Shown in pieces: positions 1 to 64,000 of a stretch of 64,000 nt of DNA. Numbering within the stretch: the first letter of the stretch is position 1; the number at the start of each line of letters is the position of its first letter. Source of the DNA: a virus (taxonomy: Duplodnaviria; Caudoviricetes); the IMG/VR virus record IMGVR_UViG_3300033074_001348, positions 13,313 through 77,312 of that record. The stretch is one strand, 5' to 3'. The position numbers and the translations under genes were made by a program. The notes below the pieces were generated by a model. It was not told where the DNA came from, did not search any database, and was given only the letters and a program-made list of their open reading frames with translations.

Positions 1-113
1 TATTGGCAGGGCGTTAGTCAAAAAAAATACACCTACAATAATAAGGCACGATTTGCGGCCATCGCCAACGCTATTGTAACGAACCCAATACTCACTCTCG
101 CACCTAACCCCTG

Positions 114-3100
114 ATGGCAAAGCAAAACTCACCTATAGTTGCAGTAAGGTGGAATGCCGGCAAGGGAGGGTTGATATCAGATATCGACCCTAAAGACATG
201 CCCAATGGCGGACTTTTTACCACTATACCGGAAAGCGGGGGCTTAAACGTTCGATCTATCGGGGCAGGTACAGGCATTAGTCCGGACTACGAGCAAATAT
301 TAGGTAACTCGCTGATTGCCACACTTGACCCTATTGCTGCTCAAACCAAACAGTTTCGCATCAGCATCGACACCAGTACCAAGACGGTAAATAGCGTCAT
401 TTCTTTCGACCTGCAAACACCTGACGGGACAACCGGATCGGCAACTACCATCACCTTATTGGCCGGAGACAATTTAGCTACGTGCCTTACTAAAATAAAA
501 ACCGCCATTGACCTTGCTGCGGCGTTTCTTCCTGTCAGCACCACTACCACCACCGGCACCACTACCGGGTACGTTACATTTGAGTACGGATCACCCGCAT
601 ACATCGATTTCCGTCTCTTTGACTTTACCGTTACAGGCGACCTGACTGCATCGTACAGCATTGTAAGAGAAGCAATTGATGAAGGTATGGTGGGTGAGTG
701 GAACCTAATTGGTAGCAGTGCCGATACAGGCGATTGCTTCATGGCGTTCACCACTAAAAAAGGTGATACACAAATCGTTGCAGTGAACGATTGCTTTGAT
801 GACGGGTCAGGAGGCATACAAGTAGAAACTACCGTAGATCATAACTTGGTCAGCAATGAAGTAGTGACCATATCGGGTGTCGAAGGAACGATAGAGGCGA
901 ATGGCATTTGGTCAGTTACTGTTATTGACGCCACTAACTTTACCCTTCAGCAGTCGGCGTTTGTAAATGCTTATACGACAGGCGGTACCGTATTCTCAAA
1001 AGTTACGGGTTACGGTCAAATAGGGGTCGTGTATCGAACCAATCCTACTCAGATCAGATACGACAGGCTTTTGGCATCCCGTGAATTTAACTTCTCGACA
1101 TACTATCAAATTGATGCGAGGAGCAGCAAGAAAAATGACGGCAAAAAGGGATTTTACTTTACCGACAACAACAATCCTTACCGGGTATTCTACTATAAAG
1201 GAGCGTACACACCTGACGGCTCGATTACTTCAGGTCAATACATATATGGCGCTATTGACGCTGCCTTACAACTCAACCCTTTTAGCGAGGGCATAAAGAT
1301 TGACTTTGTAACACAATTGCAGTCAGGTGGTGCGGTCAGATCAGGAAATAAAAGGTATGCAGTCCGTTTTTTAACCGAGTCTTTTGCTCCCACTTCATGG
1401 ACGGATTTGACTAACCCTGTTCCGGTGTATTCCTATAACAATCAGTCAGGGCCGTTCGTGGAAGGTGATGAAGAAAACATTGTCACTCCAAAAATAAACG
1501 TACTGAAAGTCACCAACCCTGTACCGGGCGTGTTCACTTACTGCGAAGTAGCGGCGGTGGAATATGTGGGTATCGCTATTCAAGGAAGCATCATAGGTAG
1601 ATACACACTGAACGGGGAATCAGTTCAATACATCAATCACACAGGCAACGAAATTGATGCAACCGACCTTGATGTAGGGCAACTGGTAGAAGTGCAAAAC
1701 ATCATCGAGAAGGGTCGAAATATAGAGATGTTGGATAGTAGGCTCATTTTAAGCAACCTAACGCCTGCTACATTCCCCGACTTTACGCCATTTGCCAAGA
1801 CTTTTCGTTACTCTCTTGAGGTGGAGGATTTGGATACGGTAGGTATTCGCACCACCAATCCCAGTGCAGATATGCAGATTGGTGAGTATCAAAATGTTAA
1901 CAATTTCTACGCTAAGTTATCCCATCTGAGGTACGAGACCTATCGCTATTTCATACGGCTTCGTATGAGAAAGACCGGTTTAATTACTCCTGCCTTCTAT
2001 TTGGGTTACGATATTAAGATTGATTTGCCGGTACCCGCTACACCTCCGTACCCGGCTCAACGTGATCCCGGCACATTCACATCTTTCGACCTCACCGATA
2101 CTTACGGCGGTGCACCACCACAACCGCTACCTCCTTTCGCTACCAAAACGAAGTCGATATACATTGATTTCCATGACTTTGACCTCGACTTCGAGATTGA
2201 TGGAGTGCCTGTAAGAGAACTGGCCGACACCATCTACTTTGAGCGAGCGAGAGTTATACCTACCGTTCTTTACAACGCTATGGCTGTCATGGGCGTGGGT
2301 GGAGCCGTTGGACCTGGAGGTGGAGTGGCAGCCGGGTATTATCTCAGCTATGACTTTGCATCTACCGCCTGTATTGGTCCGTTCCCATTCATATCAGGTA
2401 CCAACTGGTTTACGGCAGGTATATTACCTGCTATTGGTGGCGACAATCCGGATTACCCAAGTTACCCGGGCGGATTTGTTAGGCGCTCTCAATTCCATAT
2501 TGCGCCCGACTTATTCTTAAACGGAACGAGTGTAACATTCCAATCCGGCGATCAGATCATTAATTTTGGCAATCCAAAGGCGCAGGCGGTTGGTAACTAC
2601 AACATGCTCAAAACTTTCCAAGAGTTTTACGAGGAGTACAATGGGGCTACCGGTCACGCAGATAATACCACTATCGAAATACTGGAAGTGGAGGCAGGGC
2701 AAAATATGGCTCACGGTACTCCGCTGAGTAATGTAGGTGGGCAAAACTATAGCACCAATTTAGGTTGGGGCGCAGGAATAATTGCAATCTTCACCCCTAC
2801 TAAGCGTTATCCATTCTGGGACACCTTTGCTGTACTCACCACCGCAGACGCTACCGACGTCAATCAGGACACCAATACCGACTACGGCTTTTACGATATC
2901 TTATATTACCGGCCATTAACCGATCAGTACGGTGATCCAGAGGATAATGTATGCGAGTGGACGGGTGTTTCATTTGATATTGGAACCAAGTCGGGAGTTA
3001 TTGCATCTGGTAATGTCAAGGTATTTGGCGATGTGTGCACTCAGAAATGTTACATCAAGCACCGATACCCTAACAGCAGTTCAACCGGATTTGGTGGCGG

Positions 3101-4556
3101 CGTTGGATTTTATACTCAGAACAGGGTGAACGGGCAAATGTTCCGCAAACCTACACCCACATCTCCAGACATTTTCCCTGAGCAGAACCCGGGTGACTGG
3201 TTGACTGCTTCTGAGCCGATTGACCCGAGACTTAACTACAATCAAGGTTATACGTACCAAAATAACGTTACATCCAGCCGCCCATTTGACAGTAACGCCA
3301 CTTATCAAACCGACTGGGGTAATGCGATTGCATGGTCAAACCCTCAAGGTCCGGGCAGCAACACCGACTCACTGCGTATTTTCCTTCCCAATAACATCAA
3401 ATTCCTTGATTTCTCTGACGGCTCGATCAACGCAGCCTTTAATATTAACAACGAGTTAGTTACCATACAGGATCGCAACACCCTCAGGCAATATTTCAAT
3501 TCCACATCTATCCTCACAACGGTAGAAGGTAGCGAAGCAGTGCTTGGGGATGGTGCTGTATTGAACAGAAAAGGAACAACACTCACCAAATTTGGTACGC
3601 AGCATAAATGGTCTGCATTTACCGGTAAGTCAGAACGAGGTTTTGATGTACTGTATTTTATTGACTGGCAAAATAAGGCAGTATGCAGGTTAGGTTACAA
3701 CGGTAACGATACCTTAGAGGAGATTAATGGCATGAAGTCCTTCTTTTCCAATAACTTAACATACGCTTGGGCAAAAGATAAACCCGCAAATGGACAAGGT
3801 ATTGCAGGGTTCTTCAATCAAAGATACAGGGAGGCAGGCTGGACGATCCGATCTTACAGAGAGGATATAGCGGAGTGGGCAGGTGACTCTGTGTACGTAA
3901 CAGGCGATCCGACTATGTACGGCATGAGCTCAGGATTTGAGAACGTCCCCTCATTTTACATTGCATTGACTGATAACACTGGCGCTCAGCCTGACATCAG
4001 CCCTGATGACTGGGTGCAAGTTTCCTTTACTGACAGTAATTTCTATAATCTATACACGCTGATATTCAGTGAGTTTAAGAATCAGTTCCAGTCTTTTCAC
4101 ACACCTAAACCTTTAATATATGCTACTTTTGAGAACGGGTATATTACTCCCCGCCCAATAAGCAATACCAGTGAATTGTATCTGGCTAACACCGGCTCGA
4201 GGTGCGTATGGTATGACGACGACAGTACGGTACTGACTGCTGATGCCCATATTGATGCGGTCATTAATAATCCTCAAGGCAGAAAGAATTTCTACAATCT
4301 TTCCATCGAGTCCGATCAGGCAATTACCGAAATTACCTGTACCACACCATCGTCCGTAAGCTATACACCTAACAGTGATGCTGAGCAAAGGGAAGGTAAC
4401 GAATGGGTAACTCCAATACGGGCCGATGCAAACGACAGTTACATGTGGGGTGATTTTGCAATATTCCGCTTCCGGATGGCATACTCGCTATACAATAAAA
4501 TTAACAGTTTTGCTTGCAGGCTCAGAGCCTTTGTGGGCAGACAAACCGACTCATAA
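114..4556 (+). CDS. Large tail stabilization/muzzle-like virion protein (1480 aa)
   Basis: Long beta-rich ORF at the head of the structural block, directly upstream of the ejection-protein genes. Contains a DHNLVSNEVVTISGVEGTIEANGIWSVTVIDATNFTL repeat typical of phage tail proteins. Confidence 0.7.
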   Translation: MAKQNSPIVAVRWNAGKGGLISDIDPKDMPNGGLFTTIPESGGLNVRSIGAGTGISPDYEQILGNSLIATLDPIAAQTKQFRISIDTSTKTVNSVISFDLQTPDGTTGSATTITLLAGDNLATCLTKIKTAIDLAAAFLPVSTTTTTGTTTGYVTFEYGSPAYIDFRLFDFTVTGDLTASYSIVREAIDEGMVGEWNLIGSSADTGDCFMAFTTKKGDTQIVAVNDCFDDGSGGIQVETTVDHNLVSNEVVTISGVEGTIEANGIWSVTVIDATNFTLQQSAFVNAYTTGGTVFSKVTGYGQIGVVYRTNPTQIRYDRLLASREFNFSTYYQIDARSSKKNDGKKGFYFTDNNNPYRVFYYKGAYTPDGSITSGQYIYGAIDAALQLNPFSEGIKIDFVTQLQSGGAVRSGNKRYAVRFLTESFAPTSWTDLTNPVPVYSYNNQSGPFVEGDEENIVTPKINVLKVTNPVPGVFTYCEVAAVEYVGIAIQGSIIGRYTLNGESVQYINHTGNEIDATDLDVGQLVEVQNIIEKGRNIEMLDSRLILSNLTPATFPDFTPFAKTFRYSLEVEDLDTVGIRTTNPSADMQIGEYQNVNNFYAKLSHLRYETYRYFIRLRMRKTGLITPAFYLGYDIKIDLPVPATPPYPAQRDPGTFTSFDLTDTYGGAPPQPLPPFATKTKSIYIDFHDFDLDFEIDGVPVRELADTIYFERARVIPTVLYNAMAVMGVGGAVGPGGGVAAGYYLSYDFASTACIGPFPFISGTNWFTAGILPAIGGDNPDYPSYPGGFVRRSQFHIAPDLFLNGTSVTFQSGDQIINFGNPKAQAVGNYNMLKTFQEFYEEYNGATGHADNTTIEILEVEAGQNMAHGTPLSNVGGQNYSTNLGWGAGIIAIFTPTKRYPFWDTFAVLTTADATDVNQDTNTDYGFYDILYYRPLTDQYGDPEDNVCEWTGVSFDIGTKSGVIASGNVKVFGDVCTQKCYIKHRYPNSSSTGFGGGVGFYTQNRVNGQMFRKPTPTSPDIFPEQNPGDWLTASEPIDPRLNYNQGYTYQNNVTSSRPFDSNATYQTDWGNAIAWSNPQGPGSNTDSLRIFLPNNIKFLDFSDGSINAAFNINNELVTIQDRNTLRQYFNSTSILTTVEGSEAVLGDGAVLNRKGTTLTKFGTQHKWSAFTGKSERGFDVLYFIDWQNKAVCRLGYNGNDTLEEINGMKSFFSNNLTYAWAKDKPANGQGIAGFFNQRYREAGWTIRSYREDIAEWAGDSVYVTGDPTMYGMSSGFENVPSFYIALTDNTGAQPDISPDDWVQVSFTDSNFYNLYTLIFSEFKNQFQSFHTPKPLIYATFENGYITPRPISNTSELYLANTGSRCVWYDDDSTVLTADAHIDAVINNPQGRKNFYNLSIESDQAITEITCTTPSSVSYTPNSDAEQREGNEWVTPIRADANDSYMWGDFAIFRFRMAYSLYNKINSFACRLRAFVGRQTDS

Positions 4557-4559
4557 TAG

Positions 4560-5633
4560 ATGCCCGAGCAACCGGCTAATTCTTATCAACTGAGAAGTTG
4601 GAGGCTTTACAAACTACCTCCTGAGACGCCTATTGCAGCAAGGGAAGCAAAACTACTTATTGACGACATCATCGCTACCATTGATGGTTACAAAACCTCA
4701 GTAGGGGGCATTCTCGTTCCCGATACAAAGGGTCAGATTATTACGCATGACGGCACCACCGTTACTTTGCAGAATGTAGGCGCTAACGGAAGGATACCGG
4801 TGGCGGACTCGACTGCAACTAACGGATGGGACTGGAAAGACCCTTCGGTGCTTGGTTTTATGACTGCGCTACTGGTTCGTGAAAACGATACCAATGTAGG
4901 CAGCAGAACCGCTATCAACTTTATTGATGGCGGCGGCATTACATGGACAATCGTAGATGATGCGCCTAATGGGGAGGTAGAAATATCCGCTACCGTTTCC
5001 ATTACGGGAGCCAATCTCACCAAAACAGATGATACTAATGTAACGCTCACTTTGGGCGGCACACCAACAGGCGCACTTCTTAATGCAGTGAGTTTGACAT
5101 TAGGGTGGACTGGTCAATTGGCAGTAGGTCGTGGAGGTACAGGACTATCGGCAATAGGTTCTTCATTGCAATTTTTACGGGTAAATTCGGCAGGCACGGC
5201 GCTTGAGTACGCTACATTATCCCGGATGTTTTGCCAATGTTTTTATGGAGATACTGCAACCAACCTTCAGTTAACCAATCAGGCAAACGCAGAGAACTTT
5301 TTGGCTGCCGTCTCAAGAGATATTACAGTGCTTGACCTGACTACTTATACGCAGTGCAGGTTAGTGACAAGGGTGCAAACTGGCTCCGCTTCTGCAAATA
5401 ACCCACGACTAAGACTTCGGTATCATACCGCATTCTCCACCACCGTAACGGACTATGTTGACATAGGGACAAGCGAGGTAGCGACATCGTTAGCATCCAC
5501 AGGTCTTGCGGACTCGGGATGGATCAGTTTAGCGACCGGCGCAAAAGCGGATGTTTACGTAACGGTAACACAATTAGGAGGGGATGGCGCTGCTGACCCT
5601 GTTATTGGATTTATTAATGCTTATTTCAGATAA
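4560..5633 (+). CDS. Tail fibre/minor tail protein (357 aa)
   Basis: Thr/Gly-rich fibre-like segments (GQLAVGRGGTGLS); follows the tail gene after a 3-nt gap. Confidence 0.55.
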   Translation: MPEQPANSYQLRSWRLYKLPPETPIAAREAKLLIDDIIATIDGYKTSVGGILVPDTKGQIITHDGTTVTLQNVGANGRIPVADSTATNGWDWKDPSVLGFMTALLVRENDTNVGSRTAINFIDGGGITWTIVDDAPNGEVEISATVSITGANLTKTDDTNVTLTLGGTPTGALLNAVSLTLGWTGQLAVGRGGTGLSAIGSSLQFLRVNSAGTALEYATLSRMFCQCFYGDTATNLQLTNQANAENFLAAVSRDITVLDLTTYTQCRLVTRVQTGSASANNPRLRLRYHTAFSTTVTDYVDIGTSEVATSLASTGLADSGWISLATGAKADVYVTVTQLGGDGAADPVIGFINAYFR

Positions 5634-5640
5634 ATTATTA

Positions 5641-5648
5641 TAACTTTG
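5641..5648 (+). promoter_or_regulatory. Bacteroidota sigma70-type -7 element TAACTTTG
   Basis: Matches TAnnTTTG, 14 nt upstream of the ATG at 5663. Confidence 0.55.
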
Positions 5649-5662
5649 TAAAAACTAAACCA

Positions 5663-6448
5663 ATGGCATTTGAAGTGGTAAAAGTAATTTATGGCTTAAC
5701 TCAAATGAGCAAGGCTAAAAAGGCACTCAATCGACTTGCTAATTGGAAGCCTGAGTTTCGTAGCGGTGAATCTATCTTGCAGGAAGCAACCGCCAAAACA
5801 CCTTACGGGTATACAGCGCAAGAAGATGCCGCTTTTAAAAATAATCTTGCACGACTTAATACGCAACGCTACCGATTGGCTTCACAGACAAATCCCAACA
5901 TGGCGTCCAATATTAATGCCGGAATACAATACGGCAGCATTGGTGCGCTGAACGAGTTTGCTAAAAATGATGCGATTTTAAAGCAGCAAAAAATTGGGCA
6001 ACTGGCATCAAGTATCCGCTCTCAGGATAACATGAACGTTCAGAATAAGATCAATCAAAAATCTCAAATGGAGCAGGCATACGGGGAAGCCTATAAGGCA
6101 GGGCTCTCTAATGTAGTGGGCGCACTTGATAGTAAGGTAAATGAATTTAAGTCGGTTGTCGGGTTTATAATCCCGGGAGCGGGCGGAGCAACTACAGCTA
6201 CACCATCCACCACTACACAAATGCTTGGAGACATGGTAGGAGGTAAAACGCTTAGCGGTATCAATCAAAACACTTCCGCAGGAATGTCTATTGGAGCATC
6301 CGGGGCAGGCGAGGTCGGTGGTACGCCTTACAATACAAACTGGAAGCCATTTTCATCGATCAACCCGCCTGCATCACCACCACCCGCAAACCCATATCCA
6401 ATGTCAGGTTGGATTGCTAACCCTAACCAATATAACCCTTATCAATAA
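5663..6448 (+). CDS. Putative ejection/internal virion protein 1 (261 aa)
   Basis: Gln/Asn/Ala-rich helical ORF with a Gly-rich tail; first of a small-medium-giant trio after the tail genes; TAATG overlap with the next gene. Confidence 0.55.
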   Translation: MAFEVVKVIYGLTQMSKAKKALNRLANWKPEFRSGESILQEATAKTPYGYTAQEDAAFKNNLARLNTQRYRLASQTNPNMASNINAGIQYGSIGALNEFAKNDAILKQQKIGQLASSIRSQDNMNVQNKINQKSQMEQAYGEAYKAGLSNVVGALDSKVNEFKSVVGFIIPGAGGATTATPSTTTQMLGDMVGGKTLSGINQNTSAGMSIGASGAGEVGGTPYNTNWKPFSSINPPASPPPANPYPMSGWIANPNQYNPYQ

Positions 6449-7851
6449 TGGCAGACTCGGTAGGTAAAGGGATAGCACTTGGGGAGCGGTTTAAATATGA
6501 CACCACCTCAGGAACGGCAGCGTTTAACAATGCGCTTAACAAGCGATACAACGAGAAAGCTGCTGCCGAAAAAAATGTCGTGGATGCGCTTGATTTTAAA
6601 ATTGACTATAAGGAGTGGTTGCCCGTGTATGGGAAAGCTGCTGCCGAAAAACAGGCAGAGCTATACAATAAGTACCTCACTTACAAAAGCGAAAATAAAG
6701 CTACTGCACTGAATCGCATTCAAACCGATTTGTATAATGCTAAGCAGGAATTGGGGAGATTAAAAGGAGATAATGACAGAGCAAAAACCTATGTCACTCA
6801 AAAAGAAGGATTATTTCGCAATGCAGCTTTAGTCAATGACCTGACCAGCACAGAAACAAACCTTTCTGACATCTCAAAATATAACGATGGATATTTTACT
6901 AATGTAGGAGCAAATGGGGAATTTGCTTTTCGTCCAGTTCAAGAGATGCAACCCGCCACATTGGTGAAGTATGACGATGGCGATTATGATAAGGTACGTG
7001 GCAAAACTAAGCAATCCGCAGTTCCCGGTAAAATGGATGTAGAGTACGTTGAAGTACTGAAGCCGGAGGCGGTGAAAAGAAATGCAGAAGCATTGGCTTT
7101 AAATCCTCAATTCAGAGACAATGTATTAATTGCCAATCCTAATTTACTTAAATTATCTCCTCAAGAACAGGTAAAGGCAACATACGACGCAGCATTTGAG
7201 ATCGCTACGAAAATGCAGCGCCCTAATCGAAGCGAATGGAAAATGGCTGATCTACCAAACGCCTCTGGAAGTGGTAGTGATAAGGATAAGCGTGAGAAGC
7301 CGCAAATTAATGGAGAGTTTACCGAATCGTTATTACTAACTAAAGATGACGGCACACGAGAGAGAAGAGATGTTAAATATCCTTGGTCTGTTGATGTGCC
7401 TAATGCAAAGGAAACATCTGTTCCGCTTGACTCACGGGTGATTGACTATGAAACCAATTCATTTTTGAAAGGCGATGATGTAGGCAAGGTGGTGACATTT
7501 AAGCCGAAGAAAATATACCCACAACTGATTAAGTCTACAGGCAATACAGAGCTGTATGTAATCGGAACCGCTCAAGTTGATGTAGAGGACAGAAGGAAAG
7601 GAAGAATAGTTAAAGAATTTAGTTATAAAGTTCCTTACGATAAGGTAGACGGATCGATAAAAGCATCTAAATACGATCTATCAGAGGTTGAGGAGAGATT
7701 CAAAGAAACAAAGCTCGTTCCCGAGTCTGGAGGTAAAGCCGTTAAACAAATAAAATCATCTGATATTTCAGCACGAGCAAAAGCAGCAGGCTATACGGAT
7801 AAGGAGTACAGAAAATTATTAACTGAAAAGGGAGTAAAAATAATTGACTAA
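6448..7851 (+). CDS. Putative ejection/internal virion protein 2 (467 aa)
   Basis: Charged helical ORF, translationally coupled (TAATG) on both sides. Confidence 0.55.
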   Translation: MADSVGKGIALGERFKYDTTSGTAAFNNALNKRYNEKAAAEKNVVDALDFKIDYKEWLPVYGKAAAEKQAELYNKYLTYKSENKATALNRIQTDLYNAKQELGRLKGDNDRAKTYVTQKEGLFRNAALVNDLTSTETNLSDISKYNDGYFTNVGANGEFAFRPVQEMQPATLVKYDDGDYDKVRGKTKQSAVPGKMDVEYVEVLKPEAVKRNAEALALNPQFRDNVLIANPNLLKLSPQEQVKATYDAAFEIATKMQRPNRSEWKMADLPNASGSGSDKDKREKPQINGEFTESLLLTKDDGTRERRDVKYPWSVDVPNAKETSVPLDSRVIDYETNSFLKGDDVGKVVTFKPKKIYPQLIKSTGNTELYVIGTAQVDVEDRRKGRIVKEFSYKVPYDKVDGSIKASKYDLSEVEERFKETKLVPESGGKAVKQIKSSDISARAKAAGYTDKEYRKLLTEKGVKIID

Positions 7852-10800
7852 TGGAAGAAGTAGACGAATTTGGAATACCTATTAAAAAGCAAACATCTGC
7901 TCCTGCAAAAGAGGAAGTAGATGAGTTTGGTATTCCTATTAAAAAAAAAGTACCTACTATCCCCGCCTCGTCAAATGGCTCAAGTCTAACCCAACCTACA
8001 AGTGGCTCAGGCGTTTCCCAATCCCCCGCATATAGCGTAAAGGTTGATGAAGGCCCGATGCGTAAGGGTCAACCTTCCACCGTGAAAGTTGGTGGAAAAG
8101 AATTTGAAGTAGCACCAACTCCTGAATTAACTTCTACGGAGGTAAAATCTACTGCCAATAAACTTTTTAAAACTGCATCACCAATTACGCAGACTCCAAA
8201 GATTCCACCAAGCCCTGCAATGGAAGGGGTGGTAAAACAAACCGATGAAGTTGCTATCTCGAACTTATCCCCCAAAGCAGCAAGTGGCAATGAAGATGTT
8301 TTAACGGAATACATTTCTACGCTCAATGAAGCCGAACAAAACAGACTACGTGGGAGCAAACTAAATGATGAGCAGTCATTTGAAATTTTAACAAAAGCGT
8401 ACGCACCAAGACTTGAACAAGCAGTTATTGATTTATCTATACTGAGAGATCGTGGTGTAGAAAATGATTTAAAAGCTATTGATGAAAGTCAAAAGCAAAT
8501 GCAATCGCTCACGCAGTCAATTAGTGCAGATAAAACAGCACTTGTAGATTTGCAAGCTACATTTTTAAAGCAAAAAGGTTATGATAAGATTTCTGCGGAG
8601 TATAAAAATATTAATAAGCAATTACAGGTAAGTCAAAAACAGATCGCTCCTATTTTACAGGAGCAGCAGCAAATTGAGGCTGCATTAAAGCAATTTGAGC
8701 CACTTATACAGAATGGTAGCTTTGTTGGAAGCGAGCAGGAATACGCAGCCTATCAGGAGGCTTACAATGCTTACGAGCAAATAAGTAATAATCCAAAACT
8801 TGCCGCTTATAACAACCTTGTTCAAAAACAAAACGATATTGCATCGAATATAAATAGCATGGTAACTCCTGAGTATAAAGCGCAGGAGGAAAAGCTATTA
8901 AATAAAATTAATTCATCTGTTGCTTCGGCAAATACACTGGTTCAAAATTCTCAAGGATTATTAACGCCAGAGAAAGCACAAAATATCGAACTGTATAAAA
9001 AGACCATTGATGAGTATAATGCTATAACCAATAAATTACAAACGGCAAAATCAAAGATGCCTGATGTAATTGAGAAGGAGGCTTATATCAATGCTATGAA
9101 TGCTGCGGTAAAAGAAAATCCTTATTTAAAAGCGTTCGATTTATCAGCAAAAGCTATTGGCGGATTCACCGAGGCGGTTGGTAGTATGTTAAGTGCTGTT
9201 CCAAAGTTTGCAGGCGGACTATCTAATGAATATACTTTTTCTGATAAAGTAGCGGAGTCTATTACAAACTTTTTTGCTCCGGCAATAACTAATACGCAAA
9301 CTACAACGGCAGGTAGACCATCGGCTGCATATCAACCTTTTTACGATAGCGAAACAGATCATATTAATTGGTCGTCACTTCCTGATGAAATAGCTAATCA
9401 GGCAGGTGCATTCGCAGTGCTTGCGGGTAGTGGAGTTCTTGGCGGTATGGCAAAGTTTTCAGAGGTGTCGTCAGTTGTTGTACCGGGCGCATTAATATCA
9501 TACAACGATGCCTATCAAACAGGGCGTGAGATTTATGGGGACGATGCATACAGTGCCACCGCTTACGCAACAGCAAGTTCACTTATTACAGGTATTACCG
9601 AATTGATTATGCCTGATCGTGATATATTAACTGGCGGCTCTGTTGATAAAATGGCAAGAAATTATGTTGCCAATTATGTTAAAAAGGGAAAACGATTTGC
9701 AATAGAACGCTCTCTTGTTGATCTTACCGAAATGATGGGTAAGGAGGTAACGGAGGAGTTTGCAGATAGGTGGAAGGATGTTTTACTAAAAGGTGTTGTC
9801 AATATAACAGGAGGTGACATCGAAAATGATATACCTACCTTAAATGAGCAGTTATCTATCGTAGCATCAACGGCAGCCCTAACAGGTGGAGTTGGTGCAT
9901 TTAGTCAGCGTGGTAAAAATTCTAAGGCAAGACAATTAGCGGTATATCAATCGGCAAAAAGCTATCCCGAAACCTTAACCATGCTTAATACAATGGAAGC
10001 GGAGGGGTATGATGCAGATCGAATTGATACCATAAAATCAGAGGTTACTAATATGTTTGTAACGCTGAAAGAAGTCCCCGCAGATTTATCAGCACCAAAA
10101 AGAATTGCAATAGCAGAGAAATTAAATACGATCAAAAGGATTGAAGATGCGATGGCAAGTGGCATTTCGCCATTTATTGCAGACAAGATGAATGATAGTA
10201 TTAAGAAAATATCTGATGATATTCAGAATATAATTCTCGATTCCAAGTACGATGAAGCATTTGGCAAAGAAGTGAACGAGGAGATTGTAAAATCTGAGAG
10301 CGCACCCGCCCAAGTGGAGATGCCTGTTATTGAAATTACACCAACCACCGAGGAAATAATAGTGGAGGGGGAAGGTCAGGTCGGGGGTGAGGCAAAAGAA
10401 AATACTATCACTGACTTGAACGCAAAAGGAAAAGAATTGTTTTTTGAAAAACCCATTAGAAAGGAATATCAAGATGGGGTTGAAGGAGATAATAAGTACG
10501 CTCAAGACAATATTGCCCACAACAAAAAAGTCGATGATTTAATATTGTCAATTAATCAGAACGGGACTCTTGCAGATAGTAACGGAATAGAGTATGACGT
10601 AGAAGTCACTTCGCAAGGTGTAAGAGTTAGCCCAAAATCGCAGAATGATATTAAGATTTACTCAAAAGGCAAGCGAGTTAGCGGAGAGACCCCATTCACT
10701 TATGGTTTTAAATTTACCCCTACCCAAGAAAAAGTTGCAACGGAGACTGCTGTCGAACCACCCGCCCAGTCCGACGCGGTCAAAGAGGACACCACCACAA

Positions 10801-13800
10801 CACCAACACCTACTACCGATGAAAAAAGGAACGAAGAAGGGCGGCAAAAAAAATTGCTGACTAAGGAAGCGGAGGTGGCTACTAACATTCCCGAAGCACC
10901 TCCGCTCACTAAAGTATTCGTAGCTACATCAGGTAATACCATCGAAGAAAATGAGATGGGTAATTTGGTAGTAAAAGGTAAACGTGGAGGTATTCTCACA
11001 GGTAAGGAGCGTGGCAAGGCGATCCGTGAGTACCGAAAAGAAAAGATGACAGGCGGTAAGCGTGTCACATCTGCCGACTTAGAGCGTGATAACATTACAG
11101 AGCCCGAAGCAGTGCGCTACATTGCAGAGAATAGCACTTCTCCTGAGCAGTTATTGGAGATGATGGCGGTTGTAGAGCCAAAGGATGCTAAATTGAGTGG
11201 CAAAGACTCATTTATTGCCGACAACATGGACGCCATTAGTGCTGAGTCGTGGGCAAAGTTTGGCGACACCAACAGAATTACTCCTGACATTAAAAAGAAT
11301 TTTATCGGAAAGAATGGTACGGGGATAGATCAAATTGCTCAGGCAGCCTCTTACGCCATGAACCCAGAGGGTGACGGAACAGAGATTACGCCAAAGGACG
11401 TTATTGATTTTGTTGAGGCTAATCAGAAAGGAATTAAAGAGGCACTTAAAGCCGGTAATGAAGATATGAAAGTTCTGTACGATGCTTTCGTATCACTTAC
11501 GGGTCGTGCGCCTACACGGAGTATGATTGCTGATGTGAAAAAAGAAGGTGCTGACAAAAAGATAGAGGAAGATTTTGGTATGGAGCCAGAGCCTCAGGTC
11601 TTTTCAGTCAGTGATTCTCCTCAGATGAAAAAGAGGCGTTTCACTAAGCAGGTGATGGCCGATAAAGCCACTAAAGGAACCACCAAAGCCAAAATCACTG
11701 AAGATGCTATCTATTACTTGGAGCAGAAGAACGAAATGTCAGTTGGTGAGGCTAATAAAATATTGCAGGATGTAGGGATGGATGATGCTATTGCTATACT
11801 AAAAGATGTTGGCAATGGAATTAATGGCGGTGTGCGATCTGTTCTTGGTCAGGTAATTATCAAAGAATTAGAGGCAACAGGTAGGGTTGACATTGCTATT
11901 GACACTCTTAATTGGCTTACTGAAAAAGCAACTGACTCAGGACAATTCATACAGGCGTTTGCACTATGGGGTTATTTAACTCCGGCAGGGCAAATCAGAT
12001 CAGCAAAAAGATTAATTGATGAGCAGCGAAAAGATCAGTTTAAGAAAGATAATGAGAAAATTAAGAAAGCGAAACGCATCATTAGAACTGTACAAAAAGA
12101 AGCTATTGATGAAACGCTTGCAAATGTAGGAGTTGAAAAGAAAGCGGGTATTCGTGTAAATGCAAACACCAAAAGGTCAAGTCCGAGTTACGGGTCGAAG
12201 AATAAACTGATTACAAAAGAGAAGTATGAGAAGTGGAAAGCGAGTCGAAAAGGGAAGTTATTCTCCAATCCACTCGATCCTGAATTACTCCCTGCTGCCC
12301 TTTACCACCTTGAAGCCTCTGGTCGTAAATTTGCCGACTTCGCTGCCAACTTACTTGATGAATTTGGTTCTGCGGTACGTCCTTACATTAAGGATATGTA
12401 TGCTGCTGCCAAAGAAGAATTGGGCGGTACGGGTTATGATACGGTTGAGGATATGGATCGTGTTATTGCTGAAAGTCAAAATGAAGTATGGGCAGAAAGA
12501 GCGAAAAAAATTACTGCAAAATTTGATCGTGCTTTAAAGACTAAGAGTGAGAAGTTATTTAATGAAGCAGTAAGTGAATTGCAATCCCTACCTAACAAAG
12601 AGGAGTTATGGGAAAAGTATAAAAACTTTGCTGCGTCAAGACTTAAAAACCTACCTGCTGCACTTTTTGAAAAAGAGGCAAGAGAAAAACCTGCGCTGCA
12701 AAACTTCACTGATGAACTTGTAAGAGTGTTCCGTGAGAAAATGCAGGAGGCTATGCCGGAAAGCGAAAGTAAATCTACGCCTAAAAAGACTCGCAGTAGT
12801 ACGGAGATAATTGGCGATGCTTTTAAAAATAAAGAGAAGTACGCAGAGGTTTGGGAAGAAGCTCAAAAACAAATGCGGGAAAAGTTTACCGAGGATGAGT
12901 TGATTGAAATTGATAATTACTTCGGTGCAATACTCGATACTCCGTTCAGTCAAAAGCAAATCGAACGGGTTGTAAAAGACGGACTCAAGTCTATTGATAA
13001 AAAAGTAGCTGACATTGCTCGTGCGCACTTTACGCAGTATGATGCAACCAAGCAAACACTGATTGATAAATTAGTCAATGAGGCTGATCTTGATTTTATG
13101 CAGGCAAAAGAACTTGGTGATGCAATTAGTAAAGAGTTTGACAGGATCATGGCTTCCAAAAAGTCAGAGATACTGGAGCGAATGTTTCAGGAGAAGGTTA
13201 CGACCAAGAAAGGAAAAGTTAAGCACAACCTTGAAACAGAACTTGAGAAGCTACTGAACTTAGGCGCATTTAGCGACGAAGCTATTATGAATATGTGGGC
13301 AGATGCTAATGGCTACCCAAAACTTACTGAGGAGAATTACAAAGAACTCGAGCGTCTTGCTGCTATTGTTGTTGCTACTCCTGATGGGATGAAGAAATTC
13401 AAAGCAATACAGGACTTACTTAAATACCAAGCCACTATAAAAGGTGTGAATTGGAAAGAAGTTGGTATGGCGGTTTGGTACGCAAATATTCTCTCAGGTT
13501 ACAATACGCAGCTTGTTAATGCGGTGTCTACTGCTATTAATGTTATGAGTAATTTGATGGTAACTTCTGTTCGTACAAAACTCGGCAAAGGCGATAGGCG
13601 CATGGCGGTTAAAGGGCTTTATGATGGGTTTGCATCAGGGCTTCTTGTAGCAAAAGATGTATTGCAAACTGGGTATAGCCCAATATTTACAGGTAAGGTC
13701 GAGATGCCTTCCGCTCTTGAGATAAAACGTTTTATGGGCGGCAAATATAATCCTGCAAACTACTTGAAATTTGTTCGTAGAGTTATGGTTGCTACCGATG

Positions 13801-15329
13801 TAATATTTTTTGAGGCAGCCAAAGAGATGCGTGCTTACCAACTGGCAGCAAAAATGGCTCGTGATGAAGGTAAAGTTGATCCTGATTTAGATACTAAAAA
13901 CAGAGCACTTGCTATTTTAAATAAAACCGATTTCGATCAGAAAAAGATTATACAGGAAGAGACCATCGAGTATGAGCACGAACTTGATCGTATTAACGAA
14001 ATGGATGTGCCTGCTGCTATGAAAGAGAAGTTGCGTAAGCAAGCACTAAAGGGCAGGTCAAGGCGTATTTTTGAAATTACGCAGCAAAACCGTGATTTGA
14101 GTATCATAGAGCAGTCTGCTGATTTTGCAGCAAGGTCAACTTATAATTATCCTCCAGAGGGTGCTCTTGGTGCACTTGTGAAGGGAATTAATAATTGGCT
14201 CAATAAACTGCCGTTCCTTCGTTTCTTTATACCGTTCACCAACATCATTGCCAACGTTGCGAATGAGCAAATAAACTATACGCCACTTGGGGCGGTGCGT
14301 GCATATAAAGGAGGTAGTATAACAGGCAACCGGGCAACCGAGATGTCAGATATGGATAAAGCTGATATGTACACTAAGGCTGCTATTGGCACAACGTTAA
14401 TGACGCTCACTTATATCTTAGCAAAAGGTTTTGGAGATGATGATGAGCCGATTTTAGAGATTACCGCGAATGGAACGGGTGACTATGGTAAAAATTACAA
14501 CTTAATTAAAGAGGGTTGGCAGCAATACTCCTTTAGATTTAAAAAGCCTGATGGAACATATACTGATTGGATTTCCTACCAGTATTCTCCACTTCAGGTC
14601 GGCTTATCAATGATCGGCAATTTAATGGACTTTGAAAAATACAGAGGCGAAAAAGCAGATGACGAAACAGCACTTAAAAAATTGTCATTAGCATTTTCCG
14701 CATCAACAAGAACTTTTTTAGATGCAACATTCCTATCAAGTTTAAATGACTTACTCCTTATTGCTACCAATCCTTTTTCAGAGGATGCGGTGAGTAACTT
14801 TACTAAAAGTTTGCAGAACTCAGCTAAAAGTTTTGTGATACCTAACTTATATACGCAAGGTTTTAAGCAAGTTCAGGCATCATTTGATATACCCAATAAA
14901 GAGGTTAAGGAAACGAATTTAGGCTGGCTACTCCGTGATATTCCAATTGCAAGGGAAATGTACAACGATCAACTTGACATATTTGGCAACCCTGTAATCC
15001 CTGATACGGATAAATTCTTTAGCGGGAAAGATGAAGACGCTCCGGTTTATTATGAGGTAGCGGCAGGCCCGTTATTTAACATTAAAAAGCCAAGCATCAG
15101 AACCGTTAAAGTGGAAGACCCGAGTACAGGGGAAATGACTTTCTTAACACCTGACGAATATTACCTGTTTAGTAAGTACAGGGGTGAGTATTTGAGGGAT
15201 GAAATAATGAAAACAGTAAAGGCTAAAAAATGGGATGATTTCGATAAAGCGTATGGTACGGCACTGCAAAGAGATGCTACTTATTATGCGAAAGATAAAA
15301 TTTACGACTTGCGAGAAACCTATAAATAA
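7851..15329 (+). CDS. Giant internal virion/ejection protein, large polyvalent-protein-like (2492 aa)
   Basis: Very long helical ORF. N-terminal motif EEVDEFGIPIKK occurs twice. The C-terminal region (FLRFFIPFTNIIAN...) resembles LPD-type C-termini of phage giant proteins. Confidence 0.6.
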   Translation: MEEVDEFGIPIKKQTSAPAKEEVDEFGIPIKKKVPTIPASSNGSSLTQPTSGSGVSQSPAYSVKVDEGPMRKGQPSTVKVGGKEFEVAPTPELTSTEVKSTANKLFKTASPITQTPKIPPSPAMEGVVKQTDEVAISNLSPKAASGNEDVLTEYISTLNEAEQNRLRGSKLNDEQSFEILTKAYAPRLEQAVIDLSILRDRGVENDLKAIDESQKQMQSLTQSISADKTALVDLQATFLKQKGYDKISAEYKNINKQLQVSQKQIAPILQEQQQIEAALKQFEPLIQNGSFVGSEQEYAAYQEAYNAYEQISNNPKLAAYNNLVQKQNDIASNINSMVTPEYKAQEEKLLNKINSSVASANTLVQNSQGLLTPEKAQNIELYKKTIDEYNAITNKLQTAKSKMPDVIEKEAYINAMNAAVKENPYLKAFDLSAKAIGGFTEAVGSMLSAVPKFAGGLSNEYTFSDKVAESITNFFAPAITNTQTTTAGRPSAAYQPFYDSETDHINWSSLPDEIANQAGAFAVLAGSGVLGGMAKFSEVSSVVVPGALISYNDAYQTGREIYGDDAYSATAYATASSLITGITELIMPDRDILTGGSVDKMARNYVANYVKKGKRFAIERSLVDLTEMMGKEVTEEFADRWKDVLLKGVVNITGGDIENDIPTLNEQLSIVASTAALTGGVGAFSQRGKNSKARQLAVYQSAKSYPETLTMLNTMEAEGYDADRIDTIKSEVTNMFVTLKEVPADLSAPKRIAIAEKLNTIKRIEDAMASGISPFIADKMNDSIKKISDDIQNIILDSKYDEAFGKEVNEEIVKSESAPAQVEMPVIEITPTTEEIIVEGEGQVGGEAKENTITDLNAKGKELFFEKPIRKEYQDGVEGDNKYAQDNIAHNKKVDDLILSINQNGTLADSNGIEYDVEVTSQGVRVSPKSQNDIKIYSKGKRVSGETPFTYGFKFTPTQEKVATETAVEPPAQSDAVKEDTTTTPTPTTDEKRNEEGRQKKLLTKEAEVATNIPEAPPLTKVFVATSGNTIEENEMGNLVVKGKRGGILTGKERGKAIREYRKEKMTGGKRVTSADLERDNITEPEAVRYIAENSTSPEQLLEMMAVVEPKDAKLSGKDSFIADNMDAISAESWAKFGDTNRITPDIKKNFIGKNGTGIDQIAQAASYAMNPEGDGTEITPKDVIDFVEANQKGIKEALKAGNEDMKVLYDAFVSLTGRAPTRSMIADVKKEGADKKIEEDFGMEPEPQVFSVSDSPQMKKRRFTKQVMADKATKGTTKAKITEDAIYYLEQKNEMSVGEANKILQDVGMDDAIAILKDVGNGINGGVRSVLGQVIIKELEATGRVDIAIDTLNWLTEKATDSGQFIQAFALWGYLTPAGQIRSAKRLIDEQRKDQFKKDNEKIKKAKRIIRTVQKEAIDETLANVGVEKKAGIRVNANTKRSSPSYGSKNKLITKEKYEKWKASRKGKLFSNPLDPELLPAALYHLEASGRKFADFAANLLDEFGSAVRPYIKDMYAAAKEELGGTGYDTVEDMDRVIAESQNEVWAERAKKITAKFDRALKTKSEKLFNEAVSELQSLPNKEELWEKYKNFAASRLKNLPAALFEKEAREKPALQNFTDELVRVFREKMQEAMPESESKSTPKKTRSSTEIIGDAFKNKEKYAEVWEEAQKQMREKFTEDELIEIDNYFGAILDTPFSQKQIERVVKDGLKSIDKKVADIARAHFTQYDATKQTLIDKLVNEADLDFMQAKELGDAISKEFDRIMASKKSEILERMFQEKVTTKKGKVKHNLETELEKLLNLGAFSDEAIMNMWADANGYPKLTEENYKELERLAAIVVATPDGMKKFKAIQDLLKYQATIKGVNWKEVGMAVWYANILSGYNTQLVNAVSTAINVMSNLMVTSVRTKLGKGDRRMAVKGLYDGFASGLLVAKDVLQTGYSPIFTGKVEMPSALEIKRFMGGKYNPANYLKFVRRVMVATDVIFFEAAKEMRAYQLAAKMARDEGKVDPDLDTKNRALAILNKTDFDQKKIIQEETIEYEHELDRINEMDVPAAMKEKLRKQALKGRSRRIFEITQQNRDLSIIEQSADFAARSTYNYPPEGALGALVKGINNWLNKLPFLRFFIPFTNIIANVANEQINYTPLGAVRAYKGGSITGNRATEMSDMDKADMYTKAAIGTTLMTLTYILAKGFGDDDEPILEITANGTGDYGKNYNLIKEGWQQYSFRFKKPDGTYTDWISYQYSPLQVGLSMIGNLMDFEKYRGEKADDETALKKLSLAFSASTRTFLDATFLSSLNDLLLIATNPFSEDAVSNFTKSLQNSAKSFVIPNLYTQGFKQVQASFDIPNKEVKETNLGWLLRDIPIAREMYNDQLDIFGNPVIPDTDKFFSGKDEDAPVYYEVAAGPLFNIKKPSIRTVKVEDPSTGEMTFLTPDEYYLFSKYRGEYLRDEIMKTVKAKKWDDFDKAYGTALQRDATYYAKDKIYDLRETYK

Positions 15330-15335
15330 TTTTAA

Positions 15336-15343
15336 TACATTTG
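15336..15343 (+). promoter_or_regulatory. -7 promoter element TACATTTG
   Basis: TAnnTTTG match 4 nt upstream of the ATG at 15348. Confidence 0.5.
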
Positions 15344-15347
15344 CTAC

Positions 15348-15995
15348 ATGGCATTTCAACAATCATTTAAGATGAATCGTGCCTCGGATGGGCTGAGTAT
15401 CATCATTACCGACATTACCGGAGCCTATGATGCCACAACGAACCCAACCGGATACGGCGGCCCGAACCCGGCAGTAGGTGATTTTACTGCGCTTTCGTTA
15501 TCGGTTTACCTGCCTGACCCCGTTACATTGCAACCCCAAACTACTCCGGTAGTCATTACGGCAATATACCCTACACTTCCTTCTGAAACTAACGGCACCT
15601 ATACCATTACTTCTACCGCACTGGCAGGAAGCGAGTCTGTGTTAATTGACGGGCTGTATCAGGGCGTAGTCAATGGAACCTATGACATCGGGGCTGGCGA
15701 TGTGGCTATTACGCCCATCACCATTTACAAGCTATTTTATTACATAGCCGAGTGTTGCTGGCAACAAAACAGGCTCGAAACATCGACCTGCGGTGATAAA
15801 GACAAGAACTATAAGCTCAATTTAGGAGGCGGACTGCTACTGCAATTGCAGCCCTACATTAATTCTGAGGCTGTCGTTACGGATAGCTATATCGAGCAGT
15901 GCGGTGCATGGAACACCGGCGTCAATTTTGTCTTATATCTACAAGAAATTTGCAACGAATTTAACTGCGGAGGGGGCTGCGAGACATGTCACTAA
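15348..15995 (+). CDS. Virion structural protein with Cys-rich C-terminus (215 aa)
   Basis: Beta-rich N-terminus; ends in ECCWQQ...CNEFNCGGGCETCH; lies in the structural operon. Confidence 0.5.
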   Translation: MAFQQSFKMNRASDGLSIIITDITGAYDATTNPTGYGGPNPAVGDFTALSLSVYLPDPVTLQPQTTPVVITAIYPTLPSETNGTYTITSTALAGSESVLIDGLYQGVVNGTYDIGAGDVAITPITIYKLFYYIAECCWQQNRLETSTCGDKDKNYKLNLGGGLLLQLQPYINSEAVVTDSYIEQCGAWNTGVNFVLYLQEICNEFNCGGGCETCH

Positions 15996-17839
15996 TGGAT
16001 CAAACTCGTCTTGGAGAAATTGGGTGTTGTGTAACATCTAAACTTGGCGGCGATTTGATTAATGTGTGGAAAGGGAAATCCGTTACGTCCTGCGCCACCT
16101 CAATGGCATATAAACTGTCTGTACTGAGGAGTTACGTAGAGAATGGGACGGTATTGACCCCGGGCTTTGTGTCTTCCGCAACCCTTGACATGAGTGGATT
16201 TACCTCTTTTGGGAATCTACTTGGTAATGTGGTTATTAACGGTGTGGTAGTTGGTATTTTACCTGACGATGCTTATGCCGATCTGGATGCTGTAATTGAT
16301 GGGTTTGTAACTGTAATTAATTCTAATCCAATAGGTTACTTTGCTGTAAACAACGGAGATGGGACAATTACTGTTAATGCGCCCAACGCAGGGTCTCAGG
16401 CAAACGGTTTTGAGATCACCATTCAAATCAACCCCACTTTTGTCAGGGTGTCGCAAATTGACTACGACAACAGAGAGTGGAGGCAACCTATCCATGTAAA
16501 TGACTCAACGAGCGCACTTTATGGTCATACCATTGTAGCGTCACGTGCAAGTGGAGGTGTCAACCCATTTTACTTAGAAGATATTTATAACCATGCCATC
16601 AATCAAACGGTGGGCGTGGATTTTTCAACCGGAGCAACCGGGCTCACTCATCGACCCACCGATGACGCTGTATTTACCGGTGCATTTCAGGGGGCGGGAA
16701 CGATAGAGCAATTTGACAATACACTCACTCCACTACAGTCGATAGCTTTATCAGGCGTCAACGGTATTGTGTGGGCAGTATATAACTCCTTTAACAGTTG
16801 TTTGTACTTTGCTACCTCCTCCAATAATAAAGTTATTAAGGTAGACCCTACTGGCGTACAAACCGCCATCACTTCCATTACAGGGGTGAGCCGATTAGCG
16901 GTAGATACTTCTACCGGTACAGTATGGGCGGCCGGAACGAACAGTTTGTGGCGAATCAATCCAACTACCAACGTGGCTACTGCCATCCCGACCGTTGGTG
17001 AGGTGCCGGTATATTTAAGTTATTGTCCTGCCGGCAGTGGCAGTATGTTTGTGGCATTCTCAACACCGGGAATTGTTAGGCGGTATAACCTTGATGGAAC
17101 GGTACTTACAAGTACGTTTTATTCTTTAGCCTCGATTGGCTCTGTGATTTACTCTACTGTTTACAACGTGGTATTTGCCGGAACTTCGGCTATTACGCAC
17201 GTAATTAAGATGGATGGTACGCTTAAAAATACCATTGCGGACGGATCAGAGAATTATGTAGAAGATATTGATAGGGGTGAAATTATAGGTTTCAGAGATT
17301 CAGGTCTTGGGAATATTGGCTATGTCAATTTCTTTGGACTTGGTACAGACGGAACGGATGTGTTTGATGGAGCACTTGAGGATGGTGTTGATCCCGTATA
17401 TCAAACACAAGACGATCAGTGTGTTACACAGACGCAGGTAAGTGGCGCCTATCAGGAGCTCAGCAACGAGTGTCTGACTTGTGGATCAAATACTTATACG
17501 CAAGGAGGCTATATACCACCGGTAACTGGAACCGATGTAATTTATTATGGAATCAGTACCAATTCTGCCCTAAACGCTTCAGGCATTGCCGCTTTGACCA
17601 CTATAACCAAGAGTGGCATTGCAGGAACTTACACCTATCCGCTTGGGGGTGCTACAAATTACATCTACTTTGCATACCCAACTATCTTAGGTATACCAAC
17701 GAGAATGTATGACCCGGCAACGAATTTTGACATTGCCATGAGTACGTCTTATCAAGTGATTATTAATTATATAACCTACACGGTATATCGTTCCTACTAC
17801 CAACTTGGAGGAGGATTTGATATGACTGTAACAATATAA
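15986..17839 (+). CDS. Tail-associated protein with probable beta-propeller region (617 aa)
   Basis: Repeated blade-like segments (GVSRLAVDTSTGTVWAAG, NKVIKVDPTG); C-terminal YIYFAYP-type domain. Confidence 0.55.
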   Translation: MSLMDQTRLGEIGCCVTSKLGGDLINVWKGKSVTSCATSMAYKLSVLRSYVENGTVLTPGFVSSATLDMSGFTSFGNLLGNVVINGVVVGILPDDAYADLDAVIDGFVTVINSNPIGYFAVNNGDGTITVNAPNAGSQANGFEITIQINPTFVRVSQIDYDNREWRQPIHVNDSTSALYGHTIVASRASGGVNPFYLEDIYNHAINQTVGVDFSTGATGLTHRPTDDAVFTGAFQGAGTIEQFDNTLTPLQSIALSGVNGIVWAVYNSFNSCLYFATSSNNKVIKVDPTGVQTAITSITGVSRLAVDTSTGTVWAAGTNSLWRINPTTNVATAIPTVGEVPVYLSYCPAGSGSMFVAFSTPGIVRRYNLDGTVLTSTFYSLASIGSVIYSTVYNVVFAGTSAITHVIKMDGTLKNTIADGSENYVEDIDRGEIIGFRDSGLGNIGYVNFFGLGTDGTDVFDGALEDGVDPVYQTQDDQCVTQTQVSGAYQELSNECLTCGSNTYTQGGYIPPVTGTDVIYYGISTNSALNASGIAALTTITKSGIAGTYTYPLGGATNYIYFAYPTILGIPTRMYDPATNFDIAMSTSYQVIINYITYTVYRSYYQLGGGFDMTVTI

Positions 17840-17843
17840 AGAC

Positions 17844-19997
17844 ATGGCACAACCAGGCACAGTCCCAGTATCTGCACCGATAGACACCTACGCCTCCGGT
17901 AATACCTATCCGACTCATAAAGCGAATCGTGGGCTTGGCGGGTACATGACTACTGCTAATTTGACGACTCTTGCTGCAATTTCAGCAGATCGCAGGGAGC
18001 ACGGTATGTGCGTGTATGTCATTTCAGAAGGTAAAGAATATCGCTTAGAAGCAGACTTAACTACTTGGGTAGTTGCTGATCCTGCGGGGATTGATCCTAA
18101 TGATCTGATGCTAAAGTCAGTTTATGATCCGAATGATGATGGCTCGGTAGTGAACTCTGACGCCGTGCAAGGCTTTACCGCAGCGCAACTTCGGGATCGG
18201 TCGACACATACGGGCGTTCAGGCTATTTCAACGGTAACGGGGTTGCAGGCTGCTTTAGATTTGAAGGAAAATCTTGCAAATAAAGGCATTGCGAATGGAT
18301 ATGTACCACTGAATGGTGCAATTAAAATTGATAACGCTTTCCTTGATTTCACCATTCCGCTTGATCCAGTTATTGCATGGAATCCGGTAACCAATACGCC
18401 GACTATATCAGACGCAGGTGGGTCGGCAGGAGAAATATACATTGTATATGACTCAGCTAACCCAACTGCAAGGGATTTGGGCTCAGGCAGTATAAACTGG
18501 AACGATGGAGATGCTGCGGTTTTTGACTCAGGAACAAGTACATTTAAGAAAATTGCACAGGTAGGTGTTGGTGTTTCTCAGATCACTACTGCATCAGGCG
18601 TTCAGACTGGCGCAGTTACTCTAAATAGCACCTCCTATCTAAATGACTCCACCGGCAAGCGCTTTGTAACGGATAACGTACAGGCAGGTCTCAACGCTTC
18701 GCCTAATGCAGTTACCGCAGCCAATCCTGTAGCGACACAAGCTGATCTCGCCTCAATCATCGTGGTGGGTAACGGAGTATTTTTGCCTGAGTTATACTCT
18801 AATGGAGAAACGCTTGGTGACGGAACACTTCGCACATTAACCTCTTTAGGTTATAATAATGGAACGGCAGCAGCAGCATGGCCGAAAGTAAATTCTGCCT
18901 ACACGATCAATGTCAATACTATGAGCATTGATTGGATTGCTTGGCAGGAGGCAATGCTCAATATGAGAGATTTAGGCTTCTCTAAAATTACTACACCGGG
19001 CGGACGTGGGTATTGTCCGAATCAGTCCATCGTCCCTCCGTTCGATCAACTTGCTATCTCCCTGTACCGAAGGAGTAAGAAATTTATTTTTGACCTTGCT
19101 GGAAGCGCCTTTGCAAACCGCACAGGTGCGCCACTCAGAATATTTGATAAGTACCCGGCTAATCAGGCCGAGGCAAACGGATTACAACTTGACTATTCCT
19201 ATACTTTTGAGAACGCTACTTTTTATGGCAACAATAGTGCACTTGAGACCGACTGCGCTATTCGTCTTGGTGGAACTTCAGGCTCCCGGTTCAAAAATTT
19301 GAACTTTGAGCAGTGTGGTATTGGTGCCGATCTTCAGTTTTGCTTGCAGGTAAAAATGGAGGATTGTGAAAGCACAGATCATGGCAAGTATGGAGTTGCG
19401 TTGAGGGATGGTTTATGGAATGGAGCGGGAGCAAATATTGCCCAGTCTAATAATAATATGATACTCGGCTTCCGATCTTATGCCGGAACGGGTAAAGCCG
19501 CTGAGGCTGCTATTTATCTGAATGGAAACCGAAACACTTATATCAATAATGCAGGGTTTGAAGGCGACTCCGGTTCTGTGCATCAGATATTCTATGATTA
19601 CAATGGCGCCACGACAGTTAAGAACTTACTAATTCTTGAGAATATTGACTTTGAGAATGCAGGTGCATCACGGGCAGGAGTTCGTGTGCGCTCTAATTCA
19701 GGTCAGATGTTGTGGAGGGCGTTTAATAATCAGGTATCCTCGGCATCTATGCCAGTGTTACTTGAGGCAGAGGAAGCAGGACAACCCGATACCAACCCAA
19801 TCAATATACTTCTTGAGTGGGCAGCCTTCAACCTGAACACTGGATGGAAGCTGCGTAGTGTAGGCTCTCCTGCGTGGACAATAGCAAATGTAGAGATGGC
19901 AAATAACGGCACTATACTCGATGCTACAAACTGGGCAACCGATAACGGAGGCTCCATACCTGCTGCCGGAAAAGTGAGATACACTTCTAAACTTTAA
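17844..19997 (+). CDS. Tail fibre/tailspike with C-terminal pectin-lyase-like beta-helix (717 aa)
   Basis: N-terminal fibre-attachment motif (AAISADRREHGMCVYV), fibre repeat LRDRSTHTGVQAISTVTGLQAALD, and beta-helix-like C-terminal repeats. Confidence 0.7.
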   Translation: MAQPGTVPVSAPIDTYASGNTYPTHKANRGLGGYMTTANLTTLAAISADRREHGMCVYVISEGKEYRLEADLTTWVVADPAGIDPNDLMLKSVYDPNDDGSVVNSDAVQGFTAAQLRDRSTHTGVQAISTVTGLQAALDLKENLANKGIANGYVPLNGAIKIDNAFLDFTIPLDPVIAWNPVTNTPTISDAGGSAGEIYIVYDSANPTARDLGSGSINWNDGDAAVFDSGTSTFKKIAQVGVGVSQITTASGVQTGAVTLNSTSYLNDSTGKRFVTDNVQAGLNASPNAVTAANPVATQADLASIIVVGNGVFLPELYSNGETLGDGTLRTLTSLGYNNGTAAAAWPKVNSAYTINVNTMSIDWIAWQEAMLNMRDLGFSKITTPGGRGYCPNQSIVPPFDQLAISLYRRSKKFIFDLAGSAFANRTGAPLRIFDKYPANQAEANGLQLDYSYTFENATFYGNNSALETDCAIRLGGTSGSRFKNLNFEQCGIGADLQFCLQVKMEDCESTDHGKYGVALRDGLWNGAGANIAQSNNNMILGFRSYAGTGKAAEAAIYLNGNRNTYINNAGFEGDSGSVHQIFYDYNGATTVKNLLILENIDFENAGASRAGVRVRSNSGQMLWRAFNNQVSSASMPVLLEAEEAGQPDTNPINILLEWAAFNLNTGWKLRSVGSPAWTIANVEMANNGTILDATNWATDNGGSIPAAGKVRYTSKL

Positions 19998-20000
19998 CCA

Positions 20001-21419
20001 ATGGGCTGCAACTGTACTGCTAATTTAAGGGCTGATATCATCAAGAGATTTTTTGCAAACGACGCAAGGCGCCATGAGTTTGCATTGGAATTGATACGGA
20101 TTGTAGAGTGTCAGCAAACAGTCATGTCGCTCGATTTGCAAGAGTGGTTTCGCATCTATTTTGGCTTCTCAGATATTTTGTTTGAGGAGTTTTTAGCTTG
20201 TGTAATGAAGCGCCAAACTACTATGTCTGCTGAATTGCAAAAAGTAATCCGGTCACGATATTTCCCGACATCTCAGCAAATGGCACTTGACTTTATAAGG
20301 GTGGTGCTTTGTGCGTGCTGCCCGGGGCTTTGCGGAACAGATTTATTTATCATCAATACAAGCAACAATTATACGGTTGATGGGTGGTATTTAGACCAGA
20401 ACGCATCTAATATAGTTTACATGGAATCTGGTGAGATTACCGAAACAGTTCCTTGTGAAAGTGGCATTGCCGAGTACGGGCACTCCGATGGGAGGTCGTA
20501 TGAGTATCCGCATTATTTTAACGGAGGTGTTTGGACTTACTTAATTAAGGTGACGCAAGAACTTGTTTCAGGAACAGAATATAACTTAACTGTTGAGCTT
20601 GACACTACCTATAATTGGGGCGTTGCTTCGGGGGTATTACAGTATTCTGTTGATAATGGGGCTACATATATTGACATTCGCACGTTTGAGTATTCGCCAT
20701 CGTCTTTACCTCCTTATCCATTTACATTTGATGAAGGAACTAATGACTTCATTTTAAGGACTATCGTGACGCTTGAAAATGGCTGTCAGTTCTTTAATCC
20801 TTCTCAATCTCAGGATCAGCCGTTCGCCTGTTACAACTATGTCGAGTTCGAGGACACTACCGGTAATGCGTTCTTAAATTGGACGATCAACGGAGTGGCT
20901 ATGGATAACTTTAACGACATGGTGACTTTTTTCAGGGCTCTTGGGGATAATAATGATGGTGGCGTGGGGTATGATTTCACTACTGGAAATAAATTATTTT
21001 GTTGGTATGTAGGCAATACCACACCACCGGCACTAACGGTACTGGATTTCTTTGGAGACCCCGTTGCTTATACATGGGTTTCCCTTGGTTGCGGGGCTCC
21101 TGTATTGTCGAGCTACGAGACTACATTTACTGTGAGTGACGCTTCTGACTGCGCCATATACACGCTTACATTTTTATCTGGCGCATACTTGATATTAACG
21201 CAAACTACATCTGGAACTTACTTTACAAGTCCGGGTTACGATGTGGCTATTACTGCTGCTTATGACGATTTGTTAGGTCAAAATATTACCGTAGATTTGA
21301 CGGTGGTTGGGAATGACGTAACTATAAGAGTGAATAACTGCTACATACCTATTGAATCTATGCAATGGGGTAATTCTGATTTGTCGCAGAGTGGAACCGG
21401 AACATTTAGCCCTGTATAA
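20001..21419 (+). CDS. Putative structural/tail protein (472 aa)
   Basis: Cys-rich helical N-terminus with an internal repeat, followed by beta-sandwich-like segments. Confidence 0.5.
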   Translation: MGCNCTANLRADIIKRFFANDARRHEFALELIRIVECQQTVMSLDLQEWFRIYFGFSDILFEEFLACVMKRQTTMSAELQKVIRSRYFPTSQQMALDFIRVVLCACCPGLCGTDLFIINTSNNYTVDGWYLDQNASNIVYMESGEITETVPCESGIAEYGHSDGRSYEYPHYFNGGVWTYLIKVTQELVSGTEYNLTVELDTTYNWGVASGVLQYSVDNGATYIDIRTFEYSPSSLPPYPFTFDEGTNDFILRTIVTLENGCQFFNPSQSQDQPFACYNYVEFEDTTGNAFLNWTINGVAMDNFNDMVTFFRALGDNNDGGVGYDFTTGNKLFCWYVGNTTPPALTVLDFFGDPVAYTWVSLGCGAPVLSSYETTFTVSDASDCAIYTLTFLSGAYLILTQTTSGTYFTSPGYDVAITAAYDDLLGQNITVDLTVVGNDVTIRVNNCYIPIESMQWGNSDLSQSGTGTFSPV

Positions 21420-21420
21420 C

Positions 21421-21546
21421 ATGAAAAAGATTTTAATAGCCATTTTTGCCATACCATTTATGCTCCTGTATAGCATTTTTCTATTTGCTTGCGGGGTTAG
21501 TGCGTCTACTCAAAACAAAACCGATCAATACGACATCTATCTATGA
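21421..21546 (+). CDS. Small hydrophobic/signal-like peptide (41 aa)
   Basis: ATG 1 nt after the previous stop; MKKILIAIFAIPFMLLYSIFLFAC...; ATGA overlap with the next gene. Confidence 0.45.
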   Translation: MKKILIAIFAIPFMLLYSIFLFACGVSASTQNKTDQYDIYL

Positions 21547-22877
21547 AAAAAACCATCACCATCTTTATTCTGCTCTTTGTTGCATACTTCGCAGCACAGA
21601 GTCAATCTGTCAGGGACGAATATTTTAAAATCGTTGGAAAGCCGACTATTGTTGCGCCCACATTAGGCTCTTACTCGGTTGACTTTACCAACAAACAAGT
21701 TTGGCGATCCACCTCTAAAACTACCGCACAATGGACGCTTGAAACAGATACCAATATTATTAAAATGTACCTCGGTGGACGGGATGGAAAAGATGGCGCA
21801 GTTGGGCCACAAGGTCCTGCCGGTCGGGACGGAGTTTGTCCAAGTTGCCCTCCAACGAGCGGTGGTGGTATGTCATTCCCTTATAATATAGTCGTTGGCA
21901 CTGGTGATGATGCAGCTACCATGAATGCTGCTATCGCTGCTAACGTGAGTAACAACAAACCAATTTACTTAGTTGGCAATATAAATACAGGCATTTTAAC
22001 AGTTCCTAAAAATGCTTTTCGGCTCACCATAATTGGTTACGGGTCAAAATGGTACGGTGGATTAAAGCGCACTACACCCGCAAATAATGGAGAGGCAAAC
22101 GAATACATTGTCGCTCGCTTCATCATTGAAGGAATCGAATTTGTGGGAAGTCAAAATCAGGTCGCTTTGGATTTAGGGGCATCTTACATGAGCGCATACC
22201 GTGATTTAAAGTTTGACGGATTTTTGGAAGCGATACATCTGAGATTTGCTCTGAGAACATTAATTGAAAACTGCGAGGCGGTTAATTGCGTCAACGGATT
22301 TATTGCAGACATGGGAAATTGGACGGGTGCGGATAATGCAAACAGTCAATCCAATCACACCACATTTACTGATTGCCGTGCTTATATGCCATCCAATGGT
22401 CAAGTGGCATACGGAATTTATGCAGCTTCCGGTTGCGTGGTTCGGGATTGTATCATTGAAGGATTTGTCGTATCAAAGGGAATTGATTTTAACGGTAGAA
22501 ACTCCAATGTGGTTAAAGATTTTACCATTGAAAACGTGCATTTTGAATGTGTGAATGGTGCGACAACCGCATTTATCAACATAGAATCATTTGCCGGTGG
22601 TACAGTAACTATTAATAAGGCATTTGGGCAACACGCTTCGATGTTTCTAAAAGCAAATAGCACATCAGGACTTGGATTTGTTGACATTTCCAACGTTCCG
22701 TGGTGGGTTGCAAAAGGCGGTAAATATTTCAATACTTCAAATATTACTTTAAACTTTAAATACAACGAAGCATTCAGAGGAATAAACGCCTCTATGTGGG
22801 AAGGTACAGCCCCACAATTATGCGGTGGAAGTGGATGCGGTTACAACCGTTACACCTACACCGATATACCCCGTTAA
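21543..22877 (+). CDS. Secreted pectin-lyase-like beta-helix protein, paralog of the tailspike C-terminal domain (444 aa)
   Basis: Signal peptide MKKTITIFILLFVAYFAAQS, short collagen GXY run, and beta-helix repeats that align by eye with the 17844 ORF. Confidence 0.65.
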   Translation: MKKTITIFILLFVAYFAAQSQSVRDEYFKIVGKPTIVAPTLGSYSVDFTNKQVWRSTSKTTAQWTLETDTNIIKMYLGGRDGKDGAVGPQGPAGRDGVCPSCPPTSGGGMSFPYNIVVGTGDDAATMNAAIAANVSNNKPIYLVGNINTGILTVPKNAFRLTIIGYGSKWYGGLKRTTPANNGEANEYIVARFIIEGIEFVGSQNQVALDLGASYMSAYRDLKFDGFLEAIHLRFALRTLIENCEAVNCVNGFIADMGNWTGADNANSQSNHTTFTDCRAYMPSNGQVAYGIYAASGCVVRDCIIEGFVVSKGIDFNGRNSNVVKDFTIENVHFECVNGATTAFINIESFAGGTVTINKAFGQHASMFLKANSTSGLGFVDISNVPWWVAKGGKYFNTSNITLNFKYNEAFRGINASMWEGTAPQLCGGSGCGYNRYTYTDIPR

Positions 22878-22912
22878 TTATCATACACTAACCCCTCAAC
22901 ACCCCCTGTTAG

Positions 22913-23227
22913 ATGGCGTGGCGTATGTCAAAAGAAGCAACTGAGAAAGGAGGCGAATGGCTCTACCGTGCTGTCATGGCTGCGTTCGTCGTTTCTATGT
23001 GGACAAAAATCGACTCTATCGCTGTGATCGAGTCAAGGGTATCTACTCTTGAGCGAAGAACAGATAAGATTGAGGACGCTTTATTTGCTCCTGCCTTTGA
23101 TCGTAAAAAACGCATGGAGTCGCATCTTCGTGAGACGGACTCTGTGTATAATGTTTACGTGGAGAATCTTAACGACTCTCAGCATCAACTTATTTTGATA
23201 GACAGCCTGCTTACTGCATCTAACTAA
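22913..23227 (+). CDS. Holin/antiholin-like single-TM protein (104 aa)
   Basis: One N-terminal hydrophobic helix plus a coiled coil; start of the lysis cassette. Confidence 0.45.
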   Translation: MAWRMSKEATEKGGEWLYRAVMAAFVVSMWTKIDSIAVIESRVSTLERRTDKIEDALFAPAFDRKKRMESHLRETDSVYNVYVENLNDSQHQLILIDSLLTASN

Positions 23228-23247
23228 CCATTAAAACTATAAAAACT

Positions 23248-23667
23248 ATGAAAACAATTATTGCAATTATTAAGGCTGCGCTCACAAAGTTCAGCATGAT
23301 TAACATGACGCAATTTATCGGTATTGCTACCCTGATTGTGTCTTCGTGGCAAGGGGCAAATCTGATTAGCGCATCGGCTGTGCTGCTCATTACTTCTGCA
23401 CTGACGCTCATTCTGAAATTATGGCAAAGCACCAAAGAGCTCGTATCAACCGGCTATCAAATGGACTGGGCGGTATGGCTATCAGGTATTGGTGGCTTGG
23501 TGATAGGCTTCGTTGATAGCTTCATTACTGACGGCAGCATTATGTCGTGGCTATTTGGGGATAAAGCGAATATTGCTTTAATGATTTATATGGCCATTAC
23601 GATCATACTCCGAACCGGCTTCTCTAACCAGTCCGTCAATTCAGTAAGTGCCCGTAAAGCACGATGA
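23248..23667 (+). CDS. Putative holin (139 aa, multi-TM)
   Basis: About four hydrophobic helices and a basic C-terminus; upstream of the endolysin. Confidence 0.6.
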   Translation: MKTIIAIIKAALTKFSMINMTQFIGIATLIVSSWQGANLISASAVLLITSALTLILKLWQSTKELVSTGYQMDWAVWLSGIGGLVIGFVDSFITDGSIMSWLFGDKANIALMIYMAITIILRTGFSNQSVNSVSARKAR

Positions 23668-24215
23668 AGGGTTGGATTCCTCTGACCATAACAGGAGTGG
23701 TAGCAATATTGTTCCTGTTATGGTACTTTGATCCAAAGGGTAGGTTTACCGAGAAGGTGGACTCAAGAGATACTACTGTCATCAATCTGCCTCCGGTATC
23801 CATATCCATTCCACCCTCTTCGGCTCCATCCATCATCTATCAACCCATTCCGGCAAACGTAGACTCTCTTGCTATTGTAAGGGATTACTTTGCCATGCGA
23901 TCCTATGCCGATAGCAGCGAGAACGATACGGTGAAGATTATGGTGTATGAAAAGGTAGGGCAGAACAAAATTATTGACAGGAGGCTTGACTGGAAGTTAA
24001 AAATACCGATTACGACTGTAATAGAGCAGCACACAGCGTCAAGAAGGATGCTGCTGATTGGCGGGTCGGTTTACAGGGATAGTCTTACCACAGGGCTTTA
24101 TTTTAACGCTGCGTACAAAAACAAAAGGGATTGGATGTTTATTGGAGGATACGATCCTTTTACAAAAACTGGCATGGGCGGAGTGCTGATGCCGATAAAA
24201 TTAAGAACAGATTAA
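23664..24215 (+). CDS. Putative spanin-like lysis protein (183 aa)
   Basis: N-terminal TM anchor, Pro-rich linker, and amphipathic beta-strand C-terminus; lies between holin and endolysin. Confidence 0.45.
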   Translation: MKGWIPLTITGVVAILFLLWYFDPKGRFTEKVDSRDTTVINLPPVSISIPPSSAPSIIYQPIPANVDSLAIVRDYFAMRSYADSSENDTVKIMVYEKVGQNKIIDRRLDWKLKIPITTVIEQHTASRRMLLIGGSVYRDSLTTGLYFNAAYKNKRDWMFIGGYDPFTKTGMGGVLMPIKLRTD

Positions 24216-24228
24216 AACTGGGAGGGGT

Positions 24229-24711
24229 ATGGCAACAGACAGAAAGAAAATTATCGCTGAGTTTGGCGATCCGAGGGCAGACGAAAAGGCCTTTGTAAAA
24301 AAATGGATGGTGGTTTTTAATATCGGTAATCATTTTCCGTCACTACCGTTCAAAAAAGTTTATGTCAATTCGGTGTTGATACCACCAATTATTGAGACAT
24401 TCAAATTACTTTCCACAAGAGGTCTGCTTGGCGAGATCAAAAAATATGACGGCTGTTTTTTGGTTCGGTGCATCAGGGGTTATGAAAATCCGTGTGTCCC
24501 ATCTATTCATTCATGGGGCTTGGCGATTGATTTTAACGCATCAGACAACCCGCTTGGATTAAGCCGTGAGCAATGTATCAAAAAGGGATTAAAGCCGTTC
24601 TCAGAGGCATTTTTTCAGGTATGGAGAGAAACAGGTTGGGTGGTAGGTTATGACTTTAGCCGTAAAGACGGGATGCACTTTCAATGGACTAAGAAGTGGG
24701 ACACCGCTTAA
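24229..24711 (+). CDS. Endolysin, M15-family peptidase (160 aa)
   Basis: Zn-binding motifs SIHSWGLAIDFN and DGMHFQ. Confidence 0.85.
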   Translation: MATDRKKIIAEFGDPRADEKAFVKKWMVVFNIGNHFPSLPFKKVYVNSVLIPPIIETFKLLSTRGLLGEIKKYDGCFLVRCIRGYENPCVPSIHSWGLAIDFNASDNPLGLSREQCIKKGLKPFSEAFFQVWRETGWVVGYDFSRKDGMHFQWTKKWDTA

Positions 24712-24745
24712 AACCGAGAAGGTGTTTCTGAATGTGGTGAAGGGG

Positions 24746-24814
24746 TAATATCACGAACCTTTAACTGGTTGCAAATAAGCCTGTTGAAGATAAAGCTTCG
24801 TATATCTGATGTTA
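24746..24814 (+). repeat. 69-bp direct repeat copy 1 (attI-like site heading array A)
   Basis: Identical to 31155-31223; ends in GTTA exactly at the first cassette boundary (G24811). Confidence 0.85.
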
Positions 24815-24823
24815 TACACAACC

Positions 24824-25567
24824 TTAAAAAGACAGCGTTCCAATTGAAAGTTTTTGACTAATTCTATGGATTGCTTTGTCGTAATAAAATGTGTCTTTTT
24901 CAATTCCTGTAAGGTGCAAATTCATTTTATCCAATTTGTTTACCTTATCAACCGCCAACGCTATTGAACCACTACCAAAATGCGTATCAATGATTTTATC
25001 ACCATTGTTAGCATAGTTTTTCAAAAGCCATTCATAAAGCTGTATTGGTTTTTCGTTGGGGTGTATGCGTTCTTGCTTTTCTTTCATATTTTGCTGAAGC
25101 ATTCCGTGCCATTTCCATTTAAACTTTCTTACCGCTGTTTTAAATGAAGTCCAAGCAAGCTCACAATCGGCAAAATCATTGTTCCCGTTTTCTTTATCCC
25201 AAACTATCCAGCAACTACTATCAATAGGTAATTTTGAAATAAAATGATTTGCACCCCAAACAATTTGATTTTTAGAAATTCTGCGTAATTCATTCCAATA
25301 TTCAGATTCAGGAGCTGTTAAATCATTTCCTGAATAAGCCTTATAATCTTTGCTTTTTGCCATTACGCTACGAGTGTGATTTTTTGAGCCATCTTCGCCA
25401 ATTCCATACGGAACATCTACTATTGCTAAATCAAATTGTTTATCCTCAAAATCTCGCATTTTATCCAAGCAATCCGAAAGATATACGTCCAAAAAAGGCT
25501 GTGTATAACATCGGTTTGCCGTAATGGCGGTTGAAGTGCTACTATTGAGCTTTTGTGCTGTATTCAT
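24824..25567 (-). CDS. DNA methyltransferase, N6-A/N4-C beta class (cassette A1)
   Basis: DLAIVDVPYG catalytic motif variant, HPNEKP, and DTHFGSGS SAM motif. Confidence 0.85.
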   Translation of the reverse strand: MNTAQKLNSSTSTAITANRCYTQPFLDVYLSDCLDKMRDFEDKQFDLAIVDVPYGIGEDGSKNHTRSVMAKSKDYKAYSGNDLTAPESEYWNELRRISKNQIVWGANHFISKLPIDSSCWIVWDKENGNNDFADCELAWTSFKTAVRKFKWKWHGMLQQNMKEKQERIHPNEKPIQLYEWLLKNYANNGDKIIDTHFGSGSIALAVDKVNKLDKMNLHLTGIEKDTFYYDKAIHRISQKLSIGTLSF

Positions 25568-25636
25568 CTTTTCTACTTTTATTTAACTTTTGTACTAAAT
25601 TGTCCGCCACTAACGGCAAGCCGTGAACCGTTAGGC
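25503..25636 (+). repeat. attC-like site A1 (134 bp)
   Basis: GTATAAC-arm ggtttgccgtaatggcgg ... ccgccactaacggcaagcc-GTTAGGC. Confidence 0.8.
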
Positions 25637-25645
25637 GTAATGCCA

Positions 25646-26269
25646 TTAGCGTATCCATTCAATAGTTGGTTTGCCGACATAATCCTTGTCCCAAACATAC
25701 CAAGCATAAGCAATCATACCGCTATTCTTCATTTTTACCCCACCTTTGTATAAAGTAACTCGTTTGCTAAATTGGTAAACAGTTTTTAGAGGAAATTCCT
25801 TGTCCTGAAACATCTCATATCTGCTCTCACTTTCCAACCAAACAGTTTTTAAAAACATAGCAATCTTCTTTCTACCTTGCTTTTTTGCTTTCAATACAAA
25901 GTCAAGTGCTAATTTGTAAGGTGGGTTTGTAACTATGTTATCAGCAACTAAATCACTTTGCAAAAAATCAAGTTGTTCACCATATCCTCTATTTATCAAG
26001 TCGGTGCTAATAACTTCAAATCCTTTGTTTTTAAAAACTTCGCTTATATCTCCTTCGCCACAAGCACATTCCCAAATATTTCCGCTAAAAACTTCTCGTT
26101 TCAAAAGTTCTTCTACTGCATAAGGTGGTGTGGGGTAAAAATCCTCCGCTTCACGTTCTCCATTATTTCTGCTCGAACCAACTATTGATAGAGCTTTCGT
26201 GGAAGGCACTACGCCTAACACGGGTTTGGCAAAATTGCCGTTTTCGTTTTCAAATAAACTTTCTGTCAT
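25646..26269 (-). CDS. Putative adenine DNA methyltransferase (cassette A2)
   Basis: WECACGEG SAM motif and TNPPY catalytic motif. Confidence 0.8.
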   Translation of the reverse strand: MTESLFENENGNFAKPVLGVVPSTKALSIVGSSRNNGEREAEDFYPTPPYAVEELLKREVFSGNIWECACGEGDISEVFKNKGFEVISTDLINRGYGEQLDFLQSDLVADNIVTNPPYKLALDFVLKAKKQGRKKIAMFLKTVWLESESRYEMFQDKEFPLKTVYQFSKRVTLYKGGVKMKNSGMIAYAWYVWDKDYVGKPTIEWIR

Positions 26270-26338
26270 AATATCATCTTTTGTTTTTCAATTTAACTTT
26301 TGTGTTCGGCAACTTCGCCAAGCCCGATACCGTTAGCG
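26213..26338 (+). repeat. attC-like site A2 (126 bp)
   Basis: GCCTAAC-cgggtttggcaaaattgccg ... cggcaacttcgccaagcccg-GTTAGCG. Confidence 0.8.
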
Positions 26339-26356
26339 GTAATGCCAACAGACACC

Positions 26357-26857
26357 CTAAAATGGCAATCCATCGGACGGACTTTTATTGTCATCATAAT
26401 TTATTTTAGGCAACCTATCAGGGTTATCAAAAATATTTCCATCTACCTGCATATCACTACCGAAATAATCAATCATTGGAACTAAACTGCTATGGTTTTT
26501 GTAGTAAGAATTATCAATGCACCAACATCCAGTATCTTTATTGTAAACAACAGGATAATAACCAACAATTTTATTTCCTTCTTCGTCCGTTTCTTCATCT
26601 CTTAAAAAATCGCCTTCATAAATTAAGTTGCCAGCCCTATCTGAAACCATTGTGCAAATTGATATTCCAGTAGTATAGCTATCTACTAAAATATGGTCGC
26701 CAGTTCCAAGTTCTTCATTATCTCTTACTATGAAGTTTTGGTTTACGCCTCTATCGCAATTATTGTATAAGTCGCCAAAAACCCATAATCCGTTTGACTT
26801 TGCTCTGTAATGTGTATTTATCATTTGTTTAAATTTAATCATTTTAACAAGGCACAT
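26357..26857 (-). CDS. YopX-like protein (cassette A3)
   Basis: RAKSNGLWVFGDL...IYEGDFL...GNIFDNPD pattern of the YopX family. Confidence 0.7.
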   Translation of the reverse strand: MCLVKMIKFKQMINTHYRAKSNGLWVFGDLYNNCDRGVNQNFIVRDNEELGTGDHILVDSYTTGISICTMVSDRAGNLIYEGDFLRDEETDEEGNKIVGYYPVVYNKDTGCWCIDNSYYKNHSSLVPMIDYFGSDMQVDGNIFDNPDRLPKINYDDNKSPSDGLPF

Positions 26858-26859
26858 AC

Positions 26860-26990
26860 CGCTAACATAGTGTTGCCAAAATGGGGGCAGAAGTGCATTT
26901 AATGAACATTTGTACTGTGTTCAGCAGTAGTGCTTTTAATGGGTTTTTGTGCTATAAATCCCCCACTTCGGCAACACTCGACCGTTATGA
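26860..26990 (+). repeat. attC-like site A3 (131 bp)
   Basis: CGCTAAC-agtgttgccaaaatgggg ... ccccacttcggcaacact-GTTATGA. Confidence 0.8.
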
Positions 26991-27203
26991 GAAATGCTCA
27001 GACTGAACTTCCTCAATCAAGTAAAACTTCTCCCACATACTTTTTGCCCACTCTTCGGCTTGGTGTCTATGTTGAAACACCGCTATAATTTTATTACTCC
27101 CAATATCCAAACGTTCTGCATCTGGAATGACTGCAAAAGCACTTCTCATAACAGCCGTTTGCTGCAATGGCGGGTTCTGTGGTAAATTTGATGTTTCTTG
27201 CAT
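26985..27203 (-). CDS. Hypothetical protein (cassette A4)
   Basis: Starts in the loop of site A4; the stop TAA is the complement of the GTTA core at 26984. Confidence 0.6.
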   Translation of the reverse strand: MQETSNLPQNPPLQQTAVMRSAFAVIPDAERLDIGSNKIIAVFQHRHQAEEWAKSMWEKFYLIEEVQSEHFS

Positions 27204-27277
27204 TTTATTAAATTTTGTGGTTAAACGAAAGTCAGTGCTTGTAATCCGCCACTGGCAGCAATGCTTTTACGTTATGA
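27146..27277 (+). repeat. attC-like site A4 (132 bp)
   Basis: TCATAAC-ttgctgcaatggcgg ... ccgccactggcagcaa-GTTATGA. Confidence 0.8.
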
Positions 27278-27308
27278 GAAATTTTAAAAACCTTTCCCCC
27301 GCACCGTT

Positions 27309-27692
27309 CTAATCATCATCTTGCGTTGACAAAGAAAATGTTTCACCATCTTCAATATTCATAATTTTGACACCGCAAGAACCGTATTCAGCAATCCACA
27401 TTGGGGTATTTTCATCCATATAAAAATCACCGCCTTTGTATCCCGTAAAAGTTTGTCCTAAACATTCATTTTTTAGTTGTTCAACCAAACTTGCAACGGT
27501 TCTTGTTCCGCTTCCTTTTTCAAGTGCTAAATCTGAATAATATCCACGATATGAATGTGGTTCACATACGTTTTCAATTTCTTTGTCTTGTGGTAGTTTT
27601 TCAAGTTCTGAAATAAATCTACCAAGTGTCATTTGTGATAAAGAACGTTCTGCTCTCCATCCTTTGCTTAATTCATTAAATAATTCTTGCAT
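27309..27692 (-). CDS. Hypothetical protein (cassette A5)
   Basis: ORF track begins at GTG 27749; the ATG at 27692 (MQELF) has an A-rich leader and is the likelier start. Confidence 0.6.
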   Translation of the reverse strand: MQELFNELSKGWRAERSLSQMTLGRFISELEKLPQDKEIENVCEPHSYRGYYSDLALEKGSGTRTVASLVEQLKNECLGQTFTGYKGGDFYMDENTPMWIAEYGSCGVKIMNIEDGETFSLSTQDDD

Positions 27693-27740
27693 AATATTTT
27701 GTTTTTTAAATGCCCACCCTAAAAGGTTTTTAAAACTATC

Positions 27741-27834
27741 CCATAACACGGGTTTGGCAAAATGCCGCAGGACAGTTAGTGCTAAATTTCAAGTTTCAAG
27801 TAGCGGCACTTCGCAAAGCCCGAAACCGTTATGT
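27741..27834 (+). repeat. attC-like site A5 (94 bp)
   Basis: CCATAAC-cgggtttggcaaaatgccgc ... gcggcacttcgcaaagcccg-GTTATGT. Confidence 0.8.
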
Positions 27835-27846
27835 GAGATTGCTAAA

Positions 27847-28065
27847 TTATCGTTTATAATAATGTTTTCTAACACCTAAACCTTCTGATTTTAAATGCTT
27901 AAAATTTAATCTTTCTTTTAAGTTATCAAATTGTCTTGAGGTAATGCTGTGTTTTTTAATATCATTTGAATTTCTTAATTCATAAATAGTTCTTTTATTA
28001 TATTGTATCTGTACTAAAACATCATTATCTTCTAATAATTTTTCTAATTCTTTTATTGTCATCAC
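27847..28065 (-). CDS. Hypothetical protein (cassette A6)
   Basis: ORF fills the cassette body. Confidence 0.55.
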   Translation of the reverse strand: MMTIKELEKLLEDNDVLVQIQYNKRTIYELRNSNDIKKHSITSRQFDNLKERLNFKHLKSEGLGVRKHYYKR

Positions 28066-28091
28066 ATTTTGTTTTAAAAACCCACAACCTC

Positions 28092-28224
28092 ACATAACAA
28101 GTGTTTGGCAAAAAAGCGGGTTCGGTTATTAATTTAATGTTTGTTTTATATTTGAATGTTTAGTAATTAATCGGAAATTCCGTTTTTTCTTTCCGCTTCT
28201 TCGCCAAGCACTCGGACGTTACCT
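28092..28224 (+). repeat. attC-like site A6 (133 bp)
   Basis: ACATAAC-agtgtttggcaaaaaagcgg ... ccgcttcttcgccaagcact-GTTACCT. Confidence 0.8.
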
Positions 28225-28596
28225 GCTACCTTTCAGACGCTCAATTTCGGAAAGCAGACTATCAACGATTAACAGGCTTTTTTCAACCCACTCAACAGGC
28301 ACATCGTCCTCTAAAAATTTCTTATGGGTTTCAGTATAGTGGTCGTGGCTAATTAAACCAAGTGAACAAACCAGCCCTTTGCTATCAGGTGCAGTTAATG
28401 CCCAATGCTTCAAACTAAATTCCCTGCCAGTTCTTGAATTGACATAGGGCAATTCATAGCATTTATGCCACTTCCAACTATCAGGTAATTGATTTCTGAG
28501 TTTCATAATTTCCTCTACCGATAAGGCAGCAGGTAACACGGGTTTGGCAAAATCGGGGCTTCCGGCTTCATTTGAAATTATTTCTTTCTCTTTCAT
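28219..28596 (-). CDS. Hypothetical protein (cassette A7)
   Basis: The stop overlaps the GTTA core; the N-terminus reads through the half site (FAKPVL). Confidence 0.6.
   Translation of the reverse strand: MKEKEIISNEAGSPDFAKPVLPAALSVEEIMKLRNQLPDSWKWHKCYELPYVNSRTGREFSLKHWALTAPDSKGLVCSLGLISHDHYTETHKKFLEDDVPVEWVEKSLLIVDSLLSEIERLKGSR
28531..28558 (+). repeat. Half attC-like site A7 (left arm only)
   Basis: AGGTAAC-cgggtttggcaaaatcgggg, with no matching right arm or GTT core seen downstream. Confidence 0.65.
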
Positions 28597-28607
28597 TGGT
28601 GAGGTTA

Positions 28608-28868
28608 TTATCTTGAATGATACGGCGACATATAAGGATATTTGTAAGTTATATAAGTATTAAAATCACAAGGCATGACACCAATAAACTGCGTAGGTTG
28701 AGAATCTTCATACTTACGCCTTTTATCAATAATTGATGCTATTTTTGAATTAACACCCATTAAATCGCCATCGTAAAATCGAACTAAAATATAGGGATTA
28801 GCAGCACACGCTTTCCTTAATTGACCTACTGTTAAAGTTTTCATCTCATTTATTTTAAACAACCCCAA
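28608..28868 (-). CDS. Hypothetical protein
   Basis: ORF; the real start is probably the internal MKTL. Confidence 0.5.
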   Translation of the reverse strand: MGLFKINEMKTLTVGQLRKACAANPYILVRFYDGDLMGVNSKIASIIDKRRKYEDSQPTQFIGVMPCDFNTYITYKYPYMSPYHSR

Positions 28869-28893
28869 AGCCAGAACGATGGGGGTGGGTTAG

Positions 28894-29169
28894 TTAGTAA
28901 TTTATTACAATTTCAGTTTCGGTAACTTCTTTTATTTTAGGTCGGGCGTTCCTTGCTTCAATTACACAAGGAACTAAAACCATCTCTTCATACCAAACAT
29001 CATCGTTTTTATTCATATTAAATCCCTTGTATCTATTGTCAGCACCAAACAAAGTAATATATTTTCCGTCATATTCTAAACGGTAATCACCTGCGTAATG
29101 CGGTAATATTGGTAGTCTTACTTCTTTCATAATTTTAGTATAAATAACAAACCCCCAAGCCAAAGACAA
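28894..29169 (-). CDS. Hypothetical protein
   Basis: ORF; the real start is probably MKEVRLP at 29130. Confidence 0.5.
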   Translation of the reverse strand: MSLAWGFVIYTKIMKEVRLPILPHYAGDYRLEYDGKYITLFGADNRYKGFNMNKNDDVWYEEMVLVPCVIEARNARPKIKEVTETEIVINY

Positions 29170-29183
29170 GAGGGCTTGTCGGG

Positions 29184-29603
29184 TTAGTCTTCGTTAAAAA
29201 AATCTTCTATATTAGGATTGTTATTCCAGTTTTCGATCTTACCGTTTTCATCAATTTTAACAACGATATAATCCCCGTAAGACTCTCGATATAAATCCAA
29301 TATATTGGGAACATAACCGTCTTTTGTAAGAACGGTATTACCTTCTGAATCCAATAAGTGGTAAATCCCATCATCGCAAACTTTGTAATGAACATCAGCA
29401 GTGACACCTTTCTTCCAATTTGTAATAATTCCAGAATCAATATCAATATTTAATTTCCATCGATCCATTTCTTTGCATGGGATTAAATCGCCATGTAAAT
29501 CATCGACTCCATTAATTGAGCCGTCTTCCCAGTAGCGTACACCTGCATCCACTAACAAGGTTTTAATTTCGACTTCCTTTTCGATTTTGATTTTTGCTTT
29601 CAT
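29184..29603 (-). CDS. Conserved phage hypothetical protein (139 aa)
   Basis: Globular acidic ORF (GVRYWEDG, HYKVCDDG) downstream of a promoter. Confidence 0.6.
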   Translation of the reverse strand: MKAKIKIEKEVEIKTLLVDAGVRYWEDGSINGVDDLHGDLIPCKEMDRWKLNIDIDSGIITNWKKGVTADVHYKVCDDGIYHLLDSEGNTVLTKDGYVPNILDLYRESYGDYIVVKIDENGKIENWNNNPNIEDFFNED

Positions 29604-29621
29604 AGTAAATGTATAAACAAC

Positions 29622-29656
29622 GAACCCCTCTAAGCCGGGAAGACAGAGAGGGGTTC
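29622..29656 (-). terminator. Hairpin/terminator-like element, one of three related copies (also about 28858-28893 and 29146-29186)
   Basis: Perfect 10-bp stem GAACCCCTCT/AGAGGGGTTC followed by GTTGTTT on the minus strand. Confidence 0.5.
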
Positions 29657-29719
29657 AGTATGTGAATTAGGCTGATCGCCTGAGATTCCAATTTGGTGCA
29701 TCTTCCCGGATTGCAGGGG

Positions 29720-29757
29720 CAAATATACAAACAATTGTATAAGAAACAATACATTTG
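29720..29757. promoter_or_regulatory. Divergent promoter pair (TATATTTG minus at 29720-29727; TACATTTG plus at 29750-29757)
   Basis: Two TAnnTTTG boxes between divergently transcribed genes. Confidence 0.6.
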
Positions 29758-29771
29758 TAAAAAAAAATAAC

Positions 29772-31157
29772 ATGAAACTTAAAATCCTCGCAGCATCCTT
29801 TATTATCGGCTTGTCGGTTGTAACTTATAATGCAGTAAACTACGACCCCGTTCCATCCATTATAGAAGCACTCAGGGAAGGCAAGTCCGTAACGCTCGAC
29901 TCTGGGGTGGTTTACAATTTTACGGGCTATAAGAACCTCCCAGTAACATCGGAATTTAACTTGAATGGGGCAACTATTAAAGCCGATTCGATGCTCCAAG
30001 CCGAATTTAATGACAACCAATACTTATTTTTATTGGATGGCGGCTACATTCATTCTGGAGCAATTATCGGCGCATCAGGCAAGGTGTACAATGCTAAGGC
30101 GGGGTATTTTGGGGCTATTCAGGTAATGACGGGTGGTAAAATAAGGTCGGTAAACTTTAAGAATTGCGACAAATGGGCTATTCGGGTCTTTGGTGATCGA
30201 TGGTCACATAATGACACAACCTTTATTACATCATGCGTTTTCGATTCAATACCTCGTGACGGATCGGGATATGGTACATGGAATCAGCATGGTGTGGTTA
30301 TAGTCGATTCCTGTAAATTCAATTTCCTGCGTCATGCTTTTGATTGTGGTAGTGAAGGTAACTTAACGGTAATTCAAAACTGCGAGTTTCGTAATTGCTT
30401 TTACATTCCAATTCATCAGCATCGGTATGTAGGTGATTCGGTCGGGGTTGGATTGACGGTGCGTAATTGTAAGTTTTACGATACCTACATGCCCCTTGAT
30501 ATTGGATTGCCGTTTAAAGGCATGAACAGAATTGATAGCAACTATTTTGCCGGCAACTATATTGGTCGCATGGGTCGTGATACGATACCCATTGGCACAA
30601 ACTATATGAACGGTAAAGGCATGATATCTGCTCCTGAAATTATTGGAAGAAATAGCTATAAGGTGGGCGAGAAAATGTCACTAAAGATTGACAAGACTGG
30701 TTTTTGGAATAACGGTGTAACGAACAGGCAGACGACAACTACATTCAATTATCCAATGGTAAAAGTCTATAGCGTTCACACGGGTGGCATTGCTGACACC
30801 ATGACCGTTATTTGCTCTGATACGGGAATCTATACGTCCATGCGGGTTTTAGCAACCTGCGATATTGAATTTTGGAGTGGCGATAAAGCGGTTGGAGTGG
30901 TGAAAAAAGGAAAGGCGTATGACTATAAATTTTACTACTTCAAGGCGGATGTCAAGATCAAAATTAAAGGCAATCTTATAGGTGTAGATCGGGCGACATT
31001 CAACGTGGCAGACGGTTATAGGGCGTTACGGGTTCGTACGAATGTCGGGGTGCTGCATCTTGATAATCTATGCTACAACGGATGGTATGACACCTATGAG
31101 TTTGGACTTAAGACGAAGGTCAAGCAAGTGGGTGAGTGGGTGGAGGTCGGGAAATAA
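29772..31157 (+). CDS. Secreted parallel beta-helix (pectin-lyase-like) protein (461 aa)
   Basis: Signal peptide MKLKILAASFIIGLSVVTYNA; repeats such as VNFKNC, ITSCVF, VDSCKF, IQNCEF and VRNCKF. Confidence 0.7.
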   Translation: MKLKILAASFIIGLSVVTYNAVNYDPVPSIIEALREGKSVTLDSGVVYNFTGYKNLPVTSEFNLNGATIKADSMLQAEFNDNQYLFLLDGGYIHSGAIIGASGKVYNAKAGYFGAIQVMTGGKIRSVNFKNCDKWAIRVFGDRWSHNDTTFITSCVFDSIPRDGSGYGTWNQHGVVIVDSCKFNFLRHAFDCGSEGNLTVIQNCEFRNCFYIPIHQHRYVGDSVGVGLTVRNCKFYDTYMPLDIGLPFKGMNRIDSNYFAGNYIGRMGRDTIPIGTNYMNGKGMISAPEIIGRNSYKVGEKMSLKIDKTGFWNNGVTNRQTTTTFNYPMVKVYSVHTGGIADTMTVICSDTGIYTSMRVLATCDIEFWSGDKAVGVVKKGKAYDYKFYYFKADVKIKIKGNLIGVDRATFNVADGYRALRVRTNVGVLHLDNLCYNGWYDTYEFGLKTKVKQVGEWVEVGK

Positions 31158-31223
31158 TATCACGAACCTTTAACTGGTTGCAAATAAGCCTGTTGAAGAT
31201 AAAGCTTCGTATATCTGATGTTA
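31155..31223 (+). repeat. 69-bp direct repeat copy 2 (attI-like site heading array B)
   Basis: Identical to 24746-24814; ends at the GTTA core (G31220). Confidence 0.85.
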
Positions 31224-31232
31224 GCCGCAAGC

Positions 31233-31481
31233 CTAAGCGACATCGTAACTAATAGTTAGGTTTGACATTGCCTCAATTGTAAAAAGCAACTGACCTGCCA
31301 CATCATAACCATTGTAAACTGTTATCGTAAGGTCGTTATGATACCCTTTGCCGATAGTCTTTTCTTCTTCTTTAATTTCGTGTATCTTATCGCCAAATGC
31401 AGCATATTGGTACTTGTCGTTTACGGCAAAGTAAGTTGAGCCTTCGCCAGTTCCTTTTTCAATTGATTTTATTCGTTTCAT
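31233..31481 (-). CDS. Hypothetical protein (cassette B1)
   Basis: ORF fills the cassette body. Confidence 0.6.
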   Translation of the reverse strand: MKRIKSIEKGTGEGSTYFAVNDKYQYAAFGDKIHEIKEEEKTIGKGYHNDLTITVYNGYDVAGQLLFTIEAMSNLTISYDVA

Positions 31482-31509
31482 TTTTATTTGTGTTGTGAGA
31501 AAGGCCAGC

Positions 31510-31603
31510 GGCTAACAGCGGTTTTGCGTCAGGCGGCAGACAGTTGGTGCAAACTTGAAACATCCTATAAGCCGCCCGAACGCAAAGCCGCAAAACGTTA
31601 TCG
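31510..31603 (+). repeat. attC-like site B1 (94 bp)
   Basis: GGCTAAC-gcggttttgcgtcaggcggc ... gccgcccgaacgcaaagccgc-GTTATCG. Confidence 0.8.
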
Positions 31604-31933
31604 GCTATTTAGAAAATCCCAAAGTTCACCAGCATTTGACATTGGAATATTTTTACCATTATCTGTAACTTTTAAACGATAGTTTTCTTGTCCAAAATCT
31701 AATTCCCAACAGAAATACTCAATCCAACTTTGACCCATTGGACAAAGTGCAGTATCATTCATTGCGACTTGCAAAACTTCTAATAAAGCATTTTGCAAGT
31801 AATGATTTTTAGGTAATAGATTAGCTGTAAAACTTTCGGGAAACGCTTTGCCTAAATTTTCAGAAACAGAAATATCATATTTAATTTGTTCCTGTATTGC
31901 TTCAATTGATTTTATAAAAAGTTGTTTATCCAT
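31598..31933 (-). CDS. Hypothetical protein (cassette B2, gene 2)
   Basis: The stop overlaps the GTTA core at 31597; contains WIEYFCWELDFG. Confidence 0.6.
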   Translation of the reverse strand: MDKQLFIKSIEAIQEQIKYDISVSENLGKAFPESFTANLLPKNHYLQNALLEVLQVAMNDTALCPMGQSWIEYFCWELDFGQENYRLKVTDNGKNIPMSNAGELWDFLNSR

Positions 31934-32177
31934 TTTTATCTTCTTTTAAGTGGTTATATTGACCAGTAGCGTATTGGTGCAAGTTAGTTTCGTTGTATAG
32001 GCTACAAATACTTGACAATGCTTCTAACTCATCATTATTATTTTCAATCCATTCATCAATACTTTCTTCCTCATCAAAAGCATCTTTAACAGCAGCCTTT
32101 ACACCTTTTCTGACAAAGTTTTTTATTGCTCTTAAATCCGATTTTGTTAATGTTACATTTACATATTCTAATTCCAT
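31926..32177 (-). CDS. Hypothetical acidic protein (cassette B2, gene 1)
   Basis: Overlaps the next gene by 8 nt inside the same cassette. Confidence 0.55.
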   Translation of the reverse strand: MELEYVNVTLTKSDLRAIKNFVRKGVKAAVKDAFDEEESIDEWIENNNDELEALSSICSLYNETNLHQYATGQYNHLKEDKNG

Positions 32178-32219
32178 ATTTTGACATTTTAATTTTAAAG
32201 TTTACGACTTAAAAACAGC

Positions 32220-32350
32220 CGATAACAAGGGTTTGAACGCAAGTGGGGCAGATGTGATACTATCAACATCAGTGGTTCATTCATCATTTGTACTACTATC
32301 AACATTAGTGCTACAAATCCCCACCTGCGTCAAGCCCAAAAACGTTAAGT
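32220..32350 (+). repeat. attC-like site B2 (131 bp)
   Basis: CGATAAC-gggtttgaacgcaagtgggg ... ccccacctgcgtcaagccc-GTTAAGT. Confidence 0.8.
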
Positions 32351-32389
32351 GCAATAAAATTTTTAATAATTATTTTTCCCACCGCACAG

Positions 32390-32662
32390 TTAAAAGTTAG
32401 GAGTGTTAATTTTAAATGGAATATCTACTCCTAATTCCATCAGTCTCGACCTTGCGTCCCTTATTGTTATCTCCGCATCCGTAATTTGATTTTTAAGGTT
32501 TTCGATTTCTTCTTCGGTTTGTATTTCGTCGGTTTCCATGTCTCCGCATCTTCTACATATCACAGTATCGGGAAACCACTTAACTGATTCAGTACCTTCA
32601 TACAGCTCAAATATTTCACCGCATTTCTGGCACGGTGTAGGCATTTCAAATTCTTTTTTCAT
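32390..32662 (-). CDS. Small Zn-finger plus coiled-coil protein
   Basis: CQKC...CRRC followed by a heptad-like helix. Confidence 0.5.
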   Translation of the reverse strand: MKKEFEMPTPCQKCGEIFELYEGTESVKWFPDTVICRRCGDMETDEIQTEEEIENLKNQITDAEITIRDARSRLMELGVDIPFKINTPNF

Positions 32663-32685
32663 CTTCTCAATTTTTAGCTATTAGG

Positions 32686-32934
32686 TTATGGTTTAAACCC
32701 ATCCTGTCTTTCGCCTGTAACCTGAAAGTATTTACTTGGCTCAGACTTCAGCCACAAACAAAGCTTTACGAAGGTTTCCATGTCAAAGGATTTTCGGTTT
32801 TCTATTCTTGAAATGGTCGAGGCTGAAACTCCTGCAATTTTAGCAGCTTCACGGATTGTTGTTTCAAGTTCAATTACCCTTTGAGTTATCAGGTCTTTTC
32901 GGAATAGGTCGTAGTTAAATTTCAGGTCTTTCAT
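32686..32934 (-). CDS. XRE-family HTH regulator
   Basis: TIREAAKIAGVSASTISRIEN helix-turn-helix. Confidence 0.75.
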   Translation of the reverse strand: MKDLKFNYDLFRKDLITQRVIELETTIREAAKIAGVSASTISRIENRKSFDMETFVKLCLWLKSEPSKYFQVTGERQDGFKP

Positions 32935-32937
32935 AGG

Positions 32938-33549
32938 TTATGGTTTGGGTTGTAGGGAATCTAACAATTTTTGAACCTTATCAATCCAATCTTTACACAT
33001 TTTAACAGCCCATCCCGGTAAATGCGTTCCTCTTTGAATTTTTAAGTGCTGTTCATGCTGATAAATTAATCCTTTTACAAACACACCTGATTGCTCTAAA
33101 TATGATGCACTCGATCTAAAATTATCTACTTTTAAAACAGTGATAAATTCCTCAATTTCAAGTACTGCTTTTTTATAGTTATCAAGCACTTCAAATTCCG
33201 TTGTACGCTTAATTAATTTTACGGATTCCTCCAAAGCAGATAGTAATGGATTTTCCTGCGAATACAGTTCTAATGGCACATATTCAGGCTCATCTATTTT
33301 TGCGTTCTCCTCCCCGACCATTTTCTTTAAAATCGCAATGCCTTCGGATAGGGGGAGGATGCGGGTGAATAGAGTTAAAGCTAATTTCTCATCACTCAAC
33401 CACCAATATCTATTGTAAATGTCGAAGCCCCAAAAACAGTCAGTAATGATGTCGTGATGTCCACTTGCTTTTTTAAACAGAGGAATAAAAGCTACTAATT
33501 CATCTGTTGTACCGCTGCGCATGTCGCAGCAGAATGGTTGTGTTTTCAT
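32938..33549 (-). CDS. Hypothetical protein (203 aa)
   Basis: ORF in a tightly packed minus-strand operon. Confidence 0.5.
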   Translation of the reverse strand: MKTQPFCCDMRSGTTDELVAFIPLFKKASGHHDIITDCFWGFDIYNRYWWLSDEKLALTLFTRILPLSEGIAILKKMVGEENAKIDEPEYVPLELYSQENPLLSALEESVKLIKRTTEFEVLDNYKKAVLEIEEFITVLKVDNFRSSASYLEQSGVFVKGLIYQHEQHLKIQRGTHLPGWAVKMCKDWIDKVQKLLDSLQPKP

Positions 33550-33749
33550 GATTTATAAATTATAAATGTGAATAGGATTAATATTGCAACTATACCCATC
33601 ATCATCAAATTAACTGCGAGGTATCTACTGTATGAACCAAATTTCTGACCAAGCCACTTCCCAAAAGAGAATAGCGGACATGATAATATTAAAATGATAT
33701 ATAAAATAAGCAGTAAAGCAAACTCAGCTATCAATAATGGTTGTGTCAT
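33546..33749 (-). CDS. Small two-TM membrane protein
   Basis: Two hydrophobic segments; ATGA overlap with the next gene. Confidence 0.5.
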   Translation of the reverse strand: MTQPLLIAEFALLLILYIILILSCPLFSFGKWLGQKFGSYSRYLAVNLMMMGIVAILILFTFIIYKS

Positions 33750-33859
33750 AACTTCATTTTTTTATCGTGTGCATAACACCATCCATCCAACAGTTTCGTC
33801 ACGCCAAACTCCTGTAAATCCGTATGCCTTTCTACCTTTTGGAACTTTAATTTTCTTGC

Positions 33860-34066
33860 TCATACCCTCCCTTTCCTCCTCCCTTTATTTATCATTCTCA
33901 CAATACGGCACTCGCTCAACCCTGTGAGTTCTGATATTTTCCATACGTCCTCCATTCGGATTCTTCCGGGGTCTTCAAAAAGTCGGTAAACTTGCCTCCT
34001 TGAAACTTTAAGTTCTTTGGCAAACTGGTTTATGGTGAGCTGCTTTGTTATGAATTTTTTGAGCAT
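33860..34066 (-). CDS. HTH DNA-binding protein
   Basis: LTINQFAKELKVSRRQVYRLF. Confidence 0.65.
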   Translation of the reverse strand: MLKKFITKQLTINQFAKELKVSRRQVYRLFEDPGRIRMEDVWKISELTGLSECRIVRMINKGRRKGRV

Positions 34067-34070
34067 AGGG

Positions 34071-34844
34071 TTAATAATTTTTAGCCAGTTGATTTATTAC
34101 TTCTGATCCGTAAGCGTTTTTGGTAAGATTAATAAATTTGTGTACAGTCATTTTATCGCTCAGGTCGATGTCATGCTCTTTTATGAAATTATCTTTCCCA
34201 ATAGAACAACTTCCCGTCAAAGTGGTGTGCCACTTATAAAACTCAGATGCTAAATATTCGTCCGTTCCATTAAATTGCGCAATAAAATCAGCAATTCGAT
34301 CTTCAAGTGGGCGATTCTCATTATACTTCTGTTGAGCCTCCGAAATTGCTTTTTCTATTGTTTCCCCATGCGCAAAGAAATTACCTACTTTGGCGATATA
34401 GCAGTCTTGTAAGGTCAAATCACTTTTAATGATTGCACCTTTAGCAACTTGCCCCTTTACAGAATAAATAATAGTTGGAACGCCATCAATGTAATGAACG
34501 GGATAGTTGGTGTATTTTTTTAAGTCGTAACCGTCACCGGAACCGTAACCGGAACCGGAACCGTCACCGGAACCGTAACCGTAACCGGAACCGGAACCGT
34601 AACCGTCACCGTAACCGTCACCGGAACCGTCACCGGAACCGTAACCGTAACCGTCACCGGAACCGTCACCGGAACCGTCACCGGAACCGTAACCGGAACC
34701 GGAACCGTAACCGTCACCGTAACCGTCACCGGAACCGTAACCGGAACCGTAACCGGAACCGTCACCGTCACTTACTTTCAAAAACTCTGTTATTGCTTCC
34801 ATTCTTTTTGTTTTAAAAGATTTGCGGTTGCATTTGCGGTGCAT
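34071..34844 (-). CDS. Gly/Ser/Asp/Tyr-repeat phage protein
   Basis: (GDG/GSG/GYG)n block followed by a globular domain (VGNFFAHGET, WHTTLTGSC); the real start is probably MEAITEF. Confidence 0.65.
   Translation of the reverse strand: MHRKCNRKSFKTKRMEAITEFLKVSDGDGSGYGSGYGSGDGYGDGYGSGSGYGSGDGSGDGSGDGYGYGSGDGSGDGYGDGYGSGSGYGYGSGDGSGSGYGSGDGYDLKKYTNYPVHYIDGVPTIIYSVKGQVAKGAIIKSDLTLQDCYIAKVGNFFAHGETIEKAISEAQQKYNENRPLEDRIADFIAQFNGTDEYLASEFYKWHTTLTGSCSIGKDNFIKEHDIDLSDKMTVHKFINLTKNAYGSEVINQLAKNY
34520..34771. repeat. Hexamer tandem array (GGTTCC/GGTTAC/GGTGAC on the minus strand)
   Basis: About 250 bp of interspersed 6-bp units. Confidence 0.9.
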
Positions 34845-35113
34845 TCAATTATTTGAATCGGGTGTGCAATTTCCATTTTTGGAACAGTTACAGTTAATCT
34901 ACTGCCACTACCAACTCCTGATTGGCTAATTTGCTCTACAGCAGCAGCACCTTCCCAGTAATGAATTTTACGCACATTTTTCATAATAACAGACTTTTCT
35001 GTCTTAGATTCAATTTGACCAAAGAACACTCCGGCTCTATCGGCTCTTACAATGTAGTAGTTTTCGTTTTCCATATTAGTAGTATTATTTAGTTTGTGCA
35101 AACATATACACAT
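34790..35113 (-). CDS. Conserved phage protein (DUF6948-like)
   Basis: YYIVRADRAGVFFG...RKIHYWEGAA motif; the real start is probably MENENY. Confidence 0.55.
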   Translation of the reverse strand: MCICLHKLNNTTNMENENYYIVRADRAGVFFGQIESKTEKSVIMKNVRKIHYWEGAAAVEQISQSGVGSGSRLTVTVPKMEIAHPIQIIECTANATANLLKQKEWKQ

Positions 35114-35227
35114 TTAGCCCCTAAAACAAGTAAAAAGTAAAAATAAAAATAATCTGACTGATAATCAAAGAGATAATTTTATTTTTGGCAAAGTGTGTAC
35201 CATTAGGCACAAATTAGTGTATATTTG
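35099..35227. promoter_or_regulatory. Divergent promoter pair (TATGTTTG minus at 35099-35106; TATATTTG plus at 35220-35227)
   Basis: TAnnTTTG boxes in an AT-rich gap at a strand switch. Confidence 0.65.
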
Positions 35228-35251
35228 CGGGAAACGAAAAAATAAAAGATT

Positions 35252-35443
35252 ATGAAAACAAAGGAAGAGTTATCGCTTATTACAAACACTTATGACGGAG
35301 CCTTAATTGATTACTCAATAACGGAATCGATTAATTTCTCTTCACCAATCTTTACTCCCAGAAAGCACACCAAGCAGTCTTACGCTGCTCAAAATCGTGC
35401 TGCAAAGAAAAGAAGGAAGTTTAACGCCAAAAGACCTAAATAA
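35252..35443 (+). CDS. Small basic hypothetical protein
   Basis: First ORF after the promoter. Confidence 0.45.
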   Translation: MKTKEELSLITNTYDGALIDYSITESINFSSPIFTPRKHTKQSYAAQNRAAKKRRKFNAKRPK

Positions 35444-35596
35444 AGCCATGCGCACCAACAGAACGATCTTACAAGAGATCAAAACGACCTCCAAACTACT
35501 GGATGAAGCCACCTTATTAGGACGGCAAAAAGAAGCAATCCAATATTCGGACAAATACGAACAGTTGATGGTTGAATTGAGGGGGAGGATGAGGGG

Positions 35597-36250
35597 ATGA
35601 CACAAAGTCAATTTTGCTTGCAATTTTCTGAAGTGATAGACATTCCAGAAGCGCACATGAAAGCCTTTGTAGTATGCAACAGCTCGCCTACGCAAATATT
35701 TTATAAACTAAAAGACAAGATATTAACAAAGTTTGGTCACGAGAATGACTATGACTTACAGATCATTAAGCAAACCTGCTGGTCGTGCGAAGGCACAGGC
35801 AAATTTAAGAGCGACTGGAAGCCAACAGAGGCTTGTTGGAATTGCCTTGGCGATGGAATTTATAAAACCAAAAAAATCGTATTAGAGCGGTGGTTATTGA
35901 ATGACAATCTATTTCATAAACCACTTGGTGAGTTAAGTGGAAATTTGGTGGTTAAATATGACCCTTTTGAGCACCCTCGGTCTATTTCATTTTCCGGTGT
36001 TATCAGAAATGAAATTCAAGGTTACATCAGGCACGATAAAATGGAAGGAAATCCCCAATATTGCCTATACTATCTCATGTGGCATTATGACAGAGATATG
36101 TTTTGGAGGTACTTGACTTGCGATGTTAATGGATATTATAAAAAAGAAAGGATTAAGTTTCAGCGGCTACTCAGGAAGTATAATCCACTTGCCGCTATTT
36201 CACAGTTTCTACAAGTCAAAAAACAGGAAGTTGATGATTTACCATTTTAG
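35597..36250 (+). CDS. Hypothetical protein with DnaJ-like CxxCxGxG Zn motifs
   Basis: CWSCEGTG and CWNCLGDG. Confidence 0.55.
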   Translation: MTQSQFCLQFSEVIDIPEAHMKAFVVCNSSPTQIFYKLKDKILTKFGHENDYDLQIIKQTCWSCEGTGKFKSDWKPTEACWNCLGDGIYKTKKIVLERWLLNDNLFHKPLGELSGNLVVKYDPFEHPRSISFSGVIRNEIQGYIRHDKMEGNPQYCLYYLMWHYDRDMFWRYLTCDVNGYYKKERIKFQRLLRKYNPLAAISQFLQVKKQEVDDLPF

Positions 36251-36449
36251 CCCTTAATATCATGATCGAACACTACAACAAGCAACTAACTGCCCGTAAC
36301 GAAGTAATTCCGCACCAAACTAATGACACTATCATTGGAGGCGTTAACGAGGTCATGGTGCAGGCTATACGGGACTATGTGAAAGTGCATGGCTTTCCGA
36401 CTGAAAGCGACTATCAAAGACAACTGTCAAAAGTAAAAATCAGAAGATC

Positions 36450-36710
36450 ATGAGCGAAATCACCGAAACCCTTGACCTATTTGATACCACCGGAGACGGA
36501 AAGAAAATTCCTATTAAAGTGTACCTTAACGTAGACACCGACCAGATTCAAAATGTTCACATAAGGGAGTTTGTCACTAAGTTAGAATATGGCAATATCA
36601 TTATGACATTTCAGGAATTTGAAAAGGCAGACTTGGGAGGCTCTCAGGAGATAGCGGGTGACATCTATATTTATTTGTATGATAATTATGTAAGGAAGGA
36701 TCATAAATAA
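36450..36710 (+). CDS. Hypothetical protein
   Basis: Translationally coupled ORF (ATGA overlap). Confidence 0.45.
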   Translation: MSEITETLDLFDTTGDGKKIPIKVYLNVDTDQIQNVHIREFVTKLEYGNIIMTFQEFEKADLGGSQEIAGDIYIYLYDNYVRKDHK

Positions 36711-36714
36711 CATC

Positions 36715-37002
36715 ATGAGCCACTCAAGAGAACCAATAAAAGCAACTTGCCCTGATATTGATAAATACATCAAGTGGATAAAAATGGAAATAGTAAAAGA
36801 CCGTGATTTAAAGAACATGGATCAGGATGAACTCTTTAACGCTGCATCGTCAATGTCCTCACAACTAAGTAGCTGCATTGACTATCTTGAAGAGTTGCGA
36901 GAATCAAATAGTACACTAAGGGAATGGGTCGTAGAAGAGGCTGAAAAAGCCGATGAGTTTGAACGCAAAATTTATGAATTAGAACTAAAATTAGGAATAT
37001 GA
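36715..37002 (+). CDS. Coiled-coil phage protein
   Basis: TCPDID motif followed by heptad-like helices. Confidence 0.5.
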   Translation: MSHSREPIKATCPDIDKYIKWIKMEIVKDRDLKNMDQDELFNAASSMSSQLSSCIDYLEELRESNSTLREWVVEEAEKADEFERKIYELELKLGI

Positions 37003-37107
37003 ACTGGTACATCGGACAAGATATCGTGGCACCCCTCGACCCAATAAAAGAAGCCATATCGAACCTTATTGAAGAAACATTAACAGTTAAAACTAATCTA
37101 TAAACTC

Positions 37108-37887
37108 ATGACAAATCAAACAGGGCGCATCAGTCAGCGCAAAACAAGTCAGACTGGCTCCACATTGCCGGAGATCGGCAAGATTAAGGTAGGGGAAAAG
37201 CGTGAAAATTCAAAGGGTGTAGAATACCCTACCTCGCTTGATTACTTTAAGGCAACAGGCAACTTTGCTGCTGCGTTCAATGCGCAGTACGGGCAGAACC
37301 CTAAATCACTTACGGTAGCATTTATCAGTGATGATCTCAATGAGGTCTGTAACGAGCGATACGAGTGTTGGGATAAAGGGAAGCGATGGGGATGGGGTGA
37401 TGGAGAAACGTTTACCGTATGGGATGGAAAGGCCTATAAAGAGGGCATTGAAAAGACAGACCCGATGGTGACCAGTAAGAAGTGGGATACCATGCTTACG
37501 CTGCGTTTTGTGCTGCTTGATATGCGTGGCATCTTGGGATACTGGACGTTCCAATCGAAGGGAAAGTCAACCTCAATTCCATCTATTGTGAAGGCATTTG
37601 ACTATGTGAAAGAACGTGCGAGTACCATTATTGGGTTCCCCTTTCAGTTGGTGGTTGAAAAGAAGGTGGGTTACAATCCCGGAGACCCTAAAAGCTATCC
37701 AATGGTTACGCTTGTGCCTTGCTTTACCGAAGAGGCTATCGAAAAGGTGCATAATTACTTGGAGCAAGGAGGCGCAGCCAATCGCCTGAGCGCTAAATTT
37801 GTGAAGGCTCAGGAGGCGTTGGTGGAGCATCAATCTAAAATAATGCTACCAGAGAACACGGTAAATCCTGAGCAGCATGAAGGTTGA
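37108..37887 (+). CDS. Gp3-like (recombination directionality factor-like) protein, possible annealing protein
   Basis: LPEIGKIKVGEK...YPTSLDYF N-terminal motif; adjacent to an exonuclease. Confidence 0.5.
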   Translation: MTNQTGRISQRKTSQTGSTLPEIGKIKVGEKRENSKGVEYPTSLDYFKATGNFAAAFNAQYGQNPKSLTVAFISDDLNEVCNERYECWDKGKRWGWGDGETFTVWDGKAYKEGIEKTDPMVTSKKWDTMLTLRFVLLDMRGILGYWTFQSKGKSTSIPSIVKAFDYVKERASTIIGFPFQLVVEKKVGYNPGDPKSYPMVTLVPCFTEEAIEKVHNYLEQGGAANRLSAKFVKAQEALVEHQSKIMLPENTVNPEQHEG

Positions 37888-38866
37888 ACTGGTTAATACG
37901 GACTTTTTTGATCGGGATGCGATACGGCTTCCCGACTATAAGGTAGGTAGGGTATCGTATGGTAATGGGCGTAGCTACATCCGGATTATTGACGGAGATA
38001 TTGAGCGTCCGTTCCGGTTATACACCTCCTTAACGACTGCCATCAACACCTGCGCTCCCATGAATCAAGGATTGCTTGAATGGAATGTGAAGCATGGACT
38101 GAAAGAGGCGGGAAGGCTGCTGAAGATTGCACAATTTTATGGTACTTATTTGCACGTGAAGATTGGTGAGTTTTTAATGGTCGGCAGTCTTAATTTAGAT
38201 GAATTAGAGGAAGGAGTGCAAAACTACCTCTCCACACAAGACTTTTGGCAGCCTGAATGCGCTGAGTGGGCAGAAAACTTAAAGTATGACCTGATTGCGT
38301 TTGCCCAGTTTTGTGCCGATTACAAGGTAAAGGTGATGGGAATTGAGTATGTGCTACTTTCTGATCGGTTCGGGTTTGGAACACCGATCGATCTTGTTTG
38401 TAAAATGGATGTACCAACTACCGGATTTTATGGTGAGGTGTATAAAAGTGGGGATAGAAAAGGTGAACCTAAGCAAACTACGCAGCCTATTGCCAAAACC
38501 GTTATCATCAATTTTAAGTCAGGCAGACACGGGTTTTATCCCAACAATGGCATACAGGCTATTGCTGAGAAGATGTTGTGGGAAGAGAATTTCCCCGAGA
38601 TTGCACTCGAAGGGGCTTACAACTGGTCGCCAAAAGAGTGGAAAATTACACCTTCCTACAACCTGAAGGATTGGGTTGGAGAGGTGAGTGAGACTGAGGT
38701 TGAGCACATCATGGGGTTGGCTAAAATCAGATTTGGTGAGCAGGCTATGGAGAAAGAGTACCTATCTGTATCGGGTATGATTTACAGGGGCAAAGAGCCT
38801 GCCTGCGTGTCAAAAATCGGGATTGAGGAGTATTGTAGAAAGAACTTTAGCGTGTTATTGTCATGA
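37877..38866 (+). CDS. PD-(D/E)XK exonuclease
   Basis: EYVLLSDRFGFGTPIDLV...IINFKSG pattern. Confidence 0.65.
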   Translation: MKVELVNTDFFDRDAIRLPDYKVGRVSYGNGRSYIRIIDGDIERPFRLYTSLTTAINTCAPMNQGLLEWNVKHGLKEAGRLLKIAQFYGTYLHVKIGEFLMVGSLNLDELEEGVQNYLSTQDFWQPECAEWAENLKYDLIAFAQFCADYKVKVMGIEYVLLSDRFGFGTPIDLVCKMDVPTTGFYGEVYKSGDRKGEPKQTTQPIAKTVIINFKSGRHGFYPNNGIQAIAEKMLWEENFPEIALEGAYNWSPKEWKITPSYNLKDWVGEVSETEVEHIMGLAKIRFGEQAMEKEYLSVSGMIYRGKEPACVSKIGIEEYCRKNFSVLLS

Positions 38867-39204
38867 GAAAAATACAACTATCCTCCAATTCAGAGGACTT
38901 CATACGGAGTAACTGGTACAAGATGCCTATGTCGCAAATAGCGGCTCATTTAGGCATTGCGGTCAGTACGGTGAGGTGTTTTATCAACAGGCACGCAAAA
39001 GAGGCGCACGGGGCTCCTAATAGCGTCTGCGAGACGTGCGTTTATCCGATCAGCTATGCAAGGCATCGTGTGGAGGATATGCTGGCAAGATTACAGGCGT
39101 TAAAAACCCGGGACGTGCGCATTTATAACGAAATTGAGTACATGAGAAAATGGTTGCAACATGTGTCTGAGCTGACGGTAATAGAGCAGGGGGATGGGTG
39201 TTGA
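38863..39204 (+). CDS. HTH-containing hypothetical protein
   Basis: MPMSQIAAHLGIAVSTVRCFI. Confidence 0.5.
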   Translation: MRKIQLSSNSEDFIRSNWYKMPMSQIAAHLGIAVSTVRCFINRHAKEAHGAPNSVCETCVYPISYARHRVEDMLARLQALKTRDVRIYNEIEYMRKWLQHVSELTVIEQGDGC

Positions 39205-39258
39205 CCCTCTCCCACCAACAAAAAGCCCGGATACAACTTAGTTCCGGGCTTTCTCTTT

Positions 39259-39666
39259 TTAGAATGGGAGGTCATTGTCGGGTGGTTCCTGAGATGATGG
39301 AGGCGCAGCGGTGGTGGCGGGTGTAGCATCTCCTCCGCTGCTCTTAACCCTTTTGGCGATCATCGGCCAGTCCATATCAGCCTTAATCTCCGTTACATTT
39401 TTCTCTACTCCGTCTTTATTATTGAACTTGCGGTAATTGATCTCACCGGAAACGGTAACGACATCCCCTTTACTGGCGGTCTTGGCGACATACTCCGCTG
39501 TCTTGCCCCAGAAAATAACGTTGTGCCATTCTGTTTTATCTACCCATTCCTCACCCTTTTTGATGCGAGAGGTGGTTGCTACTGAGAGGCTCACCATGTT
39601 GGTTGATCCTGCTACTCTTAGTTCGGGGTCTTTACCCACGTGTCCACATAGAAATACTTTGTTCAT
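39259..39666 (-). CDS. ssb: Single-stranded DNA-binding protein
   Basis: NKVFLCGHVGKDPE...KTEWHNVIFWGK, with acidic tail DNDLPF. Confidence 0.92.
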   Translation of the reverse strand: MNKVFLCGHVGKDPELRVAGSTNMVSLSVATTSRIKKGEEWVDKTEWHNVIFWGKTAEYVAKTASKGDVVTVSGEINYRKFNNKDGVEKNVTEIKADMDWPMIAKRVKSSGGDATPATTAAPPSSQEPPDNDLPF

Positions 39667-39729
39667 AGGTTTTATATAGTTTAAGTTAATTAGTTAGCCT
39701 TACGCTTCTAACGAGCGGGATAATTAGTT

Positions 39730-40404
39730 TTAAGGTGTCGTGCATGGTGCCTCTATTCTCTGTATAAGCCTCCAAACAGTTGATGCGCTCCATTTGCCAC
39801 CTTTTGAGGTATGGAACCCTTTGTTATTGAGCTCCTCTGCAACTTTATCATAGGCAAGACCCTGCTTTTTGAGCAGTGTGGCGTGTGCTGCTGCTCGTTC
39901 GTTGTCGGGAGAGAGTCGGGCTTTCTCTGCCTGTACTCTTGCGCCAATGACACGACCGGATTGACTAAATTTTTCAGGATTACCCAATGCGACGCCTTGC
40001 TTTTTGAGCGCCATTAGTGCTGCTTTGGTTCTGATGGAGATGAGCTCCCGCTCCCTCTCGGCAAAAGCAAAGTAAAGGGTTAGCATGAACCGGTCAGGTT
40101 TGCCGGGTAGGTCGCAAAACTCAATTTGACCGGGTAGCCAATCAAGTACCGTCAGTCCATCTTTTACATCACGGCTCAATCTGTCTACTTTAGCGACTAC
40201 AAGCGTATAGCCGTTTGTTTTGCAGCACTCAATCGCCTGTTTTAGTATGGGTCGGTCGGTAATGGTTTTAGCCGATTCCACTTCGATAAATTCCTGTTCT
40301 AATTCAGGGTAGAAACGGGCAACAATTTGCTGCTGCGCTTCCAGTCCCAGTCCTGAGTCCCCCTGCTTCTTGGTGGATACTCGGTAGTATGCTACGTATT
40401 TCAT
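39730..40404 (-). CDS. Serine recombinase (resolvase/invertase family)
   Basis: YVAYYRVSTKKQ catalytic motif, VAKVDRLSRD, and a short C-terminal DNA-binding domain. Confidence 0.88.
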   Translation of the reverse strand: MKYVAYYRVSTKKQGDSGLGLEAQQQIVARFYPELEQEFIEVESAKTITDRPILKQAIECCKTNGYTLVVAKVDRLSRDVKDGLTVLDWLPGQIEFCDLPGKPDRFMLTLYFAFAERERELISIRTKAALMALKKQGVALGNPEKFSQSGRVIGARVQAEKARLSPDNERAAAHATLLKKQGLAYDKVAEELNNKGFHTSKGGKWSASTVWRLIQRIEAPCTTP

Positions 40405-40595
40405 GACTCAGGAACGTATTTAAAGTATGGGTATTTTTCAGATAATGATTTTTGACACTCACACTTAGGGCATTGGTGGATGTATTTAGGTGGTGAGGTG
40501 AGTTGGGTTCTGCCTGTAAACTCCATATTTACCACGTTGCAATTTGGGCACCCGTAGTGCACCTCGATTGTTTTTACTTCTGTTTCTTTTTCCAT
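40401..40595 (-). CDS. Small Zn-ribbon protein
   Basis: CPNC and CPKC motifs. Confidence 0.5.
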   Translation of the reverse strand: MEKETEVKTIEVHYGCPNCNVVNMEFTGRTQLTSPPKYIHQCPKCECQKSLSEKYPYFKYVPES

Positions 40596-40605
40596 GTCAG
40601 TTGTG

Positions 40606-40887
40606 TTATGTTACTTCAAAATATTTTAGATAATACTCTTGCTCATCATCCGACTTGCCCTTGATGCAGATAATATCGTTAGGGGAAAGCAGTAGGTTTA
40701 AGGTGTGTATGTCAATGTACAGGTAGGCTCGTGGCGTTACTTTAACTGCGTAACAGGGTGTTCCGTGTAATTCGAGCACCTCTACCGTCTCAAGCACACA
40801 CCATCCAAACCTACCCTCATCGTCACGGGTAGCAACGATACTAATCGTGTCGCCTGATTGGATGAAATTGCCCCGCCAGTCGGTCAT
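40606..40887 (-). CDS. Hypothetical protein
   Basis: ORF in the minus-strand operon. Confidence 0.45.
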   Translation of the reverse strand: MTDWRGNFIQSGDTISIVATRDDEGRFGWCVLETVEVLELHGTPCYAVKVTPRAYLYIDIHTLNLLLSPNDIICIKGKSDDEQEYYLKYFEVT

Positions 40888-40888
40888 G

Positions 40889-41026
40889 CTACTTAAGTGC
40901 TGCTAATGCTTTTTGCAACAAAATGTCAACCATTTGACTGAAAGACCTTTTTTCCTTTTCTGCTATTTTCTTTACTGAGCGAACAGTATCGCTATCAATC
41001 GTTGCCGATATTACTTCTTTAGGCAT
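40889..41026 (-). CDS. Ribbon-helix-helix (Arc/CopG-like) protein, 45 aa (not in the ORF track)
   Basis: Translates as MPKEVISATIDSDTVRSVKKIAEKEKRSFSQMVDILLQKAL. Confidence 0.6.
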   Translation of the reverse strand: MPKEVISATIDSDTVRSVKKIAEKEKRSFSQMVDILLQKALAALK

Positions 41027-41047
41027 TTGTTGTATTTTAAGATTAAG

Positions 41048-41121
41048 TTTCGATTAATGGATTTGAACCAATGACCCCCGCATTATCAGTACGGTGCTCT
41101 ACCAGACTGAGCTAAATCGAA
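41048..41121 (-). tRNA. tRNA-Ile (GAT)
   Basis: Cloverleaf: acceptor TTCGATT/AATCGAA, D arm GCTC..GAGC, anticodon loop CT-GAT-AA, GGTTCAAAT; no CCA encoded. Confidence 0.88.
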
Positions 41122-41123
41122 AG

Positions 41124-41196
41124 TTGTCCTGTTAGGGGTCGAACCTAAACTCTCCTGAACCAAAATCAGACGTGTTGCCAATTACACCACAGGACA
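41124..41196 (-). tRNA. tRNA-Gln (TTG)
   Basis: Acceptor TGTCCTG/CAGGACA, anticodon loop TT-TTG-GT, GGTTCGAC; no CCA encoded. Confidence 0.88.
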
Positions 41197-41204
41197 AAGC
41201 CTTA

Positions 41205-41576
41205 CTATCTAAGCATATTCTCAAGTTGCTTAATAGACTTGCCTTTCAAGGACTCGTCTTGCTTTTCAGCAATAAGCGAAATGATTTTTTTGTTGTGCTC
41301 TTTGATTTCCTGAGCCTCTGCCATCGCTTCTTGCTCTGCAACCAATGTGTTGAGAATGTCAATCACTAAATCGAAGCGCAATTTAGCGGTTTTATCTTTC
41401 GTAGATGTTTTCACTAAGAAAGATTTTTTGGCAGACTGCTTGTGCTCAATCTCGAGAGATACGGCTAAAGCGTCGAGTTCATCAAGGGATAAATCCCATA
41501 ATTGTTCTACTGATAAGAGTCCTTTAGTGGTTTGGAATCTTAGTTTTTGCTGACTTGCTAATTTGAAGTTGTCCAT
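41205..41576 (-). CDS. Conserved phage protein (123 aa), partner of the 699-aa gene
   Basis: KLRFQTTKGLLSVEQLWDL motif. Confidence 0.6.
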   Translation of the reverse strand: MDNFKLASQQKLRFQTTKGLLSVEQLWDLSLDELDALAVSLEIEHKQSAKKSFLVKTSTKDKTAKLRFDLVIDILNTLVAEQEAMAEAQEIKEHNKKIISLIAEKQDESLKGKSIKQLENMLR

Positions 41577-41580
41577 GTTC

Positions 41581-43680
41581 TTAGAATTTAATTTTTATTA
41601 CTCGTTTATGTGATCCTTGAAGTTTTACTATCAACTCATCTCTAACTGTTGCGTTAAAGCCAAGTCCTGAAAGTTGTTTATCTGATGGCGGTATCATATT
41701 AGTTGCTCCTAATACCTCTAAAACTTTACGATGTTGCGCTAATTCGGGTAGTAAATTTTCATTATGAAAACCCCTGATAGGTACAGGCGACTTACAACCG
41801 TCAAGCATAAAGAAATAATGTTTATTGCCGACATTGTTTTCACCCCAATGATTAGGCGAAAGGCACACTAAATTTACTTTATGGAACTGGTTTGTTTCAA
41901 GCCCGTAAAGTTCTTTAGATGCGGAGCTTTCAGGTAAGTGGTGCTTTATATCCATTTTACCATCCTTAACTATAACGGTAGCTACCATTACAACCTGACC
42001 ACCTGCAAGGGGATTGGCATAATGGTAGTTGAATACATTACCATCAAACTCTATTTCAACCTTAAATCCCCTGTTGGCACTTCCGCAGTAATTTCTTACA
42101 TAGAAGTGATACTCCATATCCTTTAACTTGTCCTGCCAAGTAATATTTTCAATTCCTACTTTTGCAGGGCGAATCATATCTACATCAAGCCATCCTCCGG
42201 TGAACTGTGATTTTTTATTCCCGAAAAAGATTTCAGAGGCTCTTGATTCTCTGCAATGCAGGTCAAGATCAACAATACCTAATGTTTCCGCATCATTCCA
42301 TTGGAGTGAGCATCTTAAAACACCTTCGATTTTACCTCCGGCATTTTTCACATTCTCTTTTATCTGCGACTTGCCTGCTAAGTTGCCGTTAAAAGTCCAC
42401 GAGTAGTTATTGTTCCACTTGAATATAGGCTTTGAGTCCTCGTTTGCCGTTGTTAATGAAACTAAGTTGCCAGACTGCGAGTTAGATAAAAAGGCTTCTA
42501 CTGCGGTGCAGGTAGGTAGAATGTCTTTCATGAATTTATCAATAGAGACTTCCTCTACTCCATCAAATTCGCTTCTTTTATGGTGAGTTGAGGTTGATTT
42601 CACTCCGTCAAAAATAGAGACGGACTTCATTTTACCATCTCCTACATTGGCGTGCAATATCTCCGATACTTTAATGTCGTCAATAGTGGCAAATCTCCTG
42701 TTAAATGATGCTTCAAAACCATTCTCCTCTACAAATTGTTTTGCTTCTTCAATTTGTTTTTTAGTGATAGGCGCAGTAGCTTTCATGTAGTTTGCAGGAT
42801 CGACCCGCTTATTCCATGACTGGCAGGCTTTATTAAGTTCTTCACCCTCTGAGAGTTCGCTGCATAGCGTTCCGATTAATTCATTTTTAAACTTGGCGAA
42901 TGGTAGCTTGTAAGATTTTACCCAACACCACGAGTCTCTTTGAGTTGCGGGCAGTAAGTTATACTCTTGTTTTAAAGGAATAATTTGCTCAATCTTAAAC
43001 AGGTGGGTCGCTCCATCAAGTAGTGACCCTTGATTAATTAAGTCCTTTACTAAATAAAGCGTGTCAAGCGAAATAGTTTCCATTGTTTTTTGGAAAACGT
43101 TTTTAGCGTCACGATACTGCCCCATAATAGACTCAACAGATACTCCGGTTGTATCAACAAATTGCCTGTCAACGAATAGGTGCATATGGTTGAATGTGCG
43201 AACTTCGTTTGGCTTTACTACTCCATATTTCTCTGCTTCTTCTTTGGTGTACCTCTTAACATTACTTGCTACACCCAACTGAAACCCCTTACTTGATTTG
43301 CTGCAAGATTCGTATGGTAATGAGTTTAACTCAGTAAGTGTTTCAAAGAAAACTTCTGTAATTGTCGACGCTTTGATTTTGCTTGAAAGAATGCGTGATG
43401 TGGCAGCAAATTCTTCATCACAGTCGACGTCAAACATGGTTTCGATTTGGTAGTCGCCATTTACAGAAACGATATTACCATACCTGCGAATAAAATTTTT
43501 GCAGTGGTTGCAATTTTTTGTTGTGCTATTTGGGTCTCTAAAAACTGGGTTGTTTTCTTTTAGGAAAGAACTTATGTATAAGTCCCAAACTTCCTGTCCT
43601 GTTAATGCGACTCGAAATAATTTGCCGCTTGTTTGCATAGAGGCAAATTTAGCTTGTAATTTTTTGTTAAAGTCAATCAT
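41581..43680 (-). CDS. Conserved 699-aa phage protein with a TerD/YfaP-like C-terminal segment
   Basis: NCNHCKNF Zn-like motif; LRCSLQWN...DLDLHC. Confidence 0.55.
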   Translation of the reverse strand: MIDFNKKLQAKFASMQTSGKLFRVALTGQEVWDLYISSFLKENNPVFRDPNSTTKNCNHCKNFIRRYGNIVSVNGDYQIETMFDVDCDEEFAATSRILSSKIKASTITEVFFETLTELNSLPYESCSKSSKGFQLGVASNVKRYTKEEAEKYGVVKPNEVRTFNHMHLFVDRQFVDTTGVSVESIMGQYRDAKNVFQKTMETISLDTLYLVKDLINQGSLLDGATHLFKIEQIIPLKQEYNLLPATQRDSWCWVKSYKLPFAKFKNELIGTLCSELSEGEELNKACQSWNKRVDPANYMKATAPITKKQIEEAKQFVEENGFEASFNRRFATIDDIKVSEILHANVGDGKMKSVSIFDGVKSTSTHHKRSEFDGVEEVSIDKFMKDILPTCTAVEAFLSNSQSGNLVSLTTANEDSKPIFKWNNNYSWTFNGNLAGKSQIKENVKNAGGKIEGVLRCSLQWNDAETLGIVDLDLHCRESRASEIFFGNKKSQFTGGWLDVDMIRPAKVGIENITWQDKLKDMEYHFYVRNYCGSANRGFKVEIEFDGNVFNYHYANPLAGGQVVMVATVIVKDGKMDIKHHLPESSASKELYGLETNQFHKVNLVCLSPNHWGENNVGNKHYFFMLDGCKSPVPIRGFHNENLLPELAQHRKVLEVLGATNMIPPSDKQLSGLGFNATVRDELIVKLQGSHKRVIKIKF

Positions 43681-43705
43681 GGTCGTAGTGGTTTAATTAA
43701 TTATG

Positions 43706-43713
43706 CAAATATA
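43706..43713 (-). promoter_or_regulatory. -7 element TATATTTG
   Basis: 25 nt upstream of the 43680 start. Confidence 0.55.
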
Positions 43714-44136
43714 TGTATATCTATTTGAAATAAACAAGAGCTATGCGAAATAAATTTATTAACATTTCAATCCGGCTCTTCTTACTTCCGCCTCCTCCTT
43801 TGTATCGAACGGTATAATCTTCCCGCCAAATCTTACAGGAGTCCATCTGCCGTTACGTTTGACCTCGATGCGATACTTGGTAAGGGTGCGAGCTTCGGAT
43901 GCGTTGTAGGGTACGGTGCGGGTGGTCATTTTGTTTGCTCTTTCTTCTCTATGGTTTTCCAAATGTCTGGAAATTCGGCGGTATTTGCCTCGGGTATGTA
44001 CCACTCTCCATCATCAAAGTAAATGAATCCTTCGTTGCGGTAGGGAGTTTCGGAGCCGATGTCAAAATCATCGAAGGTGACTGCATCGCCGTGTTTTATA
44101 GGTGTTCCGTCCGGGTATTTAGGGTGGAGTGGCATG

Positions 44137-44442
44137 TTATTGGATAGGTAATTTGTGATAGTTGAGTGTGCCGTTGGTTCTAAGTCGGAATTGAACGTAA
44201 ATGTTGGCTTTGTCGTCGGTGTGGAAGCCGGTAACGATGACGTGGTTGACGCCAATGTACTTTAAGTCGAAAACCGCTTTGCCTTCTTGCTGCATCTTTA
44301 ATAGCTGCGTGTGCGTGTTATGGGCAGCAGCAATGGCGATGTCATGGTGCCGTAATGTAATGGCTTCGGATCGGAGTAACGACTGGATGCGGTGTATACG
44401 TTTAGTCAGCCAGATGTCCGGTGTGGTTTCGTGGGTCATCAT
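44137..44442 (-). CDS. Hypothetical protein
   Basis: ORF in the packed early cluster. Confidence 0.45.
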   Translation of the reverse strand: MMTHETTPDIWLTKRIHRIQSLLRSEAITLRHHDIAIAAAHNTHTQLLKMQQEGKAVFDLKYIGVNHVIVTGFHTDDKANIYVQFRLRTNGTLNYHKLPIQ

Positions 44443-44696
44443 AATTGTCCGTTGATATGCTCATCAATATCCTGTTCCTTCACTTTGTTCCCATCCTTGT
44501 TCAGGAGGGCTGCTTTGCCCCAAAGGATGATCGCTATTAATGCGGTTGCCAATATGCAAATCAGGGCTGCTAATGTCTGCTTGGTTGGTGGGTCTTGCGT
44601 TATTTCTAATATCATAGATATGTTGATTTAATTCGAGTAGTAAATTGTCGGGCATGGATGCTACCTGACTGATTTGTATGAGTAGTTCGAGGGTGG

Positions 44697-45062
44697 TCAT
44701 TTCAGCCCCCCTTCCATGACTAATTGTACCTGCAATTCTTTGCTGATCGTGATTGACCCGTCCCCGTTTTCCGGTATTTCAGTAAGTTGTTCGAGTGCGG
44801 ACTTGGGGAGTGGTGGTAAGGTCATTCCAATTTGCCAGTTGCTGGCGGATGGGTCGTCAGATAAAAATGCCCACGCAACAAGATCGCCTTTTAATTGTAT
44901 TAAAAATGGAAATGAGATGAGTCCTATAGCTCCTGTTGAAAGAACCCATTCAGTAGGTTTGTGTCCGCTTTTATACCTCGCTTTAGGTCTTTCCCGTTCA
45001 ATGGTTTGTAGTAGGTCGAGTTCTTCCTCTTTGTTGGTTACGATAAATGATTGTGTTTTCAT
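44697..45062 (-). CDS. Hypothetical protein
   Basis: ORF in the packed early cluster. Confidence 0.45.
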   Translation of the reverse strand: MKTQSFIVTNKEEELDLLQTIERERPKARYKSGHKPTEWVLSTGAIGLISFPFLIQLKGDLVAWAFLSDDPSASNWQIGMTLPPLPKSALEQLTEIPENGDGSITISKELQVQLVMEGGLK

Positions 45063-45082
45063 GGCTCGTTTATTTTTGGGTG

Positions 45083-45727
45083 TTATTTACTCTCCTCTTT
45101 TAATTCCAATTCAGCGCACCTTTTCATGTCCTCCATTGCGATTTCGTTTGAGTCAAAAAACCTTGTCGGAGGCACTTTAATGGGGCTTGACGCTTTATAA
45201 ATCTGCATTGCAGCAAATAAAGTTGAGGTTTCTTCTTCTAATTTTTTACCTTCTTCTCCTGCCAGTACCACAACCCAACCCGCCCGGCAATGTGTAGTGT
45301 CGCAGGTGTGCCAATTGCCCATATTAAGCGCATCAGGTTTTGAAACGGCTTCTAAAATCTGTGTGTGGATATTTGGAATTACCGGAATCATAGGTATTTT
45401 ACTATCGGATTCTTTAACGTTTTTTAATCCGTAACAGTCGGAACAGCCGTAACAGCGGTAACAGCGGTAACAGTCGGAACAGTCGGAACAGTCGGAACAG
45501 CGGGAACAGTAGGAACAGCCGTAACAGTCGGAACAGCCGTAACAGTCGGAACAGCGGGAACAGCGGAAACAGTCGGAACAGTCGGAACAGTTCCAGCACC
45601 CTTTATTGGTTTCATTTTCAGTTAAATAATTCGGATTTTGATCTGCAAACTCTTGCGATACTCCGTTAATTTCCAAGTCCTCTCTATTCAGAAAAGCTGA
45701 ATAGTCTTTAAAGATTTGTGTTTTCAT
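45083..45727 (-). CDS. CxxCxxC-repeat phage protein (214 aa)
   Basis: About 18 Cys-x-x units followed by the WHTCDTTHCRAGW domain. Confidence 0.65.
   Translation of the reverse strand: MKTQIFKDYSAFLNREDLEINGVSQEFADQNPNYLTENETNKGCWNCSDCSDCFRCSRCSDCYGCSDCYGCSYCSRCSDCSDCSDCYRCYRCYGCSDCYGLKNVKESDSKIPMIPVIPNIHTQILEAVSKPDALNMGNWHTCDTTHCRAGWVVVLAGEEGKKLEEETSTLFAAMQIYKASSPIKVPPTRFFDSNEIAMEDMKRCAELELKEESK
45430..45597. repeat. 9-bp tandem repeat encoding CxxCxx
   Basis: Units such as GGAACAGTC, GTAACAGCC and GGAACAGCG. Confidence 0.85.
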
Positions 45728-46053
45728 TGGGTCGTTATGGTTTTTTTAAAATTGTAGTGGTGTCATCACATTAGTTTTAATTCATAAATACTTCGATTGT
45801 CGTTTAAATTACTGGACTGGGCTGCAAGTTTCTTTGTGGAAATTACGTACAGGCAACCTTCTACTTCAAACACTTCGCCTAATTTTATTTTAGGTACTCC
45901 GAATTTATCATCGCCTTGTTTGTCCTTGTCTTTCATGGTGTAAATGTAAACCACTTTTTAAGTGTGGTCAATGGATTATTTTAAGGATTTGTTGGATTAT
46001 ACTACTGATCTCAGGACGAGTCGGTCTCAATGGGTGGCTATCCGCATTTACGT

Positions 46054-46209
46054 TTACCCTGCGAAACTATCCAGTAGTTTTTTAATCGCTGCATCTGCCT
46101 CCTTAAATTTATGTGTAGGCAGGCAATATGTTTTCTTGGTTGTGCCTTCGGGGTATTTTTTGGGTTTACCGCAAGTTGGGTGAACAAATTGGGTGTGTGC
46201 GGGTTTCAT
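46054..46209 (-). CDS. Small basic protein, 51 aa (not in the ORF track)
   Basis: MKPAHTQFVHPTCGKPKKYPEGTTKKTYCLP..., preceded by the CCCACCACTAAAA leader. Confidence 0.45.
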   Translation of the reverse strand: MKPAHTQFVHPTCGKPKKYPEGTTKKTYCLPTHKFKEADAAIKKLLDSFAG

Positions 46210-46230
46210 TTTATAGGTTTTAGTGGTGGG

Positions 46231-47790
46231 TTAAATACTAAATAATATCTCTGCGGTCTGGTGGTTTGCCGTCTGTCCTTTCCTTTCCTGCTTTTGCTTG
46301 GTCTTCTCAGGTAGCGGATAACCTTTTAATTTTGATACTCGTTGGTTAAACTTTGCCCAGATTTCTTCATCGGTGAACTCAAAGTGCATTGTTCCTTTTT
46401 TGTAGGCCCTTACCTTAAAGAATGCCCAATTAAAAGGCTCTCCGTAAATTGGCCGTCCTGTCTCGGTTGTGTGTGGGATTCCTTTTTTTTGAAGTTCTGC
46501 CGATCTGCTAAACATTCCATTATAATGAATATCACTACTAAAATACTCTACACCATTTGCAGTATATAAACGGTGTTCATAGCGGCAATGATTAGCTAAA
46601 CTGCCATACTTTTCCCAACTATCACCAGTTAAGTAACAGATAGCTTTTACCATGTCTTCCATAAAATTCCAGTTATTACCGTATGTATTACAAAGGTGCG
46701 CACCTGAATGGTAGCGGTCAATCTCGCACATTCTTGGTATTATAAATTTACGATTTAACAGGTACATACTATTGGTTTTCCATCCTTCTAAATTCATACG
46801 GTTTTCGTCTGCGTGGCTGGTAACTTTATCAAACACTGAAACGATTGCTTTATCCATTCGCTGCTCGGTTGTTCCCACAATAATTTGTAGCATGTTGTAG
46901 ATATTATGCATGGTAAACGGTATTTTTACCTGCGTTTCAATAAACTTGTTGAGGTCTTCTCTCAGGCTTTGCGTAGCTGTTCGCTCTAAGTCCATCTTTT
47001 TAAATATAAACTCCCATCCTGCTTTCTGCATCTCTTTTTTAAACTCGTTACGGGTCAATTCCTTTTTATCGGATTTTATAGTCATTCCGGCTTTGCAATG
47101 AAAGAAACCTGAAGTAATATTTTCCAGTTCGATTGCCGTATCGAGCTGCTTGTCGTAAATCTTTACGGCTGCTACATATCTGTTTACCAAGTCACGCACA
47201 GCATTGTAGCTCATTATTCCGTAGCTTCCTGCCTCTTGCGGCTCTTCATCCATCAGGAAACCGGAAAACTCTTCTTCTCTGCTTTCGCCCTGCTTTTTTA
47301 TACGAATTAGAGCTACTTCAACAAAGGTGTGCCGTTCACTCTCGGCAAAGCATTTTCCAAGCTCCTCAAAACTTCCATACATATCAACTATTGAGCGTAG
47401 CTCCTCACGCTGTTTAGTATAGGTATTTTTTACGGTGCTAAGGTTACAAAGTGCTATAATGTCACATCCTGCTGGCGCAATGTTGTAGGCGTGTAAAATA
47501 TGCTTTTCGTCTGCGTTAAATGGCGGATTCATAACAATAAATTGCACATGGCTGATTTGATCGGACGTAACTGTGAAAAAATCGTCTGCAATTATTTTGC
47601 AGGGTATTAATTTCTGCAACTGCGTGTCAATTTCGCAGGCGTTCACGTTTGCCCCTGCCGATTGCAAGGCTCGGACTATATCACCCTTGCCTGCTGATGG
47701 TTCTAAAACATTGCAACCCTCTAAATGTATGCCCGCTAACATTTGACTGATTACGTCGGCTGGCGTTGGGTAAAATTGACTGTTAAACAT
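46231..47790 (-). CDS. SAM-dependent DNA methyltransferase with DUF4942-like C-terminus
   Basis: LEPSAGKG and MNPPF motifs; C-terminal AYKKGTMHFEF. Confidence 0.8.
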   Translation of the reverse strand: MFNSQFYPTPADVISQMLAGIHLEGCNVLEPSAGKGDIVRALQSAGANVNACEIDTQLQKLIPCKIIADDFFTVTSDQISHVQFIVMNPPFNADEKHILHAYNIAPAGCDIIALCNLSTVKNTYTKQREELRSIVDMYGSFEELGKCFAESERHTFVEVALIRIKKQGESREEEFSGFLMDEEPQEAGSYGIMSYNAVRDLVNRYVAAVKIYDKQLDTAIELENITSGFFHCKAGMTIKSDKKELTRNEFKKEMQKAGWEFIFKKMDLERTATQSLREDLNKFIETQVKIPFTMHNIYNMLQIIVGTTEQRMDKAIVSVFDKVTSHADENRMNLEGWKTNSMYLLNRKFIIPRMCEIDRYHSGAHLCNTYGNNWNFMEDMVKAICYLTGDSWEKYGSLANHCRYEHRLYTANGVEYFSSDIHYNGMFSRSAELQKKGIPHTTETGRPIYGEPFNWAFFKVRAYKKGTMHFEFTDEEIWAKFNQRVSKLKGYPLPEKTKQKQERKGQTANHQTAEILFSI

Positions 47791-48910
47791 TGGCGGCTTC
47801 TCCTTTCTGTATTTTTACTATTTGCATGGTACAGGGTTGTAACTGTCCGTAAATTTGTAAATCTGTTTCTTCAAAGAAGTTCATACACTGTTTTACTTCT
47901 TCCCTTAACCTATCCTTTATAGTCTCCTGTGCTTGTTTAATTTCTTTCAATAGATCAATAACTTGCTGCTGATTTGTTATTGGAAATATCCAACCTGCAC
48001 CGCATGACAATCGAAAATTAAATTTCCCTCCAAGTGCTTTCAACTGTTCTTTTATTTCTCTGGTGCCCTCGCCTATTACCGCTATTGATTTATCGCTGTA
48101 TTTTATCACGGCAATAGTTTGACCTTCTTTGAGTGTGGGCGCTGCTGGTCGTTCTATGGTTTCGATTGGGCTTTCCTTCGGTTCAAATGTCAATACCTCA
48201 TCCCCGTCTATTATCTCAACTGCTTTAAGTGTTGCTCCTGCTGGTATGGTTGCGGCTGCAAATATTTGGTAGGCTCTGCGCTCAATTTCGTATTGTTGTA
48301 ACTGATCACCCCACCTTGCTGTTAATTGGTTAGTAATAAATTCCCGTGTTTTGTCGCTCATTGTTCTTCGCTCCTGCACATATTTAACCTGTGGTATGTC
48401 GTCCCGGCTGTTTGAGTAGTCATAAGAATCTGTCATGCCGTCAAAGTGTCCGTATTGGTACGCTCCGGAAATGTTTTCAACCATTGAAGTGGTCGGGCCG
48501 TCTGTCCATTCTACATGAACACTATTTCCCCCTGAATATGAATTTGAAGTAACCGAAAATTTAACATCTGGAAACGCTGCTTTTAATTTCTCCCTGATTT
48601 GCTGCGCTGCGTGTGCGTGTGAACTTTTATGTCCTTTGTTGCGTTCTTTCTGTTCGGCTTTCCATACTTCGAAGCGGTCTGTATTTGCTTTGTGCGTGTC
48701 CATGTCTTCCATCAGCCTTTCAATTGTCCTGTATCTAACAAAGTGGTAATGATTGGCGGCATTGCCTTTGAATGCCTTTAAAATTAGCTCATTGGGGTGG
48801 TGAAAAAATACCCGATCTTTGTAATCGGTTCGGATATATCCTGAATTTACAAGGGCTGTGAACTGATAGTCACGTGACTGGTTGCGCTGTTCTTTAGTTA
48901 ATAGTCTCAT
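47783..48910 (-). CDS. LPD29-like domain protein
   Basis: IREKLKAAFPDVKFSVTS...WTDGPT...GHFDGMTDSY, and YSDKSIAVIG...LKALGGKFN. Confidence 0.65.
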   Translation of the reverse strand: MRLLTKEQRNQSRDYQFTALVNSGYIRTDYKDRVFFHHPNELILKAFKGNAANHYHFVRYRTIERLMEDMDTHKANTDRFEVWKAEQKERNKGHKSSHAHAAQQIREKLKAAFPDVKFSVTSNSYSGGNSVHVEWTDGPTTSMVENISGAYQYGHFDGMTDSYDYSNSRDDIPQVKYVQERRTMSDKTREFITNQLTARWGDQLQQYEIERRAYQIFAAATIPAGATLKAVEIIDGDEVLTFEPKESPIETIERPAAPTLKEGQTIAVIKYSDKSIAVIGEGTREIKEQLKALGGKFNFRLSCGAGWIFPITNQQQVIDLLKEIKQAQETIKDRLREEVKQCMNFFEETDLQIYGQLQPCTMQIVKIQKGEAANV

Positions 48911-48980
48911 TTGGTCGTTACGTTTAAGTTAATACCGTATCACATGATACGGTTTCGGGCTATTTGCCTTCATCAGTTAA

Positions 48981-49631
48981 CTATTGGTTATCTCCCCACA
49001 ATTTAACAGCGTTTTTCAGTAGCTTTTCAAGTTCATTAACTTCCTTTTTAGCGTAGGTAAGTGAGAAGGAGTGCGAACGCTCAACTTTTCCGGTCTTTAA
49101 GTCTTCGTGCTTTTGCTTTGCCTGTTGTAATTTGTATTCGTAGTATTCAATACATTCAGGCATTGACAAGTTTATAATGGTTGTGCGGTCTTCCCAGTAA
49201 TCGGCCTTACTCTTTATTTGTTCCGCCTTGCGCTGAAATTGCATCGCTTTATCCATGCGGTTGTGATTGCGTTCTATTAATGCTCTATGTCTTTTCTCGC
49301 TGTGATGTCCTATTTTAATAGGTTCACCCAGTACTAAAAAGTCACGGCCTTCATGTGATGCTTTCCAATAATTATCGCTTTTCTTCTCTGCGTTTTGTGC
49401 TGCGTTTTCAATTCGCTCTAACTTTCTTTTAGCGTGTTCCTGTGCATTGAAACCGTCTGCCCTAACAATGGAATAAAAATAATGTCCGTCTTTTGTGCCG
49501 ATATAATTAAACACTATGCAGTCGTTTTCTTTTCCGTATTTTGTTGTTACCGGAATAATTGCGCCTTTTTCGTGCTTTTCTGTACATTTTGCCAAAAATA
49601 CATTTGGCAGGTATTTGTGATAAGTGTTCAT
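48981..49631 (-). CDS. DUF3560-like protein
   Basis: GEPIKIGHHSEKRHRA motif. Confidence 0.7.
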   Translation of the reverse strand: MNTYHKYLPNVFLAKCTEKHEKGAIIPVTTKYGKENDCIVFNYIGTKDGHYFYSIVRADGFNAQEHAKRKLERIENAAQNAEKKSDNYWKASHEGRDFLVLGEPIKIGHHSEKRHRALIERNHNRMDKAMQFQRKAEQIKSKADYWEDRTTIINLSMPECIEYYEYKLQQAKQKHEDLKTGKVERSHSFSLTYAKKEVNELEKLLKNAVKLWGDNQ

Positions 49632-49664
49632 AGTTGTATTTTTTTAGTGGTTTAAATATTGTTT

Positions 49665-49964
49665 TTAAAATTCGGTTTCGTTGTCAAAAAATTCAAGTTC
49701 TGATAAGTCGCTTAATAATTCCATGCCATCAGTATGGTATGGACTATATTCACACTGGTAATATTTTACTCCTCCATACTCGATATAATTGGCATCTTTT
49801 CCGGTTGCCTCTTTATAAAATTCTTTGGAGTAATTTTCTTTAATGTGCTTTTTAGTAAAATACTGCGTACAATCTACTGTATGAAATTGTCCAGAGAAGT
49901 GCGGCCTTAATATTTCATCACCATTGAAATAAAGTGCGCCTTTGATAATTGTTTTGGTTTCCAT
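49665..49964 (-). CDS. Hypothetical early protein
   Basis: ORF preceded by the repeated leader motif. Confidence 0.5.
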   Translation of the reverse strand: METKTIIKGALYFNGDEILRPHFSGQFHTVDCTQYFTKKHIKENYSKEFYKEATGKDANYIEYGGVKYYQCEYSPYHTDGMELLSDLSELEFFDNETEF

Positions 49965-50226
49965 GTTTTTAGTGGATTAAATATTGTTTGTTGTTTGTTT
50001 ATTTTTATAATGGTTTAACTTGTTTGTTATGAATACAATTCTAATGATAATCCCCCGGCAATAATTAAATGAATCGTGCCGCCGCCATTTCTTGGGCTGC
50101 GATAAATGCTCGCATTGTACGCACGTTTTCCATACAATTCCTTAAATGCATCTCTAAGCATTTTGTCAGTTATTTTGTCTGTTTTCATGTCGTTGTTTTT
50201 TAGTTGTTATATTGTTTTTTGGGTGT

Positions 50227-50706
50227 TTAGGATAATTTATTGACTAATAATTTAGCCGATCTTAATGACTTGTGATTGCTATATAGTTCATTGTCTTTCA
50301 TTACACTGTGGGTATATTCCGGTGTTAAGTGGGTACATTGAACGATGCTAAAATGTGCGTTATGATAATTTGGCAGCTGAAACAAAACATATCCTGTTGC
50401 AATATCTTTTATCTTTACTATGCAGTTGTCTAAAAGTGCCGGCCCGCCTAAACTTCCTTTACTGCGAATAAGTATAGGGATTTTAAAGGTTCCGCCGTAG
50501 CTTCTCCCAATTCTTCCGATTGTGTCGTGTTCTTCGTTCCAATCCTTTCCGGTTTTGGTATCTCCTAAATATATTTTTAGTCTTCTTTGGCTTTTAATTG
50601 CCTCGTCCAATATTCTGCATACTTCATCATTTGTATCAATGTGAAACGCCGTTCCGTTATCTGATACCTTGTATTGTTTTCCGTTTAATTGCGTTATTGT
50701 TTGCAT
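50227..50706 (-). CDS. Conserved phage hypothetical protein (159 aa)
   Basis: GDTKTGKDWNEE...GRIGRS...LLDNCIV. Confidence 0.55.
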   Translation of the reverse strand: MQTITQLNGKQYKVSDNGTAFHIDTNDEVCRILDEAIKSQRRLKIYLGDTKTGKDWNEEHDTIGRIGRSYGGTFKIPILIRSKGSLGGPALLDNCIVKIKDIATGYVLFQLPNYHNAHFSIVQCTHLTPEYTHSVMKDNELYSNHKSLRSAKLLVNKLS

Positions 50707-50748
50707 GGTCTGTTTTGTTTTTATATTATTTTTTTGGGTGGGTGGTGG

Positions 50749-51162
50749 CTACTGCGGAAATACTGGTAAGTTAATGCGTGGTGTGTCGGTAGTTATAATT
50801 CTATAGCCATAAAAGGAGTGTTTCGATTCAATTATATTAACATCTAATTTTTGGCTTTTAAAATAGTTGATAAGAGATTCCAATTCCTTTTGTTGTTTGA
50901 TTGGTAGTGAATAGGGATGCGGTGCTGTTTCTTGGTGGTTTAAACAGTCGATACATTCTTGAATATATAAAAGGATATTTTCTTTTATAATGATGCCGGA
51001 AGATGCGAATTGGTATAATGCACTCCATTGTCCGCCGTGCCAATTGGATGCTATTTGCTGCGCTCTTGTTTGTGTGATTATTTTCATGTGTCTGTTATGT
51101 ATTTGTTTGTGCGTGGTTAGTGGTGGGTGGTTAATATCTGATAAATCGCTCGTATGTTCCAA
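50749..51162 (-). CDS. Hypothetical early protein
   Basis: Contains WHGGQWSALYQFASSG; the real start is probably MKIITQ. Confidence 0.5.
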   Translation of the reverse strand: MEHTSDLSDINHPPLTTHKQIHNRHMKIITQTRAQQIASNWHGGQWSALYQFASSGIIIKENILLYIQECIDCLNHQETAPHPYSLPIKQQKELESLINYFKSQKLDVNIIESKHSFYGYRIITTDTPRINLPVFPQ

Positions 51163-51343
51163 TTGAATGCTCAGAGTATTGGCAATCGTTTTCTTTACAG
51201 AATCTTATTGCCTCTTTTAACGAGGTTGTTACCTTACGGGTTTCAAGTTCAAAATCATAGCAAACAAATACGGGTTTTGTCTTGTTGATTTCGTTGTATG
51301 GGCATGGGTAGATGTCCGCTTTCTGTTCTATTGTGTTTGTCAT
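51131..51343 (-). CDS. Hypothetical early protein
   Basis: Preceded by the leader motif. Confidence 0.45.
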   Translation of the reverse strand: MTNTIEQKADIYPCPYNEINKTKPVFVCYDFELETRKVTTSLKEAIRFCKENDCQYSEHSIGTYERFIRY

Positions 51344-51370
51344 TGGTCTGTTGTTTTAGTGGTGGGTGTG

Positions 51371-51601
51371 CTAAATCTTTACAGTTTGTTTGAAGTCTGG
51401 CGGTGTGAATAAGTCAATAACAGTTATTCTCACTCTGTCATACCCGTTTTTAGCTGCCCAGTCTTCGCCTTTGGTTTTTAATTCCTCTAAGTTAGTGTAA
51501 CCTTTGCAGGCATATAGCACCTCTTCCATGTGGTTAGGTTGCCCGATCTTACAGGCATAAAGAAGGGTTTCGGTGGTGGTGGTTTGTGGCATGGTTTTCA
51601 T
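51371..51601 (-). CDS. Hypothetical early protein
   Basis: Preceded by the leader motif. Confidence 0.45.
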   Translation of the reverse strand: MKTMPQTTTTETLLYACKIGQPNHMEEVLYACKGYTNLEELKTKGEDWAAKNGYDRVRITVIDLFTPPDFKQTVKI

Positions 51602-51628
51602 TTGGTCTGTTGTTTTTTAGTTGTTAAT

Positions 51629-51856
51629 TTATTGCCATATAAAGTCTTCGCAAATTTCGTATGTCTCACCGAATTGATCTTTAACAATCAGGTCGGTTTT
51701 GATTTGCCTAAACTCCTCGTGCGTTCCGGCAATCGATACGATGGTTAATGTACTCATAACTTGCTGCCCTTTATCATTCAGGTGCATAACAAGGTTTGAA
51801 CGTGCTGGAATTTCTGTGTTCCATTTACTGCCGGTGGTGGTTGTTAAGATTGCCAT
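51629..51856 (-). CDS. Hypothetical early protein
   Basis: Preceded by the leader motif. Confidence 0.45.
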   Translation of the reverse strand: MAILTTTTGSKWNTEIPARSNLVMHLNDKGQQVMSTLTIVSIAGTHEEFRQIKTDLIVKDQFGETYEICEDFIWQ

Positions 51857-52045
51857 GTCGTTATATGTTTAATTGTTCCCTGCAATATTACGCACGTTGT
51901 CGCACATATTGTACACAATATTGATAATTTTTTGTGCCTGTGCGACAATGGTTTATGCCGTAAACTAAAAATAAATGGGGATTTTGGTGGGTTTTGGCGG
52001 CGTAAAAATGGCCTACAACGGCTTTTGGCTGCTGTGTTCCGGCTC

Positions 52046-52444
52046 TTACTTCTTCGGTGTATAATGCAGTATTTTAGGCACAACGATTCCCTTATCTAAT
52101 AACTTAGGCAAATTAGGGTCTAATAGCCGGTAAACTGGAACACCTGTCAGTCTACTATATGTACCTAACCATAAATAGGAAGGGAAGCGAAGCACCTGAT
52201 CTCTGAAAAAACCCTGACGGCTTACTATTACTCCTTCGCTTTTTGCTATACTCCAAAACTTAGTACATGATATGCCGACATGATCTAATACGGCTCTTAC
52301 ATTCTTTTTAAACAGGTGTAAGTCCGGCTTTGAGTACTCACAGTTAGCCAACCACTTGTCAGAATATTCGGAAACTATAACTTTTTTTTTAGGCTTGTCT
52401 AACTTATGAACGGTGTTGTTGGGTAGTTCTTTGTTCTCTCTCAT
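52046..52444 (-). CDS. Hypothetical protein (132 aa)
   Basis: A TAACTTTG box (52449-52456, minus) lies immediately upstream. Confidence 0.5.
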   Translation of the reverse strand: MRENKELPNNTVHKLDKPKKKVIVSEYSDKWLANCEYSKPDLHLFKKNVRAVLDHVGISCTKFWSIAKSEGVIVSRQGFFRDQVLRFPSYLWLGTYSRLTGVPVYRLLDPNLPKLLDKGIVVPKILHYTPKK

Positions 52445-52879
52445 ACCACAAAGTTAAAACAAAAGTGGTAACAAATTAGTTACCAGTCATCCAATCCCCA
52501 CCTTTTTCCTGCCTCTTCCCTCTTATCCCACCTCTACAACGGTCGTTCCTGTGTTGGGATAAACCTGAATACCGGATTGATCTTCAAGGTTTTAGAATAG
52601 TTTGCGGAACGGAACGCACAAAGATAGTAAAGATTAGCAGCATAATGCAAGACCGGAGGGGGGTAGTTTTTTTCTTGGGCGCAAATTTAAAACTTAGGTA
52701 TAGCTCTCCACCCGTACACAATTTAAACGAGATGGGGAGGGGTATTTTAGGTAAGGGATGGGGTATTTTAGGTTACTTACTACACCTTAGCCAGTACTCA
52801 TGCACCACTTGCTCATAGTTATCGGTACTTGATGCTTTAAGGAGTCTCAGAGCTTCTTTTATTGAGAATCTGACGGAAT

Positions 52880-53130
52880 ATCGAGGTTTACACTATTTAC
52901 ACTTCATTTACACTCTATTTACATCTATTATATTATATATTAATATATTATATAAATGTAAATAATGTAAATAGAGTTTTAATAATTCCCAGAAAGTTTA
53001 TTAATTTTTTAAAATTTTTTCCCCAGAAGTTTCTATGAATTTCCGTTTACACCATTTACACCATTTACATTGCTCATATTCAATTACTTATCTGTTTTTC
53101 GACCATTTACACCATTTACACTACTACTAA
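52880..53130. other. Putative replication origin (TTTACA iterons around an AT-rich palindromic core)
   Basis: About 9 TTTACA copies, an inverted CTCTATTTACAT/ATGTAAATAGAG pair, and a pure-AT tract; next to the primase-helicase gene. Confidence 0.55.
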
Positions 53131-53182
53131 CTGATTATCAATAGGTTAATTTTCTGTGTGTCTTATAATACAATAAAATGGC

Positions 53183-54772
53183 TTAAAATGGGGGTTCATC
53201 CACAAAAAGTTCATCATCTTTTAAAAATAGATCACGAGGGATAACAAAGTACTTACCGACCACTGTTCCGGGCATATCGGCATTGAACGGACGGTAGCGG
53301 GAATTGGGGCTTGGAGTAAGTTTGAACTCATCTCGGAGTACCTTATGGATGTAACTGGCAGATATATTATGCTCCGAGGCAAAGAATTTCTTTTTGATGT
53401 CGGTAGGTGTACAGTGGAACTCGGTGTAAGAAGTCCATTCATTGAACAGGTTGGTGAAAGCAATGGATAGTTCTTTGTAAAGCGTACTGCGGGACTCTTC
53501 TTTGACCTGATCGAGGTATTGGTTGGCTATTTGATCGACTGTGAATACCATGCGGGAGCGGCTTCTATCGGGCATAGCAACTGAATCAAGTAAGTAGCGT
53601 AGGAAGTAGGGTATCTCTCGACTGAGTTTATCTTCGATTTGGGCATCTTTTTTCTTTATGGACTCTATTTTGCGCACCCAAAATCTGATTTCTTCGTCGT
53701 CAATTCTCATGAAGTCCCGCTCTTTGTTGGTGCAGACAATGATTTTGGCGAAAAAAGGTAGCATATAATTAGCGACGTACTTTTGGTTAACGGAGATGGT
53801 TTTGGCAGTGGCTAAGGACTTGAGTTTTTCTACCGTAGAGGTCTTGTCGATAACGGTCTCGTCGATGGAGATGATATTCTTGTTAGCGTACTGTGAGTTG
53901 AAATCTTTGGAGATGTCTTCGGGGTGGATAAGTATGTAGTTGTCACCGAAAATCATGTTGATCCAGTTGATGAAGGTAGTCTTGCCTGTCTCCCTCTCGT
54001 TACTGACAAGGGCGAGAACGGGCAAGGCTTGCCGAGGCAGTTCGTAGAGTATCTTCATGTACTGAAGACCAATATCTATTTGATCGCCAAAAATATGCTG
54101 CATTAAATCAAGGGATGCGGGGATGTCCTCGGGGGATACAGGTTCGGGGTGAGGTTTGTGTGAGAACTGGGAATAGAGGTTGTAATACCCATCTACCACA
54201 GGCTCGTAGTTGCGGTTATTGGGGGAGATGCAAAAATCATCAAAGATGGGTATGGATGTGAGGATCGAATGCCCATGATCTTGGGTAATGGTCTCCTTTT
54301 TCCACGATTTTAGGTTTTTGCGGACAATGTGGTAGCGGTCGGGTTTTAAAACTACCTTAAAGTAGTCCGTACCGACTCTGATATATGGGATTTCCCCTTT
54401 TAGGTACTTAAATTCAATATCGCTAATGCACGCCCTTGTGTTGCCTTTGTATTTTAGCTGACAAAGAACAGTGAATTTGGAGAGAGGCCGTACTGCGGGG
54501 AGTTTAGATAATGCTCCATCGGGCAAAGTTATGTGTGTATCTGTGATCTCGATTGGTGGTGAGGTTGTGCCGCCTTTGAGTGAAAAAATGGGAGTGGATT
54601 GATCTATGCCGGAGTCAAAAGTAACGGTTTTATCACCCGAGAGTACGTGCTCCCAACTCATGTGGTAGAGCGCATATTCCACCGCATTCATGTATTTGTC
54701 TTTGGCGGGATCAAAGAAGGCGGAGGTTGGTAGAATAGATTCAGTGCTGACAGTAGCTGACTTTTTACTCAT
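53183..54772 (-). CDS. Primase-associated SF3-like helicase (D5/DUF5906-like)
   Basis: Walker A ERETGKTT, Walker B ISIDE, and DDEEIRFWV. Confidence 0.75.
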   Translation of the reverse strand: MSKKSATVSTESILPTSAFFDPAKDKYMNAVEYALYHMSWEHVLSGDKTVTFDSGIDQSTPIFSLKGGTTSPPIEITDTHITLPDGALSKLPAVRPLSKFTVLCQLKYKGNTRACISDIEFKYLKGEIPYIRVGTDYFKVVLKPDRYHIVRKNLKSWKKETITQDHGHSILTSIPIFDDFCISPNNRNYEPVVDGYYNLYSQFSHKPHPEPVSPEDIPASLDLMQHIFGDQIDIGLQYMKILYELPRQALPVLALVSNERETGKTTFINWINMIFGDNYILIHPEDISKDFNSQYANKNIISIDETVIDKTSTVEKLKSLATAKTISVNQKYVANYMLPFFAKIIVCTNKERDFMRIDDEEIRFWVRKIESIKKKDAQIEDKLSREIPYFLRYLLDSVAMPDRSRSRMVFTVDQIANQYLDQVKEESRSTLYKELSIAFTNLFNEWTSYTEFHCTPTDIKKKFFASEHNISASYIHKVLRDEFKLTPSPNSRYRPFNADMPGTVVGKYFVIPRDLFLKDDELFVDEPPF

Positions 54773-54816
54773 AAGTTTAAGAGTTGGTTAAAGGTTGGTA
54801 AAAGCTGAGGCGTAAG

Positions 54817-55749
54817 CTATCTGGGTTCTTCTGTAAATGGTGGCTGAAAGGAATTAAGGTACAATGGCGAACCCATCCCTTTAGAAATCATCTCTTTAGC
54901 AGTTTTAATATAAACATCTGGCTTTTGTGATAAGTAGGCATTGGAATGGATAAGCGAAATGATAAATTCTTCTGCTTGAGAAGCCATCAAATAGTTTGCT
55001 GCCACAAATCCGCCAAGTGTATAAGCGGCTGCACGAAGCTGTGGGTGTCCGTTATCAACAATAGCGTCAATACACTTACGGACAATATTAAATGATTTGG
55101 TAGTTAAAACTGGTGTTTGATCGTATTTGTATTGCGGTATATTGGGAGCTATTAGCGGCATATATTTCTCTTGCCACCACCAAGCATTTTCTCTATACCT
55201 CAAAAGTGGATCATAGCTAAGAAAAAGAGGGAGCACCGGGTTTTGCGGAGCAAGATCAAACCCAATATATTGCCGCATTTCGTTTGTGCTAAGTGCATGG
55301 TAATAAGCCTTATACTCATTAACAGTCTTGCATTGCGGAATACGAACTAAAGCCCTAACTCCTCGAGCCGACGGGGAAAGCCAAGCTGCTATAATAAAAT
55401 CATAGGTTTCAAAAAGGTAGTTTTTTAGGTCTTTGGCAGTACCGACTGAAGGTAGGTGGTCAAAATCAAGTGGCATAAGTCCGGTAAATTCGGTTATATC
55501 CATATACCGTCTACGTCCAGTAATACGAACTGCGGGGGTGAAAGAAAAAAGGGAAGTCTTTAGTTGCGCCTTCAGCCCCATGTCGCCATCCATCTCAGCC
55601 TGAGCAATTTGAGCAAAAATTGACTTGATGTAGGGCTTGGGCTTGGAGATAGCACGAAGAAATTGGGAAAGTGTTACCTCGCCAAGTGGCTTAGAGCGTT
55701 TGATGTCCGCATCATAATACGGGAAGGAGATACTGTCGAAAGTGTTCAT
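54817..55749 (-). CDS. BT4734/VirE-N-like primase-polymerase domain protein
   Basis: TGLMPLDFDHL and WLSPSARGVRALV. Confidence 0.7.
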   Translation of the reverse strand: MNTFDSISFPYYDADIKRSKPLGEVTLSQFLRAISKPKPYIKSIFAQIAQAEMDGDMGLKAQLKTSLFSFTPAVRITGRRRYMDITEFTGLMPLDFDHLPSVGTAKDLKNYLFETYDFIIAAWLSPSARGVRALVRIPQCKTVNEYKAYYHALSTNEMRQYIGFDLAPQNPVLPLFLSYDPLLRYRENAWWWQEKYMPLIAPNIPQYKYDQTPVLTTKSFNIVRKCIDAIVDNGHPQLRAAAYTLGGFVAANYLMASQAEEFIISLIHSNAYLSQKPDVYIKTAKEMISKGMGSPLYLNSFQPPFTEEPR

Positions 55750-55956
55750 GCTGAGTAAAATAAGAAACCCTCACCCATATACAGTTGCCGTCCAATCTCA
55801 AAGCAAGCCTCGGTATTAGAACTGTATAGGGTAAGGGTGGGTAAATTTCTTTGCTGCGTAGGCATGAACGTAAAAGATTGGTAACGGCAGGGCAAATATA
55901 AAAGGCGAAAAGGGGATTTCCTAATCCCGGCTAAAATAAAGTTTTGGAAGGAGGGA

Positions 55957-56244
55957 CTAAAACTCCACCCTCCCAAATATCCGTATCCACCTGCCAAAAG
56001 TATTGTCAATATACTTCCCGGTGTCGTCAATATTTACAAAGTGAATGATGGGTCGCATTTCTTCTAAGTAAAAGCACATGGCAATTTTCTGATGGCCGTC
56101 ATTAAGCGCATCATGCACGGTGTTCATCTGACACATATAATTCCAACGACAAACACCTGCTGTTACGGTGATTTTTGGCATCGTTGCTAAGATGTGGTTG
56201 GTGATGATGGAGTAGGCGAGTTTACAAATTATTATACTTTTCAA
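55957..56244 (-). CDS. Hypothetical protein
   Basis: ORF downstream of the methyltransferase. Confidence 0.4.
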   Translation of the reverse strand: MKSIIICKLAYSIITNHILATMPKITVTAGVCRWNYMCQMNTVHDALNDGHQKIAMCFYLEEMRPIIHFVNIDDTGKYIDNTFGRWIRIFGRVEF

Positions 56245-57700
56245 TTGCCTTAAATATTTGCAGAACCAGTTGGGGGACTACGGCATTTCCGTAGGCTTTG
56301 ATGGATTCTTGTCTGTGCCACGTTTCAAATTTTGAAGTTGCGGCTTCAAATCGCCTTGCTGCCAGTGCAATTTCATGTGGCAGGAATGACACAATGTTTC
56401 CAAGTTTTTCAGGTCGTTGTTTTTCCAGTTTCCGTCCTTGTGGTGAACGTCTAAATTCTCGGTGCTTTTGCAGGTAGCGCATTGTTTCTTTTGAGAATTT
56501 CTCGCTAAACGGTGAAAGCTGGATTTGTGGATCATTTCCGGTCTGATATAACTGCATTGTTTGGAACAGTATATCCTTTGATTCCAGCGCGTAAAATCTT
56601 CTAACCTTTTGCCAAACCTCCTCCTGTTGAATATGCTTCCACATTTCTGGCAGGTTTTCGATTCTGTTTTCCTTGCTTGTGTTGCTAATTTCATTGTATA
56701 ATTCTTTAGTTATATATCGAGCCAACCTATTGGAAATCCCATCATTTCGTTGACAAACAGGGGATTGAGTTGGGAAGTTTGCCCAGTAATTTCTCTGGCT
56801 CTCTTGACTAAAGAATCCTGATTTTCCAATCCCGTCACTTTCTCCCCGTAATCTGATGCCATCGGTGTCGGCAACATTCCTTGTGTAACCCATTTCGCTA
56901 CAGTTTCTTCCAAATTTCCTTTGTTCCTGTTCGCTATATTCACATTGTTCAGATCGCACCCATTTACTTGATTCCCTCTTGGTGTCGGTAACAATCCCAG
57001 ATCCATGAATTTCGTTTTCCCGTTCTGGTCGCATTCCTTCAATCCTTGTGTTTGTGGTGTCGGAAGTAACTGAACCAACCTTCCCAGTCCCACACTGCCG
57101 TCTGTTCCATTCTGATTGATCTTCCTTGGTAAACCGGATGTTTCCTTGTAGATGTCGTTCTTTCCAATTATTGCACCCGCCCCGGCATCTGATGATACTG
57201 GAGTAGGCAACAAACCAAATTCTGTCCCTTCTATGGGGAGCATTGACGGCACAAGCTGGAAGTAAAAACGGTGTGACTTCGTAGCCTTCATTTTCCAGAT
57301 CAGCCTGCACTTGGTCGAATACCAACCCTCCATTCCAATTAGTAAGGCCGCGAACGTTTTCGAAAAGGCACCATTCCGGGCGAACCTCCCGAATTGCTCT
57401 AAGACAGTCTGGCCACCCATAGCGGTCGTCTTCGGTACCGAGTCTTTTTCCTGCTGCGGAAAACGGTTGGCAGGGAAATCCTGCCACAAGGATTGTTGGC
57501 TCATTTTTATTTAACAGTTTGTTAATTATATTGTAATCAATTGTTTTAACATTGTCATGGTGAAATGCATCCGGCCAGTAATACTTTAAAACCGACCTTC
57601 CAAATGGATTAATTTCGCATGAGGAAACAACCTTCCACCCCATTAATTCAGCAGCATATTCGAAACCACCGACCCCGGAGAATAGACTAATTAGTTGCAT
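56222..57700 (-). CDS. DNA cytosine-5 methyltransferase with a long insertion (492 aa)
   Basis: LFSGVGG, AGFPCQPFS, ENV, RRDRIWF and AYGNAVVPQ motifs. Confidence 0.88.
   Translation of the reverse strand: MQLISLFSGVGGFEYAAELMGWKVVSSCEINPFGRSVLKYYWPDAFHHDNVKTIDYNIINKLLNKNEPTILVAGFPCQPFSAAGKRLGTEDDRYGWPDCLRAIREVRPEWCLFENVRGLTNWNGGLVFDQVQADLENEGYEVTPFLLPACAVNAPHRRDRIWFVAYSSIIRCRGGCNNWKERHLQGNIRFTKEDQSEWNRRQCGTGKVGSVTSDTTNTRIEGMRPERENEIHGSGIVTDTKRESSKWVRSEQCEYSEQEQRKFGRNCSEMGYTRNVADTDGIRLRGESDGIGKSGFFSQESQRNYWANFPTQSPVCQRNDGISNRLARYITKELYNEISNTSKENRIENLPEMWKHIQQEEVWQKVRRFYALESKDILFQTMQLYQTGNDPQIQLSPFSEKFSKETMRYLQKHREFRRSPQGRKLEKQRPEKLGNIVSFLPHEIALAARRFEAATSKFETWHRQESIKAYGNAVVPQLVLQIFKAIEKYNNL
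56278..56694 (-). CDS. HNH endonuclease nested in the alternative frame of the C5 methyltransferase
   Basis: CQKC...CSKQC Zn motifs and CATC...DVHHKDGNWKNNDLKNLETLCHSCH. Confidence 0.8.
   Translation of the reverse strand: MKLATQARKTESKTCQKCGSIFNRRRFGKRLEDFTRWNQRIYCSKQCSYIRPEMIHKSSFHRLARNSQKKQCATCKSTENLDVHHKDGNWKNNDLKNLETLCHSCHMKLHWQQGDLKPQLQNLKRGTDKNPSKPTEMP
56710..57504 (-). CDS. Alternative-frame partner of the C5 methyltransferase (LLPTP-repeat protein)
   Basis: 264-aa open frame with four LPTP repeats and C-terminal QLNPLFVNEMMGFPIGW, which resembles MTase motif IX. Confidence 0.7.
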   Translation of the reverse strand: MSQQSLWQDFPANRFPQQEKDSVPKTTAMGGQTVLEQFGRFARNGAFSKTFAALLIGMEGWYSTKCRLIWKMKATKSHRFYFQLVPSMLPIEGTEFGLLPTPVSSDAGAGAIIGKNDIYKETSGLPRKINQNGTDGSVGLGRLVQLLPTPQTQGLKECDQNGKTKFMDLGLLPTPRGNQVNGCDLNNVNIANRNKGNLEETVAKWVTQGMLPTPMASDYGEKVTGLENQDSLVKRAREITGQTSQLNPLFVNEMMGFPIGWLDI

Positions 57701-58209
57701 ATAAATAGCGATTCAGTATTTTGTTTACTATGCACCCAAATGTGGCACGGATCGCACAAGGAAATCCCATTATCCAATTCAAATCTTAATTCAGGGAAAT
57801 TGGACCATGAATAAATATGGTGCGCCCTTAGCGTTTTACCTTTGTCGTAACCACACATTTGACATACATATCCATCTCTTGCATAAATTCTCCTTCTCCA
57901 CCTATTTACTAACTTGATATCCCTTATCTCTCGATTTAAACTTTGTCCGTGCTTATAATTAATATTATTTTCTCCTGTCATCCATTGTCCGCCTCCGGAA
58001 TTAGGACCATTTTCACCTTTCATGTTTTTAACCCTACATTCCCATGAGCAATACTTCCACCCTTTTCTAACCTGAGACTTCACAATAGAGCAACTTTTAC
58101 CGCAGCCAGAACAATTTTTAGTTAATCTGGATTTGTTTACTCTCGAAGCGATTGCTTTTTGCAGGTTAAGAATGCTCGACTCTCTCCTACTTAATTTATT
58201 TACTTGCAT
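57691..58209 (-). CDS. HNH endonuclease (172 aa)
   Basis: RDGYVCQMCG...AHHIYSW...NGISLCDPCH. Confidence 0.8.
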   Translation of the reverse strand: MQVNKLSRRESSILNLQKAIASRVNKSRLTKNCSGCGKSCSIVKSQVRKGWKYCSWECRVKNMKGENGPNSGGGQWMTGENNINYKHGQSLNREIRDIKLVNRWRRRIYARDGYVCQMCGYDKGKTLRAHHIYSWSNFPELRFELDNGISLCDPCHIWVHSKQNTESLFICN

Positions 58210-58352
58210 AAAACTAAAAGCCCGGTCAAGGCTTCATCACAGGGCCGAAACTCATACTTAACAATGAGAATTTCCTGAGAATCCGCCCCGACCGGGCTGT
58301 ATATTGGAGAATAAATAACCTGAGTAATCATTGTTTTAAAGTTTCGGCACCG

Positions 58353-58360
58353 CAAACATA
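58353..58360 (-). promoter_or_regulatory. -7 element TATGTTTG
   Basis: TAnnTTTG upstream of the HNH/methyltransferase operon. Confidence 0.4.
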
Positions 58361-58618
58361 ATTGTTTTTTTTACAATGCCGTTTCATGTGAAATAATAAG
58401 TTATCAACAACCTATTTCCCTGATCTCCATTTAGTGATCTCGGTATAAATTGCGTTTTTCTCCTCAATGGAATAGCCGTCATCCCGTCATTGCATCGTTA
58501 AACTTATCCATGTGCACATCATAGAATTGTTTTAATAGTTCATCAATTTCTGACTGGATAAAACCTTCCTTGTGTTTAGTTGGGAAGGAGTAGACTTTTT
58601 CCTCTAATGATTGGGTGC

Positions 58619-58816
58619 TCATTTCTTATATTCCTCCAATATCATATAAAATCTGCCCATCACTTCTTCCCGTAACTTTTCATCGAACGGTATTCTGATC
58701 GAGGCTTTGTAAGTACCGCTCGGGAATTTGGAGTAGGGGGAGACAGGGGGAGTGGGTTTGGGTGGGGTGGGCTTCTTGGTTCTTAGTTTAACGGGCTTCT
58801 TAGTCTTTGACTTCAT
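58619..58816 (-). CDS. Small basic, possibly RHH-like, protein
   Basis: TYKASIRIPFDEKLREEV. Confidence 0.4.
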   Translation of the reverse strand: MKSKTKKPVKLRTKKPTPPKPTPPVSPYSKFPSGTYKASIRIPFDEKLREEVMGRFYMILEEYKK

Positions 58817-58865
58817 CTTCTTTTTTTGATTTATATATTTTAGTTATTCGGAATTTCTTAATAAC

Positions 58866-59906
58866 TCAATTAGACGAACCATACGCTATTTCTGCTCTTG
58901 GTCGTCTTTTGTATCCGTGTTTTTCAAATGCGTCAATCCACATTAACTTCCTGTCTGCATGACCAACACCGCAAGGTTGCAATCTGAAATGACCTTTAAC
59001 TGCAAATCCTTCTGTGCGAATTATTAGTTTATTCCAAGAAGAGTCAACAACATAAACTGTGTAATTAGATGTATTAGTGATCTTACCGTCTTTTTTATCT
59101 TTACCGTTATTGCGACCTTTTTCTAATATCGTTACTTCAATATCTCCAAGTTCAACGAATGTCATTATTTTTAGAATGCGATTAAATTCTGCCGCATATT
59201 TTGTGTTAAAGAAATATCCATTTTCGTTAAGATCAAAACCAAATTCAAAATAAATATTTTTTTCATTATTATAGTAACACCCTTTTATAAACCCAACCTG
59301 ACAAATAAATTTACAAGTCTCGTGTTTTCCCAAAAGATACAGATGATGTCCGAATGAAACATTTTTTAATGCCCTACTACTAAATGTATCTCCAATGCGA
59401 ATCATTTTTGAGCACTCTTCAACACCGTTACAGATAAGGTATTTTTTAGGCTCAATATCTTCAGGGCGCTTAAATATGGTTCTATCAATATGTTTCTCAA
59501 CTATTTTTTGCACCTCCCAAGCTCTGCCCCACTCCTTAACATCTGACGTATTTGTTATATCAGTATCAAAGGCATCATTCCACATCGTCGCAATTTCAGG
59601 ATTTATTCCATCGTCCCCTATAAGCGACTTTATTTTATCTTGTAACTTTCGATTTGACTCCAACGAACTTAAAAGAAATTCCCTGTGGGTGCTACACAGT
59701 TTAGTGAACGCAGAATAATCCTCTAATAGTAAGCCGAGTTGTGAGTTTTTGCTAATTATCATGCCCCCAAAGATAATGCATTCCGTCCCACGTGCGACAG
59801 TTGCATGAAAATTATTTCTCTCTGATAAGCAATACATTAGAGAACCCAAACTTGCGAAGTTCCTCTGCCCGGTACTTTTGAAGTGGCGTTTGTAGCGTCT
59901 TCTCAC
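58866..59906 (-). CDS. Hypothetical protein
   Basis: C-terminal VKGHFRLQPCG motif; the real start is probably near 59762. Confidence 0.55.
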   Translation of the reverse strand: MRRRYKRHFKSTGQRNFASLGSLMYCLSERNNFHATVARGTECIIFGGMIISKNSQLGLLLEDYSAFTKLCSTHREFLLSSLESNRKLQDKIKSLIGDDGINPEIATMWNDAFDTDITNTSDVKEWGRAWEVQKIVEKHIDRTIFKRPEDIEPKKYLICNGVEECSKMIRIGDTFSSRALKNVSFGHHLYLLGKHETCKFICQVGFIKGCYYNNEKNIYFEFGFDLNENGYFFNTKYAAEFNRILKIMTFVELGDIEVTILEKGRNNGKDKKDGKITNTSNYTVYVVDSSWNKLIIRTEGFAVKGHFRLQPCGVGHADRKLMWIDAFEKHGYKRRPRAEIAYGSSN

Positions 59907-60069
59907 CCTTCACCTCAATAAAAATAGGCTCTTCTTTGGGTTTAAGTGCCAGTAAGTCCATAATACCGTTCTTATTAGTGCGGACAAGTTTTATAACGTA
60001 ATACCCTTTTGCCTCGTACTCTTTTATTACCTGTTTTTGGAATTTACTCTCAGACATAATCCCGCTCAA
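59812..60069 (-). CDS. VRR-NUC domain nuclease
   Basis: SESKFQ...GIMDLL...FIEVK...LQKYR. Confidence 0.8.
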   Translation of the reverse strand: MSGIMSESKFQKQVIKEYEAKGYYVIKLVRTNKNGIMDLLALKPKEEPIFIEVKGEKTLQTPLQKYRAEELRKFGFSNVLLIREK

Positions 60070-61273
60070 ATTTATTTAATGTATAATCCTTTTTATTAAG
60101 TACGGTCTTGTAAACCTTTTCCTCAATACCGCCTTCACTAAAAATCCAAAACACATCATTGCTTGCTCTTTGCATGGTGGTGAGCCTGTCCCGACTTTGC
60201 CAGTAGCTGAGTGCCGAGAAGTCAATGTTATAGTATACTAAATATTTAGCAGCAGATAAGCTAATTCCTTCTCTTCCCGATACAATTTGCAGGGCAATAC
60301 ATTTATTAGGATCGCTATTAAACTCATCAATATCATCGGTCAACTTCTCCCCATACACACTTTTAAGACACTCAAGTTCTTGCTTAAATTTATAAAAAAT
60401 AGCAATCTTTACTCCGGTAAATCTGTTCGCAATAAAATACGCTTTACTTTTATCCACCGTCATCGCATTTCCGCTCTCAAATTTAATAGTGCCTGAGCAG
60501 AGTTGATGGACTTTACTCATGAGTTTCACGGGCGTATCAGCCAACACCACCTCATCCTTTCCCTGCAACACCCGATCACGCTTTAATTTTATAATCATAT
60601 CATCCACCATTTTTGACATCGGACAATATAACACAGTCTCATTTACCTCACTGACAAAACCGCTTTGTTTTTGGCTGTAATAAATAAAGTAAGGCGATAC
60701 AATAGGGTCGATCAGATATTTTCTCGCCCTTTCGTACCGGTTCGTCTTACCGTATCCGTAGTCAACTTGATAGATGTCGACAAAATCTTTTGCCCACTTA
60801 TAAAAGTTACTCCACTTACTAAATGGGGTAAAGCTACTCACCCAAAACTGGTGATAAATTTGGGAGTAACCCTCAGGTGTAGGCGTGCCGCTCAAAAAAA
60901 TCATGGGCACTCCGGCAAATCGCTCCTTCATATATTTGGCAACCTTATTTGGCTTAGGGAACGCACCGCCAACTCTGTGGTGCTCATCCGATATCACCAA
61001 ATCAAAATCCCCTTCGACTTTGTGCATCGACTCATTATTTACAACTACTAACTCATACTGGTATCCAAGCTCTTTATAGTCACTCTCAATACTGCTAATC
61101 GCTTTTTTCTTGGTAGTGAACAGTACTCTTTTAGCACCATACAATTTTGCCGTCTCAAGTGCAGTCAATGTTTTGCCGGTTCGCACCTCCATTGCTAAAT
61201 AAACAACACCCAACCTCACAAGCCGATCACAAGCCTCTGTTGCGATCTCAATTTGATAATCTCGTAATTTCAT
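60050..61273 (-). CDS. SF2 (SNF2/DEAD-like) helicase
   Basis: EVRTGKT, DEHH, LSGTP and QSRDR motifs. Confidence 0.82.
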   Translation of the reverse strand: MKLRDYQIEIATEACDRLVRLGVVYLAMEVRTGKTLTALETAKLYGAKRVLFTTKKKAISSIESDYKELGYQYELVVVNNESMHKVEGDFDLVISDEHHRVGGAFPKPNKVAKYMKERFAGVPMIFLSGTPTPEGYSQIYHQFWVSSFTPFSKWSNFYKWAKDFVDIYQVDYGYGKTNRYERARKYLIDPIVSPYFIYYSQKQSGFVSEVNETVLYCPMSKMVDDMIIKLKRDRVLQGKDEVVLADTPVKLMSKVHQLCSGTIKFESGNAMTVDKSKAYFIANRFTGVKIAIFYKFKQELECLKSVYGEKLTDDIDEFNSDPNKCIALQIVSGREGISLSAAKYLVYYNIDFSALSYWQSRDRLTTMQRASNDVFWIFSEGGIEEKVYKTVLNKKDYTLNKFERDYV

Positions 61274-61278
61274 GCCCG

Positions 61279-61330
61279 CAAATATAAAATTTTCTTCCTA
61301 ATAATCAATGATATATAAAAAATAATTTTG
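61279..61330. promoter_or_regulatory. Divergent promoter pair (TATATTTG minus at 61279-61286; TAATTTTG plus at 61323-61330)
   Basis: Each box lies within a few nt of a start codon at a strand switch. Confidence 0.55.
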
Positions 61331-61333
61331 TAA

Positions 61334-61732
61334 ATGCAAAAGAACGGCATATATTTACAGGACAAAAAAAAGAGAGCAAGGATGCAACAAGTCTTCCATC
61401 TACTAACGCCCGTCAAGGAAATTGAGCCGGGATGGTATAAGTTAAAATGGAGACCGATTAAAAACGGCACATACAATTTATTCATTACAGACACAAGACG
61501 CTCTTGGCACTCAAAATTCTTAGGGGTTATGTACCACAACAACTCAGCGCATAATGGATGGGGGAGAGATTACGACGCATTCACAATAACAATAGGCTTA
61601 ATATTCTTCACAATTACCTTTTGGCTTCATTACAATATATCGTGTATGGCAGAAGGTGCATCAGGTGGAGGTCAAAAAATACCATTAGATTTTAGTAAGT
61701 CAAAAATAAAACCACATGGAACGAAAATTTAA
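61334..61732 (+). CDS. Hypothetical protein with one TM segment
   Basis: Contains AFTITIGLIFFTITFWL. Confidence 0.45.
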   Translation: MQKNGIYLQDKKKRARMQQVFHLLTPVKEIEPGWYKLKWRPIKNGTYNLFITDTRRSWHSKFLGVMYHNNSAHNGWGRDYDAFTITIGLIFFTITFWLHYNISCMAEGASGGGQKIPLDFSKSKIKPHGTKI

Positions 61733-62645
61733 GATTGGCGACAAGGTTGAAGTTGCAGACGGACACAAAGGCGTAATAGTTGACGAAACTTACAACCAGA
61801 TAACAGGTCGTTTATTTTCTGTTGATTGCGGCGAAAATGGGTTTGGTCAATATAAGGCATCCGCCCTCACTTTGATTGAGGAAAAGCCTGAACGAAAATT
61901 TAAGGTGGGGGACATGGTAAGAACCCCAAATGAAATAGTCAGTAAGGTAGTTTTCATATCTTCACTAAGTGATGCGCTATACCCCTATCTTGTAGAATAT
62001 AGCGATTCAACTTATGAGATGTTTGGTGAGTTAGATTTAACTTTAGTGCCAAAGTGCCCTGAGCCGAAATATAATGTTGGCGATAAAGTAAAGGTAAGCG
62101 CAGAAGGAATTGAGCCTTTTGAGGTGCAGATTACTTCTTGGGCGATTGCGGGAAGCCGATATTTTTACACATTTGAACTTGAAGGCGGTAGGGCAGGTGC
62201 TTACAGCGTTGAGACTACAGAACCAAGATATAAGAAAGGTGACGAGGTGTTTGATAAAGTAACCTCCATGCGAGTCTATTTTTCAGAATATTGCTCAAAA
62301 GGAGTAATCGTAACACGAGGGGGCACAACAAAGTTTCGTGATTTCTCTGATATCGAACCCTACACAGGGCAGGATAAAGAGAAAGAAGAGACGCAAAAGG
62401 ATAGAAACTCAAGATTGGCAGCAGAGCTTGTTAATGAGGTAACTCGTTTGCATCCTGAACTTAAGCAATTGCACCCCTACACCGTCATCCTGAAATCGGG
62501 CGTGAAGGTGGGGATTTCAGCAACTATCTTTGATTACATTACCGAACAGGACTCATACACAAAATCGGTTCAAACAGTAGCGGACGGTACAATAGTTTTA
62601 TCCGAAATCGCAGCCATCGTACCAACTGAAAATCTGATACCATGA
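61716..62645 (+). CDS. KOW/SH3-like repeat protein (309 aa)
   Basis: FKIGDKV, FKVGDMV, YNVGDKV and YKKGDEV repeats. Confidence 0.65.
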   Translation: MERKFKIGDKVEVADGHKGVIVDETYNQITGRLFSVDCGENGFGQYKASALTLIEEKPERKFKVGDMVRTPNEIVSKVVFISSLSDALYPYLVEYSDSTYEMFGELDLTLVPKCPEPKYNVGDKVKVSAEGIEPFEVQITSWAIAGSRYFYTFELEGGRAGAYSVETTEPRYKKGDEVFDKVTSMRVYFSEYCSKGVIVTRGGTTKFRDFSDIEPYTGQDKEKEETQKDRNSRLAAELVNEVTRLHPELKQLHPYTVILKSGVKVGISATIFDYITEQDSYTKSVQTVADGTIVLSEIAAIVPTENLIP

Positions 62646-62844
62646 CACCAAAAAATCCGCATTCTGAAATTAGCGAAATCGATTTAATGATTGCAAGTTC
62701 CCGATCTTGCGGAAATTCAGAGTGTTCTACTATATCCATATTTAATTACTTTGCAATGAATTATCAGTTTTGGCAACTACCTAAATATGTAAAGCCGAAG
62801 AAAAAAAGAACGAGCCTGAAATCAATTAAAGAAAATTTGATGTC

Positions 62845-63078
62845 ATGACCGCCGACCAATTAGCAGAGCTAATCAATAATTATTTAAGTAGCAACTATAA
62901 AGACCCAACTACTTTAATAGTAGAAAAAAGTAAGTATGAAAAGTTTGTGAATGAAATTATTGGATTGGTTGCTTATAAAACACTTCCTTTAGCTGAAGGT
63001 AAAATGACCTTTATGGGCTATGCGCTTCGAGTAATCTTTGCAACTAACTTAAAAGAAGGGGAGGTGATTGTATTATGA
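62845..63078 (+). CDS. Hypothetical protein
   Basis: Translationally coupled ORF (ATGA overlap). Confidence 0.4.
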   Translation: MTADQLAELINNYLSSNYKDPTTLIVEKSKYEKFVNEIIGLVAYKTLPLAEGKMTFMGYALRVIFATNLKEGEVIVL

Positions 63079-63252
63079 CAGCCGACCCCCTCTCCATGCA
63101 CATCAAAAATATGCAGACCATCAAATGCAGTAAGTGTGGTGCAGCCTATACTGAACATAATATGAATGAGCGCACCTTTCTATCCATTTTAATTCGACAG
63201 GGGTGGGTGGTGAAGTGGAATAAACCAATATGTAGTAAATGCAACTGAAAAA

Positions 63253-63930
63253 ATGGCTAAACAAAAACCAATCAACTGGACAAAAGTAAAAAGCGGTGAC
63301 AGGTTCACGGCTGAGATATCCGGCATTAAATGTGAAGGCAAAATACATAAGAGCAAGGATGGAGGTATTTACCTATGTCAAAACAAATTGAATGGGGCTG
63401 ACACTGCCAATAAACACGGGTATAAGTATTCTTGGAGTATACTTAATGGACACCCAAAAGATCTAAAACTTTGGCATATTGATGTCACCAACCTAAAAAT
63501 AATCTCACAATCAAAAACCAAACCTATGGCAAAGAAAAAAGCAGAAACGACAATCGAAAAAATCAAAACCCTTACCGGAGCCAACTGGCATATCGCTAAA
63601 GAAAAAAGCGGACTATCCACCAAACTGGTTTCCCGCAATGGCAAAGTGAACCGGTACGACAAAGGCTTCAATAACCGCCAAAATGCACTATTGAACATCA
63701 CCTCTTCTATCCGCAACGGATTTATTGATGACGGCATCTTCATCGAAGCGATGATCGCAGCGAAAACCCGTCAGGACGTAGTAGACGCCATCAATGCTTA
63801 CGGATATTTGAAGCCGAAGAGGGTGGCAGCGAAGAAGAAGAAAACCGAACTGATCGCAGGAGTGACAGTAAGCGGCGGCAAAAGAGTTGATGCGGCGAAG
63901 GTCGTTAAAAAGAAGTCCGGTAAGGCATGA
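63253..63930 (+). CDS. Basic hypothetical protein (225 aa)
   Basis: Lys-rich ORF with an A-rich leader. Confidence 0.5.
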   Translation: MAKQKPINWTKVKSGDRFTAEISGIKCEGKIHKSKDGGIYLCQNKLNGADTANKHGYKYSWSILNGHPKDLKLWHIDVTNLKIISQSKTKPMAKKKAETTIEKIKTLTGANWHIAKEKSGLSTKLVSRNGKVNRYDKGFNNRQNALLNITSSIRNGFIDDGIFIEAMIAAKTRQDVVDAINAYGYLKPKRVAAKKKKTELIAGVTVSGGKRVDAAKVVKKKSGKA

Positions 63931-64000
63931 CCCACTACTTCTACCTCAAACGTAACGAAGACGGAACGCTACGCCCCATGACGGGCTTAGCCTCCGCTTC

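Follow-up and report, generated by a model that had tools for sequence, protein, structure and literature searches.

A 1.5-kb stretch on the minus strand of a wastewater phage genome holds three proteins in two reading frames, and we consider it probable that this is a phage C5 DNA methyltransferase with two subunits in two frames, arranged in the manner of M.EcoHK31I and carrying a mobile HNH cassette. The longest ORF (frame A, 492 aa, hereafter alpha) occupies positions 56222 to 57700 of the window, by which we mean the whole 64,000-nucleotide stretch of DNA analysed, and is recognised as a C5 DNA methyltransferase from the ORF list and its Pfam and TIGR00675 matches. Wholly within it, in the +1 frame (frame B), lies a 264-aa ORF with LLPTP repeats (beta, running from 57504 down to 56710), and a 138-aa HNH endonuclease ORF (56278 to 56694) follows in the frame of beta, its ATG separated from the beta TAA by 15 nt. 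The original prediction had reported these three ORFs, and the minus-strand ORF list contains all of them as described. Its view that two other genes are overprinted on the methyltransferase stands for the HNH gene, but the LLPTP ORF is most likely not foreign, being the second subunit of the methyltransferase itself in the M.EcoHK31I layout, a system to which the prediction had aptly pointed and in which beta is nested likewise. When the locus was compared with GenBank phages by blastn, nothing beyond short motif-level matches was returned.

The methyltransferase frame

Alpha matches PF00145 in Pfam (3.9e-40, residues 1-258), TIGR00675 (dcm) in NCBIfam (3.6e-36, residues 4-486) and also phrog_363. 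In its translation, residues 1-166 contain motifs I, IV, VI and VIII, and residues 471-477 are those of motif X (GNAVVPQ); the C5-methyltransferase motifs I (FxGxGG), IV (PCQ), VI (ENV), VIII (RxR) and X (GNxxxP) thereby all read in a single frame, frame A. Between motifs VIII and X, no motif IX is recognisable in this frame; the PF00145 alignment ends at profile position 228 of 324, and a motif-IX-like 'EMMGFPIGW' reads in frame B, not in frame A. The catalytic domain with motifs I-VIII spans 57203 to 57700 on the minus strand, with frame-A position 3 as its wobble position; its bases from 57504 leftwards also encode the N-terminal part of beta. Alpha then reads through both the beta-coded target-recognition (TRD) region and the HNH insert, past which its C-terminus (HRQESIKAYGNAVVPQ.., minus strand, 56222 to 56317), including motif X, is rejoined in frame.

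In the AF2 model of alpha, residues 1-175 have pLDDT mostly above 85, with short dips to ~55, and this N-terminal domain resembles M.HhaI and M.HaeIII (E about 1e-9, ~170 columns). Residues 176-323 fall to pLDDT 30-36, and for the insert as read in frame A the model confidently predicts a bundle of helices (pLDDT 84-95).

A nested second subunit in frame B

Beta comprises an N-terminal segment, an LLPTP-repeat target-recognition region and a C-terminal motif-IX-like segment, LNPLFVNEMMGFPIGW (56722 to 56769, minus strand), whose bases give FPTQSPVCQRNDGIS in frame A. The content of the subunit is most likely a putative target-recognition part together with this candidate motif IX. The resemblance to motif IX is one of motif, as read directly from the letters, and the segment has low entropy and frame-B wobble but no Pfam or PDB profile match; for beta as a whole, searches of Pfam (E <= 10), NCBIfam and PDB profiles gave no meaningful matches. 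Folded alone, beta reaches a mean pLDDT of 56 and a pTM of 0.26 in AF2, which is too weak for a fold search. It does match phrog_1008 (1.2e-25), and there are 2296 ORFs homologous to it, mostly annotated as 'hypothetical'.

The homologues show that selection keeps frame B open, and the effect goes far beyond what chance would give. From motif IV to motif X, the +1 frame is stop-free in 64 of 69 distinct homologues, with 5 stops observed against 430.6 expected from synonymous shuffles, and the +2 frame of the same 69 homologues contains 1257 stops against 1316 expected. The four insert-bearing genes among the 69 have exactly one +1 stop each, namely the beta stop ahead of the HNH gene. Codon choice bears the same mark: NTA codons for Leu, Ile or Val before A or G, where they would make a stop, make up 1 of 864 in the overlapped catalytic domain versus 155 of 259 upstream of the beta ORF.

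The codon position with the highest entropy moves from A3 over motifs IV-VIII to B3 from GLLPTP to MMGFPxxWT, and back to A3 in the tail before motif X. The selected frame therefore switches from A to B to A, with the first switch at the first LLPTP. Over the beta segment 'WAKTF..YFQL', entropy at frame-A position 3 is lowered to 0.60-0.73 bits.

Equivalents of beta can be found in existing records. In Paenibacillus phage Rani the beta equivalent is annotated as 'g50 Internal gene', mycobacteriophage KBG gp84 also holds the nested gene, and the NCBI protein P0230 is an A-to-B fusion. A search for contigs encoding P0190, a beta-like protein from Flectobacillus, found none.

The insert and its empty allele

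Alignment with an insert-free homologue, a check proposed along with the original prediction, gives the boundaries of the insert exactly: blastn of the insert-free allele L154 against the window shows 30 nt in place of the 414 nt at 56318 to 56731 (minus strand; alpha codons 324-461), with identities of 97.5% and 98.5% in the two flanks, the latter on the side of the alpha C-terminus. The net gain relative to L154 is 128 codons, close to the ~130 codons that the original prediction had estimated. The insert brings in the new 3' end and stop of beta, the spacer of 15 nt and, as far as '..NLKRG', the HNH ORF. The last 12 codons and the stop of the HNH gene sit in host sequence and once served as beta's own tail and stop; the homologous tail, 'TDKNPSKPTEMP*', is shared by the window and the L154 beta.

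Two wastewater metagenomes (runs X4 and X6) each contain the filled as well as the empty allele, the empty-form contigs joining 56317 or 56313 to 56753. Contigs from runs labelled RNA (X18-X20), present in small shares, probably represent DNA. The HNH gene is absent from 65 of the 69 viral homologues, and its distribution on a tree of the N-terminal domain is patchy, with 8 changes of state, of which well-supported branches require at least 3. Loci L081 and L003 share 81% identity in the N-terminal domain and 54% in the HNH, and for the window and L081 the values are 58% and 76%, respectively; the lineages of the HNH and of the catalytic domain do not run in parallel. No intron family in Rfam matches positions 55500-58800, even at E <= 1, and reading of the frame-A insert reveals neither intein-type junction residues nor intein-type blocks.

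Stop avoidance across the HNH gene

Stops in the methyltransferase frame of the insert in relatives had been named in the original prediction as evidence against it, and were looked for: inside 46 distinct nested HNH ORFs, a set chosen for an open frame A, there is 1 frame-A stop against 365 expected. Among HNH-bearing loci not selected in this way, about nine in ten keep frame A open, with ~8 stops expected in each, and these open loci, which come from metagenomes and genomes and extend down to HNH identities of ~37-40%, have motif X downstream.

The openness of frame A is achieved at the synonymous positions of the HNH codons. At codon position 3, T occurs in 0 of 480 and 1 of 389 cases where a frame-A stop would arise, as opposed to 31% and 67% in safe contexts. 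Entropy over the HNH codon positions is highest at B3 (1.33 bits versus 0.97 and 0.98 at the other positions), and at conserved two-fold columns the third-position entropy is 0.87, compared with 0.91 in the non-overlapped alpha tail. We observe, then, that the HNH frame is the selected one, under purifying selection, and that frame A is merely kept open by synonymous codon choice. The HNH search patterns favoured intact copies, and decayed copies would be missed.

The central proposal of the original prediction, a homing-type HNH nuclease that is double-coded and not spliced, agrees well with the empty allele, the coexisting forms and the patchy tree, and gains further support over splicing from the avoidance of frame-A stops and the lack of an Rfam intron family.

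The HNH gene and its relatives

The HNH ORF matches phrog_1271 at 2e-12 and falls under the Pfam gathering threshold for both PF13392 (1.7e-4, 21.6 bits where 24.8 are required) and PF01844 (4.1e-3, 17.7 bits where 21.4 are required). Its predicted membership of the HNH superfamily is based on the PHROG matches and on the conserved motif; two Cys4 zinc sites and the HH..N..N..H motif are invariant in the HNH alignment (A2). The profile of the alignment gave marginal matches only in PDB, with the I-HmuI-type 1u3e at E 0.47.

In 44 of the 46 distinct copies, the ATG of the HNH gene lies 0-15 nt past the beta stop and in the same frame. Relatives occur in other settings as well. In Spirosoma (locus L151) an HNH relative stands directly downstream of a methyltransferase, and in Staphylococcus phage CUB-EPI_14 a homologous HNH has the same +1 relation to a single-chain C5 methyltransferase that is without a beta frame, so coupling to beta is not a general requirement for HNH expression. 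The window also carries a second, free-standing HNH gene at 57691-58209, which is absent from L154; this gene and the nested one are not closely related (BLASTP E 0.008 over 20 residues).

Proposed model

What could be the arrangement that accommodates three genes in so short a stretch? In the model that we favour, alpha would supply motifs I-VIII as well as X, and the nested beta would supply LLPTP target recognition and the motif-IX-like segment, the two presumably assembling into the active enzyme. Between motifs VIII and X, alpha would be a stop-free read-through with a sequence imposed by beta. The 414-nt cassette would have been copied into this stretch, which was tolerant already, just past the 'MMGFP' of beta, providing beta with a new stop and, 15 nt on, a same-frame HNH gene running into the old tail and stop of beta. 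The cassette being stop-free in frame A, alpha would be translated through it, acquire 128 extra residues and reach motif X, and neither RNA nor protein splicing would then be needed. Expression of the HNH gene would likely proceed by ribosomes terminating on beta and then restarting. The nuclease itself may cut empty alleles and spread through repair-mediated copying, for which the evidence is of a population and phylogenetic nature.

The confident helical bundle predicted for the insert in frame A sits uneasily with its interpretation as a mere spacer. We raise, as a tentative and rather doubtful extension, the possibility that the HNH lineage is a read-through-adapted cassette whose -1 frame encodes a benign, folded helical spacer domain. 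If true, such a cassette could be inserted in frame into different C5 methyltransferases and leave its hosts unbroken, the hosts being of the alpha/beta type, entered past motif IX, and the single-chain enzyme of the Staphylococcus phage, entered before motif IX. A protein domain would then have been born through overprinting, to the advantage of a selfish element.

Alternative explanations

Another possibility is that the HNH gene has been domesticated as a partner of the methyltransferase, such as a nuclease sensitive to methylation, which would form a minimal restriction-modification-like or exclusion module kept for the benefit of the phage and not a selfish homing gene. Such a role would accord with the purifying selection on the HNH, with the intactness of nearly all nested copies down to ~37-40% identity, with the physical locking of the gene to the methyltransferase, and with the relatives beside or inside other C5 methyltransferases (Spirosoma L151 and the Staphylococcus phage). 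The intactness, however, may in part reflect the search, whose patterns favour intact copies, and a domesticated partner would not be expected to be missing from 65 of 69 viral homologues, to have a near-identical allele without it in the same samples, or to follow lineages other than those of the catalytic domain. We consider domestication unlikely on these grounds. It is still less probable that the insert has killed the methyltransferase and that the nuclease alone matters. An inactive alpha could be imagined from the 128 residues added immediately ahead of motif X, and methylases are dispensable for many phages according to the authors who described the ShiLan element, the closest parallel to this insert (PMC11855218); yet motif X and the catalytic motifs are intact, and frame-A stops are still selected against in copies with HNH identity down to 37-40%, which implies that it is still important for alpha to be translated as far as motif X.

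The remaining two alternatives concern the way in which the frames are joined. A single polypeptide could be made by two programmed ribosomal frameshifts, from A to B past motif VIII and from B to A past motif IX, so that the product would be a canonical single-chain enzyme and alpha and beta would not exist as separate proteins. The A-B-A frame order does fit the canonical motif order of VIII, TRD, IX and X, the spacing of 'MMGFPxxW' and 'GNA' in the empty allele resembles the canonical spacing of motifs IX and X, and the fusion protein P0230 passes from A to B. But double frameshifting would require neither the open frame A through the TRD, which is maintained by codon choice, nor the ~100 open frame-B codons over motifs IV-VIII, which are maintained as well, and M.EcoHK31I functions as two separately expressed proteins (PMC2836561); we regard this mode of synthesis as very improbable. 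We attach even less credence to removal of the insert as an intron or intein, with the open frame A being incidental. Group I introns commonly carry HNH genes, and the insert opens with residues that look like the sequence downstream of its site, as it does in ShiLan (PMC11855218). Against this stand the failure of Rfam intron families to match at E <= 1, the absence of intein junction residues and blocks, and the single frame-A stop where 365 are expected, together with avoidance at the codon level, which would be unneeded if the insert were spliced out; the ShiLan element was likewise negative (PMC11855218).

Significance

The two-frame methyltransferase with its HNH cassette illustrates that a homing-type nuclease can inhabit a gene bearing essential motifs without an intron or intein, the host frame simply being kept stop-free, and the evidence is unusually clean here owing to the exact boundaries, the natural coexisting alleles and the signature of stop avoidance in the codons. 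The 2025 paper on ShiLan (PMC11855218) left the question of how hidden nucleases of this sort come to be translated, to which the start of the HNH gene 0-15 nt past the beta stop offers a testable answer for the alpha/beta family. More broadly, a very large family of phage cytosine methyltransferases appears as a two-frame, two-protein enzyme that gene callers record as one gene, or with the nested ORF as 'hypothetical', with consequences for annotation and for surveys of overlapping genes. Prediction of methylation specificity would be affected too, because the putative recognition part lies in an unannotated frame and is swapped between strains.

Comparison with known systems

Homing without introns is familiar from free-standing HNH homing genes situated next to or inside the genes they target, for example those of the T4-type mob/seg kind. 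The present locus resembles them in that its HNH gene, which has neither intron nor intein, sits at a conserved target gene and shows presence/absence polymorphism; unlike in those systems, the HNH lies inside coding sequence, the host frame reads through it, and the gene is not split or interrupted.

For the two-subunit arrangement the model is M.EcoHK31I from E. coli HK31, a heterodimeric C5 methyltransferase (Lee, Kam and Shaw 1995, via PMC2836561) whose beta lies wholly within the alpha gene in the other frame and carries motif IX (PMC2836561). The two loci share a nested beta and an alpha with motifs I-VIII as well as X, and the candidate motif IX of the present beta would be a further likeness; the comparison is one of layout. 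Beta is much larger here (264 aa), the HNH is an additional third gene, and the target-recognition region belongs to beta by codon-position analysis, whereas in M.EcoHK31I the TRD is assigned to alpha and not to beta (PMC2836561). A distant sequence relative is provided by gp50/gp51 of Paenibacillus larvae phage Rani (NC_029084), where a beta-like ORF lies wholly inside a DNA-cytosine methyltransferase gene that is without the HNH insert; this ORF matches the beta of the window at 8e-11 in tblastn (30% identity over 57% of beta).

The retention of a homing HNH by double coding is not a new idea, as the same kind of element is known from the ShiLan domain, an out-of-frame HNH hidden in a stop-free insertion in the DNA methylases of mycobacteriophages (Arsenault, Gosselin and Gogarten 2025, PMC11855218; with an earlier account in PMC9957025). 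ShiLan has no intron or intein features and is disjunct among close relatives, which was interpreted as homing (PMC11855218). Both systems combine a stop-free host frame, a complete out-of-frame HNH ORF, a disjunct presence and a lack of intron or intein features, and in both the insert begins much like the sequence that lies downstream of the site. They differ in the size of the HNH (138 aa here, 195 aa in ShiLan), in its frame (+1 as against the 'third' frame), in its start (an ATG 15 nt past the nested beta stop as against a GTG) and in its stop (borrowed from the old beta as against its own TAA). The present host is a C5 enzyme of the two-frame alpha/beta kind, from a wastewater phage, and the comparison with ShiLan is one of layout. 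Each trick of the locus is already published, and what it offers is a well-documented combination and not a new kind of system. New in relation to ShiLan are the exact empty-site allele, the coexisting alleles in metagenomes and the codon-level statistics of stop avoidance.

The methyltransferase locus

The 492-aa ORF in frame A (57700..56222, minus strand) encodes a C5 DNA methyltransferase, matching TIGR00675 over residues 4-486 (3.6e-36), phrog_363 (4.5e-61) and PF00145 over residues 1-258 only (3.9e-40). On the same strand, the +1 frame (frame B) holds a 264-aa LLPTP ORF (57504..56710) and a 138-aa HNH ORF (56694..56278), whose ATG lies 15 nt past the TAA of the former; the original prediction had placed all three ORFs and the gap correctly. 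The source IMG/VR record, a complete phage genome of 77 kb, includes genes for tail proteins, primase and helicase and is detected in wastewater and activated-sludge metagenomes.

The surroundings are variable. A second, free-standing HNH gene of 172 aa (57691-58209, minus strand; PF01844, 8.6e-7) terminates within the first three methyltransferase codons, and BLASTP found no close kinship to the nested HNH (E 0.008). In the related contig L154, ~120 nt stand in for all of 57704-58487, which makes this gene an insertion/deletion difference as well. In metagenome runs X4 and X6 there are contigs in which 56205/56208 abuts 58584/58587, so the entire module, methyltransferase and both HNH genes, is missing from some related phages. 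The near-twin contig L155, otherwise 94-99.6% identical, carries ~30 nt in place of ~1 kb (58763-59768), which spans most of a 346-aa ORF (58866-59906) without Pfam or PHROG family.

A probable nested subunit in the second frame

The LLPTP ORF is a nested gene found family-wide. It matches phrog_1008 'DNA methyltransferase' (1.2e-25) and no Pfam or NCBIfam family. From 80 viral loci with frame-A relatives we obtained 69 distinct genes and counted stops in the stretch that begins at motif IV and ends 12 codons short of motif X, with expectations from synonymous shuffles. The +1 frame contains 5 stops against 430.6 expected, and the +2 frame 1257 against 1316 over the same span; 64 of the 69 genes have no +1 stop at all, and the four insert-bearing genes have exactly one each, between the LLPTP ORF and the HNH. 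Leu/Ile/Val NTA codons before A or G, which create a +1 stop, make up 155/259 upstream of the nested ORF and 1/864 within the overlap, indicating that +1 openness is kept by codon choice.

Codon-position entropy over 65 insert-free genes traces a switch of the selected frame. Wobble falls on frame-A position 3 in motifs IV-VIII, passes to frame-B position 3 from the first GLLPTP to 'MMGFPxxWT', and returns to frame A in the final codons. Within motifs IV-VIII it is lowered where the nested ORF encodes 'WAKTF..YFQL', which suggests constraint from both frames. The AlphaFold confidence pattern of the 492-aa chain (alpha) agrees with this picture: residues 1-175 are modelled with confidence for the most part, with M.HhaI and M.HaeIII as matches, and residues 176-323, the LLPTP region read in frame A, reach pLDDT 30-36.

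The original prediction treated the LLPTP ORF as a separate overprinted gene. Its family-wide open +1 frame, the frame switch, homologues in databases and in phages, and a layout shared with M.EcoHK31I point elsewhere: it is most likely the beta subunit of the enzyme, supplying the recognition part and a segment, LNPLFVNEMMGFPIGW, that is motif-IX-like by resemblance alone. Modelled on its own, beta folds poorly. The 2296 nested-protein homologues in databases are nearly all unnamed or 'hypothetical'; the equivalent ORF in Paenibacillus phage Rani is annotated 'g50 Internal gene', and that in Mycobacterium phage KBG gp84 (L156, a 237-aa 'DNA methyltransferase') is unannotated. The KBG +1 ORF carries 'WPTPTA' and 'EWLMGFPDGWT', and the two-frame layout thus reaches actinophages.

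The LLPTP recognition region (56779-57206, minus strand) is swapped or resized among strains. L155 is longer by one 126-nt repeat unit. Runs X3, X4, X6 and X18 (X18, though labelled RNA, is probably DNA) yield contigs with different sequence in place of ~56780-57203; the breakpoints are the conserved end of motif VIII and 'TSQLNP'. The pattern resembles a shuffling of specificity in an unannotated frame. The 317-aa NCBI protein P0230 opens with motifs I-IV in frame A, crosses to frame B past 'AAGK' and ends 'MMGFPIGYLDI'; its source is probably an insert-bearing relative in which a single-base indel or faulty assembly changed the frame. Four viral contigs (L011, L023, L077, L079) have frame A open only from motif IV (PCQ) on, with the N-terminal part interrupted or in another frame.

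A mobile read-through insert

The 138-aa ORF is a predicted HNH nuclease: it matches phrog_1271 (2e-12), falls under Pfam cut-offs, and shares with its relatives two invariant Cys4 sites and an HH..N..N..H motif. The insert proposed to carry it is delimited by the insert-free allele in L154 (protein P0002, from a public assembly). Both flanks align closely (57086-56732, 97.5% identity; 56317-56186, 98.5%), and between them 30 nt in L154 face 414 nt in the window (56318-56731, minus strand); the N-terminal half of L154 is just 78% identical. The left break lies directly past the 'MMGFP' of beta and the right at HRQESIKAYGNA of alpha. The insert contributes a new beta end and stop ('IGWLDI*'), the 15-nt spacer and the HNH ORF, whose last 12 codons and stop are the former tail and stop of beta (TDKNPSKPTEMP*), common to both alleles.

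The HNH thus resides in a mobile insert. Besides the empty allele, two wastewater/sludge runs from different studies each hold contigs joining 56317 or 56313 to 56753 together with contigs covering the insert, which L155 (99.6% identical) also has. The catalytic-domain tree, on which the window clusters with insert-free genes, requires 8 changes of HNH state, and well-supported branches force at least 3 of these. HNH identity does not follow catalytic-domain identity: L081 and L003, two relatives, have 81% catalytic-domain and 54% HNH identity, whereas for the window and L081 the values are 58% and 76%.

How the host frame survives the insert

The original prediction favoured double coding over splicing. 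An HNH-alignment search recovered 69 metagenomic and 4 genomic loci. In about nine in ten of the loci with a recognisable HNH segment, frame A, rather than being broken by stops, runs uninterrupted through the HNH to a downstream motif X, at HNH identities as low as about 37-40%. Among 46 distinct HNH copies, a set picked for open frame A, entropy peaks at frame-B position 3, the wobble position, with 1.33 bits (0.97 and 0.98 at the other two). Stops number 1 in frame A, where 365 are expected, and 398 in the third frame, where 345 are. In harmless contexts T occupies the HNH third codon position in 31% of four-fold and 67% of T/C family codons; before AA, AG or GA, where it would create a frame-A stop, it is used in 0/480 and 1/389. 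The Rfam search of the region gave no intron family even at E <= 1, and intein junction residues are absent from the insert as read in frame A; all of this argues for double coding.

Stop avoidance aside, HNH synonymous sites vary nearly as freely as those of the non-overlapped alpha tail (0.87 bits against 0.91); the frame-A residues of the insert are therefore hardly constrained, and selection acts to keep the frame open. AlphaFold nevertheless predicts an all-helical bundle for the frame-A insert (56318-56731; alpha residues ~331-460), at pLDDT 84-95. Conservation imposed on the alignment by the HNH may have produced this signal, since position 2 of frame A coincides with position 1 of frame B and takes over its polarity pattern; alternatively, the bundle may be a real, evolved spacer domain.

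Discussion

Between motifs VIII and X, alpha would already have been a sequence-insensitive read-through of the beta coding region, into which an HNH cassette stop-free in frame A could be copied with neither subunit broken. In 44 of the 46 copies the HNH ATG follows the beta stop by 0-15 nt and is in frame with it, so the HNH of the alpha/beta family could plausibly be translated by termination-reinitiation. That is not the whole story: gp45 of Staphylococcus phage CUB-EPI_14 (L158, locus 642-2447) is a single-chain C5 methyltransferase, with motifs IX and X in frame A and an upstream +1 frame that is not open, yet directly ahead of motif IX it has a stop-free insert with a homologous HNH (36% identity, +1 frame). 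This gp45 is annotated as a plain 601-aa methyltransferase. In Spirosoma lacussanchae (L151, locus 1399-2860) a free-standing, non-nested relative (45% identity) directly follows an alpha/beta-type methyltransferase, its start falling in the final ~30 nt of that gene; this may be an alternative docking site of the same nuclease lineage.

This is not a new kind of system. In M.EcoHK31I, the coding sequence of beta, the chain with motif IX, lies wholly within that of alpha but in another frame, and the two chains are functional when separately expressed (PMC2836561); the nested +1 ORF fits this layout, and the original prediction had cited M.EcoHK31I among known split or alternative-frame C5 methyltransferases. 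The hidden HNH has its precedent in the 'ShiLan domain' of a mycobacteriophage DNA methylase, an insertion free of stops that encodes an out-of-frame HNH, lacks intron or intein features and has a disjunct distribution interpreted as homing (Arsenault, Gosselin and Gogarten 2025, PMC11855218). The insert described here is likewise stop-free in the host frame, bears an out-of-frame HNH and has no intron or intein features. To these systems the window adds an exact empty-site allele, filled and empty alleles coexisting in nature, codon-level stop-avoidance statistics, the architecture of beta stop and HNH start, and the borrowed stop codon of the HNH.
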